From Gemmatimonadota bacterium (GTDB taxonomy: Bacteria; Gemmatimonadota; Gemmatimonadetes; Gemmatimonadales; GWC2-71-9): 64,000 nt of DNA. The notes under the pieces are model-generated. The model ran no database searches. It was given only the letters and a program-made list of their open reading frames with translations, and was not told the origin of the DNA. Below, piece by piece: positions 1 to 64,000 of the stretch. A program made the translations under genes and the position numbers. Location: positions 64,001 to 128,000 of the forward strand of contig JBDHKN010000005.1 of assembly GCA_039586365.1 (NCBI GenBank). Direction: 5' to 3'. The stretch's first letter is position 1. Each line of letters begins with the position of its first letter.

Positions 1-598
1 AATAGCTGAAGAACGGCTGCCCCGCCGTCTGCAGCAGATTGCGGCCAACTAGTTCCGGACTGTCCTGGTTCACTTGCTTGAACAGCGCGAAATCATCGGT
101 CCTGGCAGTAGACGAATCCCGGTCAAAGAAGAACACGATCGTCTCGGCCGGGGAGTTACCGACTCCACCGATCGCCTGATAGGACGCAGCTGGATAGACA
201 TTGGCGCTGTGCGGTATGGTGATTGGCGTGGCTGTCGTCAGCGCAGCCACCGAGCCGGTAGGGGCGTCGGGATCGTAGTAGACCGCCCAAACGTCATTCG
301 CCACGTTGGTCGCGTAGTCAGCATTGAAGGCGACCACGTCTTCATCGATGTAGATGAGGAACGGCTGGTTGCCCGGCACGTTCGATCCTGCGGTGCGGAG
401 GTCGAGTTCCAACACGTTGGTCGTGAACCGCAGATTCTGTAGCGCGTCCATTTGCTCCGAGCCCAGGCGGAATCCGCGACTCTGCGAAAGCATCGCTGAC
501 AACGCAGTAGCCACGATCAGACCGAACACTATCAGTGCGATCATCAGCTCCGGCAGTGTCATTCCCTGCTCGCTTGGCCTCAACGTAGAGCATCTCAT
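1..598 (-). CDS. Type IV minor pilin, PilW-like (runs off the window's left edge)
   Basis: Not in the ORF track; translated by hand: MRCSTLRPSEQG|MTLPELMIALIVFGLIVATAL...QNLRFTTNVLELDLRTAG. Class III signal peptide with E5. The ATG overlaps the stop of the upstream pilV (ATGA). Open to position 1. Confidence 0.85.
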   Translation of the reverse strand, partial: MRCSTLRPSEQGMTLPELMIALIVFGLIVATALSAMLSQSRGFRLGSEQMDALQNLRFTTNVLELDLRTAGSNVPGNQPFLIYIDEDVVAFNADYATNVANDVWAVYYDPDAPTGSVAALTTATPITIPHSANVYPAASYQAIGGVGNSPAETIVFFFDRDSSTARTDDFALFKQVNQDSPELVGRNLLQTAGQPFFSY

Positions 599-975
599 GG
601 TGCAGCCACGGTGACTGATCGGGACACCGGCTGAGCCAACCCGGGACCTTGGACCGATACTGTGATCTTCTTGTGATCGGTCGTCTGACCGAGACCTCCC
701 ACGCGGACTATGGTGGTCGTCCGCGTGAATCCAGGGAGAGAGGCGAAGCCGCTCTCGGTCCCGCTGTAGGTAGTGTCCAACCCCCCGTAGTTCGGATCCA
801 TCTGAATCTGATCGATCCGACTATCGACAAGCTGTAATGCAGAGGCTTTGCGATCGCCTACTGTGACGATGTGCAGAAACGAGCCTGTCGTGCTCCCCAG
901 AGCCAAGATCACGGTGCTGATGACAATCAGGGCCATGAGCACCTCAACCAGGGTGAATCCGCGTTCCGTCTTCAT
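595..975 (-). CDS. Type IV minor pilin, PilV-like
   Basis: MKTERG|FTLVEVLMALIVI prepilin motif. Start placed at ATG 975, giving a TGATG overlap with the upstream gene. Confidence 0.85.
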   Translation of the reverse strand: MKTERGFTLVEVLMALIVISTVILALGSTTGSFLHIVTVGDRKASALQLVDSRIDQIQMDPNYGGLDTTYSGTESGFASLPGFTRTTTIVRVGGLGQTTDHKKITVSVQGPGLAQPVSRSVTVAAP

Positions 976-1559
976 CAGAAGCCTCGTTGCCACACGCCGC
1001 TGTAACGGTGCCATGAGACGCGTCCGGTGGACCGCTCGACCTCGAGCAACCGCGTGTCGGTCGCGTGAGCACCACTGAGGGTCGCTCGACGCGAGGTTAA
1101 ATACACACCACCACGCTCACTTGCGCTCCCGTTGCGATGGTAGGTGAGCGCCGGTAATCCAGTGAACTTCTTCTTGAAGGTGACCGGCCCCGGGCCCACG
1201 GGATGGGCTGGCGCTCCCCCGGCAGACAGAACCACCTGTTCTCCCAGAGCTACTCCGCGGGTTCGTTCACCGGCATCGAGCAGCCCATTGTTATTGGCAT
1301 CCTCGATCACGCGAATCGCGTTGGTTCCCGCATCGAATGTGATGACCACGTCGTGTTGCGCAGTCACTGCACGACGCTGTGCAGACAGCAGAGTGGTGCC
1401 TACACCTCGCATTGAGCTTTCAATCCGGTACTTCGTGTAATCGAATCGGGGCAGTGCGAAGGCGGCCACTAAACCGATGATTACCACCACGATGAGGAGT
1501 TCGATCAGCGTTACGCCAGCCCGATTGGGTGGTCTCAAATGCAGTACTACAAACGCCAT
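975..1559 (-). CDS. Type IV minor pilin, FimT/GspH-like
   Basis: NRAG|VTLIELLIVVVIIGLVAAFALP prepilin motif and C-terminal TGRV. ATG 1559 is preceded by an AGGAG RBS. Confidence 0.85.
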   Translation of the reverse strand: MAFVVLHLRPPNRAGVTLIELLIVVVIIGLVAAFALPRFDYTKYRIESSMRGVGTTLLSAQRRAVTAQHDVVITFDAGTNAIRVIEDANNNGLLDAGERTRGVALGEQVVLSAGGAPAHPVGPGPVTFKKKFTGLPALTYHRNGSASERGGVYLTSRRATLSGAHATDTRLLEVERSTGRVSWHRYSGVWQRGF

Positions 1560-1562
1560 AGT

Positions 1563-1665
1563 TGCTCCTGGTAGCTCGGCTGCCGTTTCCAAGACCTGCC
1601 GTCTGGCTAACGACCCGTGGCTTTGCGTCCCACGGTTACCCGTGGTTTGCCCTTTTCAGCAAGCA
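1563..1665 (-). ncRNA. c-di-GMP-I (GEMM-I) riboswitch
   Basis: Minus strand reads GAAAAGGGCAAACCACGG-GTAA-CCGTGGGACGCAAAGCCACGGGTCGTT...AACGGCAGCCGAGCTACC. This has the hallmark GGCAAACC / GNRA loop / GGACGCAAAGC / TACC elements. P1 (UGCUUGCUG / CAGGAGCA) can form. Confidence 0.92.
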
Positions 1666-1951
1666 GCATAGCCGGTGGTGTGCAACCTTGCGGAAGCTGC
1701 GCCTCATTGTCCGGAGGCTACGACAGCCGCGAAGACCTACTGCGCCACTTTCAACATGGTCGTTTCGCCCCTGCAATCACCGTGTGCCACGTCACAGTCC
1801 ACGTACACCTAATATCCTCGTCAGTCACGCGTTTGGCGAGAGTTGGTGGAGTCCGCAACCGACAACGCGATTGCAGGACAAGCACCAGATTCCAGACATT
1901 TGGACCCGCAACATGGACGAACGGCCCGGCGGCACTTAGCTTATCGCAACG

Positions 1952-2815
1952 ATGGCGGACTACGGACTCGTTATTTCGGACCCACCACAGGGTGACGTTG
2001 ACTTTCGCCAAGCGGCTCCCTGTTTCGGCCTGACCCCCGCCGAAGTACGGATGAAGGCCAACTATCAGGTCCCCGAGATCTGGATCGCCGACGTGGACGA
2101 GCAGAAGGTAGAGGCGACCGTCGGACTCCTGCGAAAGGCGGGACTCAGAGTCGCGCACCGCTCGGGAAAGGATCTTCAGAGCATACCGGCCCCCCAAATG
2201 GTGCGATCGTTCCAGTTTGCGGCGAACGGACTCCGAATCAGTCTGGATGGCGGGGAGGCCGAGATCAGCTACGATGCCCCCATGGTCGGGATCTTCTGCC
2301 AACCGCTTCGCAGCGGCTTCGACAGCCGACCAGCGGGACATGACTCCCTCAAGGACCGCATGGCTCACGGCGGTATCGCGCTGGGAGATTCCAAGCGTGG
2401 ATCCAGCTTGGAAGGCATGCTAGCAGCCAAACGACCGCACCTCGAGGAAGCCCCGTTCTTCGATATCTACGAGCTGAAGGATGGCGGAATGATGCGACTG
2501 TCAGTGATCCAGGATGTCGTTGACTTCTCTGGGTTGCCGACGACGCACCGGCGGGCCGCGGACAACATGGCGCTGTTCGTCGCCGAGTGCGCCGATCGGT
2601 TAGTTGAGGCCCGAATCGACCGGCGTCTCGTGGGAATGCGCTGGCGCAGACGGCCGCCGGTGAGCGCCCCACTTCGTGAAGACAGTCGCCGCAAGGGCTT
2701 CTCCTTTGCCACCGCAAAACTGTCACAGCTCCTGGAGTCGATCTCACCTGAGTTGCGGGACGTGAGCGACCCGGACCTCTCATCCAGGCTGGCATATCTC
2801 ACGAGCCGCTCGTAG
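1952..2815 (+). CDS. Hypothetical protein (287 aa) between the two pilin cassettes
   Basis: Long ORF with protein-like composition that fills the gap between the cassettes. No recognised motif. Confidence 0.7.
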   Translation: MADYGLVISDPPQGDVDFRQAAPCFGLTPAEVRMKANYQVPEIWIADVDEQKVEATVGLLRKAGLRVAHRSGKDLQSIPAPQMVRSFQFAANGLRISLDGGEAEISYDAPMVGIFCQPLRSGFDSRPAGHDSLKDRMAHGGIALGDSKRGSSLEGMLAAKRPHLEEAPFFDIYELKDGGMMRLSVIQDVVDFSGLPTTHRRAADNMALFVAECADRLVEARIDRRLVGMRWRRRPPVSAPLREDSRRKGFSFATAKLSQLLESISPELRDVSDPDLSSRLAYLTSRS

Positions 2816-2912
2816 CTACTAGACAAGAAGCACCATGAGTAGTGACGAAACCGCCGGTCGGCTCCTTCAGCTCGACCGGCGGCTTCACAACGCGCAATGG
2901 GATCACACTATA

Positions 2913-4037
2913 TCAATAGGAGTACAACCAGCCCCTCGAACGCAGCATTGCGCCCGGGGCCGCATTGGTCAAGACCCGTGCCACCGCACAACTCGAGTAC
3001 TGGACCAGAGCGTCACCCAGGATTGAGTTGTCATCCAGGTCGACATTGGCGGCCATCACTGCACCGTTGAAGTGTCCGCCGGTACCCGTCGTCTTGAGCA
3101 CCCCTCTTGTGACTACGATGCCAAAGAACTCAAAACCACCTTGGACCGATAGGTTACCGTCCACCAGCAGAATGCCTTGTCCGTAGCCACCGCTGATACT
3201 CAGGTTCCCCTCCACGTACATGATGGGGAAATAGCCACCGCACGCTGACGCCGGCGCGAGAGGATCGCCCCAGTTGTCCTCGGTGGCAAGAATACACGCT
3301 CCTCCCTGGATGTCCGGCCCGATGCCCGTATGGGTGCCGGGTGTCACCAGCTTGTTCCTCATCAAGACGAGAGCGTCCCAGTCCATGTCGCCATATTGGA
3401 AGAAAGTCGTGCTGTCGATCGTGGCGTCTTCGCTGACCGGCGGCGACCCTGCGATACACGAGTAACTCGGCCCTGCGCAACTTCCTTGGCCATGGAGCTC
3501 ACCCGGAGGCAGCCGTATCCCCGACATGTTCGTGTCCGGATGGCAGTTCATCCATGCGGTCGGATCAGTGTTGGTCCCGTCCACTTTCGCATTGCCACCG
3601 ATCTTGGTTGTTCCTTGGGTCGTGAGCGCGGCCTGCACGTCCATGTCGATCGTGCGCAACCTGACCAAGGCTCCTATGCTCTGCTGTGTTCTGCTGCCCG
3701 CGTCCTGGCCGGTGATATCCACCACAAACAACTCGTTGTTGAGCCTGGTAACCGTGCCGGCATAGCTACCCGATCCACCAGCAGGAGAGCCGTTCACAGC
3801 CACCGAAGAGTCCACGGCGAGCATATTGTAGATGCCAGGTTCCCAGTTCCCAACGGTTTCGCTCAGCCCGTGTTCTGCCACGGCAAACGCCTGTGCCGAC
3901 CGTCGTGTTGAGTTGGCATCCCGCCGCTCCATGACGCCCGACACGACGAACCCGGTGATGACGGTACCGGTCACCACCAAACCTATGATAGCGACCAAAA
4001 GCACCATGCCTCTTTCATTCTTAAAGTACTTCGTCAT
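2913..4037 (-). CDS. PilX/GspK-like large minor pilin with C-terminal beta-repeat domain
   Basis: NERG|MVLLVAIIGLVV prepilin lacking E5 (typical of PilX), AFAVAEHG motif, Gly-rich VxGNL repeats. AGGA upstream. Confidence 0.85.
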   Translation of the reverse strand: MTKYFKNERGMVLLVAIIGLVVTGTVITGFVVSGVMERRDANSTRRSAQAFAVAEHGLSETVGNWEPGIYNMLAVDSSVAVNGSPAGGSGSYAGTVTRLNNELFVVDITGQDAGSRTQQSIGALVRLRTIDMDVQAALTTQGTTKIGGNAKVDGTNTDPTAWMNCHPDTNMSGIRLPPGELHGQGSCAGPSYSCIAGSPPVSEDATIDSTTFFQYGDMDWDALVLMRNKLVTPGTHTGIGPDIQGGACILATEDNWGDPLAPASACGGYFPIMYVEGNLSISGGYGQGILLVDGNLSVQGGFEFFGIVVTRGVLKTTGTGGHFNGAVMAANVDLDDNSILGDALVQYSSCAVARVLTNAAPGAMLRSRGWLYSY

Positions 4038-4052
4038 AGTCTCTCGATCCTG

Positions 4053-4922
4053 CTAGAATCTCGGATTGTTACGCAGCGCCACCCGTGAAATCAGCGAGTC
4101 GCGCGCGAAGTCGGTCGTGGCCACACTCTGTCGTACCCGATTGCGGGATTCGCCCCGCAACAGCACCGCGATACTTGCGATGTCGGTGATTGTTCCCGCG
4201 GCGGCGCCGGTACTGTCGAAATAGGCCAGCGTCATCCCGCCGGCGGCGAGCGGCCCTACGAGGGGAAGCGGTGTGGTCCAGGCGCCCGCACGACTGGCGG
4301 TGCGCTGGGCCAGCCACCAACGTCCGCCGGTTGAAAGAAGCGTGAGCTCCTCCAGTTGAAACCCCCGAAGCGGGCTTCCCAAGGTCACCCCGGCCACCAC
4401 CGCGGCTGAGCCTCCGGCAAGTAGCGGAATCTCCACCGACAGATCGGCTGAGGGAGAACCGTCCGCGCAGTTACCGGCAGCCACCGCGGTCACACCCCCT
4501 GCCAGCCAGGCATCGTCGGCTCTGGTGGTCGGATCGCCGTCAACGAAGACGAACACCGAGTCCAGGGCCGCGCTTGGGCCACGGACTCCATAGATGAGGT
4601 CCCGTCTGACAGGCATTGTGACAACCGTCATTGATGCTGCCACGGGCGCGGTGCAGAGAATCCCCGTCCAGCGCATGCTGCGGAACTGCAGCTGTGTCCC
4701 GGTTGCCACGACGATGTCATTCTCGGCTGCGTTCAGCTCCCGTATCACACTGGCTAAGTAGCCAACGCCTGCGCGGAGGTTCTGTCGCACGTCAACCTGC
4801 TGAGTACCGGCCTGGGTAGCCCTTTGGGTATTCACAATTGCTTGAAAGACCACGGTGGCCACTGCCGCGCCCAACCCTAAGGCCATTATCAACTCGATCA
4901 GCGAGAAACCGTTCCGATTCAT
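4053..4922 (-). CDS. Type IV minor pilin, PilW-like
   Basis: MNRNG|FSLIELIMAL...QNLRAG and C-terminal VALRN. ATG 4922 overlaps the upstream stop (ATGA). Confidence 0.85.
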   Translation of the reverse strand: MNRNGFSLIELIMALGLGAAVATVVFQAIVNTQRATQAGTQQVDVRQNLRAGVGYLASVIRELNAAENDIVVATGTQLQFRSMRWTGILCTAPVAASMTVVTMPVRRDLIYGVRGPSAALDSVFVFVDGDPTTRADDAWLAGGVTAVAAGNCADGSPSADLSVEIPLLAGGSAAVVAGVTLGSPLRGFQLEELTLLSTGGRWWLAQRTASRAGAWTTPLPLVGPLAAGGMTLAYFDSTGAAAGTITDIASIAVLLRGESRNRVRQSVATTDFARDSLISRVALRNNPRF

Positions 4923-5296
4923 CGTAGGCATGTCAGTGCCTTCTCCAATGTGTCCGTACGAGATCGTCCCACAGCAAGTGGATACGTGGAAGTCAGAGTG
5001 ATGTGCCGGACCGGTGTCGTGACAGTGCCGTCGACCGTCCACGCGAGGTTGTACAATCCCTCCTGTACCTCACTGCCGTTGCCTATCCCGTCGCAGCCCA
5101 GGGCCTCGAGCTGCTCGAGACGCTGGTGGGCATAGTACGCAGCCGCTATCTCGCGATCTGATTCTCCCAGTGTCCGGATCACGGAGGCTGTCGCCCCTAG
5201 CATTCCGAGTAAGCCAATCGCGAGCACAACGATCGCGATTAGGACTTCCACCAAAGTGAACCCCGCCTGGCGTTCCGGTTTCTCGATCCGGGTCAC
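4919..5296 (-). CDS. Type IV minor pilin, PilV-like
   Basis: RQAG|FTLVEVLIAIVVLAIGLLG. GTG start in a GTGA overlap. Confidence 0.85.
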   Translation of the reverse strand: MTRIEKPERQAGFTLVEVLIAIVVLAIGLLGMLGATASVIRTLGESDREIAAAYYAHQRLEQLEALGCDGIGNGSEVQEGLYNLAWTVDGTVTTPVRHITLTSTYPLAVGRSRTDTLEKALTCLR

Positions 5297-5769
5297 CACG
5301 TGGCCCATCCTATTGGAGAGATTGCCAGCGTATCGGAATGGCCGCCCTTGCCAAACTTCATTACGATCCAACCCGGGGAGGACCCCAAGCCATTGGGATT
5401 GAAGATCACAGAGTCACCGCTAGTAGACACGGTCACGCCAAACCGGTTCCCCAGGTCTTGCACGCCACCAATCGTGTCCACCCCAACTCCCCCTACAGTG
5501 CAACTGGTGACCCATATCTGCGCATTGGCGCCGCTCGTCATGTGCAGTGCACTTCTGCAACCTCGATTGGCTGCGGTACCGCGAGCCCGCGCCAGTTGAG
5601 TCGTGACGGAACGCCTGGCTCCACGAACCGCTTCGCTCGCCATGCCCTTTTTCGCCGTTGGAATGGCCACCGCCGACACTATACCGACGATTGCTAGCGA
5701 TACCATCAGCTCAGTGAGCGTCAATCCCGCGCGACTGCGAACAGCTGAGCGACCTCGCATTTGCTCCAT
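5293..5769 (-). CDS. Type IV minor pilin, FimT/GspH-like
   Basis: RAG|LTLTELMVSLAIVGIVSAVAIP, LARAR..A and FNPNG. GGAGG RBS before ATG 5769. Confidence 0.85.
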   Translation of the reverse strand: MEQMRGRSAVRSRAGLTLTELMVSLAIVGIVSAVAIPTAKKGMASEAVRGARRSVTTQLARARGTAANRGCRSALHMTSGANAQIWVTSCTVGGVGVDTIGGVQDLGNRFGVTVSTSGDSVIFNPNGLGSSPGWIVMKFGKGGHSDTLAISPIGWATW

Positions 5770-5819
5770 CAGTGCCTCCGTCCCCGTGAGCCCGTGAACA
5801 GCATCCCATCCAGCTGAGA

Positions 5820-5835
5820 GGCAACACGAATGCCA
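5820..5835 (-). promoter_or_regulatory. sigma54 -24/-12 promoter for the second pilin cassette
   Basis: TGGCATTCGTGTTGCC has exact GG-N10-GC spacing and lies ~50 nt upstream of the fimT start. Confidence 0.75.
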
Positions 5836-6114
5836 CCGATGAGGGAACCGGGCTCCACGACGTACATTGTTGAACAAGGCCAACTTAGCGGGTGTGACCC
5901 AACTCAATCAGTGGGGCAAATCACATTTATGGCCTGCTCGATATGCCAACCGTCAGGCTATTTGCGAATCCTGAGAACCGAACATCTACCGCAGGGAGGA
6001 CTCTGCGTTGGCGAACTCTGACACTTAGCGCAACCAACTGGAGCTGTGACGCATCTAAATTGATAGCCAAACCGGTGAAACCAGCGCCGAGGAAGCGCGT
6101 AGTGACATATAGGC

Positions 6115-6226
6115 AGAGAGCTGCGCCGTGCTGAGCAGCTTGCCGCCAGGCAGGCTACAATCGTCAGGGAGGGGACGATCGGGACCAAGCTAGCCCGGCT
6201 CAGCACGGCGCAGCTCTCTCTTTTTT
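6115..6226. repeat. Perfect 22-bp inverted repeat with a structured 61-nt interior and a trailing T-tract
   Basis: AGAGAGCTGCGCCGTGCTGAGC (6115-6136) and its exact reverse complement (6198-6219), followed by CTTTTTT. Confidence 0.85.
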
Positions 6227-6286
6227 GGATTCGTTGCGGAGGCGGAGGTTTGTTCGCCGCTACAGCTTAGCCTCCCGAGTCGATCT

Positions 6287-7693
6287 CTAAGGACTCACCG
6301 GCAGGGCGAACTCTTGCGACAGTCTGGCAACCTGTGCTCGGACCGAGTCTCGCGACGATCCTCCCGCCGTGGCCCTACGCTCGACCGAGTTCTCCCACGA
6401 ACGCCTGCGCGCCAGGATCTCTGGGAGCGACTTGTGAACGCTCGCCGCCGTCCCCACCGGCACGTCCGTAAGCGTAACGCCGAGGGACTCCGCAGCTCGT
6501 ACCAGATTGCCTACCAACTGGTGAGCCTGACGGAACGGTACTCCCGCCACGGCCAAGTCGTCAGCCAAGTCGGTGGCCAGCAGAGAGGCGTCAAGGGCCT
6601 GCGACATTATCTCCGGCAGGGGTTCCATCTCTGCCACGGCCCCACCTAGGGCTGGTAGCGTGAGCAAAATGGTGTCGACGGCGTCGAACAGCGGAGCTTT
6701 GTCTTCCTGGAGGTCTTTGCTGTAGCCGGCTGGCAGACCGCGCACCAGCGAGAGGATACTCACCAGATCACCCACCAAACGAGATTGCTTCGCCCGCGCG
6801 ATCTCGAGCACATCTGGATTGCGCTTCTGCGGCAGCAAACTCGATCCAGTGCAGTACGAGTCGGATAGCCGCACGAAGCCGTATTCAGAGGAGGTGTACG
6901 TGAACAGCTCACCTGCCAGGCGGGAAGCGTGCGTCGCGACGAGGGCAAGCACAAAGATGAACTCTGCCACGTAGTCGCGGGAGCCCGTCGCATCAAGCCC
7001 GTTTGAGGCTACGCGCTGGAACCCGAGCGACTGCCGCAGCAACTCGCGATCGACCGCGATTGCTGAGCCGGCCAAGGCAGCGGAGCCGAGTGGCAGCTCC
7101 GAGATGCGATCGGCGGCAGCTGCCAGACGCTGCCGATCGCGCACCAGCGGCCAGGCATGTCCCAGCAGCACATATGCCCATCGGATCGGCTGGGCGCGTT
7201 GGCCGTGGGTGTAGCCCGGCAGGATGAGATCCACTCCCCGCTCGGCCTGGGATACTAGTGCCCGGCCCAGCACGGCGATCTCCCGGTCCACGGCACCGAT
7301 CGCATCCAGGCACCAGAGTCTGAGATCCGTGGCCACCTGGTCGTTGCGTGATCGACCCGTGTTGAGCTTCCCGGCTAACTCACCCACTTCCTCGTATAGA
7401 AGCCGCTCAACCAGCGTGTGGACGTCTTCGTCTTGGGCCCCGTCGCCGGCCCCTCCAGCCAGTCGCGCGGAAACGCGATCCAGGCCCTCCGCGAGTGCTG
7501 CCCGCTCCTCCGCGTCGAGTAAACTTGCGCCCGCCAAGCCGTCAACCCAAGCTGCCGCGACCCGAACGTCGTAGGGCCACAGTCGGTAGTCCACAGAGAG
7601 GCTCTCATTCAGCTTGACTAACGCCTCGTGGGGCCTTGCCTGGAATCGGCCTCCCCAGAGCTGATGCGATTCGATAGTCGGCTCCGTACTCAA
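6287..7693 (-). CDS. argH: Argininosuccinate lyase
   Basis: LWGGRF, TGRSRNDQV, PGYTH, TGSSLLPQKRNPD and KDLQEDK motifs. Confidence 0.97.
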   Translation of the reverse strand: MSTEPTIESHQLWGGRFQARPHEALVKLNESLSVDYRLWPYDVRVAAAWVDGLAGASLLDAEERAALAEGLDRVSARLAGGAGDGAQDEDVHTLVERLLYEEVGELAGKLNTGRSRNDQVATDLRLWCLDAIGAVDREIAVLGRALVSQAERGVDLILPGYTHGQRAQPIRWAYVLLGHAWPLVRDRQRLAAAADRISELPLGSAALAGSAIAVDRELLRQSLGFQRVASNGLDATGSRDYVAEFIFVLALVATHASRLAGELFTYTSSEYGFVRLSDSYCTGSSLLPQKRNPDVLEIARAKQSRLVGDLVSILSLVRGLPAGYSKDLQEDKAPLFDAVDTILLTLPALGGAVAEMEPLPEIMSQALDASLLATDLADDLAVAGVPFRQAHQLVGNLVRAAESLGVTLTDVPVGTAASVHKSLPEILARRRSWENSVERRATAGGSSRDSVRAQVARLSQEFALPVSP

Positions 7694-7813
7694 GCTCCGT
7701 GTCTCAGACGGCTACACTACGCTGCTTCCTGGTCTGCGGCAGTGACAAACTCGGACGTGATCATCTTGCATTGTGGTCGTAGAGAATAACTCCTGCGAGG
7801 TTCTACAGCGCCC

Positions 7814-10024
7814 TCAGTGGCGCACTCCATGATCATGGCCATGCGGCAGGCCGAGGGAGATGCCGCTGGTAAACGGATTGTGGATCGGGCAGTACTCGGT
7901 GGGTTCGGTTCCCGGAACAAACCACTCGTGTGAGGTCGACTCCCGCGGGCACCACCCGGTGGCCAGGTAACCAGTGTCGTGATCGATTCTCAACAGTATC
8001 AAGCTCTCCGGGCGCTGCCACGGCGCGGGAGCAGGACGCCGCTCGTAGACGTCGTTCATGAATGTCGCCCACGCCGGTGCAGCGAGCACTCCCCCGGCCG
8101 ACATCGCCTTTATCTTGCGTGGCTGATCGAATCCCATCCACACAGCAGTAACCAGCTCCGATGTGAAGCCGATGAACCACACGTCAGTTCCATCGTTCGT
8201 AGTACCGGTCTTTCCGCCGGCGGGATGTAGGAAACGGCCATTTGAGCGCACTGCTCTGGCCGCAGTGCCTTGGAGTACCACCGTTTCCAGCATATTCGTC
8301 ATGAGCCACATGTGCTCCTCGTCGAGTATCCGCTCTCGCCTGGTCTGCGGCTCCCACACGATGTTGCCGTTCTCGTCCTCGACCCGAAGGATCCCTACCG
8401 GAGATGCCCGCACTCCGAGCGTGGCAAAAGCGGTGTAGGCCGATGCCATCTCCAGTGGTATGACGGAGGCGGCTCCAATGTGCAAGGAGTGTCCCGGATA
8501 AAGCTGCGTAGAAATCCCGAACCGTCTTGCCTCGCCAATGACGGCCTGCTCCCCGATCTCCATACCCAGCTTGATGGCCACCAAGTTGCGGGACTGCCTG
8601 AGCCCCTTCCGCAGCGTCATCGGACCGCGGTAATCCAGCTCGAAGTTCACGGGCTCCCAGGGCATCGAGTCGCCCGGCTCGCGCACGCTGATCGGGGAGT
8701 CGTCGATGATGTGGCTGAGCGGAATTCCAGACCGCACCGCCGCGGTGTATACAAACGGCTTGAACGTGGACCCGGCCTGGCGCTGGGCCTGGGTGGACCG
8801 GTTCCACTCCGAATCTCCAATGTCACGGCCACCCACCATCGCCCGAACGTAGCCGTCCCTCACGTCCAGCGTCACCATCGCCCCTTGGAGGTATGGCGTC
8901 TCGACCCGCTCCACGTCGGCGTCGCGTTCCTCCAGATCCTGCTGATACGTCAGGTGACGATAGGGCCCATAGTCACCATTCTCTATCTTCTCGAGCTGCT
9001 CCTCCAGGGCCCTCTCCGCCGCCATCTGCATGTCCAGGTCCAATGTCGTGTAGACGCGGAAGCCACCTTCGTAGATCTGCGTCCCAAATCTGTCATATAG
9101 CTGTTGCCGGACCCATTCCACGAAATAGGGAGCCGCATCCTGGAAATCCTGCCGCGAGCTCACCTCGAGGGGATACGCCTTCCACCGTTCTGCCTCCTGG
9201 GCAGTTAGGTACCCTTGGTCGCGCATGAGGTTGATAACCACGTTGCGCTTCTCGAGGGCATGCTCGGGAAACCGCCGTGGATTGTAGTAGTTGGGAGCGG
9301 GCGGCATACCCGCCAACAGGGCGGCTTCCGCCACATTCAGGTGGCGCGCGGACTTTCCGAAATAGGTGTACGCGGCAGACTCGACGCCGTACACATTCCC
9401 GCCCAAGAATATCTGATTCAGATACAGCTCGAGGATCTTGTCCTTGTCGTAGGTGTGCTCGATCTCGAGCGCGACCCGCATCTCGCGCACCTTGCGGCGG
9501 ATGTTCTTGGTGCTCGGCAGCTTCTCAGGAAACACGTTGCGCGCGAGCTGCATGGTGATCGACGAAAATCCCTCGGCGAAGCGCCCTGCCAGCAGATTGG
9601 CTCGGACGGCGCCCAGGATGCGGCGAAAGTCGATCCCGCCGTGTTGGAAGAAGCGCTGATCCTCCGTCGCAATGAAGGCGGCCCTTACCGCCGGAGATAT
9701 CTCGTCCAGGGCTAGAACCGTGCGGCGCTCAATTCCGAGTTCCGTAATGAGCCGACCGTCCGCGGCGTATACCTTTGCCGTCTGGGTGGGCCGGTAGCTT
9801 TCGAGCACAACGATGGATGGGCACGCGGTCCCGGCACAGGCGCGAGTCCAGGAGCCAACGACGACGCCCACACCCAGAGCAGCAAGCAACACGAAGACGA
9901 AGGCACCGATCCGTACGGCACGGGAGTCCTTCAGGTGAGCCAGACGCCGAACTGGCGGGCGACGCGGCTTCCCGCTGGTCCACCCACTAGGTGGTGTGTT
10001 CATCGAGCCCTGGTCGGTATCCAT
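7814..10024 (-). CDS. mrcA: Class A penicillin-binding protein 1A (transglycosylase-transpeptidase)
   Basis: N-terminal TM helix. Transglycosylase motifs EDQRFFQHGG, SSITMQL, RKVRE, ELYLN. Transpeptidase motifs GSTFK, SRN, KTG. Confidence 0.93.
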   Translation of the reverse strand: MDTDQGSMNTPPSGWTSGKPRRPPVRRLAHLKDSRAVRIGAFVFVLLAALGVGVVVGSWTRACAGTACPSIVVLESYRPTQTAKVYAADGRLITELGIERRTVLALDEISPAVRAAFIATEDQRFFQHGGIDFRRILGAVRANLLAGRFAEGFSSITMQLARNVFPEKLPSTKNIRRKVREMRVALEIEHTYDKDKILELYLNQIFLGGNVYGVESAAYTYFGKSARHLNVAEAALLAGMPPAPNYYNPRRFPEHALEKRNVVINLMRDQGYLTAQEAERWKAYPLEVSSRQDFQDAAPYFVEWVRQQLYDRFGTQIYEGGFRVYTTLDLDMQMAAERALEEQLEKIENGDYGPYRHLTYQQDLEERDADVERVETPYLQGAMVTLDVRDGYVRAMVGGRDIGDSEWNRSTQAQRQAGSTFKPFVYTAAVRSGIPLSHIIDDSPISVREPGDSMPWEPVNFELDYRGPMTLRKGLRQSRNLVAIKLGMEIGEQAVIGEARRFGISTQLYPGHSLHIGAASVIPLEMASAYTAFATLGVRASPVGILRVEDENGNIVWEPQTRRERILDEEHMWLMTNMLETVVLQGTAARAVRSNGRFLHPAGGKTGTTNDGTDVWFIGFTSELVTAVWMGFDQPRKIKAMSAGGVLAAPAWATFMNDVYERRPAPAPWQRPESLILLRIDHDTGYLATGWCPRESTSHEWFVPGTEPTEYCPIHNPFTSGISLGLPHGHDHGVRH

Positions 10025-10093
10025 CTAACCAGAAACGTAGTGAAGGGTGGCCCTAGTTGCCAGCGACTCACCGGCTCACTAACCTTTGCGGCC

Positions 10094-11356
10094 ATGGAGC
10101 ACCTTCTCAACGAACTGGCGTGGCGCGGTCTTCTACACGACGAGACCCCTGACCTGCGGGGGCGGCTCGCCCGGGGCGTAATAACCGGGTACGTCGGGTT
10201 CGATCCGACTGCCCCAAGCCTGCAAATCGGCAACCTGGTTCCCGTGATGCTGTTGGCCCATCTCCAGCGGGCCGGTGGCAAGCCAATAGTCGTAGTTGGT
10301 GATGGTACCGGCCTGATTGGCGACCCCAGCGGGAAGAGCAAGGAACGTCCGTTGCTGGATGCTGCCATTATCGCGGGCAACGCTGAGCGGCAGCGCAGCC
10401 AGTTGGCACAGTTCCTCGAGTTCAACGACTCGGCAAACGGCGCCGAGGTGGTCAACAACGCCGAATGGCTATGTGGACTTGAGCTGGTCCCGTTCCTGAG
10501 GGATGTCGGTAAGTACTTCACCGTGTCCTACATGCTCCAGAAGGAGTCAGTCAAAGGAAGGATGGCGGACGGTATCTCCTACACCGAATTCAGCTACATG
10601 CTCCTTCAAGCGTACGACTTCCTGCATCTATACCGTACTCGGCACTGTGAGCTGCAGCTCGGTGGGTCTGACCAGTGGGGCAACATCACAGCTGGAATAG
10701 AGCTGATCCGCAGGCTCGACGGGGGTGATGCGCACGGAGTATGCGCACCGCTCATCACGACAGCGACCGGTGCCAAGTTCGGCAAGACGGAGTCAGGTGC
10801 AGTCTGGCTCGATCCAGAAATGACGAGCCCATACGAGTTCTACCAGTTCTGGATCAATGCGGACGACCGGGACGTCGAGGCGCACTTGAAGACCTTCACT
10901 TTCATGACCCGCGCTGAAATTTCTCAGCTAATGCAGCAGCACGGAGAGGCCCCCGGGAATCGGATTCCTCACAAGGCAGTCGCCTTCGAAATGACCGCTC
11001 GAATCCACGGGGATGAATTGGCACGCAGCGCAGCGGAGGCGTCGCTTACGATGTTTGGGGAACGCAACCCAGCGGAGGCCAAAGCAGCAACCTGGAAGAT
11101 GCTGGCCTCCGAGCTGCCACACGGACTGCTTCCTTCAGGCTTTGGACCCACCACTCCTGTCGTTGAACTGGTGGTCAGCACAGGACTAGTGAAGTCAAAG
11201 GGAGAGGCGCGCCGGCAGATTCAACAGGGCGGCATATCGGTGAACGGCCAGACGATAAGAGACGTCAATGACAGCGCTGGCGATCCGCTGGACGGGGGGT
11301 ACTACTGGGTTCGGCGCGGCAAGAAGAGCAACTTCATCTTCATACCATCACCTTGA
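10094..11356 (+). CDS. tyrS: Tyrosine--tRNA ligase
   Basis: YVGFDPTAPSLQIGN (HIGH-like), QLGGSDQWGNI, KFGKT and a C-terminal S4 domain. Start placed at ATG 10094. Confidence 0.97.
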   Translation: MEHLLNELAWRGLLHDETPDLRGRLARGVITGYVGFDPTAPSLQIGNLVPVMLLAHLQRAGGKPIVVVGDGTGLIGDPSGKSKERPLLDAAIIAGNAERQRSQLAQFLEFNDSANGAEVVNNAEWLCGLELVPFLRDVGKYFTVSYMLQKESVKGRMADGISYTEFSYMLLQAYDFLHLYRTRHCELQLGGSDQWGNITAGIELIRRLDGGDAHGVCAPLITTATGAKFGKTESGAVWLDPEMTSPYEFYQFWINADDRDVEAHLKTFTFMTRAEISQLMQQHGEAPGNRIPHKAVAFEMTARIHGDELARSAAEASLTMFGERNPAEAKAATWKMLASELPHGLLPSGFGPTTPVVELVVSTGLVKSKGEARRQIQQGGISVNGQTIRDVNDSAGDPLDGGYYWVRRGKKSNFIFIPSP

Positions 11357-11521
11357 TCTCCGCCGCCATCACCTCCAGCTCGGCGCGTGGATCCGCGGAT
11401 CGGTACCCTTTCGGGAACCGCCAGCCGATGGTGTCGTTGGTGTATCAGGGCAGAACCTAATCTTCGTACACGACTCGCGAATTGGCACGATGAGCAACTA
11501 TGTCGCTGAATACGCATTCAC

Positions 11522-12685
11522 TTATTCGGACTGCGCCAGAATCGACGTGACCTTTTCCATTTCCTCCGGAGTGTTGTAACAGTGAGGTGCAAGCCGGATC
11601 GCCCCTTCCCGCAACGAGCAGACAACACCCTCTGCCTTGAGACGGCTGTGGGTTTCCTCGGGGCGAGGCGGCACAACGCTCACAATAGCCGATTCATGAT
11701 TCGACTCTGTGGGAGATACGATCGGCATGCCACGCCTGCTAGCGAACTCCACTAGAGGTTGCCGAACTTCACGCAGCCACCGGGCGATATTATCAATGCC
11801 AAGTTCCAGCAGCAGATTGATACTCAACGTCATGGCGAGGAGGTCCTGAAACGGCAACGTATTCAGCTCGAAGCGGCGCGCGTCGCTCCTCAGCCCACCA
11901 ACGTAGCTCGTGAGATTCGAGGTGTCGTCTGTCCCCTCGAATGCCATCCACCCCACGACTGGCGGGGCAAGTACCTCGAGCAACTCCCGGCGCACGTAGA
12001 CGAAGCCCGATCCCCAGGGCGAGAGTAGCCACTTCTGCGCGCCACATGCCAAGATGTCTACCGGTGTCTCCCGAACGTCGAACGCCACTTGGCCGATAGC
12101 CTGAATGCCATCGACAACCAGAAAACATCCCGCTTCACGACAAGCCCTGCCCAGTCGAGCCAAGTCGGCCCTGTAGCCGTTAGAAAACTGAACCAACGAG
12201 ATTGTGAGTGCTCGGATTGCCGGGTCGCGCAGACGTTCCACCAAGTAATCTTCGTCTGGCCAACCTGCAGCTGTCGTCGGCGCAAGCTCCACGTGAATAC
12301 CGCGTTCCCTAAGTCGCAGCCAGGGATAGACGTTGGCCGGAAACTCGCCCTCGGAGACTAGCACCGAATCACCGGGATCGAGGGGCAGTGATTGGGCAGC
12401 AACGTTCAAGCCAAAGCTAGTGTTCGTCGCTAGCCCGATCTCATCGGTACCGGCGTTGAGCAGGCGCGCCACCACCATGCGAGCCTCCTGGAGTGAGTCG
12501 TGCAGCTGGGGAGGATCCAGCAGGTATGGAGCTGCACGCCTTCGAGTGAAATCGTCGAGAAACCGTCTGGTCCTCTCCGGTAGCGGTCCGATAGCGGCGT
12601 TGTCCATGTAAACCATCTCAGCAGCCCAGGGAAACTCGACTTCCCTGATTCTGCGGAACACCGCCCGATCGATTGGCTTGCTCAC
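11522..12685 (-). CDS. PLP-dependent aminotransferase class V
   Basis: YMDNAA, VVDGIQ and GAQKWLL (PLP lysine). Confidence 0.88.
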   Translation of the reverse strand: MSKPIDRAVFRRIREVEFPWAAEMVYMDNAAIGPLPERTRRFLDDFTRRRAAPYLLDPPQLHDSLQEARMVVARLLNAGTDEIGLATNTSFGLNVAAQSLPLDPGDSVLVSEGEFPANVYPWLRLRERGIHVELAPTTAAGWPDEDYLVERLRDPAIRALTISLVQFSNGYRADLARLGRACREAGCFLVVDGIQAIGQVAFDVRETPVDILACGAQKWLLSPWGSGFVYVRRELLEVLAPPVVGWMAFEGTDDTSNLTSYVGGLRSDARRFELNTLPFQDLLAMTLSINLLLELGIDNIARWLREVRQPLVEFASRRGMPIVSPTESNHESAIVSVVPPRPEETHSRLKAEGVVCSLREGAIRLAPHCYNTPEEMEKVTSILAQSE

Positions 12686-12727
12686 TTCTCTAGCATCCCT
12701 TCCCTCTCGAACACACGTGTCGATGTT

Positions 12728-14563
12728 TCAGGCTGAGCGGCGCGGTGTGCGGGTCACTGGTAAGACGTCGAAGTCGTGTAGCCGTTGATATAACCCGCCG
12801 GCAGCGGCCAACTCGTCATGTCGACCGCGTTCGATCAAGCGACCTCTCTGTAGCACCACGATCTGGCTGGCACGGACCACAGTAGATAGCCGATGTGCAA
12901 TCACCAATACAGTTCGGTTCTCCATGAGACGTTCGATTGCCTCTTGCACCAGCCGCTCCGACTCGGTGTCCAGTGCCGAAGTAGCTTCGTCCAAGATCAG
13001 AATCGGCGGATCGCGCAGCAGCGCCCTGGCGATGGCTATGCGTTGCCGTTCTCCGCCCGAGAGCCGCATTCCACGTTCGCCCAAGGTGGTGTGATAGCCT
13101 TGCGGTAGTTGCTCGATGAATTCGTGGGCATTCGCTGCCTTGGCAGCGGCTTCAACCGATGCGCTCGTTGCGTTTTCCTCTTCGCCATAGGCGATATTCG
13201 CCCGCACCGAATCGTTGAAGATCACTGTGTGTTGGCTCACGATGCCCATGGCCCGCCGTAGCGATTTCCTACTGTAGTTGGATATTGGAACACCGTCGAC
13301 CAGCACATCACCCCGCGTCGGCTCGATGAATCGAGGCAACAGATCCATCAGAGTCGACTTCCCCGCGCCTGATGGGCCCACGATGGCGACGACTTCGCCC
13401 GTAGATACCGTCAAACACACATCTTCCAGGACCCACTTGCCGGGCTCGTATGCGTGCCAGACATGACTGAATGAGACCTCCTCCCTGATACCGGGAAACG
13501 CCATTGCTTTGGGCAGGTCTATGTCATCCGGGGGTTCATCGAGTATCTCAAACACTCTCGCAGCAGCCGCGAGCGACATCTCGGCGCTAACTGGAAACTG
13601 AGACAAGGCCTTCACCGGAGAGAGCAACCGAAGGGTGATGGCCATGAACGGAATGAACAGCTCAGGACGCATACCGCTCCCAGCTTCGCTTCCTGCGGAC
13701 ATCCCAAAGACCAGCAGCAGGAGTATGACACCTGCGCCGAGTGTCTCGCTCACCGGATGCGCCAGAACTGCAAGCTTCCGCGCCTTCACAATGCCATTGA
13801 AGTAGCTAGCGACGGCCCCTTCGAAACGGCGGCGTTCATAATCCTCCGCGTTGTGGGCCTTGACTAGTCGGGCTCCCTCGACAGTCTCGCTCATGATCGC
13901 GGCGACCTCTCCCCGGTCGTGCAGGGTTCCCCGTACCCGCAACCGGATGCGCTGCAAGATGGGCCGCATTAGCAGCGCTATCGTGGGAGCCAGGAGCAGG
14001 GTGAGGAGGGTCAAGCGCCACGAAAGTGAGAACAGGATCACGAGGTAGACACCGACCAAGATGACGTTCTGTGTAGCAGACACGAGAGTGGCACTCACCA
14101 CCTGACCCGCCTGCTCAACATCAGCGATCACCCGACTCACCAGTTGCCCACTCTTCATGCGGTGGAAAAACCCAAGACCCAGCTGCTGGATATGGGAGTA
14201 GAGGGTCGTTCGCATATCCCGACCAACTCCCTCTTGGATGCGCGCGCCGAGCGACCCGGCTGCGTAAACTGCAACATTCTTCACAGCCACGGTGCCGATT
14301 ATGAACAAGACTACGTTCCTCAGCGCCTTGCTATGCTCCGTTGAGAGTGCAAAGCCGACCGCGAAATCCAGTACGCGTTCGACGGCCGTTGGCGCAGCGC
14401 TCAGGATGCCGGGCCCAGGGCCGAACAGGAGTCGCAGAAACGGTATCAGGAGTGCGAATGTGAATCCATCCAGCACCGAGGCAACGATAGTCGCGACAAG
14501 GGTGAGCGCCAGAATGCTAGTGTAGGGCCGAACAAAGCCCAGTAGCCGGCGAAAACCGGGCAT
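12728..14563 (-). CDS. MsbA-like ABC transporter (TMD+NBD)
   Basis: Multi-TM N-half. GPSGAGKS, LSGGERQR, ILDEATS and IAHRLST. Confidence 0.92.
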   Translation of the reverse strand: MPGFRRLLGFVRPYTSILALTLVATIVASVLDGFTFALLIPFLRLLFGPGPGILSAAPTAVERVLDFAVGFALSTEHSKALRNVVLFIIGTVAVKNVAVYAAGSLGARIQEGVGRDMRTTLYSHIQQLGLGFFHRMKSGQLVSRVIADVEQAGQVVSATLVSATQNVILVGVYLVILFSLSWRLTLLTLLLAPTIALLMRPILQRIRLRVRGTLHDRGEVAAIMSETVEGARLVKAHNAEDYERRRFEGAVASYFNGIVKARKLAVLAHPVSETLGAGVILLLLVFGMSAGSEAGSGMRPELFIPFMAITLRLLSPVKALSQFPVSAEMSLAAAARVFEILDEPPDDIDLPKAMAFPGIREEVSFSHVWHAYEPGKWVLEDVCLTVSTGEVVAIVGPSGAGKSTLMDLLPRFIEPTRGDVLVDGVPISNYSRKSLRRAMGIVSQHTVIFNDSVRANIAYGEEENATSASVEAAAKAANAHEFIEQLPQGYHTTLGERGMRLSGGERQRIAIARALLRDPPILILDEATSALDTESERLVQEAIERLMENRTVLVIAHRLSTVVRASQIVVLQRGRLIERGRHDELAAAGGLYQRLHDFDVLPVTRTPRRSA

Positions 14564-16132
14564 CTATGAGGTCCTGCGCGGCATCAGTAACGCAATTGGA
14601 AGCACGAGTTCTTCGGGGGTCACACCGCCGTGGAGGAAAGACCCTCTGTACCGAGCCTGATACTCACGGAGTTTTGTCGGATACACGAAGAACCGGTCAC
14701 CCGTCGCGAGCAACAGCCTGACACCGATCCGCTTCGCCGGTAGGCCCCAGCTCTGCAGGTCCTCAACAACGATAGCATTCGCCGACGCGTCGGCACGAAG
14801 GTCCTCTCCGAACTTGTACCGCAGGTTTGCCGTGGCATCTCGCTTGGCATATATCGTGGCTGGGCTGTTACAGTGGATCGATCCGTGGTCGGTAGTGAGC
14901 AACACCGGAACGCCCCGTCTCTCGGCCTCCTTGAGCGAGCGAAGCAACGCCGAGTCCTGGAACCAGGTGCGAGTCAAGCTGCGAAGCGCATTAGTGTCCC
15001 GGGCAACCTCGTATAGGATAGCGTGCTCGGCCCGACCATGGGTTAGCTGGTCCACGAAGTTGAAGACCAAGGCCGTCACGCCGCCCCGGGACAGATACGC
15101 CGGAAGACGCTGGAGGAGTGCCTCACTTTCAGTCGCGCTAGACAGCTTCTCGTAGTGCACGGGGATCTCTTTACCCATGAGTTCCCGCAACTGCTCCACG
15201 AGGAGCTCTGCCTCATGCGCGTTCAGACTCTCGTCGTCTCGCGGACCCCACCACTCGGGATGCCGGGCCGCTATCTCGACCGGGAATAACCCACTGAAAA
15301 TGGCGTTACGGGCGAACGGAGTGGCCGATGGCAGTATGCTGAAGTAGTGTGACTCCTCGACGTCGAAGATGTCTGTAACCAGCGGAGTGAGCGACTCCCA
15401 TTGATCCAATCGAAGGCAGTCTACCACCACGAACATGACCCCAGGGTGATTCCGTAGCAGCGGAACGAGGAACTCGCTACACACATCTACTGATAGAGGT
15501 GGCCGGTCGCCTTCGGGACTGTACAGCCACTTTGGATAGTTGATCTTGACATACTCAGCGAAATCGGTGTGGAGGCTGGTCTGGAAGGTCCGCAGCGCCT
15601 CCTTCAACCCGCTCTCGTCACTCATTGACAACCGGACTTCCCAGTCAGCCACCTCCCCAACCAGTTCCATCCACTCCCGCCACCCCAGCCGTGATCCGCG
15701 CTTCAACTCCATCTCACGAAACCTGCTTACGAAGTCACGGGCAAGCCGCTGCTGCCGGATACGGTCTCCCTCAAGCAGTCGCGTCACCACTGACAGGACC
15801 TGTCGTGGATTCACTGGTTTGACCAAGTAGTCATGCAACTCAATGCCAATAGCCTCTCGCATGGTCCCTGCCTCCTCGCTCTTGGTCACCATGACCACAG
15901 GGACTGCGGGATCGATCGAGCGGATCTCGCTTACCAGCTCAAGACCTCGCCTTCCGGGAAGCTGCTCGTCGAGTAGTACGACTCCGTAGGGCTGTCGCCT
16001 GAGCAGGGCAATCGCATCATCGCCGTGCGCTGCCTGCTCGACTTCGTATCCGTTCTCGTTCAAAAAGAGAACATGCGCTCCGAGTGATTCGAGTTCGTCA
16101 TCCACCCAGAGAACTGTCTTAGGTCGAGGCAT
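14564..16132 (-). CDS. PorX-like response regulator (REC + PglZ alkaline-phosphatase-superfamily domain)
   Basis: REC motifs WVDDE, LLDEQLPG, MVTK and KP. PglZ motifs VVDCLRLDQW, SATPFARNAIFSG, TTDHG and HGGVTPEE. Confidence 0.88.
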   Translation of the reverse strand: MPRPKTVLWVDDELESLGAHVLFLNENGYEVEQAAHGDDAIALLRRQPYGVVLLDEQLPGRRGLELVSEIRSIDPAVPVVMVTKSEEAGTMREAIGIELHDYLVKPVNPRQVLSVVTRLLEGDRIRQQRLARDFVSRFREMELKRGSRLGWREWMELVGEVADWEVRLSMSDESGLKEALRTFQTSLHTDFAEYVKINYPKWLYSPEGDRPPLSVDVCSEFLVPLLRNHPGVMFVVVDCLRLDQWESLTPLVTDIFDVEESHYFSILPSATPFARNAIFSGLFPVEIAARHPEWWGPRDDESLNAHEAELLVEQLRELMGKEIPVHYEKLSSATESEALLQRLPAYLSRGGVTALVFNFVDQLTHGRAEHAILYEVARDTNALRSLTRTWFQDSALLRSLKEAERRGVPVLLTTDHGSIHCNSPATIYAKRDATANLRYKFGEDLRADASANAIVVEDLQSWGLPAKRIGVRLLLATGDRFFVYPTKLREYQARYRGSFLHGGVTPEELVLPIALLMPRRTS

Positions 16133-16258
16133 GAGATCAAACTTACCGCTCCCGGCTGTCACCCTCAACGCGCCACTCTGGCGGGCCTCTTTGTGCTGGT
16201 CTAATTTCCAGTTTGTTCCCCGAAAGCACTAACGGGGAATCCTGGGGAGATCACACTG

Positions 16259-16660
16259 ATGAACGACCACTTCGCCACTGCCGAGGATCGCTTGATAGCG
16301 CAGCTTCAGAACGAGATTCGAGGCCCCACGCAGAACGGGATCTTCGCGCTGTGGCTCTTCTTGCGCGTCTGTGATGGCATCCTCGCCCCCGACCCACTCT
16401 CCAACCGGGCACGAAAACGCAGACTCGAAGCCTTGGAGCGAAGACTCAGCAGCCTGTCACTACAGCCATTGCTGAGGAGGACACTGCTTGGCACCCTGCG
16501 CGAGTTGAGTCCTGCAACTGCGGACTCCGTAGTGACATCACTTCAGCTCCTAGCGAAACCCGCCCGAGATTCGTTGGGGCCTGGCGCTGGGGAAGCCATT
16601 GCTTTGGCCCTGCGAGCAGCCCAGGGTACGGCGGAGGTGAGTCGACAGGGGCGGCCATGA
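16259..16660 (+). CDS. Hypothetical helical protein (133 aa)
   Basis: GGAG RBS; ATGA overlap with the downstream DnaB-like gene. Confidence 0.7.
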   Translation: MNDHFATAEDRLIAQLQNEIRGPTQNGIFALWLFLRVCDGILAPDPLSNRARKRRLEALERRLSSLSLQPLLRRTLLGTLRELSPATADSVVTSLQLLAKPARDSLGPGAGEAIALALRAAQGTAEVSRQGRP

Positions 16661-17520
16661 CTGTTCCGAAACGGATACGCCGAGACTCCTTGACTAGTCT
16701 CGTGGGAAAGGTGGATTCTCTCCCGCGGGGTGAGACCCCGCCGGACACGGTTCCTTCTGGGTTCCCTTCCTTGGACCGGCTACTGGGTGGTGGCTTCCGA
16801 CAGCAAGATCTCATTGTACTGGGTGGCGACGTGGGATCGGGAAAATCAGCATTGGCCTGCGGTTTTGCCCTGCGGGCTGCCATGGAGGGTTACCGAGTAG
16901 CCTACTGTTCTGGTGAGATGGACGAAGACCGCTTGCTCGAACGTGCCCTCGCTATCGAAGCACAGGTACAGGTTGACGAAATCCGATCTGGCGATCTCTC
17001 AGATGCCGCGCGCGCGGCTGTCGGGGCCGCAGCGGTGCGGCTCAGAGACCTACCGATCCGGATTCACCCACTACTGGGCCAACGGTTTCACGAAGCTCTT
17101 GCGCCAGCCTGGGAGGACAGTCCCAAGTTGGTGGTGCTCGACTACCTCCAGCTCCTGCCCCCCCCCGAGAAACATCTCAGCCACGCAGAAGACTGCGCAG
17201 CGGCCATCGGGGCGCTCAAGTCCTCAGCTCTCGAGCGGAAGGTGGCGTGTCTGGCCGTTGCTCAACTCCCTGAACAGAGTGCTGCGAGTGCGGACCGGCG
17301 CCCAAGGTTAAATGATTTCGGCGCACTCGGCTCTGTCAAGCAACACGCCGACATCGTTCTCGGATTGTATCGTGAGGACATGTACTCGGGTGGTCCAGAC
17401 GTCGAGGGTGCGACCGAACTGACAGTCCTCAAGAACCGGAATGGACCAACCGGATTCATCGATCTCTACTTTCACAGACAGTGGATGAGATTCGAAGACA
17501 TGTTGGATCCCACGCGCTGA
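16657..17520 (+). CDS. DnaB-like helicase, C-terminal RecA-fold domain only
   Basis: SGFPSLDRLLGG, Walker A GDVGSGKS, SGEM, VLDYLQL, AQL, ADIV and KNRNGPTG. Only 287 aa. Confidence 0.85.
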   Translation: MTVPKRIRRDSLTSLVGKVDSLPRGETPPDTVPSGFPSLDRLLGGGFRQQDLIVLGGDVGSGKSALACGFALRAAMEGYRVAYCSGEMDEDRLLERALAIEAQVQVDEIRSGDLSDAARAAVGAAAVRLRDLPIRIHPLLGQRFHEALAPAWEDSPKLVVLDYLQLLPPPEKHLSHAEDCAAAIGALKSSALERKVACLAVAQLPEQSAASADRRPRLNDFGALGSVKQHADIVLGLYREDMYSGGPDVEGATELTVLKNRNGPTGFIDLYFHRQWMRFEDMLDPTR

Positions 17521-17588
17521 GTCTCACCCAGACCACCTCACCATCCGCAATCCGTATGGACCTGGGGTCACCGCTCTGGTCCACTGCG

Positions 17589-17618
17589 TTGTCGGCCCCA
17601 AACCGTGTTCGATATATT
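17589..17618 (+). promoter_or_regulatory. Possible sigma70 promoter for yebC-ruvCAB
   Basis: TTGTCG-18 nt-TATATT upstream of yebC. Confidence 0.3.
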
Positions 17619-17681
17619 CTTGTGTTCGGGCGTATCTTGCCGTTATTGGGCGGCCGAGCGCCCAACCCGCAAGGAGAGCTC

Positions 17682-18431
17682 ATGGCCGGCCATAGCAAGT
17701 GGAAGCAGATCAAGCACAAGAAGGCCGCACAAGACGCCAAGCGCGGTGCCCGTTTCACCAAGATCATCAAGGAAATCACGATCGCCGCGAGACAGGGCGG
17801 TGGTGATCCTGAGGGCAACCCGCGGCTCCGAACAGCGATCGAGAATGCCAAGGCCAACAACATGCCCGCCGAGAACATCGACCGAGCGATCAAGAAAGGC
17901 ACTGGAGAACTCGAGGGTGTGGTGTACGAGGAGGCGACTTACGAGGGATACGGACCCGGTGGTGCAGCCATCATGGTACAGGTAACGAGCGACAACCTCA
18001 ACCGCACGGTCGCCTCGATCCGCCACCTATTCTCGAAGAATGGTGGTAACCTGGGGGCACCGAACTCCGTGGCCTGGATGTTCGAGAAGAAGGGGCAACT
18101 ATGTCTCGACGCAGCCAAGTATCCCGAGGATGAAGTCTTCGAGTTGGTGCTGGAGGCAGGTGCCGAAGACATCGCCACCGAGGAAGGTCAACACCTAATA
18201 ACTGCTGAACCCACCCAGCTGGAGGCCATACGAGCAGCTTTGGAGGCAAAGGGGATCGTAATCGAAGAAGCCGAGATCGCGCTGATACCCCGGAACACTG
18301 TCAGGGTCGAGAGCAAGGAGGCAGAACAGCTACTCAGGCTAGCAGACGCTCTCGAGGAACACGACGACGTCTCCAAGGTGTTCAGCAATTTCGACATCGA
18401 TCAAGAGACTCTAGCGGCGGTCAGCGGGTGA
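17682..18431 (+). CDS. yebC: YebC/PmpR family protein
   Basis: MAGHSKWKQIKHKK and YEGYGPGG. AAGGAG RBS. Confidence 0.96.
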   Translation: MAGHSKWKQIKHKKAAQDAKRGARFTKIIKEITIAARQGGGDPEGNPRLRTAIENAKANNMPAENIDRAIKKGTGELEGVVYEEATYEGYGPGGAAIMVQVTSDNLNRTVASIRHLFSKNGGNLGAPNSVAWMFEKKGQLCLDAAKYPEDEVFELVLEAGAEDIATEEGQHLITAEPTQLEAIRAALEAKGIVIEEAEIALIPRNTVRVESKEAEQLLRLADALEEHDDVSKVFSNFDIDQETLAAVSG

Positions 18432-18916
18432 CCGTACGTGTGCTGGGGATCGATCCCGGCACGGCCGTCATGGGATATGGCGTAGTCGAGGCCGTGAAAG
18501 GACGGCCTGGACGCCTGGTGGAATGCGGTGTGCTCCGAACAGATGCCCGAGCAGCGGCGGGTGTGAGGCTGGCCGGCATCTACGACGGCGTCGAGCAGCT
18601 CATAGTGCGGCACGGCCCCGCCGCCGTAGCTGTGGAGACATCCTTCTATCGCAAGAACGTGCGTACAACCATTCAACTCGGCCAGGTCCGGGGGGTAGTA
18701 CTACTAGCGGCGGCCAAGGCCGGACTCGATGTGGCGGAGTTCCCTCCCGCCAGCGTGAAGAAGTGTGTGGTCGGAGAGGGACGTGCCACCAAAGACCAGG
18801 TTGGCTACATGGTGCAGCGGCTACTCAGGCTGAAGGAACCGCCTCATCCTGATGACGCGGCTGACGCGTGTGCGATTGCGTTGACTTACCTCATGACTGC
18901 AAGGGCCAGAACGTGA
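18428..18916 (+). CDS. ruvC: Holliday junction resolvase
   Basis: VLGIDPG, AVE and DDAADA catalytic motifs. Confidence 0.96.
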   Translation: MTVRVLGIDPGTAVMGYGVVEAVKGRPGRLVECGVLRTDARAAAGVRLAGIYDGVEQLIVRHGPAAVAVETSFYRKNVRTTIQLGQVRGVVLLAAAKAGLDVAEFPPASVKKCVVGEGRATKDQVGYMVQRLLRLKEPPHPDDAADACAIALTYLMTARART

Positions 18917-19503
18917 TTGCTGCAGTGCGGGGCACACTGCTGGACAAGGCAACTGACAGAGTAGTGGTAGCTACCTCCGGGGGTGTCAGCTACGAGATCG
19001 CAGTGCCACTCGGTGTGCTGGAAAGGCTGCCCCAGATCGGGCAAGAAGTTGATCTCAAAACCGTCCCGATTGTACGGGATGATGGCTGGTCGCTGTATGG
19101 CTTTGATGACGTTGGTGAGAGAATGGTGTTTCAGCGACTCCTCGGAGTGAATGGCGTCGGTCCGCGTCTCGCCCTAGCCATCGTGTCCAGTTTGAGCGGC
19201 CGTGTAATCCACGCAATCAAGGACGGTGATATCGCCACCCTGTATACTGTCCCGGGCGTAGGTAAGAAGACGGCCGAGCGGATCGTACTCGAGTTGAAGG
19301 ACAAGTTGCGAGACATTGGCGCCCCCGACGGGCAGGGTGAAGATCAACTTCCAGCTGAGCAAGCAGTCTTTGCACTGGTCAACCTCGGATACGGAAGTGC
19401 GGAGGCAGATCGTGCCGTACGCACCGTATTGTCAGAGGGAGGACCAGGCAAGCCCGTTGAGCTGATAAGAGCGGCTCTGCAACTACTGACGAGAGGAAAA
19501 TGA
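18913..19503 (+). CDS. ruvA: Holliday junction branch migration protein
   Basis: LYGF, VNGVGPRLA and VPGVGKKTAERIVLELK. GTG start in a GTGA overlap. Confidence 0.96.
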   Translation: MIAAVRGTLLDKATDRVVVATSGGVSYEIAVPLGVLERLPQIGQEVDLKTVPIVRDDGWSLYGFDDVGERMVFQRLLGVNGVGPRLALAIVSSLSGRVIHAIKDGDIATLYTVPGVGKKTAERIVLELKDKLRDIGAPDGQGEDQLPAEQAVFALVNLGYGSAEADRAVRTVLSEGGPGKPVELIRAALQLLTRGK

Positions 19504-19660
19504 AGACAGCGGAATGGGTGTGCACATCGTGTGGCGCTACCAATAGAAAATTGGTCGCCGACCAAACAACTCGAGCCGACGACAGGTGCGTACAATGTCA
19601 CAAGCGGCACTTGATTGAACAGTCCGAGCGACCAGTTCGTTGGCAATCGAAAGAGAAGTC

Positions 19661-20704
19661 GTGACCCGCCCTGAAATCACGACCCCGGAAGTCTTACCCG
19701 AGGAGTCGTCCTCCGAAGCATCGTTGCGACCGCAGCGACTCACGGAGTTCGTCGGACAGGAAGAAGTCAAAACGAGGCTGCAAATCGCCATCGACGCCGC
19801 CCGAAAACGTGGCGAGCAGCTGGATCACACACTCTTCTTCGGCCCACCCGGGTTGGGTAAGACCACGCTGGCCATGATGGTAGCCCGCGAGATGGAAGTG
19901 AACATCCGCACGACAAGCGGACCAGTGCTGGAGAAGTCGGGTGACCTGGTCGGCCTGCTCACGACCTTGCAGCGCGCTGATGTCCTCTTCATCGATGAGA
20001 TCCATAGGCTGCGGCCGACCCTCGAGGAGTTCCTCTATCCCGCGATGGAGGACTTCCACGTGGACGTGCGCCTTGCGGACGGGCCCAACGCACAGACTAT
20101 ACCGATGAAGGTCGAACCCTTCACACTGATCGGTGCATCCACCCGATTCGGCATGCTGACACCTCCAATGCGGGCGCGATTCGGACTCATTGAGCGCCTC
20201 GGCTATTACCCGGCCGAACAGCTTCAGACAATTGTCACCCGTTCAGCCAGAATCCTCAACGTTGCCATCGAGCTTGAGGGAGCACTAGAGATCGCCAGGA
20301 GGAGTCGCGGAACTCCACGGGTGGCAAATCGCCTGCTACGCCGGGTGCGCGACTATGCACAAGTCAAGGCAGACGGCCGCATTACCGAGTTAGTAGCCCG
20401 CGAGGCATTGCTGGGCCTCAACGTCGACGAGTATGGACTCGACGACATGGATGGACGAATCCTGAAGATGATCATTGAGAAGTTCGATGGCGGTCCGGTT
20501 GGTCTGAACACAATTGCCGTTGCTGTCGGCGAGGATCCTGGTACATTGGAAGAGGTCTACGAGCCGTTCCTCATCCAGCAGGGTTTTCTGCACCGCACTC
20601 CACGGGGCCGGGCAGCGACGCCGGCGGCCTATCGACACTTTGGTTACACACCCCCAGTTGGCAACACCCAAGCGGGGTTCTTCGATGACGGGCCGAGTGC
20701 CTAG
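19661..20704 (+). CDS. ruvB: Holliday junction branch migration ATPase
   Basis: [20 protein letters not shown] and [12 protein letters not shown]. Confidence 0.97.
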
Positions 20705-21731
20705 ACGCCACCGTACGTGCGACTTCGAATACGAGTACCCCCCCGAAGCCATCGCTCAGCGGCCTCTCTCAGAACGAAGTGCGAGCCGGCTCATGGTCGT
20801 CAATCGTGCTACCGGATCTGTCGAACACCGTTCGTTTAGCAGTTTCCCCACTCTGGCCCAGCCAGGTGACGTGCTGGTCATCAACGTCAGTCGAGTGATG
20901 AAGGCGCGCTTGCGGGGAGTGCGGGAGAACGGGCGTGAAGCCGAAATTCTCCTAACGAGTATGACAGACGACGGCACGTGGCTGGCAATGGTGCACCCTG
21001 GTGGGAAGCTCAAGGTTGGTCGCAAGGTGCAGTTCGGAGACGACTCCGTTGCGGAGGTTGTCGAGGTGGTGGGTGGCGGGTTGAGACGGATCAGGCTGTC
21101 GGGATCCCTGACCGGAGCAGAGTTGATGCAGCGTTATGGATCGGTGCCGTTACCTCCTTACATAAATCGTACACCTGAGGTATCAGACGAGGTCAGCTAC
21201 CAGACAGTGTATGCGAGGGAAGACGGCAGCGTGGCCGCTCCCACTGCTGGCCTACACTTCACCGAAAGGATCCTGGCACAGCTTCGCGAGCATGGCGTAT
21301 TGACAGCAGAGGTGCTGTTGCACATTGGCCCAGGAACCTTCAAGCCGGTGGAGGCAGACGACCCGGGGAACCACAGGATGCACTCCGAGTGGTACTCGGT
21401 CTCTGAGGAAGCAGCGGGATTGGTCGGTCGAGCAAGGCAGAACGGGAACAGGGTGTGGGCAGTTGGCACCACGTCGGCCCGCGTGTTGGAGGCGTTGGGT
21501 GCCAGCGGTGGAGTACGGGCGTCCAGCGGCTGGACGGATCTCTTCATCCGTCCTCCTTACCAGTTCCAGATCGTAGACGCTTTGCTGACCAACTTCCACT
21601 TGCCCCGATCTACCCTGCTCATGCTGGTGGCAGCGTTCGCCGGATACGACACCGTGATGAATTCATACCGGGAGGCGATAGCCCGTGGATACCGCCTGTA
21701 CAGCTACGGCGACGCGATGGCAATCGTGTGA
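20685..21731 (+). CDS. queA: S-adenosylmethionine:tRNA ribosyltransferase-isomerase
   Basis: [32 protein letters not shown] and SYGDAM. Confidence 0.96.
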
Positions 21732-22867
21732 CTGTGTTCGAGTTTCGGATCGATAGCACGGATGGGTATGCACGGGCTGGAACTCTGAGTCTGCCGCACG
21801 GGGAGATCACGACTCCGGCGTTCATGCCAGTTGGTACTCAGGGGACTGTGCGGGCATTGTCACCGTTCGACCTCGAGGCTGTGGGCGCCCGGGTAGTCCT
21901 TGCTAACACTTACCATCTGCATGTGCGCCCTGGCGAGGATGTAGTGGCTCAGCTGGGCGGACTACACCGATTCATGGCATGGCCACACCCCATCCTCACC
22001 GACTCCGGCGGATTCCAGGTCTTTTCTCTGGCAGGGTTTCGCAAAGTCGACGAGGACGGCGTCGAGTTCCAATCCCACGTCGACGGACAGAGACGCAAAC
22101 TGACACCGGAAAGGGCTGTCGAGATACAGTGGTCTTTGGGAGCCGACATCGCGATGGCTTTCGACCACGTAGTCCCGGGCCAGGTCGATCACACTACAGC
22201 CTCAGATGCACTGGAACGAACATCACGGTGGCTCGAACGCTGTATCTCTAGACACGAATCGTTGTCAGCCCAGGCTTCGGACAGACAGACCTTGTGGCCG
22301 ATTCTTCAAGGGGCCACGTTCAGCGATCTGAGGCAGATTGGACTGGGGCATGTCACGTCCCTCGCTGACTGGACGGGATTGGCCGTTGGCGGCCTGGCTG
22401 TCGGTGAGCCAAAGGAGATCACGCTAGGCTTACTGGACGGACTGGCTGAGTCGCTTCCAGTCCCGATTCCCCGTTATCTTATGGGTGTCGGCTTCCCCGA
22501 AGACCTGCTACAGGCCGTTGCACGGGGTCTGGATCTCTTCGACTGCGTTGCTCCCACCCGGAACGGACGTAACGGCACCGCGTTCACACCGGATGGACCT
22601 ATCAACATCAGGAACGCAGCCTACCGCCGTGATCCCGCCCCGTTAGATGCGTCCTGTGAATGCGAGGCGTGTCGAACATACAGCCGCGGCTATCTGCGGC
22701 ACCTGTTCGCAGCGGATGAGTTACTCGGGTTGAGATTGCTATCGCTGCACAATGTCCGATTCCTGATCGCACTCTCTGAGGAAGCCGGTGGACAGGTTGC
22801 GGCTGGCCGATTCGCATCGTGGAGCCGCGAGTGGATAACTAGGTACAACGCGCGAGGAAAGCCGTGA
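21728..22867 (+). CDS. tgt: tRNA-guanine transglycosylase
   Basis: TPAFMPVGT, NTYHL, LTDSGGFQVFSL, DCVAPTR and the CECEAC zinc site. Confidence 0.96.
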   Translation: MTVFEFRIDSTDGYARAGTLSLPHGEITTPAFMPVGTQGTVRALSPFDLEAVGARVVLANTYHLHVRPGEDVVAQLGGLHRFMAWPHPILTDSGGFQVFSLAGFRKVDEDGVEFQSHVDGQRRKLTPERAVEIQWSLGADIAMAFDHVVPGQVDHTTASDALERTSRWLERCISRHESLSAQASDRQTLWPILQGATFSDLRQIGLGHVTSLADWTGLAVGGLAVGEPKEITLGLLDGLAESLPVPIPRYLMGVGFPEDLLQAVARGLDLFDCVAPTRNGRNGTAFTPDGPINIRNAAYRRDPAPLDASCECEACRTYSRGYLRHLFAADELLGLRLLSLHNVRFLIALSEEAGGQVAAGRFASWSREWITRYNARGKP

Positions 22868-23196
22868 GACTTGACGCCCTCTTTTTGTTCACACCGGCCG
22901 GGGGGTCCCCCGGTGGCGGTATGGCAATATTCCTATTTCAGATGTTGGCGATCCTCGGCATCTTCTACTTCCTGATCATTCGACCCAAAGTGCAGCAGGA
23001 GAAGAAGCATCGTGAGCGTCTGCAGCAGATCAAGCGCGGTGACGAAATCGTGACTGCTGGAGGCATAGTTGGTGAGGTTGTGCACGTCAAAGACGACAAG
23101 CTCACTCTGAAGAGCGGAGAGGCCCGCTTGGTCGTGCAGCGGGAGCGGGTTGCCGACGTTCGATCACCTGGAGAGACACCCGAGAGAAGCAAGTGA
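22864..23196 (+). CDS. yajC: Preprotein translocase subunit YajC
   Basis: FYFLIIRP and GDEIVTAGGIVG. Conserved queA-tgt-yajC order. Confidence 0.94.
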   Translation: MRLDALFLFTPAGGSPGGGMAIFLFQMLAILGIFYFLIIRPKVQQEKKHRERLQQIKRGDEIVTAGGIVGEVVHVKDDKLTLKSGEARLVVQRERVADVRSPGETPERSK

Positions 23197-23729
23197 CTAT
23201 CCGGACAATTCACCTTCTGGGCTCGCCGGTCCTCCGCCAGCGTGCCACGGAGGTAAGGCAGATCGACGATGAGGTGCGGCAACTGGTTGCAGACCTCTTC
23301 GAAACGATGCGAGCAGACGACGGAATTGGACTCGCCTCCAACCAGGTTGGTGAGACGCGACGAGTGGCCGTGGTGGAAGCGGGGGAAGACCCACCGGTCG
23401 TGTTGATAGATCCTGTAATAGTCGAGCAGGAAGGCAAGATCCGCGGTGAGGAAGGCTGTCTATCGATTCCCGAGATCTTCGGCGACGTCGACCGCTCTGC
23501 AGAGATTGTGGTAGAGACTACCTCACTCGAGGGCGAACGGGTGCGGATAGCAGCCTCCGATCTCTGTTCGCGCGCCATTCAACATGAGATCGACCACCTC
23601 GACGGCATCCTGTTTCTCGATCACCTGAGCCCGCTCAAGCGCCGCATGCTGATGAAGAAGTGGAAGAAGCTGCGCAAGGGGAAGACAGGCTACCTCAAGG
23701 AAGTTGCGTCGGCACTGGGGAAGGGCTAG
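23193..23729 (+). CDS. def: Peptide deformylase
   Basis: GIGLASNQ, EGCLS and QHEIDHLDG. Confidence 0.96.
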   Translation: MTIRTIHLLGSPVLRQRATEVRQIDDEVRQLVADLFETMRADDGIGLASNQVGETRRVAVVEAGEDPPVVLIDPVIVEQEGKIRGEEGCLSIPEIFGDVDRSAEIVVETTSLEGERVRIAASDLCSRAIQHEIDHLDGILFLDHLSPLKRRMLMKKWKKLRKGKTGYLKEVASALGKG

Positions 23730-23732
23730 AGG

Positions 23733-24665
23733 GTGCGACTCGTCTTTTTCGGGACTCCCGATTTCGCGGTACCGTCGCTCAGGGCCCTGGTGGAGGAGGG
23801 CTTCAACGTGGAGTTAGTGGTGACCCGACCTGACCGACCCCAGGGCCGCCATCGCTCCAAGCTCGTACCTCCTCCCGTCAAGGCCGTGGCCCTGGACATG
23901 GAACTGCCGGTACTCCAGCCGGAACGGCCTACTGAACCGGAGTTCATGGAGCACTTGCAGGCGCTCAAGCCCGGATTGGGCGTGGTGGTGGGGTATGGTC
24001 ACATTCTCACGCCTGCGCTCCTCGACCTTCCACCCAAGGGTATGATCAACGTGCACGCTTCGCTCTTGCCCCACCTCCGAGGTGCGGCACCCATCGAGCA
24101 CGCGATTCTTAACGGTGATTGTGAAACCGGTGTGACGATCATGCAAATGGAACCGGAGTTGGACACGGGGCCGATCATACACCAAGTGGCCACTCCCATC
24201 GCTCCAGATGAAACCGGTGGAGAACTCACCGCCCGACTTGCCGAGCTCGGAGCGCTTGCGCTGGTGGAGGCTCTCACACTCATCGAAACCGACACCGCCG
24301 AGCTACATCAACAGGACCATGCGGAAGCCTCGTACGCTCCCAAACTCGGTGCGGAAATGGCCCGCATAGTCTGGGACCGGCCGGCCGATGAGATCGCTCG
24401 ACTGGTCAGAGCACTCGATCCCAGGGTTGGCGCACGTACCACTCTGGGTGACCGTGAGGTGAAGCTCTTCGGACCCAGGCTAGCAGACGAATCGAGAGAA
24501 GACAGCATCCCCGGAGAGATTCTGGAGACCGATCCGGCACTGATAGTCGCTACTGGACAGGGTGCCCTCCAGTTCCTCGACGTCCAACCAGCGGGGCGCC
24601 AGCGCATGGCAGCCACGGCTTGGGTGAGAGGCAAGAACGCCAAGAGAGGTGACCGGTTCGAGTGA
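23733..24665 (+). CDS. fmt: Methionyl-tRNA formyltransferase
   Basis: FFGTPDFA, NVHASLLP..RGAAPI and LDTG. Confidence 0.96.
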   Translation: MRLVFFGTPDFAVPSLRALVEEGFNVELVVTRPDRPQGRHRSKLVPPPVKAVALDMELPVLQPERPTEPEFMEHLQALKPGLGVVVGYGHILTPALLDLPPKGMINVHASLLPHLRGAAPIEHAILNGDCETGVTIMQMEPELDTGPIIHQVATPIAPDETGGELTARLAELGALALVEALTLIETDTAELHQQDHAEASYAPKLGAEMARIVWDRPADEIARLVRALDPRVGARTTLGDREVKLFGPRLADESREDSIPGEILETDPALIVATGQGALQFLDVQPAGRQRMAATAWVRGKNAKRGDRFE

Positions 24666-25276
24666 ACCGGAGTCTGCCACCACTCCACGCCGTCACCAAT
24701 AGCACGATACTCGGGCTGACGGATTTCCAGCGGCGGGCGACCGAAATCGCCCGGTCTCTCCAGGTCGCACTCCATATCCGGACCGATTCATTGGGTGCAC
24801 GTCGTCTCACCGAGTTGACTCTTACAGCAAAGACCATCTGCAGCGCCAGGGGCGCTCACATCTTCGTGAATGATCGCGTCGATATCGCCTTAGCTTCGGC
24901 CGCCGATGGCATCCATCTCCCGGGCGGAGGCATCCCGACCACATACGTACGTGAGTTGATCGGCCCAGATGTGTGGATTGGCCGGTCTACCCACAGCGTT
25001 GACGAGGCTCTGGTGGCGCAAGATGAGGGAGTTGACTACGTGTTTCTAGGCCCCATTTGGCCCACAACGTCGCACCCGGGACGGCCTGCTCTGGGCACAG
25101 GAGCAATATCAGGTGCCAGAACGGCCCGCGTGATCGCCATTGGCGGTGTGACACCGGAGAGAGTTCAACCCGCTATGGACGCAGGAGCTTATGGTGTGGC
25201 GGCTATCTCCGGGCTCTGGTTGGCACCGGATAGCGGTGCGGCCGTTGAGCGGATGCTGCTATCTTTTGATTCATGA
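24662..25276 (+). CDS. thiE: Thiamine-phosphate synthase (ThiE/TenI family)
   Basis: VNDRVDIA, GIHL, GRSTH, GPIWPTTSH and AIGG. Could be a TenI-like member. Confidence 0.8.
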   Translation: MNRSLPPLHAVTNSTILGLTDFQRRATEIARSLQVALHIRTDSLGARRLTELTLTAKTICSARGAHIFVNDRVDIALASAADGIHLPGGGIPTTYVRELIGPDVWIGRSTHSVDEALVAQDEGVDYVFLGPIWPTTSHPGRPALGTGAISGARTARVIAIGGVTPERVQPAMDAGAYGVAAISGLWLAPDSGAAVERMLLSFDS

Positions 25277-25485
25277 GCGGAATGATCAGGGTTGTCGTCA
25301 ATGGACAGGAACGAGACATCGATCGTTCTTCTACCGGCTTGGATCTGCTCCGAGTACTCGAATTGGATCCGCGTACTGTCGTTGTGGAACTGAACGAGGA
25401 AATCGTACGACGACCATCGTTGAGTGAGATTCGGCTGCGCGACGGCGACCGCATTGAGATTGTGCATTTCGTGGGGGGCGGCTGA
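25273..25485 (+). CDS. thiS: Sulfur carrier protein ThiS
   Basis: Ubiquitin-like size with C-terminal EIVHFVGGG. Confidence 0.95.
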
Positions 25486-25505
25486 GTATCCGTCTGGAGC
25501 AAGCG

Positions 25506-26303
25506 ATGACAACAAGTGCTACAACGACTGTTGACAGACCACTCACCATAGGCGGCCGCGAGTTCCGGTCGCGCCTCATGGTGGGAACCGGAAAGTACCA
25601 GAACAACACGACCATGGTCGAGGCTATTGAGGCCTCGGGCGCTGAGACGATTACCGTCGCCGTTCGGCGGGTCGACCTCGATCGGAGTAAGCAAGAAGGA
25701 ATTCTGTACCACCTGGACCCCGCCCGCTTCTTTTTGCTGGCCAACACCGCTGGATGCTACACAGCCAACGATGCGATCCGGTACGCCAGACTCGCGCGGG
25801 AAGCCGGCTTCAATGAATTCATCAAGCTCGAAGTCATTGGTGACGAGGAAACCCTCTTTCCTGATGTAGCAGGACTCCTGGAAGCAGCAGAGGTGTTGGT
25901 GAGGGAAGGCTTCAAGGTAATGGCGTATACCAATGATGACCTAATCACTGCTCTCCGACTTGAGGATGCTGGATGTGCGGCAGTCATGCCTTTGGCTTCA
26001 CCGATCGGTAGCGGCCTGGGACTCGTCAATCCTTACACGATTCGGATTATCAAACGTCGGCTGTCGGTGCCGGTGATAGTTGACGCTGGTGTCGGTACAG
26101 CTTCTGACGCGTGCGTCACAATGGAGCAGGGTGTCGACGGTGTTCTCATGAACACGGCGCTGGCAGCAGCGGCAGACCCTGTTGCGATGGGGAGAGCAAT
26201 GAAGTGCGCAGTCGAGGCTGGCCGTCTCGCTTTCTTGGCCGGGCGGATGAAGCAGCGCGAAATTGCTGTACCATCCAGCCCAACCAAAGGTATGCTCGGA
26301 TAG
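25506..26303 (+). CDS. thiG: Thiazole synthase
   Basis: [25 protein letters not shown] and VDAGVG. Confidence 0.97.
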
Positions 26304-27569
26304 GTGGCACAGGGAACGGCCGCCCGACAAGCCGCACTCAGCATCCTTCGAGGTGTGCGCACTGGGCAGCCTTTTGACGTAGCGCAACTGGCTGCCGTGG
26401 CAGGGCTGTCAGATTCTGACCGTCGGTTGGCCCACGAAATAGCCGCTGGGGTGCTGCGCGGGCGAACTGAACTCGACCGGCGGCTCCGGCCTTTGGTCTC
26501 GCGTGACTGGAACAGCACAGAACCCGATTTGAAGGACCTACTGCGCATCGGCACCTATCAACTGATGCAACTGAATCGCGTCCCGCCTTATGCAGCCGTT
26601 CAGGCGACGGTGGAGGTTGCCAAAGAGGTCAGAGGTCCTAGGGGAGCTGGATTGGTCAACGCCGTGTTGCGGCGGGTTTCTCTGGATAGAGCACAACCGC
26701 CGCAGCACGGCCAGGGGCGGGACGCCAAGGGGCTCGCCGCCGAGTACTCGCATCCGACCTGGCTCGTTGAGCGGTGGACTCGGCAGTTCGGCCTAGAACG
26801 AACCAGGGCGCTGTTGGAGCACAACAACCGCCGGCCACCGCTCGTCATCCAGCCAGTGAGGTGGTCGCTGGAGAGACTGCAAAATCAGCTGCGGGCTGAG
26901 GGAGTATCGTTCTCTGCAGCGCCTGGCGGCGCGGGCCTGACGGTGGAACGGAGCCGAGTCGAGCGACTCCCAGGGTATGATGTGGGAGGTTTCATAGTGC
27001 AGGATGCCGCTCAGGCTCTGCTCCTTGAGTACGCCAAGATACCAGAGCACGCGATCGTGTGGGACGTCTGCGCGGCACCTGGAGGGAAGACAGCGGTGAT
27101 GAGCCGCAGAAGTCGGGTGATAGCGTCAGAACTGAAACGGGACAGGCTCCCCCGTCTCAGAGAGACCCTTGCACGAACGGCTCCAGGCGTACCAGTCTTC
27201 CTGGCGGACGCCCGCCATCCACCGCTGGCACCGATGACTATGGACGTAACGGTGATCGACGCCCCATGCTCGGCAACAGGGACTATGGGACGACATCCGG
27301 ATGGTCGCTGGCGCATCACTGAGCGGAGTATTACCAGAATGGCCCTCAGGCAAGCTACATTGCTCGAAGGAGCCTGCACGACAGTCCGCACTGGTGGTAT
27401 GATCGTCTACCTTACCTGCTCGCTCGAGCCGGAAGAAGATGGTGAGCAGGTGGATTTATTCCTTGAACGGCATAGCTCGTTTGAACGCGACCGCGATGAC
27501 CTACTCGTCTTCCCACCCGATACAGGAACGGATGGCGGTTTTGGGGCCTGCATGAGACGTGTGCGATGA
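26304..27569 (+). CDS. rsmB: 16S rRNA m5C967 methyltransferase (NusB-like N-terminus)
   Basis: VNAVLR, SHP.W, DVCAAPGGKT, DAPCSATG and YLTCS. Confidence 0.92.
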   Translation: MAQGTAARQAALSILRGVRTGQPFDVAQLAAVAGLSDSDRRLAHEIAAGVLRGRTELDRRLRPLVSRDWNSTEPDLKDLLRIGTYQLMQLNRVPPYAAVQATVEVAKEVRGPRGAGLVNAVLRRVSLDRAQPPQHGQGRDAKGLAAEYSHPTWLVERWTRQFGLERTRALLEHNNRRPPLVIQPVRWSLERLQNQLRAEGVSFSAAPGGAGLTVERSRVERLPGYDVGGFIVQDAAQALLLEYAKIPEHAIVWDVCAAPGGKTAVMSRRSRVIASELKRDRLPRLRETLARTAPGVPVFLADARHPPLAPMTMDVTVIDAPCSATGTMGRHPDGRWRITERSITRMALRQATLLEGACTTVRTGGMIVYLTCSLEPEEDGEQVDLFLERHSSFERDRDDLLVFPPDTGTDGGFGACMRRVR

Positions 27570-28387
27570 AGTTCCGGAGACACCGACCCCAGTCGTTCGA
27601 GTTGCGGTGGAGAAGTTGGTTCCGCTCGCTGCGGGGGATTGGGCATCTGTGGAACGGTCAGATGGACCGAAGGCGTCGACTCATTGTGGGCGCGTCCGCG
27701 ATTGCAGCAATGTTCCTTTTCGGGTACACAGTTGCGGCCATACTCCTCTTCCCAGCCCCGATTTTCCAGCGCAATCAGGACGTCCCACGAGTCATAGGCC
27801 TCAACTTGGACGACGCGCGGGAGGCCATCGAGCAAGCGCTTCTGGTGGCAAGCGACACGGACGTGGTTTCGCACCCCGAGGCACCATACGGTCAAGTAGT
27901 ATGGCAGGATCCGCCACCCAATGTGGCCGCACCCCGGGGATCGGGGGTAGCTCTATGGGTGAGCCGAGGGCCTCGACCAGTGCCGGTCCCGGATGTCACT
28001 GGATACGAACAGGCTCTCGCGGCGGGCCTAATAGAAGCAGCGGGCCTCCGGGTGGCCAGGATCGACACAAGCGTCGCCCCTCAGGAACGGGGAGTTGTCG
28101 TGAATACCCGTCCCCCAGCCGGCCAGAGTCTCGTTCCCGGAGAAGGTGTGATTCTGTTTGTGAGTGTGGGAGCTCCCACGATAGCTGTCCCCGAACTAGG
28201 CGGCTTCACCCTGGATGAGGCGCGGGAGGCTCTCGAAGAACTCGGATTGGTCCTGGGTTCAACTCGTACCCGCCGCACTCCCGGTGGCGCGCCCGGCTTG
28301 ATTATCGGGCAGGAGCCCGCGGCAGGAACGTTGAGCGCCCCGGGTGCAGCGGTGAATGTTATAGTAATACGAGGAGAACGCCCGTGA
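27566..28387 (+). CDS. Membrane-anchored PASTA-repeat protein (about 3 repeats, no kinase domain)
   Basis: One TM helix, then repeats VPRVIG, VPDVTG and VPELGG, each followed by a Q.P..G...V.L.VS pattern. Confidence 0.88.
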   Translation: MKFRRHRPQSFELRWRSWFRSLRGIGHLWNGQMDRRRRLIVGASAIAAMFLFGYTVAAILLFPAPIFQRNQDVPRVIGLNLDDAREAIEQALLVASDTDVVSHPEAPYGQVVWQDPPPNVAAPRGSGVALWVSRGPRPVPVPDVTGYEQALAAGLIEAAGLRVARIDTSVAPQERGVVVNTRPPAGQSLVPGEGVILFVSVGAPTIAVPELGGFTLDEAREALEELGLVLGSTRTRRTPGGAPGLIIGQEPAAGTLSAPGAAVNVIVIRGERP

Positions 28388-29052
28388 GTGATGTCCATAT
28401 CGCACCCAGTATTCTAAGCGCCGATCTCGCGAGGCTTGCCGACGAGATAGCCGCCGTAGAGGCAGGGGGAGCAGACTGGATCCACGTGGACGTGATGGAC
28501 GGTCACTTCGTCCCGAATCTCACCGTTGGGTCGGGACTAGTGGCAGCGCTGCGACGCATTACCGAGCTGCCAATCGACGTCCATCTCATGGTCGAGCGAC
28601 CAGAATGGTACATCGCACCATTCGCCGATGCCGGAGCCTCAGTCTTCACGCTACATCCTGAAACCACGGCCCACGTACAGCGGCACCTGGATCAGGTCAA
28701 AGCTTGCGGAATGTTGGCAGGTTTGGCGTTGAATCCTGGTACTCCGTTGGACTATGCACTTGAAGTGATTGCAGACTTAGACCTAATCTTGATCATGACG
28801 GTCAATCCGGGATTCCCTGCTCAGAAGTACATCCCATCCGCCACGAACAAGATTTTCCGGGCTCGCCAACTGTTGGACAGCCACGGTAGTCACGCGCGCC
28901 TCGAAGTCGACGGGGGGATCTCGCGGCACACAATCGGAGAAGCCCGCCGGGCCGGAGCCAATACGTTCGTCGTTGGCTCCGCGATATTTGACTCAGACAA
29001 CCCGACCGGCGAAGTGCAAGAGCTTCGCAGTCGGTGCTTTCAAGTGGTGTAA
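28384..29052 (+). CDS. rpe: Ribulose-phosphate 3-epimerase
   Basis: IAPSILSAD, HVDVMDGHFVPN, DVHLM and EVDGG. Confidence 0.97.
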   Translation: MSDVHIAPSILSADLARLADEIAAVEAGGADWIHVDVMDGHFVPNLTVGSGLVAALRRITELPIDVHLMVERPEWYIAPFADAGASVFTLHPETTAHVQRHLDQVKACGMLAGLALNPGTPLDYALEVIADLDLILIMTVNPGFPAQKYIPSATNKIFRARQLLDSHGSHARLEVDGGISRHTIGEARRAGANTFVVGSAIFDSDNPTGEVQELRSRCFQVV

Positions 29053-29054
29053 TC

Positions 29055-29633
29055 ATGGCAGCAAGGGGTCAATGGATCGCGGTAGGTACCATCGTCACGG
29101 TACTCGCTGCGGCGATCGTGGCAGGCATGGCCTTGTCACCTGACGTGAGGCCAGTGCGGCCGGGTAGCGAAGCACCCGATTTCCAAGCTTTGAATCTGGA
29201 GAATAGCGAGACGGTGAGACTATCTGACCATGAAGGGGAGGTCATCTTGCTGAATCTCTGGGCTACTTGGTGTCCGCCCTGCGAGCGCGAAATGCCGTAC
29301 ATGCAGCACCTGCATGAGACGCTCGGTCCCGCCGGTCTCAAGATCATCGCAGTCAGTCTTGACGCTACTGAGCCCGGCGACGTGCAAGAGTGGGTGCGGG
29401 AACGTAGCCTCACGTTCGACATCTGGCACAACCGTGACGGACACCTCGAGGGCCTCTATCAGACAACTGGATTGCCGGAGAGCTTCGTGATCGATCGCGA
29501 CGGCATAATTGTCAAGAAGGAAATCGGTGCAAGAGAGTGGGACAGCCCGGCTCAAGTAGCGTTCTTTGAGAGGCTTCTTGCGAGAGGCGGTGCCTCTTAC
29601 GAGACAAGTGGACCGAATGCCCGAAATCCATAG
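29055..29633 (+). CDS. TlpA/ResA-family thiol-disulfide oxidoreductase
   Basis: N-terminal TM, then LWATWCPPC and GLPES. Confidence 0.9.
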   Translation: MAARGQWIAVGTIVTVLAAAIVAGMALSPDVRPVRPGSEAPDFQALNLENSETVRLSDHEGEVILLNLWATWCPPCEREMPYMQHLHETLGPAGLKIIAVSLDATEPGDVQEWVRERSLTFDIWHNRDGHLEGLYQTTGLPESFVIDRDGIIVKKEIGAREWDSPAQVAFFERLLARGGASYETSGPNARNP

Positions 29634-30540
29634 GGTACGAGATTGGGTTGTCAAGAACTGGCCCGTCAAACTCACGGCGCTCGTACTGGCCACAGTGCTG
29701 TGGGCGGTGGTGGCCGCACAGGAGACCACTACTCAGCTCGTACCTGTGACACTGGAGGTGCAACCACCGGAAGGACGGGGCTTCACCAGTGAACTGCCGC
29801 AAGTTCAAGCACGGTATGCCGGAACATTGCGGGAGCTGATCAAACTGTACGAATCACCCCCAACGATCCACAAGAACATACCCGACACCATCACAGGAAC
29901 CTCATACATAGTGGAGTTGAGTCCGGACGACCTGGAGACAATCGAAAACGCCAACGTTGTCGCCCAGGAAGTCCAGCCACACGAAATCACCATCACGTTG
30001 GATGACGTTGTACAACGCAGCATCCGGGTGGTTTCGCGCGTGCGCATAGTCCCTGACTCTGCCTATGCCAGGTTCGGTGATATTGCTGTCCTGCCCTCAA
30101 CCATCGTGGCACGGGGACCAGAAGCTCTCGTCAGCGAGATCCGGTCAATCAGCACCATTACGTTAGACACCGGAAACGTGAGATCTCCACTTACACTGAC
30201 AGTGCCACTCGACACCTCTGGTCTCGGCGCGGTCCGAGTCGAACCAGAGAGTGTTCAGGTGACGGCCGAGATCGGGCTTGTCGGCGAGCAGGTCATCATG
30301 GGCGTCGCGGTGTCGCTCCCAGGACCCGAGTGGGAGAGCAGCCCATCCGCAGTGATTGTGACGGTCCGTGGACCGAGTGGACGAGTGATTAACCTAACGC
30401 GTGATAGCGTGCGGGTGGTTGCGCGCCCGAATGAGACAGTGGTCGAGTCTCGTGTGCCGCTGAGGGTCATGCCTCTTCCCGGCATCACGGCTCGGGTCCG
30501 TCCTGACTCAGCGACAGTCAGAAGGCGGGCGGGTGGCTGA
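29617..30540 (+). CDS. YbbR/CdaR-like domain membrane protein
   Basis: NWPVKLTALVLATVLW N-terminal anchor and repeated beta-rich P..V...GP modules. Confidence 0.75.
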   Translation: MPEIHRVRDWVVKNWPVKLTALVLATVLWAVVAAQETTTQLVPVTLEVQPPEGRGFTSELPQVQARYAGTLRELIKLYESPPTIHKNIPDTITGTSYIVELSPDDLETIENANVVAQEVQPHEITITLDDVVQRSIRVVSRVRIVPDSAYARFGDIAVLPSTIVARGPEALVSEIRSISTITLDTGNVRSPLTLTVPLDTSGLGAVRVEPESVQVTAEIGLVGEQVIMGVAVSLPGPEWESSPSAVIVTVRGPSGRVINLTRDSVRVVARPNETVVESRVPLRVMPLPGITARVRPDSATVRRRAGG

Positions 30541-31582
30541 CGTGGTATTGGGGATCGAGACCTCTTGCGATGAGACTTCGGCGGCGGTTCTGGTGCGTGA
30601 GGGCGGGCAACCAGAATTGGCCAGCCTCGTGATACTATCGCAGGATGTTCACAGGATCTTTGGCGGAGTCGTGCCAGAGCTGGCCAGCCGTGCACACCTG
30701 ACGGCACTCGACCCGGTTGTGGCCCGAGCTCTCTCGGAGGCGGGACTGCCAATCGAGGCAGTGGATGCTGTCGCAGTCACCGCCGGTCCAGGGCTGGTTG
30801 GCTCGCTGCTCGTGGGTGTCTGCTACGGCAAGGCATTGGCCGCGGTGAGAGGTAGAGACCTCGTTGGGGTCAACCATCTTGAGGGGCATGTGTTTGCAGC
30901 AACTTTGGACGATCCGTACCTGGAACCCCCTTTTGTAGCCCTCCTTGTCTCAGGAGGTCACACGCTGTTGCTGGATGTCTCTGAGTGGGGTCACTATCGG
31001 CTGCTTGGTGAGACACGTGACGATGCGGCTGGAGAGGCCTTTGATAAGGTCGCCAGTATGCTGCAGCTTGGCTATCCCGGAGGTCCTGAGATCGAACGAC
31101 TAGCCCGATACGGCGCAGACCGGTTCAACTTTCCCCGACCGATGTTGACCGCCGGGTTTGATTTCTCGTTCAGCGGATTGAAGACAGCCGTTCTCTACTG
31201 CGTACGCGCGTCACAGAACCTCGCTGGAGAGAAGGCAGATATTGCCGCTTCCTTCCAGGCCGCTGTGTTCGATGTCCTCATTGCCAAAGCGACTGCAGCA
31301 ATCGAACACACAGGGTACACAACTGTAGTGCTTGCAGGTGGCGTAGCGTGCAGCAGGTCCCTAATGACGTGCGCAGCCCAGCGTCTGTCAGGTGTCGCCC
31401 GTGTCGCCGTGGCGCAGCCCCGCCTGAACGCCGACAACGCCGCGATGATTGCCCGGGCTGGATGGTTCCACCTCGAACAGGGACGCAGCACCGATCTCTT
31501 CCTCGATGCGAACGCCCGTATGCCGTGGCCCGGACTCGAACGCCCAACCACATCAAGAACGTCACTGAGGCCCACGCGATGA
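30533..31582 (+). CDS. tsaD: tRNA N6-threonylcarbamoyltransferase
   Basis: LGIETSCDET, GGVVPELASRAH, HLEGH, DDAAGEAFDK and DNAAMI. Confidence 0.97.
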   Translation: MADVVLGIETSCDETSAAVLVREGGQPELASLVILSQDVHRIFGGVVPELASRAHLTALDPVVARALSEAGLPIEAVDAVAVTAGPGLVGSLLVGVCYGKALAAVRGRDLVGVNHLEGHVFAATLDDPYLEPPFVALLVSGGHTLLLDVSEWGHYRLLGETRDDAAGEAFDKVASMLQLGYPGGPEIERLARYGADRFNFPRPMLTAGFDFSFSGLKTAVLYCVRASQNLAGEKADIAASFQAAVFDVLIAKATAAIEHTGYTTVVLAGGVACSRSLMTCAAQRLSGVARVAVAQPRLNADNAAMIARAGWFHLEQGRSTDLFLDANARMPWPGLERPTTSRTSLRPTR

Positions 31583-32439
31583 CAGTTTACCCGCTGATCA
31601 TCCATGTGGGGCCACTCATGGTCACTGGTTTCGGGATCATGATGATGGTCGCGTTTCTCATGGCCGGTTGGGCCATCCAGCTAAGGCTGCGCGGGATGAG
31701 CCTGAGCATCGCGTACGCCGAACACATCGTAGTGGCTGCAGTCATCGGAGGGATACTCGGTTCCAAGCTGTGGTACGTGATCCTGCACCAGGACTACAGC
31801 CAGTTCTTCTCTCGCGGCGGCCTTGTTTGGTACGGGGGATTCGTGGGAGGGACGGCTGCGGTGCTGCTTAACGGCTGGCGTGAGCGGGTGCCCGCCAGAT
31901 TCACGCTTGAGATCAGTGCAGCTGCCCTGCCACTGGGACATGGACTGGGCCGTGTAGGATGCTTCCTGGTGCAGGACGACTATGGCATCCCCACCTCGCT
32001 CCCGTGGGGTATGCGGTTTCCGCAGGGTTATCCTCCCTCGACAGCCCAGAACATGCGGGCCTGGAACATCGATGTACCCGCAGACGCTCTCCCGACAGAC
32101 GTGTTGGCAGTACATCCCACGCAGTTGTATGAAGTGGCAGCTTTGCTGTTCATATTCTGGCTCATTTGGCGGCTACGCAACCACAATCGCGGAACGGGTT
32201 GGCTGTTCTCTGTCTACCTGATTTGCGCTGGGATTGAACGATTTTTGGTCGAGTTTATTCGCGCAAAAGACGATCGAATGCTGGGCATGTTCACGCTCGC
32301 CCAAGCAACCAGCCTTGTGGTGTTGGCACTAGGGATTATCCTGATGGGTGCATGGTGGAAGAAGGACAGATCCCAGTTACCAACCGAAGCAGCCATACTG
32401 AACGAGCCCAAGGTCAAGCAGAGCCATAGTCGCGCCTGA
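31579..32439 (+). CDS. lgt: Prolipoprotein diacylglyceryl transferase
   Basis: GGLVWYGG, GRVGCF, HPTQLYE and RFLVEF. Confidence 0.92.
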   Translation: MTVYPLIIHVGPLMVTGFGIMMMVAFLMAGWAIQLRLRGMSLSIAYAEHIVVAAVIGGILGSKLWYVILHQDYSQFFSRGGLVWYGGFVGGTAAVLLNGWRERVPARFTLEISAAALPLGHGLGRVGCFLVQDDYGIPTSLPWGMRFPQGYPPSTAQNMRAWNIDVPADALPTDVLAVHPTQLYEVAALLFIFWLIWRLRNHNRGTGWLFSVYLICAGIERFLVEFIRAKDDRMLGMFTLAQATSLVVLALGIILMGAWWKKDRSQLPTEAAILNEPKVKQSHSRA

Positions 32440-33274
32440 AGGCGTCTTTCATCTCCTGAGCAGACTGCCAGCGATCTTTTGGCAACTTCTCTAACGCCCG
32501 AGATACCACACGCACTAATGAATCTGGTGCGTCCGGCCGGAGCCTCCGCAGATCAGGTGGCACCTGTTCGTGGTGCATTGAAAGCACCATCTCTTCGCGT
32601 GATGACATGAACGGCGGACGTCCAGCCAAACATTCAAACAATACACAGCCCAGCGAATAGAAATCACTCCGATGGTCGATGTCGTCTTCTCCGGCAACCT
32701 GTTCTGGACTCATATACGTCGATGTCCCGACGGCAAATCCCGAGCGGGTGAGTCTGTCTTGTCCCGACTGAGCTATCGCTCGAGCAATCCCGAAGTCCAT
32801 CAGTACCGGGCCGCCGGCAGCAAGAACCACATTGTCAGGCTTGACATCGCGGTGCACGATTCCGAGTTCGTGCGCATAGCTCAACGCGGAGAGCAGGTCT
32901 TCGGCGATGCGCAGCGTGTCCCTCACTGAAGTCTGTTTTACCCGTTGCAGATGCTCCCTCAACGTCGGTCCCTCTACGTAGGACATGACGTAGTAGACCA
33001 GCCAATCATTCTCGCCGTAGTCGAGCAACTTCGAAATGTTGGGATGGTCAATTTTGGAGAGGAATGAGATTTCGCGCAGAAATCGGTCTGCCGTGACACT
33101 CACCGCCAACTCTGGATGCAGGATCTTGAGGGCTACTCTGCTACCGTGACTGTCCAGAGCCAAGAAAACGCGTGCAGCGCCGCCACGAGCGATCTCGCGT
33201 TCGACCTGGTAACGTTCCTTCAATGCCTCTCTTACTAAAGGAAGCAAGTCTCGTTTGATACTCACGTCCTCCAC
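32414..33274 (-). CDS. Hanks-type Ser/Thr protein kinase (kinase domain only)
   Basis: ARGGAARV, VALK, HRDVKPDN, DFGIA and YMSPEQ. Confidence 0.93.
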   Translation of the reverse strand: MEDVSIKRDLLPLVREALKERYQVEREIARGGAARVFLALDSHGSRVALKILHPELAVSVTADRFLREISFLSKIDHPNISKLLDYGENDWLVYYVMSYVEGPTLREHLQRVKQTSVRDTLRIAEDLLSALSYAHELGIVHRDVKPDNVVLAAGGPVLMDFGIARAIAQSGQDRLTRSGFAVGTSTYMSPEQVAGEDDIDHRSDFYSLGCVLFECLAGRPPFMSSREEMVLSMHHEQVPPDLRRLRPDAPDSLVRVVSRALEKLPKDRWQSAQEMKDAFRRDYGSA

Positions 33275-33354
33275 CCATGTTCAACGCCAAAGGTCGCCTA
33301 CCGGATGGCCAGTCGCAACCAGCCAGTGAATACCACCTAGCCAGGCCAGATCGC

Positions 33355-34935
33355 CTAGGGTTGGCCTCGCGTCAACACCCTACCGCCCATCTCGGCCGTG
33401 AATTCGCCACCATCAACGGCGATACGACCATTCACCAGCACGAATTCCATGCCCTCACTCAACTGATGCGGGCTTTCGTAGGTCGCTTTGTCGCCGATTC
33501 GTTCCAGATCAAAAACAACAATATCGGCAACGGCTCCGGACATGATAACACCGCGGTGCGGTATTCTCATTACGTTGGCCGATAGGGATGTCATACTCCG
33601 TATCGCAGTCTCAAGGCTGATTGTGGCATCATCGAGCACGTATTTGCGAATCTTCCGGGGAAAGGTGCCGTACCAGCGGGGGTGCGGGACCCCCTCGCCC
33701 ATTCTAGTGATGTCTCCATCCGATGATGTCATGGTCCATGTCTGCTGCATGAAGGTTGCTACGTCTGCATAGTGCATGTTGAAGGAAACCACGCCGGCCC
33801 CGCCGGCCCGAAGAAGCTCCATGGCGAGATCTGCCGGTTGCATCCCCCGCTCATCGGCAACTACCTGCAGAGCCCGTCCCTCGATCGTCGGATCGGCTTC
33901 ATGCCGCTGGAACTGTAACCTGCCAGCCCCACCGCGGCGGTCGAGGTTCTCCACAATCGCCGCTCTAATCCGCGCCCGCGTCTCCACCGAGTCCAACCTG
34001 GCCAGTAGAGCTCGCTGCCCCCCAACTTGCGCCCACCGTGGTATCAATGCACCGGTGATGCTCGTGCCCGAGGCGTCGTACGGATACTGGTCAGCGAAGA
34101 CCTCGACTCCCTGAGCACGGGCACGTTCAATCCTTTGCACTATCGCTGTGGAAAACCCCCAGACGCGTGGTCCGAGAGCTTTGATGTGCGTTACAATCCC
34201 AGGCAAACGCGCTTCGCGCGCAATGCGGATGACCTCTTCGACAGCTGCGATGACCCCGATGTTGTAGTCGGCTTCGTCGCGGATGTGACTCTGATAGACC
34301 CCGTCGAATTCGGCCACGACCTTGGCAAGCTCAATCACTTCCTCCGTTGTGGCATAGCTGCCAGGAGCGTAGTAGAGGCCAGATGACAGTCCGAAAGCTC
34401 CCGCTGCCATGCCTCGTCTCACGATGCTCCGCATGCGATCGAGTTCGTCATTGGTCGGGTCCCTGTCATCCATCTCCAGAACCACTCCACGCACCGAACC
34501 CTGTGGAACAAGTTGTGCCACGTTGACTCCGAGTCCATGCTCCATTAGCCGGTGGCGTTGGCCCTCGATGTCAGTGGGCCCACCTCCATCAGGATTGATG
34601 ACCACAGTGGTGATCCCTTGTGCCAAGAGCGGGCGCGTATGACTCAGTTCGGCGGTGGCGAGACCTGTCCCAGCGTGAGTGTGAACGTCGATGAAGCCCG
34701 GTGCCACGTAGAATCCGGCGGCATCGATGATCCGATTGGCAGTTGCGGCCTTAAGAGTCCCCACTGCAACAATCCGGTCTCCGGCAACGGCCACATCAGC
34801 GTACCGCCATGGATTGCCCATGCCATCCAACACGCGGCCTCCACGGATGATTAGATCGTACTGTGCCTGGGCGGCAGTTGCACCACACAACATCGTGATA
34901 CAACAGAGCCCGGCGCGCAGTGGCCTCAATCGCAT
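33355..34935 (-). CDS. N-acyl-D-amino-acid deacylase-like amidohydrolase, exported
   Basis: Signal peptide ending AQA, then APGFIDVHTH, HIRDE and HPRWYGTFPR. Confidence 0.88.
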   Translation of the reverse strand: MRLRPLRAGLCCITMLCGATAAQAQYDLIIRGGRVLDGMGNPWRYADVAVAGDRIVAVGTLKAATANRIIDAAGFYVAPGFIDVHTHAGTGLATAELSHTRPLLAQGITTVVINPDGGGPTDIEGQRHRLMEHGLGVNVAQLVPQGSVRGVVLEMDDRDPTNDELDRMRSIVRRGMAAGAFGLSSGLYYAPGSYATTEEVIELAKVVAEFDGVYQSHIRDEADYNIGVIAAVEEVIRIAREARLPGIVTHIKALGPRVWGFSTAIVQRIERARAQGVEVFADQYPYDASGTSITGALIPRWAQVGGQRALLARLDSVETRARIRAAIVENLDRRGGAGRLQFQRHEADPTIEGRALQVVADERGMQPADLAMELLRAGGAGVVSFNMHYADVATFMQQTWTMTSSDGDITRMGEGVPHPRWYGTFPRKIRKYVLDDATISLETAIRSMTSLSANVMRIPHRGVIMSGAVADIVVFDLERIGDKATYESPHQLSEGMEFVLVNGRIAVDGGEFTAEMGGRVLTRGQP

Positions 34936-35065
34936 GGGTCCCCCTTGGAACCAGGTGGATCGAGCAACACAAGTCACACGAGTAAAGCCGGCACGCCCGA
35001 GAGACCGATTGATCCTTGGCCCCTCAGTGACGTCGCTGCTTTCATCGACTATGCGGTCCTCAGTG

Positions 35066-35452
35066 CTACGCGTTTAGCAGAATCACGACAGCAGCGGCCT
35101 GTGTGTCAGAGTGAGTTAGCGAAACCAAGCATTGCGTGATGCCGAGCTCAGCTGCACTTGCCCGAGCCCGGTCGTACAACTGTAGGCCGGGCCGCCCACG
35201 TGAGTCGCGCACCACCTCAACGTGAGACCACCAAACGACTCGATCGGAGCCGCCCTGCGAAAGCGCCTTGTACGTTGCTTCCTTTGCGGCAATCCTTGCC
35301 GCCACGTGCCGGGCCGGAACTGCCTTCGCCTGGCAATAGGACCGTTCGTCCTCAGTGAGAAGTCTTCTGAGGATACGGTCGCCATGCCGCGCCAGCATAC
35401 GCTCGACTCGGCTGACGTCAACAAAGTCGAGTCCCACGGCCACTACAGTCAT
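35066..35452 (-). CDS. acpS: Holo-ACP synthase
   Basis: GLDFV, AAKEA.YKAL, GRP and SLTH. Confidence 0.94.
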   Translation of the reverse strand: MTVVAVGLDFVDVSRVERMLARHGDRILRRLLTEDERSYCQAKAVPARHVAARIAAKEATYKALSQGGSDRVVWWSHVEVVRDSRGRPGLQLYDRARASAAELGITQCLVSLTHSDTQAAAVVILLNA

Positions 35453-36192
35453 CGATCGAAGACTGCCGACCACGCTGATTGCAGCCAGTTCGGTACGTCA
35501 ACGTATCCCCCCAAGATCAAACCCAGCCAGATGGTCGGGAGCAGTACGAGCGCGCCAACGAGCCCCACCGGCCACAGGGATCTTCTCCAACCAGCCACCC
35601 GATCCGCCACCCCTTTCCAGCGGTACTCCTCCCGCTGTACTCCCTGCTCCAGCGCTAACCAGGCGGCCTCCAATTGTCGGGCAGCAATCTTCAAGCTCTC
35701 CTGCCACGCTTCCACTGCCCCTCGGTTCAGAGCCGTTGCATCGAGAACATTAGTGGCCCGTTCCTCCAGCTCATCGAGTGTGGGCACCAGATCGGAACCT
35801 GCCGAACCCAGTCTCGCAGCGAGCGCCCGACGGTCTGCAGCGCCAATGCCGAGTTCCCCCCGCTTCCCCCGACTCATACCGACTGCGACTGCCTCGGCCT
35901 CCAGCTGCTCAGCGATCCGACTCAACACCAGATCTGCCACGCTCGAAACCGCCTCCTCCCACGCCTCCTGCCAAGCTGCTCGCCCGATCGCCGCTAGCGC
36001 GGCCGCTCGTTCTCCATTGACCGACAGGCGGCGTGCTTCACCAGCGTTACTGATGATGCGAGTCGCGAGTCGGTAGCGAGCGCTGTCCAGAGGTAACCAG
36101 CCAGACGGGCGCGGAGTCCCGGTCACCAACTTGCCAAGCGACGGCCCCAACTCGGGTATGCGCAGTGGAAGCAGCAACTTGGGATTGCTCAC
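35449..36192 (-). CDS. Hypothetical helical protein with C-terminal TM segment
   Basis: Overlaps both neighbours by 4 nt. Ala/Glu-rich helices and a hydrophobic C-terminus. Confidence 0.7.
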   Translation of the reverse strand: MSNPKLLLPLRIPELGPSLGKLVTGTPRPSGWLPLDSARYRLATRIISNAGEARRLSVNGERAAALAAIGRAAWQEAWEEAVSSVADLVLSRIAEQLEAEAVAVGMSRGKRGELGIGAADRRALAARLGSAGSDLVPTLDELEERATNVLDATALNRGAVEAWQESLKIAARQLEAAWLALEQGVQREEYRWKGVADRVAGWRRSLWPVGLVGALVLLPTIWLGLILGGYVDVPNWLQSAWSAVFDR

Positions 36193-36890
36193 CGGTATAT
36201 GGCCTCTATGACCCGTGCCGTATTCGAGAGATCTCTAAACAGAGCGTAGGGTCCAGCTGCTGCAAGCTGGTCGATATCGTAGGGACCGGTCGCGACAGCG
36301 ATCGCCCGTGCTTGGATCCCCCGGCCGCAAGTCACGTCGGCCGGAGTGTCACCGATTATCACCACATTGTCGCCTTGGGGGACCCATCCCATTAGTGGCG
36401 CTGCACGTTCGGCAGCAATGGCGGGGAGATCAGCCCGATCCGAGGCGTCCGACCCGAAGGCACCAACCCGGAATTGCTTCACATCGATACCCACGGCTTC
36501 GAGCTTGAGCGCTGCGCCTTCCTCAAGATTGCCCGTCAGCAAACCAACAACCGTGTCTGCCCGCGCGGTGAGCACCGCCAGCAATTCCTCCACGCCGACG
36601 TACACCCTCAAGTCCCGGCTAGGGGCCGCCAGCTCTGAGCGGAGCAGTTCCTCATACCGCCTGCACACCCGCGCAACGTGGCTGTCGCTGTCAGCGTGCG
36701 GGTGGCCTGCTGCCATCAAGAGGTCGCGTACTATCTGGGGATCAGTCTTCCCCGCAAAGGAGTAGCTCTCGATTGGACCTGCAGTTCCCATCTCGTCAAT
36801 GAGCGCCTCACGAATTGCTCTTCTTCCCGCTCCGTTTGTCCACAGGATCGTGCCGTCGAGATCAAACAATACCAGCTTCTCAATACGCAT
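36189..36890 (-). CDS. HAD-superfamily hydrolase
   Basis: FDLDGT, LTGN and IGDTPAD. Confidence 0.9.
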   Translation of the reverse strand: MRIEKLVLFDLDGTILWTNGAGRRAIREALIDEMGTAGPIESYSFAGKTDPQIVRDLLMAAGHPHADSDSHVARVCRRYEELLRSELAAPSRDLRVYVGVEELLAVLTARADTVVGLLTGNLEEGAALKLEAVGIDVKQFRVGAFGSDASDRADLPAIAAERAAPLMGWVPQGDNVVIIGDTPADVTCGRGIQARAIAVATGPYDIDQLAAAGPYALFRDLSNTARVIEAIYR

Positions 36891-36914
36891 ATTGCACTAT
36901 TCGTTAACTGGTCA

Positions 36915-37895
36915 CTAGGTGAGCGACCGATCTGCGCGATGGGTAGGTCCAGCAAGCCCTGGAATTGCCTCGGTGCCAACCGCCAGGGTGACGGCCCGCT
37001 CCACCGCAACGGCTGTCGCATTTTGAGCCAACAATTCTACGGATACAGGCGACTCCAGCGGCACTTCGCCAGTGGATACCGCAAACACTAGATCACCATC
37101 ATACATTGTCCCTACAGGCGTTATGCGCTGCGCCAAAGAGTCGGTCGCCATCTCGGCGAGACACCCCAACTCCAACTGGTTCATGGCTACGTTGGTGGCG
37201 ACCACTACCAGCGTCGTATTGACTCCTTCGGTGACGAAAGAACCGCCGGGTTTGCCGCCGTCCGCCAGATACACTCTGGAGTCGAGAAAGCCCTCGTCAC
37301 TGCGGGCTCCCGCCAAGATCACTCCGTCGCAATCGCGCACGTCACCGAACGCGTTGACTACGGCCAGGCTGCCAACCAATACGTCATCCCGGCATTCGGA
37401 CCACGTCCCGACCCCGCCCTTCATCGCTCGGGAAATGCCGAGGACCTTGCCGACCGTGGCGCCTGTACCAGCCCCGACCGATCCCTCGGCGACAGCGGTG
37501 CCAGCAGCTTCGCAGGCTCGATACCCATCTGCGGGGGCGGGCCAGCCCAGCTTGCCGAAGGCCAGGTCGAAGATCACCGCGCTGGGCACAATCGGCACGA
37601 CGCTAACGCCAGCATCGAACCCACGGCCACGCTCCGCGAGCCATCGCATGACTCCGTCTGCCGCACCCAGCCCGAAAGCTGAGCCACCTGTGAGGAGGAT
37701 GCCGTGGACTCCTGCAACAAGATGCGTGGGTGAAAGGGCGTCAAGTTCACGGGTTCCAGTTGCTCGCCCCCGAATGTGCACAGCTGCTCGCATGCCGTTC
37801 GCCGGACCCAGGACTACCGTGCAGCCCGTACCCGATTTGCCGTCCGTGAAATGTCCCACGAGAATGCTAGCTACATCCGTGATTCGCTGTGGCAT
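36915..37895 (-). CDS. P1/DmpA (S58) family peptidase
   Basis: ITDV..VGH, GTRE, GGSAFGL, NTTL and DGD. Confidence 0.88.
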   Translation of the reverse strand: MPQRITDVASILVGHFTDGKSGTGCTVVLGPANGMRAAVHIRGRATGTRELDALSPTHLVAGVHGILLTGGSAFGLGAADGVMRWLAERGRGFDAGVSVVPIVPSAVIFDLAFGKLGWPAPADGYRACEAAGTAVAEGSVGAGTGATVGKVLGISRAMKGGVGTWSECRDDVLVGSLAVVNAFGDVRDCDGVILAGARSDEGFLDSRVYLADGGKPGGSFVTEGVNTTLVVVATNVAMNQLELGCLAEMATDSLAQRITPVGTMYDGDLVFAVSTGEVPLESPVSVELLAQNATAVAVERAVTLAVGTEAIPGLAGPTHRADRSLT

Positions 37896-37933
37896 GATCC
37901 TGTGCGGATGGACCGCTGAGTGTGCAGGACGGA

Positions 37934-38131
37934 CTACTGGTTAACCTGCTCACCCTTGGCCGTGTCGGATGCACCCGGTGCCTTCGCCTCACATTGCCGG
38001 CACAGCGTCACGCCACGGATTGAACACACTAGACAGATGAAGGTACCACAGCCGCTGCATGGGTATCCCTCAGAAGCACGCTCTTCGTTGCCACAGGCAC
38101 GACATATCATGCCATCGTGTTCCTGGCCCAT
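37934..38131 (-). CDS. Small Cys-rich (4x CxxC) putative zinc-binding protein
   Basis: GAGGAGG RBS 5 nt before ATG 38131. Contains CRAC, CSGC, CLVC and CRQC. Confidence 0.75.
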   Translation of the reverse strand: MGQEHDGMICRACGNEERASEGYPCSGCGTFICLVCSIRGVTLCRQCEAKAPGASDTAKGEQVNQ

Positions 38132-38167
38132 AGGCACCTCCTCAGAACGTAGACAATGGCTCGAGCA

Positions 38168-39061
38168 TCAACCGTGCACAGGGAGGATGACGCTGATTCC
38201 ACCCTTGATCACTTCCGCAGTGAACGGCGTCATCCCAGCCGGTTCCCCATCGAGTTCAACTGGTCGCGGCATGTCGCTCTCGACCGACACTCGCAAGCCA
38301 CGGATGTGTTTCACCCGACCGTTGTCTCCCGTCTGCCCGGTAGCGAGCTGCCATAACACCGCGGCACTCTCTATCATCCCAGTTGCGTTCAGGACGACGA
38401 CATCCAATAGGCCGTCATCCGGCAGGATTCCAGGACGCAGACGGAGAAACGGTGGGATGATCTCGCCACAGTTGGCGACAATGACGGACGCCGCCTCAAC
38501 TTCGAACTTGGCTTCGTCTACAGCTATTCGATACTTCACGGTCTCATTCGCCGCCATCACCCCCCACGCCGTAGCGACATACGCCCCCATCCCCCAACGA
38601 CGCTTAGCTTCTCCAGTGGTAGCGGCCATCAGTTCGGCGTCGAATCCGGCACCGCAAGCCACCGTGAAGTGTCGAACACCGCCGCTGCCAGTGAGCCGAC
38701 CCAAATCAATGCATCTTGGAGCCCCTTTGACTATCACACGCGCCGCTTGAGTGGGATTGCGCGGCAGCCGCAAGTTACCTGCGAGTAAGTTTCCTGTTCC
38801 GCCGGGGATCAGTCCAATCGGTATCTGACTACCTACCCTGCCGGCTACGGCGTTCACCGTGCCGTCACCCCCATAGACAGCAATAACGTCGACTCCGGCA
38901 GAAACACCTCTATCCGCGATCTCAGCTGCGTGATCGGGATGCTCAGTTCCCGGTGCCTCAACCGACCAGCCCGCTCCTTCGAAGACGTTACAGATAGACC
39001 GCACGATGCTGGATTCCGTACGGGCAGCTTCAGGATTGTGAATCAGCAATACCCTAGGCAT
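38168..39061 (-). CDS. Diacylglycerol/lipid kinase family (YegS/DgkB)
   Basis: HNP, GGDGT, PGGTGN, GAGFDA and DGE. TGATG overlap with tamB. Confidence 0.92.
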   Translation of the reverse strand: MPRVLLIHNPEAARTESSIVRSICNVFEGAGWSVEAPGTEHPDHAAEIADRGVSAGVDVIAVYGGDGTVNAVAGRVGSQIPIGLIPGGTGNLLAGNLRLPRNPTQAARVIVKGAPRCIDLGRLTGSGGVRHFTVACGAGFDAELMAATTGEAKRRWGMGAYVATAWGVMAANETVKYRIAVDEAKFEVEAASVIVANCGEIIPPFLRLRPGILPDDGLLDVVVLNATGMIESAAVLWQLATGQTGDNGRVKHIRGLRVSVESDMPRPVELDGEPAGMTPFTAEVIKGGISVILPVHG

Positions 39062-42000
39062 CAGTAACGCTTCTCCCAATACAGATCCACGCCCAATTGG
39101 TATTTCTCCGTAAACTGCCTGGTGGAAAAAACCGAGCAACTTTGTACTGGATCACCGCTCAAGAGCAAGAGCCACGTGCTACTTAGCCGATATTCAAGAC
39201 TGGCACCCAGGTTACGCAAGGTCTCGACCCAGCTGTCCCTCGAACACACGCGAGGATTGACCGTCAAGAACCACTTCTCACCCAGTCGCTTGCCCACGGC
39301 CACGTCAACCCCGTAAAGCTGAGTTCCGACTCCAGTCGGCCTAATCTGCAGATAGTCGAGCGGCACCTTCAGGTCAGAGATGAGAGAGTACTCAAGCTGA
39401 CCGGACACTGCACCGAGAAACTGGTTCAACCCCTGCTCGACGAGACGTTGGTCGGCAAAGTTGCCGGTTCCGGCAAGCGCCTCGACGCTTGGAGCCCCAA
39501 AAAACAGGTATGATAGAACCTCCGTCTCAGAAATGGGCGGGAGGATATCACTGGTGAAGGTGAGGCGTGGTTCGTACACCGTGCCGCCGATGTGAACGAA
39601 CACAGTCACATCCTGACCTCGTACACTGCGCAGCCTGTGGCGAGCCTCGATATCCACCGCAGCGTTCAAATCAGTTGTCCCCAAATACGTTACCTCCCCA
39701 CGGGTGACTGTGAACTCGCGCGTCGCCACAAGTTGTACCAACGAGGGCCCTGGGCTGACACGATAGCTTCCCCGAGGGGTCTGTAGGGTACCGCTCAGGC
39801 GATACTGGCGAAGCCTCTTATTGACCGTGACGTCACCGAGCAGTTGGATGTTAGCTTCAGTGGAGCGCATCCAAACGTCGGATCCCATTCGCAACTGCAG
39901 GCTATCAACACTCAGGGATTCGAGAAAACGGTTCTGGAAGGCTACTCCAAGGCCTTCACGACGAATCAATCTGGTATCTACGAATTCCGTGTATAGCGTG
40001 TCCTCGATGTTAATGATGTCTTTGGAAATCAGATCGGCATAGTACAGCACCCCACGAGTAACGGTCCCAGCTCCAGTTGCCGTGGCGCTAAATATCGGCC
40101 CGCTGAGCCTCAATGTGCCCGATGCAGTCAGTGACAAGAAGTCACGCAGGTCGATGCCCCGAAAATCCGTTGCGTCAATTGAGAGACTGAGAATCGGTTG
40201 GGTGAGTTCCTCCAGACGCAAGTAACCTGTGACTTGGGCCCTGCCCCCACCACTCGTAAGCGAAAGTCCCTCGACGTGGATCGTGTCACCTGAGAGACGC
40301 AACTGGCCGTTGATGTCTTCGTGCGTTACCCCAAGGCCAGGGAACGTGGCCAGGCCGCTGTCGATGACGATTTGTCCGGTCAGTTCGGGATTCTCCCACG
40401 TACCGGCGACACCGAAATCTGCATCCAGCATACCGCCGGCGTCCCGAACCGTTGGGATCATTGCATCCAAGAACGAAAGGTCCACGCCGTCCGCGTGTGC
40501 TTGCACCTTTATCGGCTGTGGCAACCTGCGCTGTTCGACGCCCACCAACGAGAGATCGAGCGGGAGGTTCACGTCGATATTCATTATCTCCTGACCCGTC
40601 CGCAGCAGCTCAAACTTTCCCTCGACAGCCCGATTGCCGTAACTGAGCGTTCCCAAGAGCTGAGGAGCTTGAAACCGCTCGAACCTGGCATTGCGCAGCG
40701 ACACAGACAGCTCCATCGTAGGATCATCTCGTGTACCGTTGAAGCTGAAGGTACCCCCGATTTCACCGCCGACGTTGCGATACTGCCGCTGCAGCAATAT
40801 CCAGACATCCTCCACCGGAAGTGCCTGGACTGAAATCGTGAGGCTCCCCGCTCCCTGGAAGGGGAGCCTGCCGTTCACATTCACATTCCCAGCGCCGACA
40901 TCGCTCGTCACCGCTATCTGCCTCACATCAATGCCGCTGTCACTCAGTTGTACCAGTGTGGGGCTGTCCACAAACCACGCTCCACTGGCGAGCAGGAACC
41001 CCATCAATTCGATCGGCACTGAGCGCCCGCCGTCTTGCTCAATCAGTTTCCCCTCAGCAATCCAAGCTCCAAGGCCGTCAGGACCGAAACGGGTTCGTGC
41101 CAACCAGTCCAGCGAGTCGGTCGGACCCTCGACTCGCAGTTCCGAGTCAGCAAACTTCCAGTGGCCGATTTCCATCGAATCGATCGAACTACTGAGTTGG
41201 AGCTGCCGCGACGTGTTGCGCCAAGTGCCTTCGGCCATGATGCGGGTAACGTGTAGGTCCCCTCGATCGACGTCCCGCGCGTCTAGTAGACCCGAGACCA
41301 GGAAGTCGGACAGAGCCCCTTCTACGCTCATGGTCAGCCGAAGTGATCCCCAGGGTTGGCCAGCTTCTCGAAACACCGGGTCGAGTGAACCTAGGAGGGA
41401 CTGGAGCAGTGGCTCTATTGAAGCGATTGAGTCGTTCGCGGCGGCGAGGCGTATCTCGCCAGGCGATCCCCCTGACAGGCCGATCTCACCGGCTCCGGAC
41501 ATACGAAGCTGCCTACCCCACACCTCCAGTGTATCGAGCCCCAGGGTGCCGTCGGCGACTCTCAACGTCACTGATGCACTATCTAAACGCACACCCTCCA
41601 GGGAGGAAGCTCTGATCATTGCGCTGGCTTGCGCCCAGGAACCATTCAGAGAGTCGAAAGCGCCCGCTCCGCGGAGTCGGCCGAACAGCACTGTCTCTGG
41701 TAGCTGTGAGTTGAGCCGCTGTAGGTTGAAGCGGGACACCCTCAGATCTAGATCTGACGCTCCCTTGCGATTCGGTAATAGCGCCAGTGTGCCATCCACG
41801 AAGATAGCACCTGCCGGCCCCTCGAGATTCGCGTACAACGATGCAGCATTGACATATCCCTCAACCACTACGCGCCCCGCGAACGATCCGCCAAGTTCGG
41901 TCAACTCCGGGTAGCTCGAGTGCATCCCGACGATGCTAAGCGAGTCGAAATCCAGATCGGCCCAGACGCCGAGCGTATCACGGCGAGCGTCTACGCGGAC

Positions 42001-43449
42001 CGTGCCCCTAGCGTTAGTCTGCGGCTGGAGGGAGTCGGCATGGCCAAGATCCCCTTCGAACTGAACTTCTAGCCAAGGGCCATTGAGCATCCCCATCCCA
42101 CTCAGCGTCCCGACCAAATCGACAGCAGGCAGGATACGCCGCACCGTTCCCAGGTCGAGTTGCGCTTCACGCACCTCGTAGTCTCGAAATACTATGTCAC
42201 CAGGTACCCCAACGGCGACTATCCCGCGCCCAGCAACTCTGGTGACCGGCCAGCCCTCGACTAACGAATCACGGAACGTTACGTCCAGACCCAGATTCAT
42301 TTCATGACTGGGCCCATCTGACTCGAACCGTCCAGTCGCCCTACCGGCGATGGGAAGTGTATCGAAGAACCCTCGAATGTATTCAAGATCGAAATCTCGA
42401 AGGTCCAAACGCGTCTGCTGAAATGCCCACTCATCGCCTGGTCCCAACACCATGGCAAGTTCCCCATTGGCTGCACCACCGCCCCCGGTTCCTTCCACGC
42501 TGAAATCCACAGCGCGAAATGAAAGTACATCTTCGGAGAGCGACTGAATCTGCAGCACGCCATCTCCCGTGAGCCCGGCAGGAACGGCTCCCACCAACCC
42601 CCTGATATCATCCGTCGTCAGCTGGCGGGCGTGGATCCCTAGGCTCAGCATCAGAGTACCCGTCGCGAAGCCGAGCGACCCCTGTAACTCCGCCTGACTG
42701 GCTGGCAGCTCGACTTCATCCATTTCCAGCTGAACCGAGTCCCCCCGCACCTCAATGCGGCCACGGGCATTCATGACGGTGAGCGACGGATCGGAAACGA
42801 CTCCACGCAACGCAGCCGCATCGATACGGATTCCGTCCTCATTGGGCAGTGGGGATGAAACCCGCACGTAGGGCAGCGTCCCGTTGAGGTCGGTGATGCG
42901 CCGGATCCGCATCCACCCGTCAGGAGTCTCCTCAACCTCAATCAGGGAATCCCTCCGGTCTGTAGGGGCCCGTACGATCAAAGTGCCGTCCGTGATCTCG
43001 ACGTCATTGAATGCAATCAGTGGTCTTCGACCGTCACCTCCTCCAGGACCGCCGAGGCCCAGAACCTCTTCGAGGTTGAGGCGACGGCCGGGTCGCTTGA
43101 TCAGGTTGACCTGCGGTGATGTCAGTCTGAGCCTACCGAGTACGATCCGCCCACCGAGTATGTCACGCAGCCCGTATCCCAGCTGGAGTTCTGGGATCTC
43201 GGCCAAAACGGTACCGTCAGGCTCGCGAATGACCAGGCCTCGAGCGACCAATCCGCCCAAGAAGGAACCAGAGATCTCACGCGCTTCCATCGAGCCATGG
43301 AGAGCATTGTTCGCTCCCTCCAGCACCGCACTCACCAATGCGTTCCGGCCCGCGCTCGTGCGAAGACCGGCCGCGGTCATTCCCATGGTGGTACCCAGTA
43401 ACCAGCTCCCAGTGAGTGCCAGGAGCCCAGCAACTCGCTTCGCGTTCAA
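39061..43449 (-). CDS. tamB: TamB/AsmA-like translocation and assembly protein (1462 aa)
   Basis: N-terminal TM anchor, long beta-rich body, and DUF490-like C-terminus (GT...P.L.F.S, LSYL.FG). Directly downstream of an Omp85 gene. Confidence 0.85.
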   Translation of the reverse strand: MNAKRVAGLLALTGSWLLGTTMGMTAAGLRTSAGRNALVSAVLEGANNALHGSMEAREISGSFLGGLVARGLVIREPDGTVLAEIPELQLGYGLRDILGGRIVLGRLRLTSPQVNLIKRPGRRLNLEEVLGLGGPGGGDGRRPLIAFNDVEITDGTLIVRAPTDRRDSLIEVEETPDGWMRIRRITDLNGTLPYVRVSSPLPNEDGIRIDAAALRGVVSDPSLTVMNARGRIEVRGDSVQLEMDEVELPASQAELQGSLGFATGTLMLSLGIHARQLTTDDIRGLVGAVPAGLTGDGVLQIQSLSEDVLSFRAVDFSVEGTGGGGAANGELAMVLGPGDEWAFQQTRLDLRDFDLEYIRGFFDTLPIAGRATGRFESDGPSHEMNLGLDVTFRDSLVEGWPVTRVAGRGIVAVGVPGDIVFRDYEVREAQLDLGTVRRILPAVDLVGTLSGMGMLNGPWLEVQFEGDLGHADSLQPQTNARGTVRVDARRDTLGVWADLDFDSLSIVGMHSSYPELTELGGSFAGRVVVEGYVNAASLYANLEGPAGAIFVDGTLALLPNRKGASDLDLRVSRFNLQRLNSQLPETVLFGRLRGAGAFDSLNGSWAQASAMIRASSLEGVRLDSASVTLRVADGTLGLDTLEVWGRQLRMSGAGEIGLSGGSPGEIRLAAANDSIASIEPLLQSLLGSLDPVFREAGQPWGSLRLTMSVEGALSDFLVSGLLDARDVDRGDLHVTRIMAEGTWRNTSRQLQLSSSIDSMEIGHWKFADSELRVEGPTDSLDWLARTRFGPDGLGAWIAEGKLIEQDGGRSVPIELMGFLLASGAWFVDSPTLVQLSDSGIDVRQIAVTSDVGAGNVNVNGRLPFQGAGSLTISVQALPVEDVWILLQRQYRNVGGEIGGTFSFNGTRDDPTMELSVSLRNARFERFQAPQLLGTLSYGNRAVEGKFELLRTGQEIMNIDVNLPLDLSLVGVEQRRLPQPIKVQAHADGVDLSFLDAMIPTVRDAGGMLDADFGVAGTWENPELTGQIVIDSGLATFPGLGVTHEDINGQLRLSGDTIHVEGLSLTSGGGRAQVTGYLRLEELTQPILSLSIDATDFRGIDLRDFLSLTASGTLRLSGPIFSATATGAGTVTRGVLYYADLISKDIINIEDTLYTEFVDTRLIRREGLGVAFQNRFLESLSVDSLQLRMGSDVWMRSTEANIQLLGDVTVNKRLRQYRLSGTLQTPRGSYRVSPGPSLVQLVATREFTVTRGEVTYLGTTDLNAAVDIEARHRLRSVRGQDVTVFVHIGGTVYEPRLTFTSDILPPISETEVLSYLFFGAPSVEALAGTGNFADQRLVEQGLNQFLGAVSGQLEYSLISDLKVPLDYLQIRPTGVGTQLYGVDVAVGKRLGEKWFLTVNPRVCSRDSWVETLRNLGASLEYRLSSTWLLLLSGDPVQSCSVFSTRQFTEKYQLGVDLYWEKRY

Positions 43450-45545
43450 AAGGCCTGCCCAACAGAAAAGTGCAGACGGAGTCGGCTGATGAAGCTATCC
43501 ACGCTCGGTGTGTAGAGGTTGTCGGTGTCCGTCACCAGTTCTCCGGTTGAAGTGTCCTCAACGTACAAATGACTGGCTTGAGGGGCATAGGGATTGAACC
43601 CCACATCCAATCTCATAGGTCCCAAAGCGGTCGCCACACGAAATCCCACACCAGGCGTCACACGCAGCTCATACAATGGGTCCTCGCTAGTCTCACTCTC
43701 AATCACCTGCCCCGCATCCACGAACAGCGCACCAAACACGCGCGGACTGAAGAAAGACAGAGGAAATCGCAGCTCGGCAGTGGCAAGCAGCAATCGATCG
43801 CCTCCCGTCGCCGACCGACGGATTATGCTGTCTGCCTTCCCCGTCGCAGTGTCGACGGTGACCCTATCAAGTACACGTACCAGGGGACCCAACTCGTTCT
43901 GCGCATAACCGCGCACGCTGTTGGGTCCTCCCCCGTATAGTCGGTCCTCCGGTGGAACGTACCCACTCTTGCCTGCTGCTTTGACCGCTCCGAATCGGAC
44001 TCTCCATGCAAACACGCTGCGGCGGCTCACTCGATGGAAGGACGCCAGTTCTGCAATTCCTCTGGTGAACTGTATCAGCGAATCGGAGCCAATCATGTCA
44101 GAGGCGTGGCGAAACTCACCCGAAAGTCTGGTACCCCGCGTTGCTGATACCGGCGAGTCCGTTCGGTCCCAGACATATCCCAGACCGATCGTCGCACGGG
44201 AGCGGCGCTCAGTGAACACTCTAGTGTCCTCGACCAAGCACACGTCGAGAAACGCGCAGAATGTTGCGGGATCGGCATCCGTTCTGGCCCTTGAGAAGGA
44301 ATATGAGGCAGTGATAGGGATCTCCACCGGCGTGCGCCATGTCAGCGAGAACTCAGCGCCGTACTGTTCCTGGAGGTAGGCCTGGAATTCACTGTAACGC
44401 TCCGCCGCGACCGTTATACCCGCACTGGTCCTACGGGAGAAGAAAAATGGCTCCCGCAGACTCGCACCCAGATTGTAGTTGAGCTTTAAGCGCGTGGAGT
44501 CCTCGGAAGCGAGTGCCCAACATACTCCATTTTCCAATCCAAAATCGATGGGATCTCCGACCCCCACCTTGGAGAATTGTACCGATAGATCGAGAGTGCG
44601 GCCGCCGCCCAAGAAATCATAGATGGTCCATGCGCCGAGTCCTCGAAAACAATCATACGTCCCATAGCCAGCCCCCAGCCGTATGCGGCGAAGCGCAGCC
44701 TCCGCAACGCGAACCCGTACTGCAATCGTGGAGTCCTCCGGATCGCGTGACAGGGTGTCCACTAGCTCCATGCCCACATAGTTGAAGAGGTTCAGCCGGT
44801 ACAGATCCAGTTGGCTCTTTCGTAGCTTCTCTGAGCTAAACAACTCGCCCTGCTTGAACGATAAGGCCCGTTGAATTACATCCTGCCCGACCTCGGCAGT
44901 CCCTGAGATCTCAATAGCCTCGATTGTAGCGGGTCTGCCGGACACCACGTGAAACGACACATCTGCCCTATGGTTTGCGAGATCTACATCGAAGTTCTGA
45001 AACACCTCGGGCAAGGGATAGCCGTGGTTCCCCAAAATCATGCGGAGACTGTCCACCGATGTCTGAAGCAGAATGAGGTTGAACGGATCGCCAACCTGCA
45101 GCGGGAGATCTCGCACCACCGCGTTCGCATCCACGATTCCATCAATGCCGGTGACACGCAATGAGACAACCCGAACTGGTTCCCCCTCATCGATTATGAA
45201 GCGCGCGTACACATTCCCGTTGGTGCGACGAACGAGGGTGTCCACCGTCGCTTCGCGATAACCACTGCGATCGTAGAGCAAGCGAATACGCCAAGTGTCT
45301 ACCCGAAAATCCGTCTCGTTGAAGTACCGCTTTTCACCCAGACCGATCCAGCGAACGAGAGGCCAGCGGGCAAAGGCCGAGGACTGGGTGGTTGCTATGG
45401 ATGCCCGCAGGGTCAGGTCGTCGACGGCGTGATTGCCGCTGAAAGACAGACCGCGCACAACCAAGTCTCGAGCAGTTCCAGTCTGCCCGAAGACATCTCC
45501 TGGGACTACCACCATTAGGAGTACAAGTGACAAGCTCCTCATCAC
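43446..45545 (-). CDS. tamA: Omp85 family TamA/BamA-like outer-membrane protein
   Basis: Signal peptide, POTRA repeats, GGPNSVRGY, GPMRLD and C-terminal GQAF. Confidence 0.88.
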   Translation of the reverse strand: MMRSLSLVLLMVVVPGDVFGQTGTARDLVVRGLSFSGNHAVDDLTLRASIATTQSSAFARWPLVRWIGLGEKRYFNETDFRVDTWRIRLLYDRSGYREATVDTLVRRTNGNVYARFIIDEGEPVRVVSLRVTGIDGIVDANAVVRDLPLQVGDPFNLILLQTSVDSLRMILGNHGYPLPEVFQNFDVDLANHRADVSFHVVSGRPATIEAIEISGTAEVGQDVIQRALSFKQGELFSSEKLRKSQLDLYRLNLFNYVGMELVDTLSRDPEDSTIAVRVRVAEAALRRIRLGAGYGTYDCFRGLGAWTIYDFLGGGRTLDLSVQFSKVGVGDPIDFGLENGVCWALASEDSTRLKLNYNLGASLREPFFFSRRTSAGITVAAERYSEFQAYLQEQYGAEFSLTWRTPVEIPITASYSFSRARTDADPATFCAFLDVCLVEDTRVFTERRSRATIGLGYVWDRTDSPVSATRGTRLSGEFRHASDMIGSDSLIQFTRGIAELASFHRVSRRSVFAWRVRFGAVKAAGKSGYVPPEDRLYGGGPNSVRGYAQNELGPLVRVLDRVTVDTATGKADSIIRRSATGGDRLLLATAELRFPLSFFSPRVFGALFVDAGQVIESETSEDPLYELRVTPGVGFRVATALGPMRLDVGFNPYAPQASHLYVEDTSTGELVTDTDNLYTPSVDSFISRLRLHFSVGQAF

Positions 45546-45556
45546 GGCGCGCAGGA

Positions 45557-46960
45557 CTATCCCCGTCCCAAGGACTTCAGCATTTCATGGATCTTCGTGA
45601 ACTTGACCCGAGGCCGGCCAACGTCCTCTCCTCGCTGAACTTCCAGTTCATCGAGCCGCTGCCAATCCTCGTATGACACCCAGTCCGGCTGTCGCTCCCC
45701 GACCAAAGTCTCTACAGTAGTCGCTGCCGGGAACTCAGGATCGAGCACCTCACCTGCCGCGAGATCCTCGAGCATCGCCGCAACAGTTTCCGCCGCATCC
45801 GGCTTGTTGGTCCCGATCACGCCGTAGGGACCCCGCTTTATCCACCCGGATACGTATATACCCACTACTGCCACGTCGGTGTCGTGCTCAATGACACGCC
45901 CCTCCCGGCTTGGAACGACGCCCCGTCTATCGTCAAATGGCAGGCCGGGAATCGCTTCCCCCCGATATCCTACCGAGCGGAACACCAAGCCCACCGGCAT
46001 CTCCTCTGCCTGATCTGTCGGCTTGGGCCTCAGGGTACCGTCTTCACTCCGGTACAGTGAGTTCCTCACCACCCTCATTCCCGCTACACCACCAGCTGCA
46101 TCCCCGATCAACTCCATTGGAGACACCAGAAAACGGAGTGTCAACCGGCGGGGCTTGCCGGTACCAGCGTACCCGGCGTACCGACGGAGAATCTCAACCT
46201 TCCTCTTCAGCGCTGCGTCATCGCTAGCATCGACCTCAGACTGGCTCAGGGGATCCAATTCCATGTCCTCAGGAGGTACCATCACATCCGCTCTGGCTAG
46301 CTCACCCAGTTCCTTTGCCTCGGCGTTGGTGAACGCCGCCTGAGCAGGGCCCCGTCGACCTAGTATGATGACCTCCTTGACGCGGCTCTGTCGCAGTGCG
46401 TCGAGAGCGTAGTCGGCAACGTCGGTGTTCATCAACTCGTCGTGCGTACGACATAGAATGCGAGCAACATCAATCGCAACGTTACCAACACCCACCACCG
46501 CAACCCTCTCCGCGGAGAGGTCGAACTCCAGGTCACGATAGTCCGGATGGCCATTGTACCACGCCACGAACTCAGTAGCTGGATGGCTCCGATCGAGGTC
46601 TTCCCCCGGAATGTTCATGCGGCGGTCGCTCAGCGCGCCGGTCGCAAAGCAGATCTGGTGGTAGTGCTGCCTGAGGTCCGTCAGACTGATGTGCCGCCCG
46701 ATCTCGACGTTGCCAAGAAACCTGAAGCCACCCTTGCCTGCAACCCTCTCGAAAGTCCGGCAGACGTTCTTGATCTTCTGATGATCTGGAGCCACGCCGA
46801 ATCTCACGAGGCCGAACGGAGTGGGAAGTCGCTCGTACATGTCGATCTCCGCAACCAGGCCGTCTCGCTTCAGCAGATGCTCGGCCACATAGAAGCCAGC
46901 GGGGCCAGAGCCCACGATCGCAACTCGCAAGGGCATACCAGCCGTACCCGGTCGTTTCAC
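45557..46960 (-). CDS. Ferredoxin--NADP+ reductase (FprA/adrenodoxin-reductase type)
   Basis: GSGPAGFY, GLVRFGVAPDH, WYNGHP, GVGNVA.D and GWIKRGP. Confidence 0.92.
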   Translation of the reverse strand: MKRPGTAGMPLRVAIVGSGPAGFYVAEHLLKRDGLVAEIDMYERLPTPFGLVRFGVAPDHQKIKNVCRTFERVAGKGGFRFLGNVEIGRHISLTDLRQHYHQICFATGALSDRRMNIPGEDLDRSHPATEFVAWYNGHPDYRDLEFDLSAERVAVVGVGNVAIDVARILCRTHDELMNTDVADYALDALRQSRVKEVIILGRRGPAQAAFTNAEAKELGELARADVMVPPEDMELDPLSQSEVDASDDAALKRKVEILRRYAGYAGTGKPRRLTLRFLVSPMELIGDAAGGVAGMRVVRNSLYRSEDGTLRPKPTDQAEEMPVGLVFRSVGYRGEAIPGLPFDDRRGVVPSREGRVIEHDTDVAVVGIYVSGWIKRGPYGVIGTNKPDAAETVAAMLEDLAAGEVLDPEFPAATTVETLVGERQPDWVSYEDWQRLDELEVQRGEDVGRPRVKFTKIHEMLKSLGRG

Positions 46961-47165
46961 GCTATCGCCTCCTCATTGTTCTCGATGCATGATGTCAAAT
47001 CGGCGGTGCGCTGAAAGGTAGGGCGGCGGTGGAAGGGTAGTAAGGCCACGAGCGGCGTTCAATGGGACGGAAGGAGCCCCGGTGGCCGACGGGCAACAGA
47101 TGAGTGAAGGCACTACCAGCGATACCTTCCGCCCGACCCGACTTCCACCTAGCTTGGAGTCCATA

Positions 47166-47711
47166 GTGAAGATCTATACCAGGACTGGTGACGGCGGCGA
47201 GACATCGCTTCTGGGCGGGAAGAGGGTCCCCAAGAACAACCCGCAAGTCGCGGCCTACGGAGACGTTGACGAGCTGAATGCTGCAATTGGAGTTGCGGCG
47301 GCACAGCAACCACGGGAGTTCGAGAGCACGTTGCTGACCGAAATCCAACGCGACCTGCTCGCCATTGGATCGACACTCGGCACCCCGGCACCGGAGAGAG
47401 TCAAGCAGCGGTGTGGGAAGGCATCCCTGGGCCAGCATCGCGTGGATGAACTTGAGTCGGCCATCGACCAAGTAGCCTCGCAACTTCCCCAGCTTCGGGT
47501 TTTCGTGCTCCCAGGTGGCACCACCAAGAGCGCGCTGCTCCACAAGGCTCGCACCGTGTGCCGGCGGGCTGAGCGGAGCGTGGTCGCTCTCCGTGAGCAC
47601 CAGGATGTACCTCACATCGTTCTAGTTTATCTCAATCGACTTTCCGACCTGCTCTTCGTGCTGGCGAGGCTTGCCAACCACCGCGCCGACGTCACCGAGA
47701 TAGAATGGTGA
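47166..47711 (+). CDS. PduO-type cob(I)alamin adenosyltransferase
   Basis: KIYTRTGD.G.T, YGDVDELN, RTVCRRAER and YLNRLSD. Confidence 0.93.
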   Translation: MKIYTRTGDGGETSLLGGKRVPKNNPQVAAYGDVDELNAAIGVAAAQQPREFESTLLTEIQRDLLAIGSTLGTPAPERVKQRCGKASLGQHRVDELESAIDQVASQLPQLRVFVLPGGTTKSALLHKARTVCRRAERSVVALREHQDVPHIVLVYLNRLSDLLFVLARLANHRADVTEIEW

Positions 47712-47712
47712 C

Positions 47713-48600
47713 ATGAACAACTACAAGTTCTACCAAGCTGACGTGTTCACAAACCAGCCACTCACCGGCAATCCGTTGGCTGTGTTTCCAGACGCCCTGG
47801 GGCTCAGGGAGATGAACCTGTCTGAGACTACGTTTGTGTTCCCGTCTGACCAAGCCACCAAACAGGTGCGGTTCTTCACGCCGACTGCAGAGATCCCCTT
47901 GGCCGGTCACCCAACCATCGGAACCTGGTGGATACTCGCCGAGCTGGGAAATGTGGCACTGCCCAAGCAGGGAACAAAGAGAGTCACCCAAGGAACCGGT
48001 GTTGGCGTCTTGCCGGTCGACATTCACGTCCAGGACGGTGCGCCTTCGCGGGTCGTCATGGTACAGGCGCTTCCCAAGTTCGGGCCCATCTTCCCTGACA
48101 CGGCTCAGTTGGGCGAGGCTCTCGGTGGAACCAGGACGACCGTACTTGGGGATCCTGCTCCGCAGGTCGTGTCGACCGCGCTGCCGCAGCTCATGGTCCC
48201 AATCCGGTCGCTCGCCGAGCTGCAGGAGCTGCCCAGTGGTGGTGGTGGCCGGCTCTCAAACCTGCTGCGCCAAGTCGGAACTGACTGCGCCATGTGCTAC
48301 ACCTTGGAGACCACTGACCCATCCAGCACCGTTCACTGCCGCATGTTCGCCCCCGGGCTTGGCGTCCCCGAGGACCCCGCCACCGGAAGCGCCGCAGGAG
48401 CACTGGGGTCCTATCTGGTCCAGCATGGTGTGGTTCAATCCCGCAGCGGGGTTGCTGCAGTCGTCGTCGAACAGGGTATCGAGATCGGACGACCTAGCAG
48501 GATAGACGTGGAGATCTCGATTGGGGAGCTGGCCGAGATCCATGAAGTGCGGGTTGGCGGACAGGCCGTGACCGTCATCCGGGGCGAGGTGCAGATATAG
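47713..48600 (+). CDS. PhzF-family isomerase/epimerase
   Basis: DVFT, GNPLAV, NLSET, EIPLAGHPT and EDPATGSA. Confidence 0.9.
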   Translation: MNNYKFYQADVFTNQPLTGNPLAVFPDALGLREMNLSETTFVFPSDQATKQVRFFTPTAEIPLAGHPTIGTWWILAELGNVALPKQGTKRVTQGTGVGVLPVDIHVQDGAPSRVVMVQALPKFGPIFPDTAQLGEALGGTRTTVLGDPAPQVVSTALPQLMVPIRSLAELQELPSGGGGRLSNLLRQVGTDCAMCYTLETTDPSSTVHCRMFAPGLGVPEDPATGSAAGALGSYLVQHGVVQSRSGVAAVVVEQGIEIGRPSRIDVEISIGELAEIHEVRVGGQAVTVIRGEVQI

Positions 48601-49700
48601 AGACCGCGACGATACCCGTCCGCTTACCCAGTACAGCCTACGATATTCTACTGGGAGAAGGGCTCCTCTCGGATATGGGGCCCATACTCGAGGCCCGGGT
48701 TCCTGCCGACCGGTACGCAGTAATCACCGATTCCAATGTAGCAGCCCTCTACGGTAAACAACTGGTCCAGGAACTGGGGGGCGCACCCCGCTGCCTGCTA
48801 TTCCAGTTCCCGCCGGGTGAACCAAGCAAGACCCGGGAAACGTGGGCAACTCTTACCGACGAGATGCTCGCTCGCCGGCTGGGGCGCGACACCGCAATCA
48901 TCGCATTGGGCGGTGGGGTTACTGGTGACCTCGCCGGATTCGTTGCAGGTACCTACCTACGAGGCGTTCCATACGTGCAGGTACCGACTTCAATTCTAGC
49001 TATGGTCGACAGCTCAATCGGGGGCAAGACCGGAATCGACACCGCCCACGGTAAGAACCTCGTTGGAGTTTTTCATCAACCGCAAGCCGTCGTAATCGAC
49101 CTCACGACCATAAACAGCCTGCCAACTCGACACATCTCAGCCGGTGCCGCGGAAGCGCTGAAGCACGGTGCGATCTGCGACGCAGAGTACTTCGACTGGC
49201 TGGTCTCAAACCATCGGGGCGTCTTGGCACGAAACAGTGAGGCTCTGTTCCACCTTGTCAGGCGTAGCGTGGAGCTCAAGGGCAAGGTCGTCACCGATGA
49301 CGAAAGGGAACTGGGCAGACGCGCCATTCTCAACTTCGGACACACAATTGCGCACGCACTAGAGTCCGTTTCAAGTTTCGAGATGCTGCACGGGGAGACC
49401 GTCGGGGTGGGTATGCTCGCCGCAGCTAACCTCGGGATTGAACTGGGAATAACGGATCCTTCCGCTTCTCAGAGGCTAAACACCGCCCTAGACATGCTCA
49501 ACTTACCCACTAGGCTGCCCAGCTCGGTGGATCCTGAGAGGATGCTGGCGGCGATGACACATGATAAGAAGAATCGAGGTGGGTCTGTCAGGTTTGCACT
49601 CCTCAAAAGCATAGGCCAGGCAGCGCCTGGACCTAGGGGGACGTGGACTCACACCGCACCAGACTCCACACTTCGAAGCGTTCTCGCCCGTCTGATGTAA
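48597..49700 (+). CDS. aroB: 3-dehydroquinate synthase (probable non-AUG start at 48597)
   Basis: GGGVTGD, DSSIGGKTG, KNLVG.FHQP, LNFGHT and HGE. The frame is open upstream of the track's ATG 48675 and encodes an AroB-like N-terminus. Confidence 0.93.
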   Translation: METATIPVRLPSTAYDILLGEGLLSDMGPILEARVPADRYAVITDSNVAALYGKQLVQELGGAPRCLLFQFPPGEPSKTRETWATLTDEMLARRLGRDTAIIALGGGVTGDLAGFVAGTYLRGVPYVQVPTSILAMVDSSIGGKTGIDTAHGKNLVGVFHQPQAVVIDLTTINSLPTRHISAGAAEALKHGAICDAEYFDWLVSNHRGVLARNSEALFHLVRRSVELKGKVVTDDERELGRRAILNFGHTIAHALESVSSFEMLHGETVGVGMLAAANLGIELGITDPSASQRLNTALDMLNLPTRLPSSVDPERMLAAMTHDKKNRGGSVRFALLKSIGQAAPGPRGTWTHTAPDSTLRSVLARLM

Positions 49701-49717
49701 CCGGTTGTTAAGCAATG

Positions 49718-49871
49718 AGTTGCACATTTTGCCAACACTGTGCATGTGTATTAAGTTTATATAGGGCAACACATTGAGACGTTATCAACAATATCGCTTG
49801 TCCACAGTGGATGTGTATTAGTTGACAAATTCCGGAATGCACATCCCAACAACCATTTGTGATGTGGAAAA
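49718..49871. promoter_or_regulatory. DnaA-box cluster in an AT-rich intergenic region
   Basis: One perfect box (TGTGGAAAA, 49863). Four one-mismatch boxes: TTATCAACA 49782, TTGTCCACA 49798, TGTGTATTA 49745 and 49812. Several weaker boxes. Confidence 0.75.
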
Positions 49872-49882
49872 CTGATTTTCGC

Positions 49883-49911
49883 TTGACTGGCTATCTGGCG
49901 TTTCCTATATT
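49883..49911 (+). promoter_or_regulatory. sigma70-type promoter of the sigma factor gene
   Basis: TTGACT-17 nt-TATATT. Confidence 0.7.
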
Positions 49912-49999
49912 CGGCCCGCATTAGTCGGCCATTTTGGCGGGTTCCCTCAAGCCACCCGCCCCTGCCCGCGTGGTCCGATTCTGTATAACAGGAGCGCGT

Positions 50000-50893
50000 A
50001 TGACCCAGCTCTCAGCGAGCAAGGCAAGAGCCTTTTTCTACACCGGTTCCTCCACTGCCTTCGATCAGTACTTGCAGGACATCCAGAAACTCCCCTTGAT
50101 CAAGGACCCGCAGGAAGAGCGGCGTCTGGCCCGAAGAGCCAGGAGCGGCGATCAGAGAGCAGCCGAGCAGCTAGTGACGGCCAACCTGCGGTTTGTGATC
50201 TCCTACGTGAAGAAGTATCAGGGACACGGGCTGGATCTGGCCGAGTTGGTTGCAATCGGCAACGAGGGACTTCTCAAGGCGGTGAAGAAGTTCGATCCCG
50301 ATCAGGGCGTGAAGTTCATATCGTACGCGGTATGGTGGGTACGGCAGGCAGTGCTCAAGGCTCTGGCAGAACAGACTCGTAGCGTCCGCATTCCGCTGAA
50401 CCAGAATAGCCAACTCATCCGGATGTCTCGCACGGAGACGTTTCTCTCCCAGGAACTGGGGCGTGAGCCGACCGATAAGGAGATAGCACGAGCACTGGAC
50501 GAGACAGTGACCAACGTGCGGAACGCGCGACGGATGACAGCAGCAGAGGTCTCGCTCGATGCCCCAATTGACCGGACCGACAAGGACGCCGCAACACTCG
50601 GTGAACGATTTGCTGGCCAGGAAGGCACAGAGATAGAAGATCACACCGATGGGAACCTCATGCGGGAGTTCATAGATCGAGTCTTCGAGAAGTACCTCAC
50701 TCCTAGGGAGCGGAAGATCCTGTACTTGTATTACGGTTTGGAGGAAGGATCTGAGGGGATGACGCTCGAGAAGATCGGAGCTCTCATGGGGGTCACCCGC
50801 GAGCGGATCAGACAGATTCGCGAGCGGGCTTTCGAGAAACTTCGGGAAAGCCCGGACGGTGCCGCGCTCATGGGATTCTGGAGGGCCGCATAG
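50000..50893 (+). CDS. RNA polymerase sigma70 factor, RpoD/SigA-like, lacking region 1.1
   Basis: ANLRFV, GNEGL, KF.SYAVWWVRQ and TRERIRQI. AGGAG RBS before ATG 50000. Confidence 0.93.
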   Translation: MTQLSASKARAFFYTGSSTAFDQYLQDIQKLPLIKDPQEERRLARRARSGDQRAAEQLVTANLRFVISYVKKYQGHGLDLAELVAIGNEGLLKAVKKFDPDQGVKFISYAVWWVRQAVLKALAEQTRSVRIPLNQNSQLIRMSRTETFLSQELGREPTDKEIARALDETVTNVRNARRMTAAEVSLDAPIDRTDKDAATLGERFAGQEGTEIEDHTDGNLMREFIDRVFEKYLTPRERKILYLYYGLEEGSEGMTLEKIGALMGVTRERIRQIRERAFEKLRESPDGAALMGFWRAA

Positions 50894-50927
50894 CGGATCT
50901 ACCTCATGGCAACGCAGTGACTCCTCC

Positions 50928-50968
50928 GAGGGGACCCTGGCGTTTGCCTGGGTCCCCTCCTTCATTTT
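50928..50968 (+). terminator. Intrinsic terminator after the sigma gene
   Basis: GAGGGGACCC/GGGTCCCCTC stem followed by CTTCATTTT. Confidence 0.7.
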
Positions 50969-51129
50969 GCATCTGGACGCCCCCTGAACACCACCACAGC
51001 CTTATTATTCGTATGCGTAGTCACCCCCACCGATCGCATTAGCTCCACGGTCACACGTGGCCCCCGAGGTAGAACCATGGCAATAGGCAACCCTAGCAGC
51101 TACACCGTGTGGTTGACCCACAGTCTGAG

Positions 51130-52629
51130 ATGACGATTCCTCCGGCCGCAATCGACGCGCTATGCTCCGTGGTCGGCGACCAGTGGGTTCGCACCAGCGC
51201 TGCCGCATTGGAGACCTATGCCAGCGATGGTCTGCCAACGCACCACTCATGTCCTGGGGCTGTAGTGATTCCTGAAAATGCAGCCCAAGTCGTGGGGGTG
51301 TTACGAGCCCTCGAGCAACACGCGGTGCCGTTCGTGGCGAGAGGAGCGGGCACCGGTCTCTCGGGTGGAGCGCTCGCTTCAGAAGGTGCTGTCTTAGTGG
51401 CTCTAACCCGCCTCACCCACATTTGCGAAATCGATCCCATGAACCGAAGAGCGGTTGTGGAACCTGGGGTCATCAACGCGCAGCTGTCGGCCGCCACTGA
51501 ACCGTTCGGGCTACACTACGCTCCAGATCCTTCCAGCCAATCGGTCTGTACGCTTGGCGGGAATGTCGCTGAGAACGCTGGGGGGCCCCACTGTCTCAAG
51601 TACGGTGTGACTGGCAACCACATTCTGGAGCTGGAGGTTGCTCTGCCGAACGGGGAGTTAACCACATTGGGGTCACCGGGGGGAGAGCCCTGGGGACCGG
51701 ATCTGGTAGGACTCTTTGTCGGTAGCGAGGGAATGTTCGGGATCGCTACCAGAATCACCGTCAAGCTCACTCCCTTGCCTCGAGCGGTGCGCACCCTGCT
51801 CGCCGATTTCTCATCACTCCGAACGGCTGGGGAAGCCGTTACCGCGATCATCTCGTCCGGCATAGTGCCGGCGGCCCTCGAGATGATGGATCAGAAATGC
51901 GTGACCGCCGTCGAGGCGTCCATCTACCGAGCAGGCTATCCAACTGATGTCTCTGCTGTCTTGATAGTGGAAGTGGATGGCACGACCGAAGCGGCGGTTG
52001 CGGAAGAGACAGGACAGATAGCCTCGATCTTACAGAGCTCAGGGGCACGGAGTGTCACCACAGCGAGTGACCCGAAGCAGCGGGCACGCCTCTGGCAGGG
52101 CCGCAAGAAAGCCTTTGGAGCGATGGGCCGAATCGATTCCGACCTATCTGTGCAAGATGCGGTCGTCCCACGCACGCTGCTTCCTGACATTCTCGAGCAG
52201 ATAAGCCGGATCGGAATCGACTACGGCCTCTCAGTCTGCAACGTATTTCATGCCGGTGACGGCAACCTCCATCCTAACATCGCTTTCAACGGCAAGGATC
52301 CGGTCATGCGCAAGCGCGTAGAACGTGCTTCCAACGCCATCATGCACCTGTGCGTTGAGGGGGGAGGGACGATAACCGGAGAACACGGAGTCGGATTGGA
52401 CAAGCGCAACCTCATGCCGCTCATCTTCGATCCGGACACGCTGGGGTTGATGCGCCGCATCCGACGCGCATTCGATCCTGATGAACGGGCAAATCCCGGC
52501 AAAGTCTTGCCAACCCACAGCTGTAGGAAGCAGCGGATGGGATCACCACAACCCCAGGAGCGATTCGACTACGGATCCGGGACGCGACGGACCGCGCAAT
52601 TGGCACCGCAACCCCCGGCTGAACGATGA
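51130..52629 (+). CDS. glcD: Glycolate oxidase FAD subunit GlcD-like
   Basis: RGAGTGLSGG, PDPSS, ENAGGPHCLKYG, HAGDGNLH and GEHGVG. Confidence 0.9.
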   Translation: MTIPPAAIDALCSVVGDQWVRTSAAALETYASDGLPTHHSCPGAVVIPENAAQVVGVLRALEQHAVPFVARGAGTGLSGGALASEGAVLVALTRLTHICEIDPMNRRAVVEPGVINAQLSAATEPFGLHYAPDPSSQSVCTLGGNVAENAGGPHCLKYGVTGNHILELEVALPNGELTTLGSPGGEPWGPDLVGLFVGSEGMFGIATRITVKLTPLPRAVRTLLADFSSLRTAGEAVTAIISSGIVPAALEMMDQKCVTAVEASIYRAGYPTDVSAVLIVEVDGTTEAAVAEETGQIASILQSSGARSVTTASDPKQRARLWQGRKKAFGAMGRIDSDLSVQDAVVPRTLLPDILEQISRIGIDYGLSVCNVFHAGDGNLHPNIAFNGKDPVMRKRVERASNAIMHLCVEGGGTITGEHGVGLDKRNLMPLIFDPDTLGLMRRIRRAFDPDERANPGKVLPTHSCRKQRMGSPQPQERFDYGSGTRRTAQLAPQPPAER

Positions 52630-53840
52630 TCGACAAGCAACTCCGTGTCTTGGTCGGAGAAAGAGGATTGCTTGGCGCTGACGCCAGCGGCATTCCGAGA
52701 GTAGCCCCTCATACAGATGAAGAGTGCGCCCTCGTACTGAGCGCCGCATCCAGCGAAGGCTGGCACGTGCGGATCGAAGGTTCGGGCACGTGGATCCCGA
52801 GTGACGCACCAGCAGACTTCGCTCTGACGACCCGCAATCTGAGGGGAGTGACCGACCTCAATCCCGCAGATCTAGTTGCCACTGTGCGGGCAGGGACCGG
52901 CTGGGCCAATCTACGCTCGACAGTGCTGGATCAGGGGGCGTGGGTCGTAGCTGACCCTCCAGGAAGTGGTCGATCCGTCGGATCCATAGTCGCCACCGCC
53001 AGCTCAGGTCCACTCAGGACAGGGTTTGGAACACTCCGGGACCAGATGTTGGGACTTACACTGGCCACTGGCAATGGAGAGATCGTACGAGTGGGCGGCA
53101 GAGTTGTTAAGAACGTCGCAGGTTATGACATCACGAAGTTAGCCGTGGGCAGCTTTGGCGCGTTTGGCGTCATCACTTCCGTGAACCTCCGCCTCCGGGC
53201 CGTCCCCCGCGTTGACGCTACCATGCTGGCGTACGGGGAGCGGGATGGGTTACTGAGGGCGGCCAGGAGTATTCTCGAAGCCGGTACCACACCAGCGGCA
53301 CTAGAAGTAGTATCACCGCTCGCGACCGGCCAGTCACGGTGGGCCGTGATAATACGACTGTTGGGATCTGACGCCGCTGTCAACGCGGACCGTTTGACCA
53401 TTGCTTCCGCCGTCGCTCCCATCGCTCTGAAGGAGCTGGACACGAGCGAAGCCGCCCAGCTATGGCAGACTCTGCTGACCAAGGCAACAACGGGGGAGAC
53501 AACTCTGAGGCTTGGCGCACTCCCGACTGCTCTTGAGACAGCCCTCGACACCCTGGCACACCATGTCGACGAAGCGTGCGACGACTGGATTATGGTGAGC
53601 GTTCCAGCAGGTGTCGTCCGATGGTCGGGTGCGGCACCCCCCAACCGGCTACGTCTTCTGCGTGGGGTCTGCGCCCAACACGAGATGCCGATGACAATCG
53701 AGCGAGCTCCCTGGCACATACGTTCAACCATCGGTCATTTCGGAGCCTACCGTGAAAGCGTCGGCCGGATCATCGCCTCACTGCGTCGATCCTTCGATGG
53801 CCGTGGGATTCTAGTGGTCCCCTTGAGTGACGAGTCGTGA
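52626..53840 (+). CDS. glcE: Glycolate oxidase FAD subunit GlcE-like
   Basis: GGRVVKNVAGYD..KL.VGSFG; lies between glcD and glcF. Confidence 0.87.
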   Translation: MIDKQLRVLVGERGLLGADASGIPRVAPHTDEECALVLSAASSEGWHVRIEGSGTWIPSDAPADFALTTRNLRGVTDLNPADLVATVRAGTGWANLRSTVLDQGAWVVADPPGSGRSVGSIVATASSGPLRTGFGTLRDQMLGLTLATGNGEIVRVGGRVVKNVAGYDITKLAVGSFGAFGVITSVNLRLRAVPRVDATMLAYGERDGLLRAARSILEAGTTPAALEVVSPLATGQSRWAVIIRLLGSDAAVNADRLTIASAVAPIALKELDTSEAAQLWQTLLTKATTGETTLRLGALPTALETALDTLAHHVDEACDDWIMVSVPAGVVRWSGAAPPNRLRLLRGVCAQHEMPMTIERAPWHIRSTIGHFGAYRESVGRIIASLRRSFDGRGILVVPLSDES

Positions 53841-55114
53841 ACGGATACGGAATTGTGGGTCTCAACCCTTGCGTCCACTGCGGCTTCTGCCTGCAGAGTT
53901 GCCCAACCTATTTGGCGACCGGTGATGAGTCCGACAGTCCGCGGGGTCGGATAGTCCTGATCAAGGCCCTAGTGGAAGGCCGTCTTCCGCCGACCGAGCA
54001 GAGTCTGGCCCACCACATTGATCGATGCCTCGGCTGCCGCGCATGCGAAACCGTCTGCCCATCGGGCGTTGAGTACGGGCCCGCGTTGGAGCATACCCGG
54101 GCAATACTCGCCCATACGCGGCCCATACCGTTGACCGCACGTCTTGTGAACGCGGTCCTTGCCGAGGTTCGGCTACGCCGACCGCTTCTGGCGCTGGCCC
54201 GGACCGCCAGACCCACTGCACGAGCACTCGCTGGTAATTCACGACTTGGATTCGCCTTAGGCATGTTGGGCGCGACAGCCGCATGGCCCAGCGGTAGGGA
54301 AGCCGGTGGACCGGCACTTTCCCGCGGGACGATGAGAGACGATGGACTGGCAACACATAGGTCGCCCGACACCAGACCCAGCATCCTGTTCATGGGTTGC
54401 ATAATGGAGGGCCTGTTCGCACACGTACACAGGGCCACACAGCGAACTCTCACCGCAAATGGATTTGATTTTGCGGCCGTACCAAGCCAAGTCTGCTGCG
54501 GGGCACTCCACGCGCACACTGGACAGCACGCCAAAGCAATGGAACTGGCGCGGACGAATGTTGCAGCCTTCGCAGCTCATCCGGACGCGTTCGTCGTGGT
54601 CGACAGTGCCGGCTGCGGGGCCATGCTCAAAGAATACGGTCGCCTCCTTGCCGGAGATCCCCTGGAGTCAGAGGCAGTTGCATTGTCCGGACGGGTGCAG
54701 GACGTCTGCGAACTTCTGGCTGAGGCGGGTCCCCGAGAGGGAGCGAAGATACGGCTTCGCGTGGCATATGATCCCCCCTGCCATCTCTTGCACGCGCAGG
54801 GCATCCAGGAGGCACCTCTGCAGATGCTGAGTTCAGTTCCCGGTTTAGAATGTGTTCAGCCCCGAGCAGCGGAGCTTTGCTGTGGCAGCGCCGGCAGCTA
54901 CTCGCTGACCGAAACCGTGCTATCACGCACCGTTCTGAATCAGAAAATCGAGGCCCTCAGAGCAGTCGAGCCGGATCTGGTTGCGTCCGGGAATCCAGGT
55001 TGCATCATGCAGATTGGAGCAGGCCTGGCTGCCAGCGGCTCCGAGGTTCGCGTAGTACATCCCGTGGAAATACTCGATTGGTCATACCAGGAGGCCGGGA
55101 TGTATGACCTCTGA
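53837..55114 (+). CDS. glcF: Glycolate oxidase Fe-S subunit GlcF-like
   Basis: CVHCGFC..SCP, CLGCRACETVCP, two CCG domains and NPGC. Confidence 0.9.
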   Translation: MNGYGIVGLNPCVHCGFCLQSCPTYLATGDESDSPRGRIVLIKALVEGRLPPTEQSLAHHIDRCLGCRACETVCPSGVEYGPALEHTRAILAHTRPIPLTARLVNAVLAEVRLRRPLLALARTARPTARALAGNSRLGFALGMLGATAAWPSGREAGGPALSRGTMRDDGLATHRSPDTRPSILFMGCIMEGLFAHVHRATQRTLTANGFDFAAVPSQVCCGALHAHTGQHAKAMELARTNVAAFAAHPDAFVVVDSAGCGAMLKEYGRLLAGDPLESEAVALSGRVQDVCELLAEAGPREGAKIRLRVAYDPPCHLLHAQGIQEAPLQMLSSVPGLECVQPRAAELCCGSAGSYSLTETVLSRTVLNQKIEALRAVEPDLVASGNPGCIMQIGAGLAASGSEVRVVHPVEILDWSYQEAGMYDL

Positions 55115-56123
55115 CAAACAGAACATCTCGCGCATCGCCACTCCGGGCGTCTCCGTCGTCGGTTCACACGACATAGAACCGTACCTGGCAGACGCCGTCC
55201 GTTTTGGAGCCCTCGTCGCTCCAGCAAGCGATGTCGCTGTCATAAAGGTGACTGGCCCAGGTGCCGTGGACTGCATGCAGGGACTACTCACCAATGACCT
55301 AGAGAGCCCTGGTGACAACGCTTTCATCTACGCCGCGCTACTGACTCACAAGGGGATGATCGTGAGTGACATGTGGGTTGCTCGGCAAGCATCCGATCTG
55401 ACTCTATTCGCTCCACACGCTGGAGTTCACGCGCTCACTACGGCACTAGAACGCTCCCTGCCCCCACGGCTGGCTCGATTCGAAGATGCCTCTGGCCTAC
55501 GCCATGTACTCCGTCTCGTTGGCCCTGGTAGTCCTGACGTTGTCGCCCGCGCAAACTTGCCTGAGACAGGGCCCGGTCAGCTAGTGGAGCGCGACGGTGT
55601 CGTGATTGCCCGGCCTTCCGACGACGGGCCGTTCACAGTACAAATCGAGGGCCCGCAACGCGACGAGCCACGCTTGCTAAAGACCCTTGCTACAGCAGGA
55701 GCAGAGGTAGGCGCTCAGCCAACTCTCGAGCTAGCCCGCATACTGCGCGGATGGCCCCGTCTGGGCGCAGAAATCGATACCAAGACCCTACCCCAAGAGG
55801 TACGCTACGACGAAATCGGCGGCTTGTCGTATTCGAAAGGATGTTACGTCGGTCAGGAGACCGTGGCGAGACTTCACTTCCGTGGACACACGAACAAACG
55901 CCTCGTTGGACTACTCTGGGATGCTCCACCCAACCCGAACGCGCGAGAGGTCTCTCTGGACGGAACCAATGTAGGGAGGGTCTCGAGTCTCGCCTCTCTC
56001 GATCACAGCAACTTGCACGTGGGGATCGCGATGATTCGGCGAGAGGTGGACGTGGGGACCAGCGTATTAGCCGGTGGTCTGAAAGCGAGAACCGTGGAAC
56101 TTCCGTTCCAGTTCGAACGATGA
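55104..56123 (+). CDS. ygfZ: YgfZ/GcvT-family folate-binding protein
   Basis: KGCYVGQE signature. Confidence 0.88.
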   Translation: MTSDKQNISRIATPGVSVVGSHDIEPYLADAVRFGALVAPASDVAVIKVTGPGAVDCMQGLLTNDLESPGDNAFIYAALLTHKGMIVSDMWVARQASDLTLFAPHAGVHALTTALERSLPPRLARFEDASGLRHVLRLVGPGSPDVVARANLPETGPGQLVERDGVVIARPSDDGPFTVQIEGPQRDEPRLLKTLATAGAEVGAQPTLELARILRGWPRLGAEIDTKTLPQEVRYDEIGGLSYSKGCYVGQETVARLHFRGHTNKRLVGLLWDAPPNPNAREVSLDGTNVGRVSSLASLDHSNLHVGIAMIRREVDVGTSVLAGGLKARTVELPFQFER

Positions 56124-57340
56124 AGCGTTGGCGCGGGGTTGGACCAGGTGTGATCGTGGCCGCGGCGTTCATCGGGCCAGGGACCGTCACCACCGCCACG
56201 CTTGCAGGCGCCCGATTCGGAGTCACATTGCTCTGGGCTCTGCTGTTTGCGACGGTGGCCACAATCGTGCTCCAAGAAATGAGCGCCCGTTTGGGACTCG
56301 CCACCGGATCGGGATTGGGGCAGGCACTCCGCGGGGTTGGGGGGCCTCCTTGGCTTGGCATCATGCTGGCAGCCTTGGCAGCCGTGGCGGTCATCGGAGG
56401 GGCAGCCGCATACGAGGCAGGCAACCTCACCGGGGCTGCACTGGGAATGGAATCCGTCACGGGCATCCCCCTGCGTGTGTGGGTCAGCGTAGGCACGGTC
56501 CTGGCTGGAATGCTACTCTGGACGGGACAATACCGTCTCGTTGAGCGCGTGCTTGCGGTGTGCGTTGCGGTAATGGGAGTGGTGTTCCTGACCACGGCGA
56601 TCTTGGTTGCACCACACCTGGCCGAGTTGCTTCAAGGGATGTTTGTTCCACGGCTTCCCAGCAGTTCTGAGTCCACCCGTTTCTTCCTGAGCAATTCCGA
56701 GTTCACCGCTCTTGCACTCGTCGGAACAACCATCGTTCCCTACAATCTCTTCCTCCACGCGGCTGCGGTGAACGAAAGATGGTCAGACGTACGCGAGTTG
56801 CCCGCAGTGCGCTGGGACCTAATCCTGGCGATCGGGTTGGGCGGTATTGTTTCAGCTGCCGTGGTGGTCACTGCGTCGGCTGCCCTCAATGGAACAGAGG
56901 TGGGTTCTGCTGGTGAAATGGCGACCCAACTCGAGCCTCTCCTGGGACCATGGGCGCGCCAAGCATTTGCCATCGGCTATGCGGCCGCAGGAATATCATC
57001 TGCGATCACCGCCCCTTTGGCAGGAGCCTACACCCTCCTTGATACGCTGGGCCGAGGTCGCGACGTACGGCAAGTCGGAGCCCGTGCAGTGTGGTTCGGT
57101 TGCATTCTCGTAGGTGCCGGGACAGCACTTGTCGGAATGCGGCCCGTGCCACTCATCTTCGTCGCGCAGATCGTGAACGGACTGGTACTCCCCATCGTCG
57201 CAGTCGTTCTCTTGATTGCGATGAACGACAAACGCCGACTTGGAGGCTACGTCAACGGCTGGCGCGGAAACGTCGCTGGTGGAGCCGTGGTCATACTCTG
57301 CACTGTGCTCGGTGCGCGTGCCGTGCTACTAGCATTCTGA
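56120..57340 (+). CDS. NRAMP-related (YcsG-like) transporter
   Basis: Many TM helices, AAFIGPG, QEMSARLG and GTTIVPYNLFLH. ATGA overlap with ygfZ. Confidence 0.85.
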   Translation: MKRWRGVGPGVIVAAAFIGPGTVTTATLAGARFGVTLLWALLFATVATIVLQEMSARLGLATGSGLGQALRGVGGPPWLGIMLAALAAVAVIGGAAAYEAGNLTGAALGMESVTGIPLRVWVSVGTVLAGMLLWTGQYRLVERVLAVCVAVMGVVFLTTAILVAPHLAELLQGMFVPRLPSSSESTRFFLSNSEFTALALVGTTIVPYNLFLHAAAVNERWSDVRELPAVRWDLILAIGLGGIVSAAVVVTASAALNGTEVGSAGEMATQLEPLLGPWARQAFAIGYAAAGISSAITAPLAGAYTLLDTLGRGRDVRQVGARAVWFGCILVGAGTALVGMRPVPLIFVAQIVNGLVLPIVAVVLLIAMNDKRRLGGYVNGWRGNVAGGAVVILCTVLGARAVLLAF

Positions 57341-57356
57341 AGGCCTTAGCAAATCC

Positions 57357-58349
57357 GTGATGGACGTCTTTCTCACTGGTGGTACCGGCTTAGTGGGCAG
57401 CCACGCAATCCAGCACCTGCGGGCTGCCGGACACACTGTGCGCGCCATGGTGCGCGATGCTGCCGGCGCAGATCAGGTGCAGTTCCTGGGAGGCATACCA
57501 ATACGAGGGCGCATAGAAGATGAATCGTGTTGGGATGCAGCTGGAGTGGCTGACGCCATCGTGCACACCGCTGCTATGGTGACCCAGCAACGATCGTGGG
57601 AGACCTACCGGGCCGTGAATGTCACCGGCACGAGGTTCGCCGCCCAAGCAGCAGTCCGTTCGGGCGCCAGGTTGGTGCATCTTTCATCTGTATCCGTATA
57701 CGGTCGGCGATCGGCGATTAGCAGAGGCGCCGTGGACGAGGATGCACCTTGGGCACCGCTGGCATCCACCGATTACTACGCGCGTTCAAAGCGCCTGGCC
57801 GAACAAGTACTATGGAGTGTGACGCGGGCGAATGGAGTCTCTGCGCTTGCACTGAGACCCTGCGTCATCTACGGTGAGCGCGACAGGGTGTTTCTTCCGC
57901 ATGTCATCAGAGCTCTCAGATTCAAGATGTCACCTATCATAGGTCACGGCAACAACGTGCTGGCTGCGGTGTATGCTGGTAACGTTGCCGCGGCGATCGT
58001 GGCAGCCCTCGGGCACCCAGACGTGGAGGGCCCATTCAACATCACAAATGATGGGCCAATGACTCAACGCGAATTCTTCGCTGCCGTGGCCGAAGCTATG
58101 GGACAACGCGTGAAGCTCGTCCGCATCCCGTTAGTGGCAGCCAAAGCTCTCGCAGTATCGTACTTTCGACTGCAGCGACTCATCCGTCCCGGGAGGTACC
58201 CCGGTATGCCGGCTTCGGCGGCTTCGTTTCTAGCCACGGAAAACCCATACACTTCGGAGCGGGCCGAACGACAATTGGGGTGGAGGCCCACAACAGCGCC
58301 CATCGAGGCGGTAGCTCGAGCGGTGAGATCGTTCATGAACCAGAAATGA
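57357..58349 (+). CDS. NAD-dependent epimerase/dehydratase (extended SDR)
   Basis: TGGTGLVG, HLSS and YARSK. Confidence 0.9.
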   Translation: MMDVFLTGGTGLVGSHAIQHLRAAGHTVRAMVRDAAGADQVQFLGGIPIRGRIEDESCWDAAGVADAIVHTAAMVTQQRSWETYRAVNVTGTRFAAQAAVRSGARLVHLSSVSVYGRRSAISRGAVDEDAPWAPLASTDYYARSKRLAEQVLWSVTRANGVSALALRPCVIYGERDRVFLPHVIRALRFKMSPIIGHGNNVLAAVYAGNVAAAIVAALGHPDVEGPFNITNDGPMTQREFFAAVAEAMGQRVKLVRIPLVAAKALAVSYFRLQRLIRPGRYPGMPASAASFLATENPYTSERAERQLGWRPTTAPIEAVARAVRSFMNQK

Positions 58350-58415
58350 GAATGAACCGGTTGGCAGTTGCCGGCCATATTCCCTAGCGTTGGCCACCGG
58401 AAGAGGAGTGTTTGC

Positions 58416-58667
58416 GTGGATTTCTTCACATTCATAGCGATCATCATCGTTGGTGCCCCACTGGCAAAGGCCATTGCCACGCGCATTTCTGGGCATCCGG
58501 TCCCCCACGCACTGCGGGGTGTCATCGAGCAGACTGAACAGCGGCTCGAAGAAACCGAACAGCGTCTGGCCGACACTCTCAGCAGACTCAGCGAGGTCGA
58601 GGAGAGGCTCGACTTCGCTGAACGGCTACTTGCCCGGCAAGACACCGCCCACAGGCTTGGCCCCTGA
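58416..58667 (+). CDS. Small membrane protein with coiled-coil tail
   Basis: GAGGAG RBS and GTG start. TM helix, then heptad repeats ending EERLDFAERLL. Confidence 0.7.
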   Translation: MDFFTFIAIIIVGAPLAKAIATRISGHPVPHALRGVIEQTEQRLEETEQRLADTLSRLSEVEERLDFAERLLARQDTAHRLGP

Positions 58668-58684
58668 CTTACCGCGGAGCCAAT

Positions 58685-59473
58685 ATGTCGTTCGATCGCA
58701 TTCACCTTGTGTCTGTCCTGCGCCACGAAGATGGGGTGACGGAGCGACTGACGGACTCGGTCGCAGCTGAGGATCCCCTGGAGATCCGCCTCGGAAACAC
58801 CGCGCTTGCAGTGACCATGCGCACTCCGGGAGAAGACAGCGATCTCGTCCTCGGTTTCTTGCTCTCTGAGGGAATCCTGTTGAGCCCGCATGAGGTCCGT
58901 TCGATCAAGAGGGTTGACGACTCAGTTGTGTCGGTCCAGCTGATTGAAGATGTCACTGTCGATCCTACTCGATTCCAGCGCAACACGTTCATATCGAGCT
59001 CGTGCGGTGTCTGCGGCAAAGCTTCGCTGGAAACGGTTAAGCTCTTGGCGCCGCCCGTAGCCGATTTCAAGGTCCCGCGTTCGGTGCTGGGCCGTCTCAC
59101 AGACGAGCTGCGAGCACACCAACCCACGTTCGACACCACCGGCGGACTGCACGCGGCTGGCGTGTTCGACTTGGCGGGCAACTTGGTCGCAGCACGCGAG
59201 GACGTAGGCAGACACAACGCAGTCGACAAGGTGATCGGCGCCACTGCGGCTGAGAATTGGCCACTACCACGATCCTTGCTGGTGGTTTCGGGCCGCCAAA
59301 GCTTCGAAATCGTGCAGAAGGCAGCGGTCGTCGGCATCAGTGGAGTGGTTGGTGTGTCGGCTCCATCTTCGCTCGCCGTCGACCTCGCCAATACTGTCGG
59401 ACTCCTCTTGGTGGGATTCGCTCGCGGAGACACGTTCAACGTATATGCCGGCGAGCAACACATCAAAGAGTAA
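58685..59473 (+). CDS. fdhD: Formate dehydrogenase accessory sulfurtransferase
   Basis: MRTPG, SSCGVCG, TGGLHAA, EDVGRHNAVDK and SAPSSLA. Confidence 0.95.
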   Translation: MSFDRIHLVSVLRHEDGVTERLTDSVAAEDPLEIRLGNTALAVTMRTPGEDSDLVLGFLLSEGILLSPHEVRSIKRVDDSVVSVQLIEDVTVDPTRFQRNTFISSSCGVCGKASLETVKLLAPPVADFKVPRSVLGRLTDELRAHQPTFDTTGGLHAAGVFDLAGNLVAAREDVGRHNAVDKVIGATAAENWPLPRSLLVVSGRQSFEIVQKAAVVGISGVVGVSAPSSLAVDLANTVGLLLVGFARGDTFNVYAGEQHIKE

Positions 59474-59922
59474 TTGGTGGCTTTCCCTGGCAGTCGTGAT
59501 CAGTCAAGTTGTGAAGCCACGCCGCCGGGATACCTGTGGTCTTCGAAACAAGCATCTCCTGGAACGGAACTAGCTCCTCGGACGTTGAATCACTAGACTC
59601 GGGTGGTGAATCGTTTTTCGGGTACGCAGAACCAAAAGGACGACCTCTGTACCAGACAACCTGCAATCCACCATGCCAGTAGTGCGAGCTGCAAGAATGC
59701 TCTACGACCTGGAGCGGTTTTGGCGTGTCGAGAGCCGGTTGCTGCGCCCGTCGGAATACCCGATCTGGAGGCTGCAACGCTTGCAGGGCCCACCAGTGCC
59801 TAGGTGGGAAATCTAACTGCCACTCCTCACAACAACTTATATTGCCCAGTTGTCAGCCAGCTGCCCGAATTTGGTTGTCATGTGGCTGGGCCGCCGTTCT
59901 GGTTGAATCCTGGCCCAGCGTC

Positions 59923-59938
59923 GGGATCGATTCTTGCA
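59923..59938 (+). promoter_or_regulatory. Possible sigma54 promoter for the exopolysaccharide locus
   Basis: GGGATCGATTCTTGCA: GG-N10-GC spacing with a good -12 (TTGCA) and a weak -24, ~35 nt before the ATG. Confidence 0.4.
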
Positions 59939-59972
59939 ATGTGTTCCCTGGGTCCCTCAGGAGAACCGCGCC

Positions 59973-61451
59973 ATGAAGCGCATCAATACGGGCATCGGCC
60001 CCTTCGACCAGCTAACAGGTGGAATTCGCGCTGGCGGGATTTACGTTGTAGCTGGCGTCCCCGGAAGTGGAAAGTTCGCGGCTCTGCTCCAGTTCCTGAG
60101 TAGCGGCGTTGCAGCCGGCGAATCCGTCGCTCTGCTCACCGGAACTCCGCCGCACCGCGTGTTCGAGCAAGCGGACCACCTGGGTTTCGGTCTCGAGCGG
60201 GCCTGGAAGAGTGGAAAGCTGCGACTGCTGGGTTTCACCGACAATTTTGAACGTTTGCTCCAGAGGGCAGCCGACCCGGAGGACGTATTCAAGGAACTGA
60301 GCGCTTTCATCGGGAATGAGGTGTCACGCCTCGGCATCGATCCGGGGAAGCCGCTGTGGGAAACCAAGGCTGGTACGGCACTCGGTAATCGTTTTGTACA
60401 CTGGGCTGAATCTTACGCAGCGACCACCTGGGTGACCCTTGGCAGCGATCTCTCCGAATCCCTCTCCCCAGCCACCGAATGGGTCCTGCAGACCGCCTCC
60501 GGCGTCTTGAAGATCGAGCGACTACCCAATGGAATCAGACAGCTCTGGATACGCCGGCGCAGTCCCGCTACTGACTCCCAAGGGCCGATCTCTCTCGAGT
60601 TGGTGCCGCGTAAGGGATTGCAGCAACTGTCGGGCCGATTTGACAGACGCCGAACCGATGCTCCATTCGGCGCCGAGCGGCGCCTCATCCTGCTCAGCCT
60701 GGCAGACAAAGTGCCTGCAGAGATCGTCGGCTGGGCTCGGAGCCAGTACGATGTGGTAGAACTCGACCAACCTCTTACTCTGGTAGCACGGCTCCAGGAT
60801 GGCGAAGCCTGTGGGGTGATACTTGCATATGTGGATCGCCGTCGGAGCCGCGACGCGGCAGAAGCCTGTCGTGCCCTCCGACCCCTGACCGCCGCACCGA
60901 TAATAGTGGTTGCGGATGATCGACTCAGAGCCTCGGACCGAACCAGTGCGCTCGATGCGGGTGCAAACGACTTCTTGAGTGATAATTTCAGCGTCGCTGA
61001 GCTCGCGTCCCGCATTGAAAGAGCTGTTCAGTCCACTCGTGGCTTGTCACCGTCCCGCCGGTATCAAGACGTTCCTGCTGAATCGCCTCCTGCAGTCACG
61101 TTGGAGCAAGCCGAATTCGTGAAGCGAGTCAGGGAACGACTCGCAGCTACCCATGACACGATGTTCACTCTCGTCACAGTGACAACCGAACATGACCTAG
61201 ATGACGTGATTGGGGAGGTGCTTGCCCAGCAAATCCGCAGCGACGTCGGTGATTTCGTGGGCCGGACTGCTGCCGGATATGGGGTCGTTCTCCAGGGAGC
61301 CCGGCCGAACCAAGCCGCAGCCTTCCTAGGACGAGTACAGAATGCTCTGGACCAAGCAGGCCTCGGTGATCGGAGGCTCGATGTTGCCCTGTACAACAGC
61401 GCTAATGAGGCGAGCCGGATTGCCGAGATTCTGGAAGCGGGGTCGGGCTGA
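59973..61451 (+). CDS. BcsE-like regulator: degenerate KaiC/RecA ATPase + degenerate REC + degenerate GGDEF-like domain
   Basis: TGIGPFDQLTGG and GVPGSGKF (broken Walker A). ALDAGANDFL...FSVAELASRI (REC C-half). IRSDVGDFVGR...GVVL (GGDEF-like fold without the GGDEF motif). AGGAG RBS. Confidence 0.7.
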   Translation: MKRINTGIGPFDQLTGGIRAGGIYVVAGVPGSGKFAALLQFLSSGVAAGESVALLTGTPPHRVFEQADHLGFGLERAWKSGKLRLLGFTDNFERLLQRAADPEDVFKELSAFIGNEVSRLGIDPGKPLWETKAGTALGNRFVHWAESYAATTWVTLGSDLSESLSPATEWVLQTASGVLKIERLPNGIRQLWIRRRSPATDSQGPISLELVPRKGLQQLSGRFDRRRTDAPFGAERRLILLSLADKVPAEIVGWARSQYDVVELDQPLTLVARLQDGEACGVILAYVDRRRSRDAAEACRALRPLTAAPIIVVADDRLRASDRTSALDAGANDFLSDNFSVAELASRIERAVQSTRGLSPSRRYQDVPAESPPAVTLEQAEFVKRVRERLAATHDTMFTLVTVTTEHDLDDVIGEVLAQQIRSDVGDFVGRTAAGYGVVLQGARPNQAAAFLGRVQNALDQAGLGDRRLDVALYNSANEASRIAEILEAGSG

Positions 61452-61500
61452 ACCGTGATGGAATTCCATCAACGGTAGCTCGTTGTAGGCCTATCTCGCC

Positions 61501-63699
61501 ATGCTAGCCCTGCCGCGTCGGCAAACAACTCGCACTCCCTACTGGCTGAGGTTCTCGCTCATTCTGGCCACTTTGGGAGCGACTACTTCGGCATTCGTAC
61601 TGATTGTGCTGCCGCGGCGGTTCGTGTTGAATGCGAATCTCATCGAGTCAGGCATTACGTTTCCGACCGGGACAATACCGTTCTGGCATCTAGGGCTGCG
61701 ACACGTGATTCCGCCGACCCCGATCATCATACCCGAGCCGATCCTCCCAGGGCCCGCTGAAGTCTTCTGGAGTGAGGTTGTGCCGCTGCTCGACGCGGAG
61801 GCGTTCGAGCGTGCGCAACCAGTGTTCGAGCAGTACCTGGCGGAACATCCCGACGACATCGACGCTTGGCGGGATTACGCCGTGACACTACAGCGCCTCG
61901 GCCATTACGAAGCGGCGGAACAGATCTATCTGAGGCTGGTTGATACTTTCGGAGAGCCAACTGACAAGCTCGACTTGGCCAGACTGCTCCGTGATCAGGG
62001 CAGATTCGAGTCGTCGCTCACACTGTACCGCGAACTGGTGGCAGCGGATCCCTCGGATGTTGAGCTCCACCATGAACTGACACAGACTCTCGTCTGGGCC
62101 GGGAATTACCGCGAAGCGACCTACGCATATCGGACCCTCATGACGGAGTCACCCGACGAGCAGCAATACAGGTTGGAACTAGCTCAGGTGCTGTGGTGGG
62201 ATGGTTACCCGGTGAACGCCCTCAAGCTTCTCCGGGCCTTTCCGAGTGACGCCCCGCAGGCTTCTGAAGCTGAGGTGTTGCGAGCGTACCTCGATTCGCT
62301 CCTGACTGCCGCACTGCCTCCCGGCGAGACACTGATTGAGCAGGCGCGGAGGGCCTTAGAGGTCCAGCACTTCGAACAGGCCACCGCGCTGTATCGAAGA
62401 GCGATATTCCGCGATCCCGCTGATCCCGGCCTCTGGCTCGAATGGGCCGACTTCCAACAGCTTCACCTGCAGGATCTCGCCGCAGCGAGGGATGCACTCA
62501 TCCACGTAGGAACACTGCGCAACCTGACGTCGACGGAGCGTTTTCGTCTGGCTCAGCTCTATTCGTGGACTGGACAGGAAGAGGCTGCTGAGAGTGTGGT
62601 GCTCGCCCTATTGGAGGACGATCCGAACTACACAGAGGCTTGGGTGTTGCTGGGGGATCTATACTCGTGGCAAGGCCACCGAATCCAGGCGGCAAGAGCT
62701 TACCGCCAGGCCCTGGCAAGGGCTCCCACCAACGAGACAGCCCGGCTCGGGCTGGCCAGTGTCCGACAACAGACTGCCGACGCTATTGTTGAGAGTGAGA
62801 GACCTCGGGCCGGGCCACAGGTTCTGCTGTTCCAGGACTCCGACGATTTCTTGCGCCTGGATGTCATGGCGACGGCTAGCCATGTGTGGTCCAACGCGAG
62901 CGCATTGGTGCGCAGCGGCTACCGTCGGATCGAGGGTGCGGCTCTTGACGGAACTCCAGCAACAGAGCAAGGGCCATTCTTGGAAGTGGAAATCGCACGC
63001 TGGTGGCGTTTGGGTACCGTTCGAACATCCTTGGCAACGGGATTGGAGAACTTCAATGATTCTGGCACTGAGCCCACCCTCGAAGTGGGGCTGGAAATGC
63101 CCGACATACACGGCACCTCTCTCACCGCCATCTACCGCCACGGAAGAGCCTTCCCTCAGGCAGTGACGCTTGAGAGCGTGTTAGGTGGCCTCTTAACCGA
63201 ACAACTGGAAGCGTCCTTCTTCCGCCGATTGGACACCTCTTGGGATCTCAGTGGAGCCGCGTCCGTAGCAGCCTTACACGGTACCGATGAGAGCAACACA
63301 CGCCTTCAACTGGCATTCACCACGCGGCGAGCGCTGACGCAGCATTTTAGTGCAGCCATAACGTCACAAGTCCTGACGTTCGGCGAGGCTGCCCCTGTTA
63401 TTCAAGGCAGAAGGCTCTATTGGGATCCTGCGGTATTCTGGTCCAACGGGTTGCAGCTCGCGGTCAGCAGCCCAACCGACAACCCTCTACAGCTCAACGT
63501 CCGGATCACGCCAGGAATGGCACTGACGAAAGAACGGGCCGGCGGGTCTTTGGATTTGGTACCACAGCTCGGAACAGAGGCAGGCTTCGGGTACGAGACC
63601 GATCACATCGAGTTCCGCACCAACGTTATGTATTGGCAGGGCAGGGAAGGCGATTACAGCTCCTTTGGTGCGAACATAGCGTTCGCGATAAAGTACTAG
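61501..63699 (+). CDS. TPR-repeat protein with a probable C-terminal outer-membrane beta-barrel (PgaA/BcsC/PelB-like export protein)
   Basis: N-terminal hydrophobic helix, Pro-rich linker and many TPR-like repeats. Amphipathic beta strands, a YWDP motif and a terminal aromatic residue (FAIKY). Confidence 0.75.
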   Translation: MLALPRRQTTRTPYWLRFSLILATLGATTSAFVLIVLPRRFVLNANLIESGITFPTGTIPFWHLGLRHVIPPTPIIIPEPILPGPAEVFWSEVVPLLDAEAFERAQPVFEQYLAEHPDDIDAWRDYAVTLQRLGHYEAAEQIYLRLVDTFGEPTDKLDLARLLRDQGRFESSLTLYRELVAADPSDVELHHELTQTLVWAGNYREATYAYRTLMTESPDEQQYRLELAQVLWWDGYPVNALKLLRAFPSDAPQASEAEVLRAYLDSLLTAALPPGETLIEQARRALEVQHFEQATALYRRAIFRDPADPGLWLEWADFQQLHLQDLAAARDALIHVGTLRNLTSTERFRLAQLYSWTGQEEAAESVVLALLEDDPNYTEAWVLLGDLYSWQGHRIQAARAYRQALARAPTNETARLGLASVRQQTADAIVESERPRAGPQVLLFQDSDDFLRLDVMATASHVWSNASALVRSGYRRIEGAALDGTPATEQGPFLEVEIARWWRLGTVRTSLATGLENFNDSGTEPTLEVGLEMPDIHGTSLTAIYRHGRAFPQAVTLESVLGGLLTEQLEASFFRRLDTSWDLSGAASVAALHGTDESNTRLQLAFTTRRALTQHFSAAITSQVLTFGEAAPVIQGRRLYWDPAVFWSNGLQLAVSSPTDNPLQLNVRITPGMALTKERAGGSLDLVPQLGTEAGFGYETDHIEFRTNVMYWQGREGDYSSFGANIAFAIKY

Positions 63700-63701
63700 C
63701 A

Positions 63702-64000
63702 ATGGCAGGAAAGATTCGTCCCATCGTCTCCATCCTGAGCACCACCACAGTAGTGTTAGCCACCGTGCTGTTCGTTTACTGGGCAATCCACTCGCCACTC
63801 CAGGTGCAGCGCTTCCTTGTGCGTCTAGTGCTGATCAGCCTGATCATCTTCCTGGCAATATTGTTCGCGCGGTATTTCGCACTCCTGTGGTTCAGCTATC
63901 TCCAGCATGCCGAGAAAGCGGCGAGGGGACGTGTTGAGAGTCATGATCTCCCACCAGTCTCGGTGGTCGTGCCGGCGTACAATGAAGCCAAGGTGCTTGA
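63702..64000 (+). CDS. Membrane-bound GT2 glycosyltransferase (PgaC/IcaA/BcsA-like), runs off the window's right edge
   Basis: Not in the ORF track; translated by hand: two TM helices, then LPPVSVVVPAYNEAKVL. Confidence 0.85.
   Translation, partial: MAGKIRPIVSILSTTTVVLATVLFVYWAIHSPLQVQRFLVRLVLISLIIFLAILFARYFALLWFSYLQHAEKAARGRVESHDLPPVSVVVPAYNEAKVL

Follow-up and report, generated by a model that had tools for sequence, protein, structure and literature searches.

A predicted translational c-di-GMP switch with the ribosome-binding site of a minor-pilin operon in its closing stem, from a Gemmatimonadota genome

What signal, acting in which direction, does the leader of a small minor-pilin operon convey to the ribosomes of a Gemmatimonadota bacterium? 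The question arises on the minus strand of the window, i.e., the whole 64,000-nucleotide stretch of DNA analysed here (source genome G000), where an aptamer lies 5' of a fimT-like gene, in the same sense, in a genome with GGDEF enzymes. The answer argued for below is that c-di-GMP binding likely turns off the translation of a four-gene minor-pilin operon, because the closing stem of the aptamer, P1, contains the Shine-Dalgarno sequence of the fimT-like gene. This reading draws on the sequence and on folding models.

The aptamer and its probable ligand

The Rfam model RF01051 (c-di-GMP-I / GEMM-I) matches positions 1567-1661 of the minus strand over its full length (model positions 1-87), with 64.7 bits against a gathering cut-off of 35 bits and a genome-wide E-value of 4.6e-12. 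It is the sole RF01051 match in the source genome, and none was found in 14 control genomes. The overlapping RF03167 model (c-di-GMP-I-GGC) matches 1566-1660 with 63.7 bits, which passes its gathering cut-off of 59, as several orthologues also do. In an Rfam scan of the whole 64-kb window, RF03167 is the only match listed, as the best label, with one overlapping clan match suppressed; looser settings give two matches in the window. The first-pass annotation had described a complete minus-strand GEMM-I aptamer and had suggested a covariance-model search with both Rfam families as a check. Both models score above their cut-offs, and each of the elements that it named is found in place:

1567-1661, minus strand: c-di-GMP-I (GEMM-I) aptamer, matched by RF01051, with RF03167 overlapping
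1625-1650, minus strand: stem P2, read from the sequence, with G1650-C1625, C1649-G1626 and a six-pair stem (1645-1640 with 1635-1630) closed by a GUAA (GNRA) loop
1645-1640, 1639-1636 and 1635-1630, minus strand: the letters of P2, CCACGG, GUAA and CCGUGG
1629-1622, minus strand: the junction, GACGCAAA
1573-1622, minus strand: P3 with an AG bulge (1581-1580) and a long distal hairpin, from the Rfam alignment
1614-1609 and 1587-1582, minus strand: the P3 strands GUCGUU and AACGGC
1573-1570, minus strand: the aptamer end, UACC
1651, minus strand: G, equivalent of position 20, by base indexing
1624, minus strand: A, equivalent of position 47, from the Rfam alignment; the RF03167 consensus has G there
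1571, minus strand: C, equivalent of position 92, by base indexing

One correction concerns the junction, which is present as listed, the earlier GGACGCAAA having counted the last G of P2 twice. The family label c-di-GMP-I-GGC was considered and dropped. We take this name to stand for G20/G47/C92, with the G at position 47 defining the variant, and the label was not adopted because the window RNA has A1624 at this position; RF01051 also scores more bits. The pocket bases G20, A47 and C92 are present as G1651, A1624 and C1571, with A1624 presumably playing the pocket role of A47. The bases for a P2-P3 contact are present as well (GUAA loop 1639-1636, C1627 and bulged G1580), C1627 and G1580 being of the C44/G83 type in the numbering that we assume. 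The window RNA is confirmed, at the level of sequence, as a genuine canonical c-di-GMP-I riboswitch aptamer and not a chance match.

In the Vc2 aptamer, G20 and C92 each read one of the two ligand guanines, and Vc2 with G20 has picomolar affinity for c-di-GMP but binds cGAMP at 10 uM, A20 being the mark of the cGAMP sensors known as GEMM-Ib (PMC6140456). The window has G1651, not the A20 of GEMM-Ib, and the earlier proposal that G at the equivalent of Vc2 position 20 favours c-di-GMP over 3'3'-cGAMP holds as far as the bases can tell. Hypr GGDEF enzymes, on which the criterion for a cGAMP synthase is based, carry a serine at the base-reading position (PMC6456294). This serine occurs in none of the 10 GGDEF profile matches of the source genome (86% complete), five of which combine the aspartate with an intact GG(D/E)EF motif. 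The same genome, at that completeness, has six HD_5 matches and no match to the EAL domain. Taken from these sequences, c-di-GMP is very probably the ligand.

The operon and its ribosome-binding site

The genes behind the aptamer, and the stem that joins it to them, are arranged as follows:

1657-1665, minus strand: core 5' strand of P1, UGCUU(G)CUG, the anti-Shine-Dalgarno strand, with 8 pairs to 1570-1563 and G1660 bulged
1563-1570, minus strand: 3' strand of P1, CAGGAGCA, containing the Shine-Dalgarno AGGAG (1569-1565)
1667-1672, minus strand: 5' strand of a predicted P1 extension, pairing with 1560-1555 across the AUG (constrained duplex and binding-competent fold)
975-1559, minus strand: fimT/fimU-like minor pilin of 194 aa, the directly controlled gene; N-methylation model above and GspH below cut-off
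595-975, minus strand: pilV-like minor pilin of 126 aa; N-methylation model above, GspI and PilV models below cut-off
1-598, minus strand, running off the window to G000:C92:63420: pilW-like minor pilin of 392 aa in total; N-methylation model passed
G000:C92:61660-63423, outside the left edge of the window and overlapping the pilW stop: pilX-like frame of 587 aa with a prepilin-like start and no NCBIfam match

P1 is built from G1657-C1570, U1658-A1569 and C1659-G1568, the bulged G1660, and five further pairs between 1661-1665 and 1567-1563. All five bases of AGGAG are paired in it. The pairing of AGGAG with the anti-Shine-Dalgarno sequence is worth -6.6 kcal/mol, at a spacing of five bases to the AUG; the standard 16S 3' end is present in four relatives and was not found in the source genome. 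The AUG (1559-1557) follows three bases after the end of the P1 3' strand and 11 bases after C93. Both what had been said of AGGAG and the AUG three nucleotides on, and the pairing of the 3' strand with the upstream UGCUU(G)CUG, are thereby borne out. Six more pairs (1672-1667 with 1555-1560) can lengthen P1 to 14 and cover the AUG, an extension that is not significant for the window alone, where 8.5% of 200 shuffles equal it. It lies beyond the coordinates of the first-pass annotation and was absent from it. No intrinsic terminator-like site was found in 1400-2100. In the modelled bound fold, the Shine-Dalgarno sequence is paired, the start lies at ribosome-site spacing and a terminator-like site is absent, as would be expected of a translational OFF switch.

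The names fimT, pilV, pilW and pilX are based on motif, gene order and size, because the family-specific models, which would tell pilus-tip proteins from type II secretion pseudopilins, stay below cut-off or find no match. The fimT-, pilV- and pilW-like frames pass generic prepilin N-methylation models, and the prepilin genes stand in the order FimT/U-PilV-PilW-PilX in a genome with type IVa machinery, including a PilB-like ATPase with an MshEN domain, four PilT matches above cut-off and one PilY1 match. This PilY1 match is on contig C70, and no pilY1 adjoins the riboswitch operon. The pilX-like fourth gene had not been noticed earlier. It had been suggested that the gene overlaps would pass a translational block on to pilV and pilW. 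The overlaps exist, as TGATG (fimT stop 977-975, pilV start 975-973) and ATGA (pilV stop 597-595, pilW start 598-596), but coupling to pilV may be partial, because pilV has its own Shine-Dalgarno GAGG (985-982), six bases before its AUG. Four more pilin-like genes (2913-5769, minus strand) form a second set 1.3 kb upstream, which has no riboswitch. Between both sets, divergent from the riboswitch leader, a 287-aa frame (1952-2815, plus strand) has no Pfam or NCBIfam match. More pilin-like genes occur on contigs C70, C91 and C96.

With regard to transcription, no sigma-70 promoter was found in a scan of 1400-2100. For sigma-54, scored with what we take to be the -24/-12 consensus, the best candidates in the window (1704 and 1887, scores 17 and 18) are not above chance; 35% of shuffles reach 17, and therefore no promoter is claimed for the window leader. 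Such boxes scoring at least 20 do lie upstream of 27 of 70 fimT loci (L115-L184), compared with about 1.8 expected from shuffles. A sigma-54-like candidate scoring 19 belongs to the second pilin set, and the source genome has rpoN. The public sequencing runs gave contigs only. A contig of 133 bases, from a public RNA library and at depth 2, is identical to 1621-1753; it shows neither transcription nor a start. In a close strain (run X1), 38 differences are listed between positions 400 and 2400, with 1522-1769 free of them, a pattern too weak to count. The strain also lacks 30 bases at about 1870-1899, upstream of the leader.

Occurrence among Gemmatimonadota relatives

Among the matches listed, RF01051 occurs in 45 of 61 related genomes, at 100 places. 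A protein search for fimT found orthologues in 103 of the 250 genomes of the family (106 matches), of which the window, 69 loci scanned blind and four loci chosen through their aptamer were examined. The aptamer is present in 19 of the 69 blind-scanned loci; counting the four gives 23 of 73, which overstates the frequency because these entered on account of their aptamer. The other 50 blind loci have no Rfam match, and the riboswitch is therefore an optional layer. In 21 of the 23 aptamer-bearing orthologous loci, the fimT start lies 9-16 bases after C93, and in two it is about 50-75 bases away.

A curated set of 21 loci, the window included and one near-duplicate dropped, was used for structural comparison. 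It leaves out L170 (a near-copy of L169), L111 (the same sequence as L116 over the stretch shown), the two aptamer-bearing loci with more distant starts (L056 and L149, still among the 23), L069 and L071 (whose distant starts belong to other pilin genes), L052 (where the motif match is false), L145, L171 and L128 (whose partial aptamers gave no Rfam match), and L024, L009 and four upstream-frame or long-leader loci, which are not fimT orthologues. Throughout the set, a Shine-Dalgarno-like run begins 1-2 bases after C93 and has two or more bases in P1 pairs; G14-C93 is kept as well, G14 being chosen as the nearest G in an anchored count of P1. The MAFFT alignment shifts G14 in five rows and so undercounts P1. 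Pair 13-94 is kept in 18 of the 21 loci, with six pair types, and pair 12-95 in 18 as well; G20 is found in 20 loci, the exception (L081) having A20, and a GNRA loop caps P2 in 20. Over the whole structure in the MAFFT alignment, 92.7% of 398 cells are paired, against 22-46% in slid controls, and 9 of 19 pairs are changed on both sides. P2 is 99% paired, with 4 of its 6 stem pairs changed on both sides, and P3 is 93.5% paired.

The 5' and 3' flanks of each locus pair with one another at -19.0 kcal/mol, compared with -16.0 when swapped (permutation p 1e-4). For the outer P1 extension, beyond the inner five bases, the group p is 0.015, but this reflects a subgroup: five of the 21 loci beat 96.5% of shuffles, nine lie below the swapped mean, and the window stands at 0.085. 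Both p-values overstate the case, because the loci are kin and not independent. Among the aptamers of relatives at large, 97 of the 100 listed matches could be parsed and three could not; 47 of the 97 carry a Shine-Dalgarno-like run after C93, 22 with a long frame that starts at +8 to +17 and 25 without. The 3' end of the GEMM-I aptamer is, in these sequences, purine-rich regardless of the gene behind it. The compact platform with P1 placed on a predicted ribosome site is conserved across many Gemmatimonadota genera.

Several loci depart from this arrangement. L145, L171 and L128, with partial or decayed aptamers that have no Rfam match, keep the P1 3' end and the Shine-Dalgarno sequence, which suggests that the switch was lost around a retained ribosome site. 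In the genus of the window, L008, L020, L087 and L094 have the Shine-Dalgarno-in-P1 switch aimed at an upstream frame of 34 or 43 codons, or at a long in-frame leader; these precede a pilX-like gene, and the short frame of L008 ends in a TGATG overlap. In another family of the order (L004, L007, L014 and L047), P1 covers GAGG(AG) 13-15 bases before non-pilin genes, one of them for a response-regulator-like protein.

Aptamers of the A20 (cGAMP) type account for 51 of the 97 parsed (e.g., L012, L023, L026, L016, L022 and L052) and fall into two sequence groups. One precedes genes of about 100 aa that resemble anti-sigma antagonists, and the other precedes lipoprotein-like genes with terminator-like hairpins, both sets of genes being named by eye. 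At G045:C3:2423795-2425146 (L062, L204), an A20 aptamer lies upstream of a gene for a GGDEF domain with the canonical aspartate. The Hypr serine was found in none of the 19 GGDEF domains read, out of 20 retrieved, from four A20-bearing genomes, a part of the domains that they encode. A20 without Hypr would mean either another source of cGAMP or A20 aptamers that read c-di-GMP.

Mechanism, alternatives and significance

The direction of the switch was explored by folding, with the binding-competent fold defined by enforcing G14-C93, P2 and P3, and the ribosome site taken as 1569-1557. Whatever the boundaries (18 of 18 choices), this site is costlier to open in the binding-competent fold, at 9.5-14.1 kcal/mol, than in the free ensemble, at 3.8-6.3; three neighbouring starts cost 5.4-8.2 kcal/mol. 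Every one of the 18 settings for the window places the binding-competent fold above the ensemble, by 1.2-9.3 kcal/mol. Across the 21 loci, at two 5' boundaries, the site is costlier to open in this fold in 19 and 17 and less costly in 0 and 2; the effect is absent or reversed in L015 and L141, and upper P1 is weak in L015, L139 and L141. These models omit tertiary terms, and their outcome is partly built in, because the enforced G14-C93 nucleates P1. The modelled ligand-free site would be cheaper to open than the bound one, yet its accessibility varies strongly with the boundaries, and some free folds bury it in a local hairpin. Unconstrained folding was not used as evidence of direction, since the minimum-energy fold of the region is not the aptamer and its stability is not above that of shuffles (z -1.09). 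The OFF direction put forward in the first-pass annotation agrees with the start spacing in 21 of the 23 aptamer-bearing loci and with the models (18 of 18; 19 and 17 of 21), from which we infer it. The direction of a c-di-GMP riboswitch has to be tested in each context, as a review warns (PMC6366702), and in pilM, P1 forms only with ligand (PMC9262584).

At low c-di-GMP, the 5' strand of P1 would pair elsewhere (in the models with 1651-1647 and 1626-1619), the ribosome site would be about as open as neighbouring starts, and ribosomes would load at AGGAG-N5-AUG and continue through the gene overlaps. At high c-di-GMP, the ligand would dock at the three-way junction and P1 would close, with 8 pairs or up to 14 with the extension, over the Shine-Dalgarno sequence and possibly the AUG, so that the 30S subunit would be excluded and fimT translation would stop. 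We consider it quite probable, on the modelling, that ligand-dependent closure of P1 controls fimT translation in this manner. Loss of fimT translation would then lower pilV, pilW and pilX via translational coupling and Rho polarity, a more weakly inferred step whose chances we put at about even. The riboswitch-led tip set would thereby be removed at high c-di-GMP, leaving the second set, 1.3 kb upstream, untouched by the switch.

It is unlikely that the main output of the OFF switch is the level of mRNA, through Rho termination or decay of the untranslated fimT message or through a stable short RNA. Rho is encoded in the source genome (670 bits), and ligand binding by Vc2 stabilises upstream RNAs that end at P1 (bioRxiv 10.1101/617340), but such an output requires the same first step, there is no terminator-like site in 1400-2100, and the conserved distance to the start codon suggests that initiation is what the switch primarily acts on. 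A still less favoured possibility is that P1 is too stable, the aptamer folding ligand-free and the operon being constantly damped or kinetically set, with c-di-GMP adding little. P1 may reach 14 pairs, tertiary contacts (outside the models) favour the closed fold, and in 7 and 5 of the 21 loci no more than 1 kcal/mol separates the binding-competent fold from the ensemble; however, this fold stays at least 1.2 kcal/mol above the ensemble in every setting for the window, P1 is interrupted by a bulge, an internal loop and G-U pairs, and the pocket is conserved across the 21 loci.

An ON switch, in which a hairpin with the first codons sequesters the ribosome site of the free RNA and the ligand frees this site or selects another start, appears highly improbable. 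With a 5' boundary at 1730 or 1760 and the coding sequence included, most Shine-Dalgarno bases are indeed paired in the free fold, but the bound fold itself pairs them and makes opening costlier in all 18 settings, and in orthologues the start stays 9-16 bases after C93. The in-frame alternatives were rejected as fimT starts, TTG 1592 lying inside P3 and neither it nor TTG 1538 having a clear Shine-Dalgarno sequence. We give equally little credence to a ligand other than c-di-GMP, the RNA then sensing cGAMP or belonging to the c-di-GMP-I-GGC variant. Although RF03167 is the best match in Rfam and A20 is common among the aptamers of relatives (51 of 97) and occurs at one orthologous locus, L081, the pocket of the window is canonical, with A where the GGC consensus has G, RF01051 outscores RF03167, and the ten GGDEF matches (genome 86% complete) are free of the Hypr serine. 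The reading that we retain is a c-di-GMP-responsive block of fimT initiation.

Direct occlusion of a Shine-Dalgarno sequence by an aptamer is known in other riboswitch classes, e.g., preQ1. Vc2, from the Vibrio cholerae tfoY leader (RF01051), is close in its aptamer, being of the same class with the same G20/C92 pocket. Vc2 is a translational OFF switch with P1 formation as the key step (PMC9262584; 10.1101/617340). There, about 102-110 bases separate the P1 3' end from the start, and it is a distinct anti-RBS further downstream that masks the site (10.1101/617340), whereas in the window P1 itself holds the Shine-Dalgarno sequence and can cover the AUG. The Geobacter pilM riboswitch (GEMM-Ib) likewise places a GEMM-I fold before type IV pilus genes and forms P1 on ligand binding (PMC9262584), but it has A20, responds to cGAMP and is a transcriptional ON switch acting via a terminator on assembly genes (PMC9262584; PMC8835794); the window has G20, no terminator-like site, a predicted translational OFF output and minor pilins. 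In Clostridioides difficile, Cd1 (class I, flgB) and Cdi-2-4 (class II, pilA1) are c-di-GMP riboswitches on motility and pilus operons, both acting via terminators, the pilin one being class II and ON (PMC6366702); the window RNA is class I, and c-di-GMP is predicted to lower its pilin set. Unlike Vc2, pilM and Cd1, the window switch would work without an expression platform distinct from the aptamer.

Multiple minor-pilin sets per genome are also found in Myxococcus xanthus, with three clusters of minor pilins and PilY1 (several fimU-pilV-pilW-pilX sets) that are partly translationally coupled and differently expressed (PMC13190605). The available text on these clusters names the protein regulators HsfA, FruA and MrpC and no riboswitch (PMC13190605), and in the window, unlike in M. 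xanthus, pilY1 is not beside the riboswitch operon. A literature search over titles and the beginnings of abstracts found no published c-di-GMP riboswitch in Gemmatimonadota, and no report of a c-di-GMP-I switch with P1 as the ribosome site of a minor-pilin gene, although the founding papers may already predict such cases. The main text of PMC5473149, as available, does not mention Gemmatimonadetes, and its supplements on phylogenetic distributions may bear on the claim about the lineage. What is described here combines a known class of switch with a known type of gene, and is not a new riboswitch class, ligand or regulated process.

A wider picture can be offered tentatively, as one that we hold to be rather less than even in likelihood. 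The Gemmatimonadota would have a compact c-di-GMP-I form in which P1 doubles as the ribosome site, often with the start covered too, repeatedly gained, lost or moved before one of several minor-pilin sets, so that c-di-GMP would select the tip complex that primes the pilus; at least one A20 orthologue would sit on the same platform, with no Hypr serine in 29 GGDEF domains. If the OFF switch itself holds, the locus would offer a translational c-di-GMP switch that is small and self-contained, and its twenty or so natural variants would allow P1 strength to be tested against response. Its sense would be opposite to that of C. difficile pilA1, where c-di-GMP turns pilin genes on, and it would be a first concrete link between c-di-GMP and the choice of pilus tip in a widespread, little-studied phylum.
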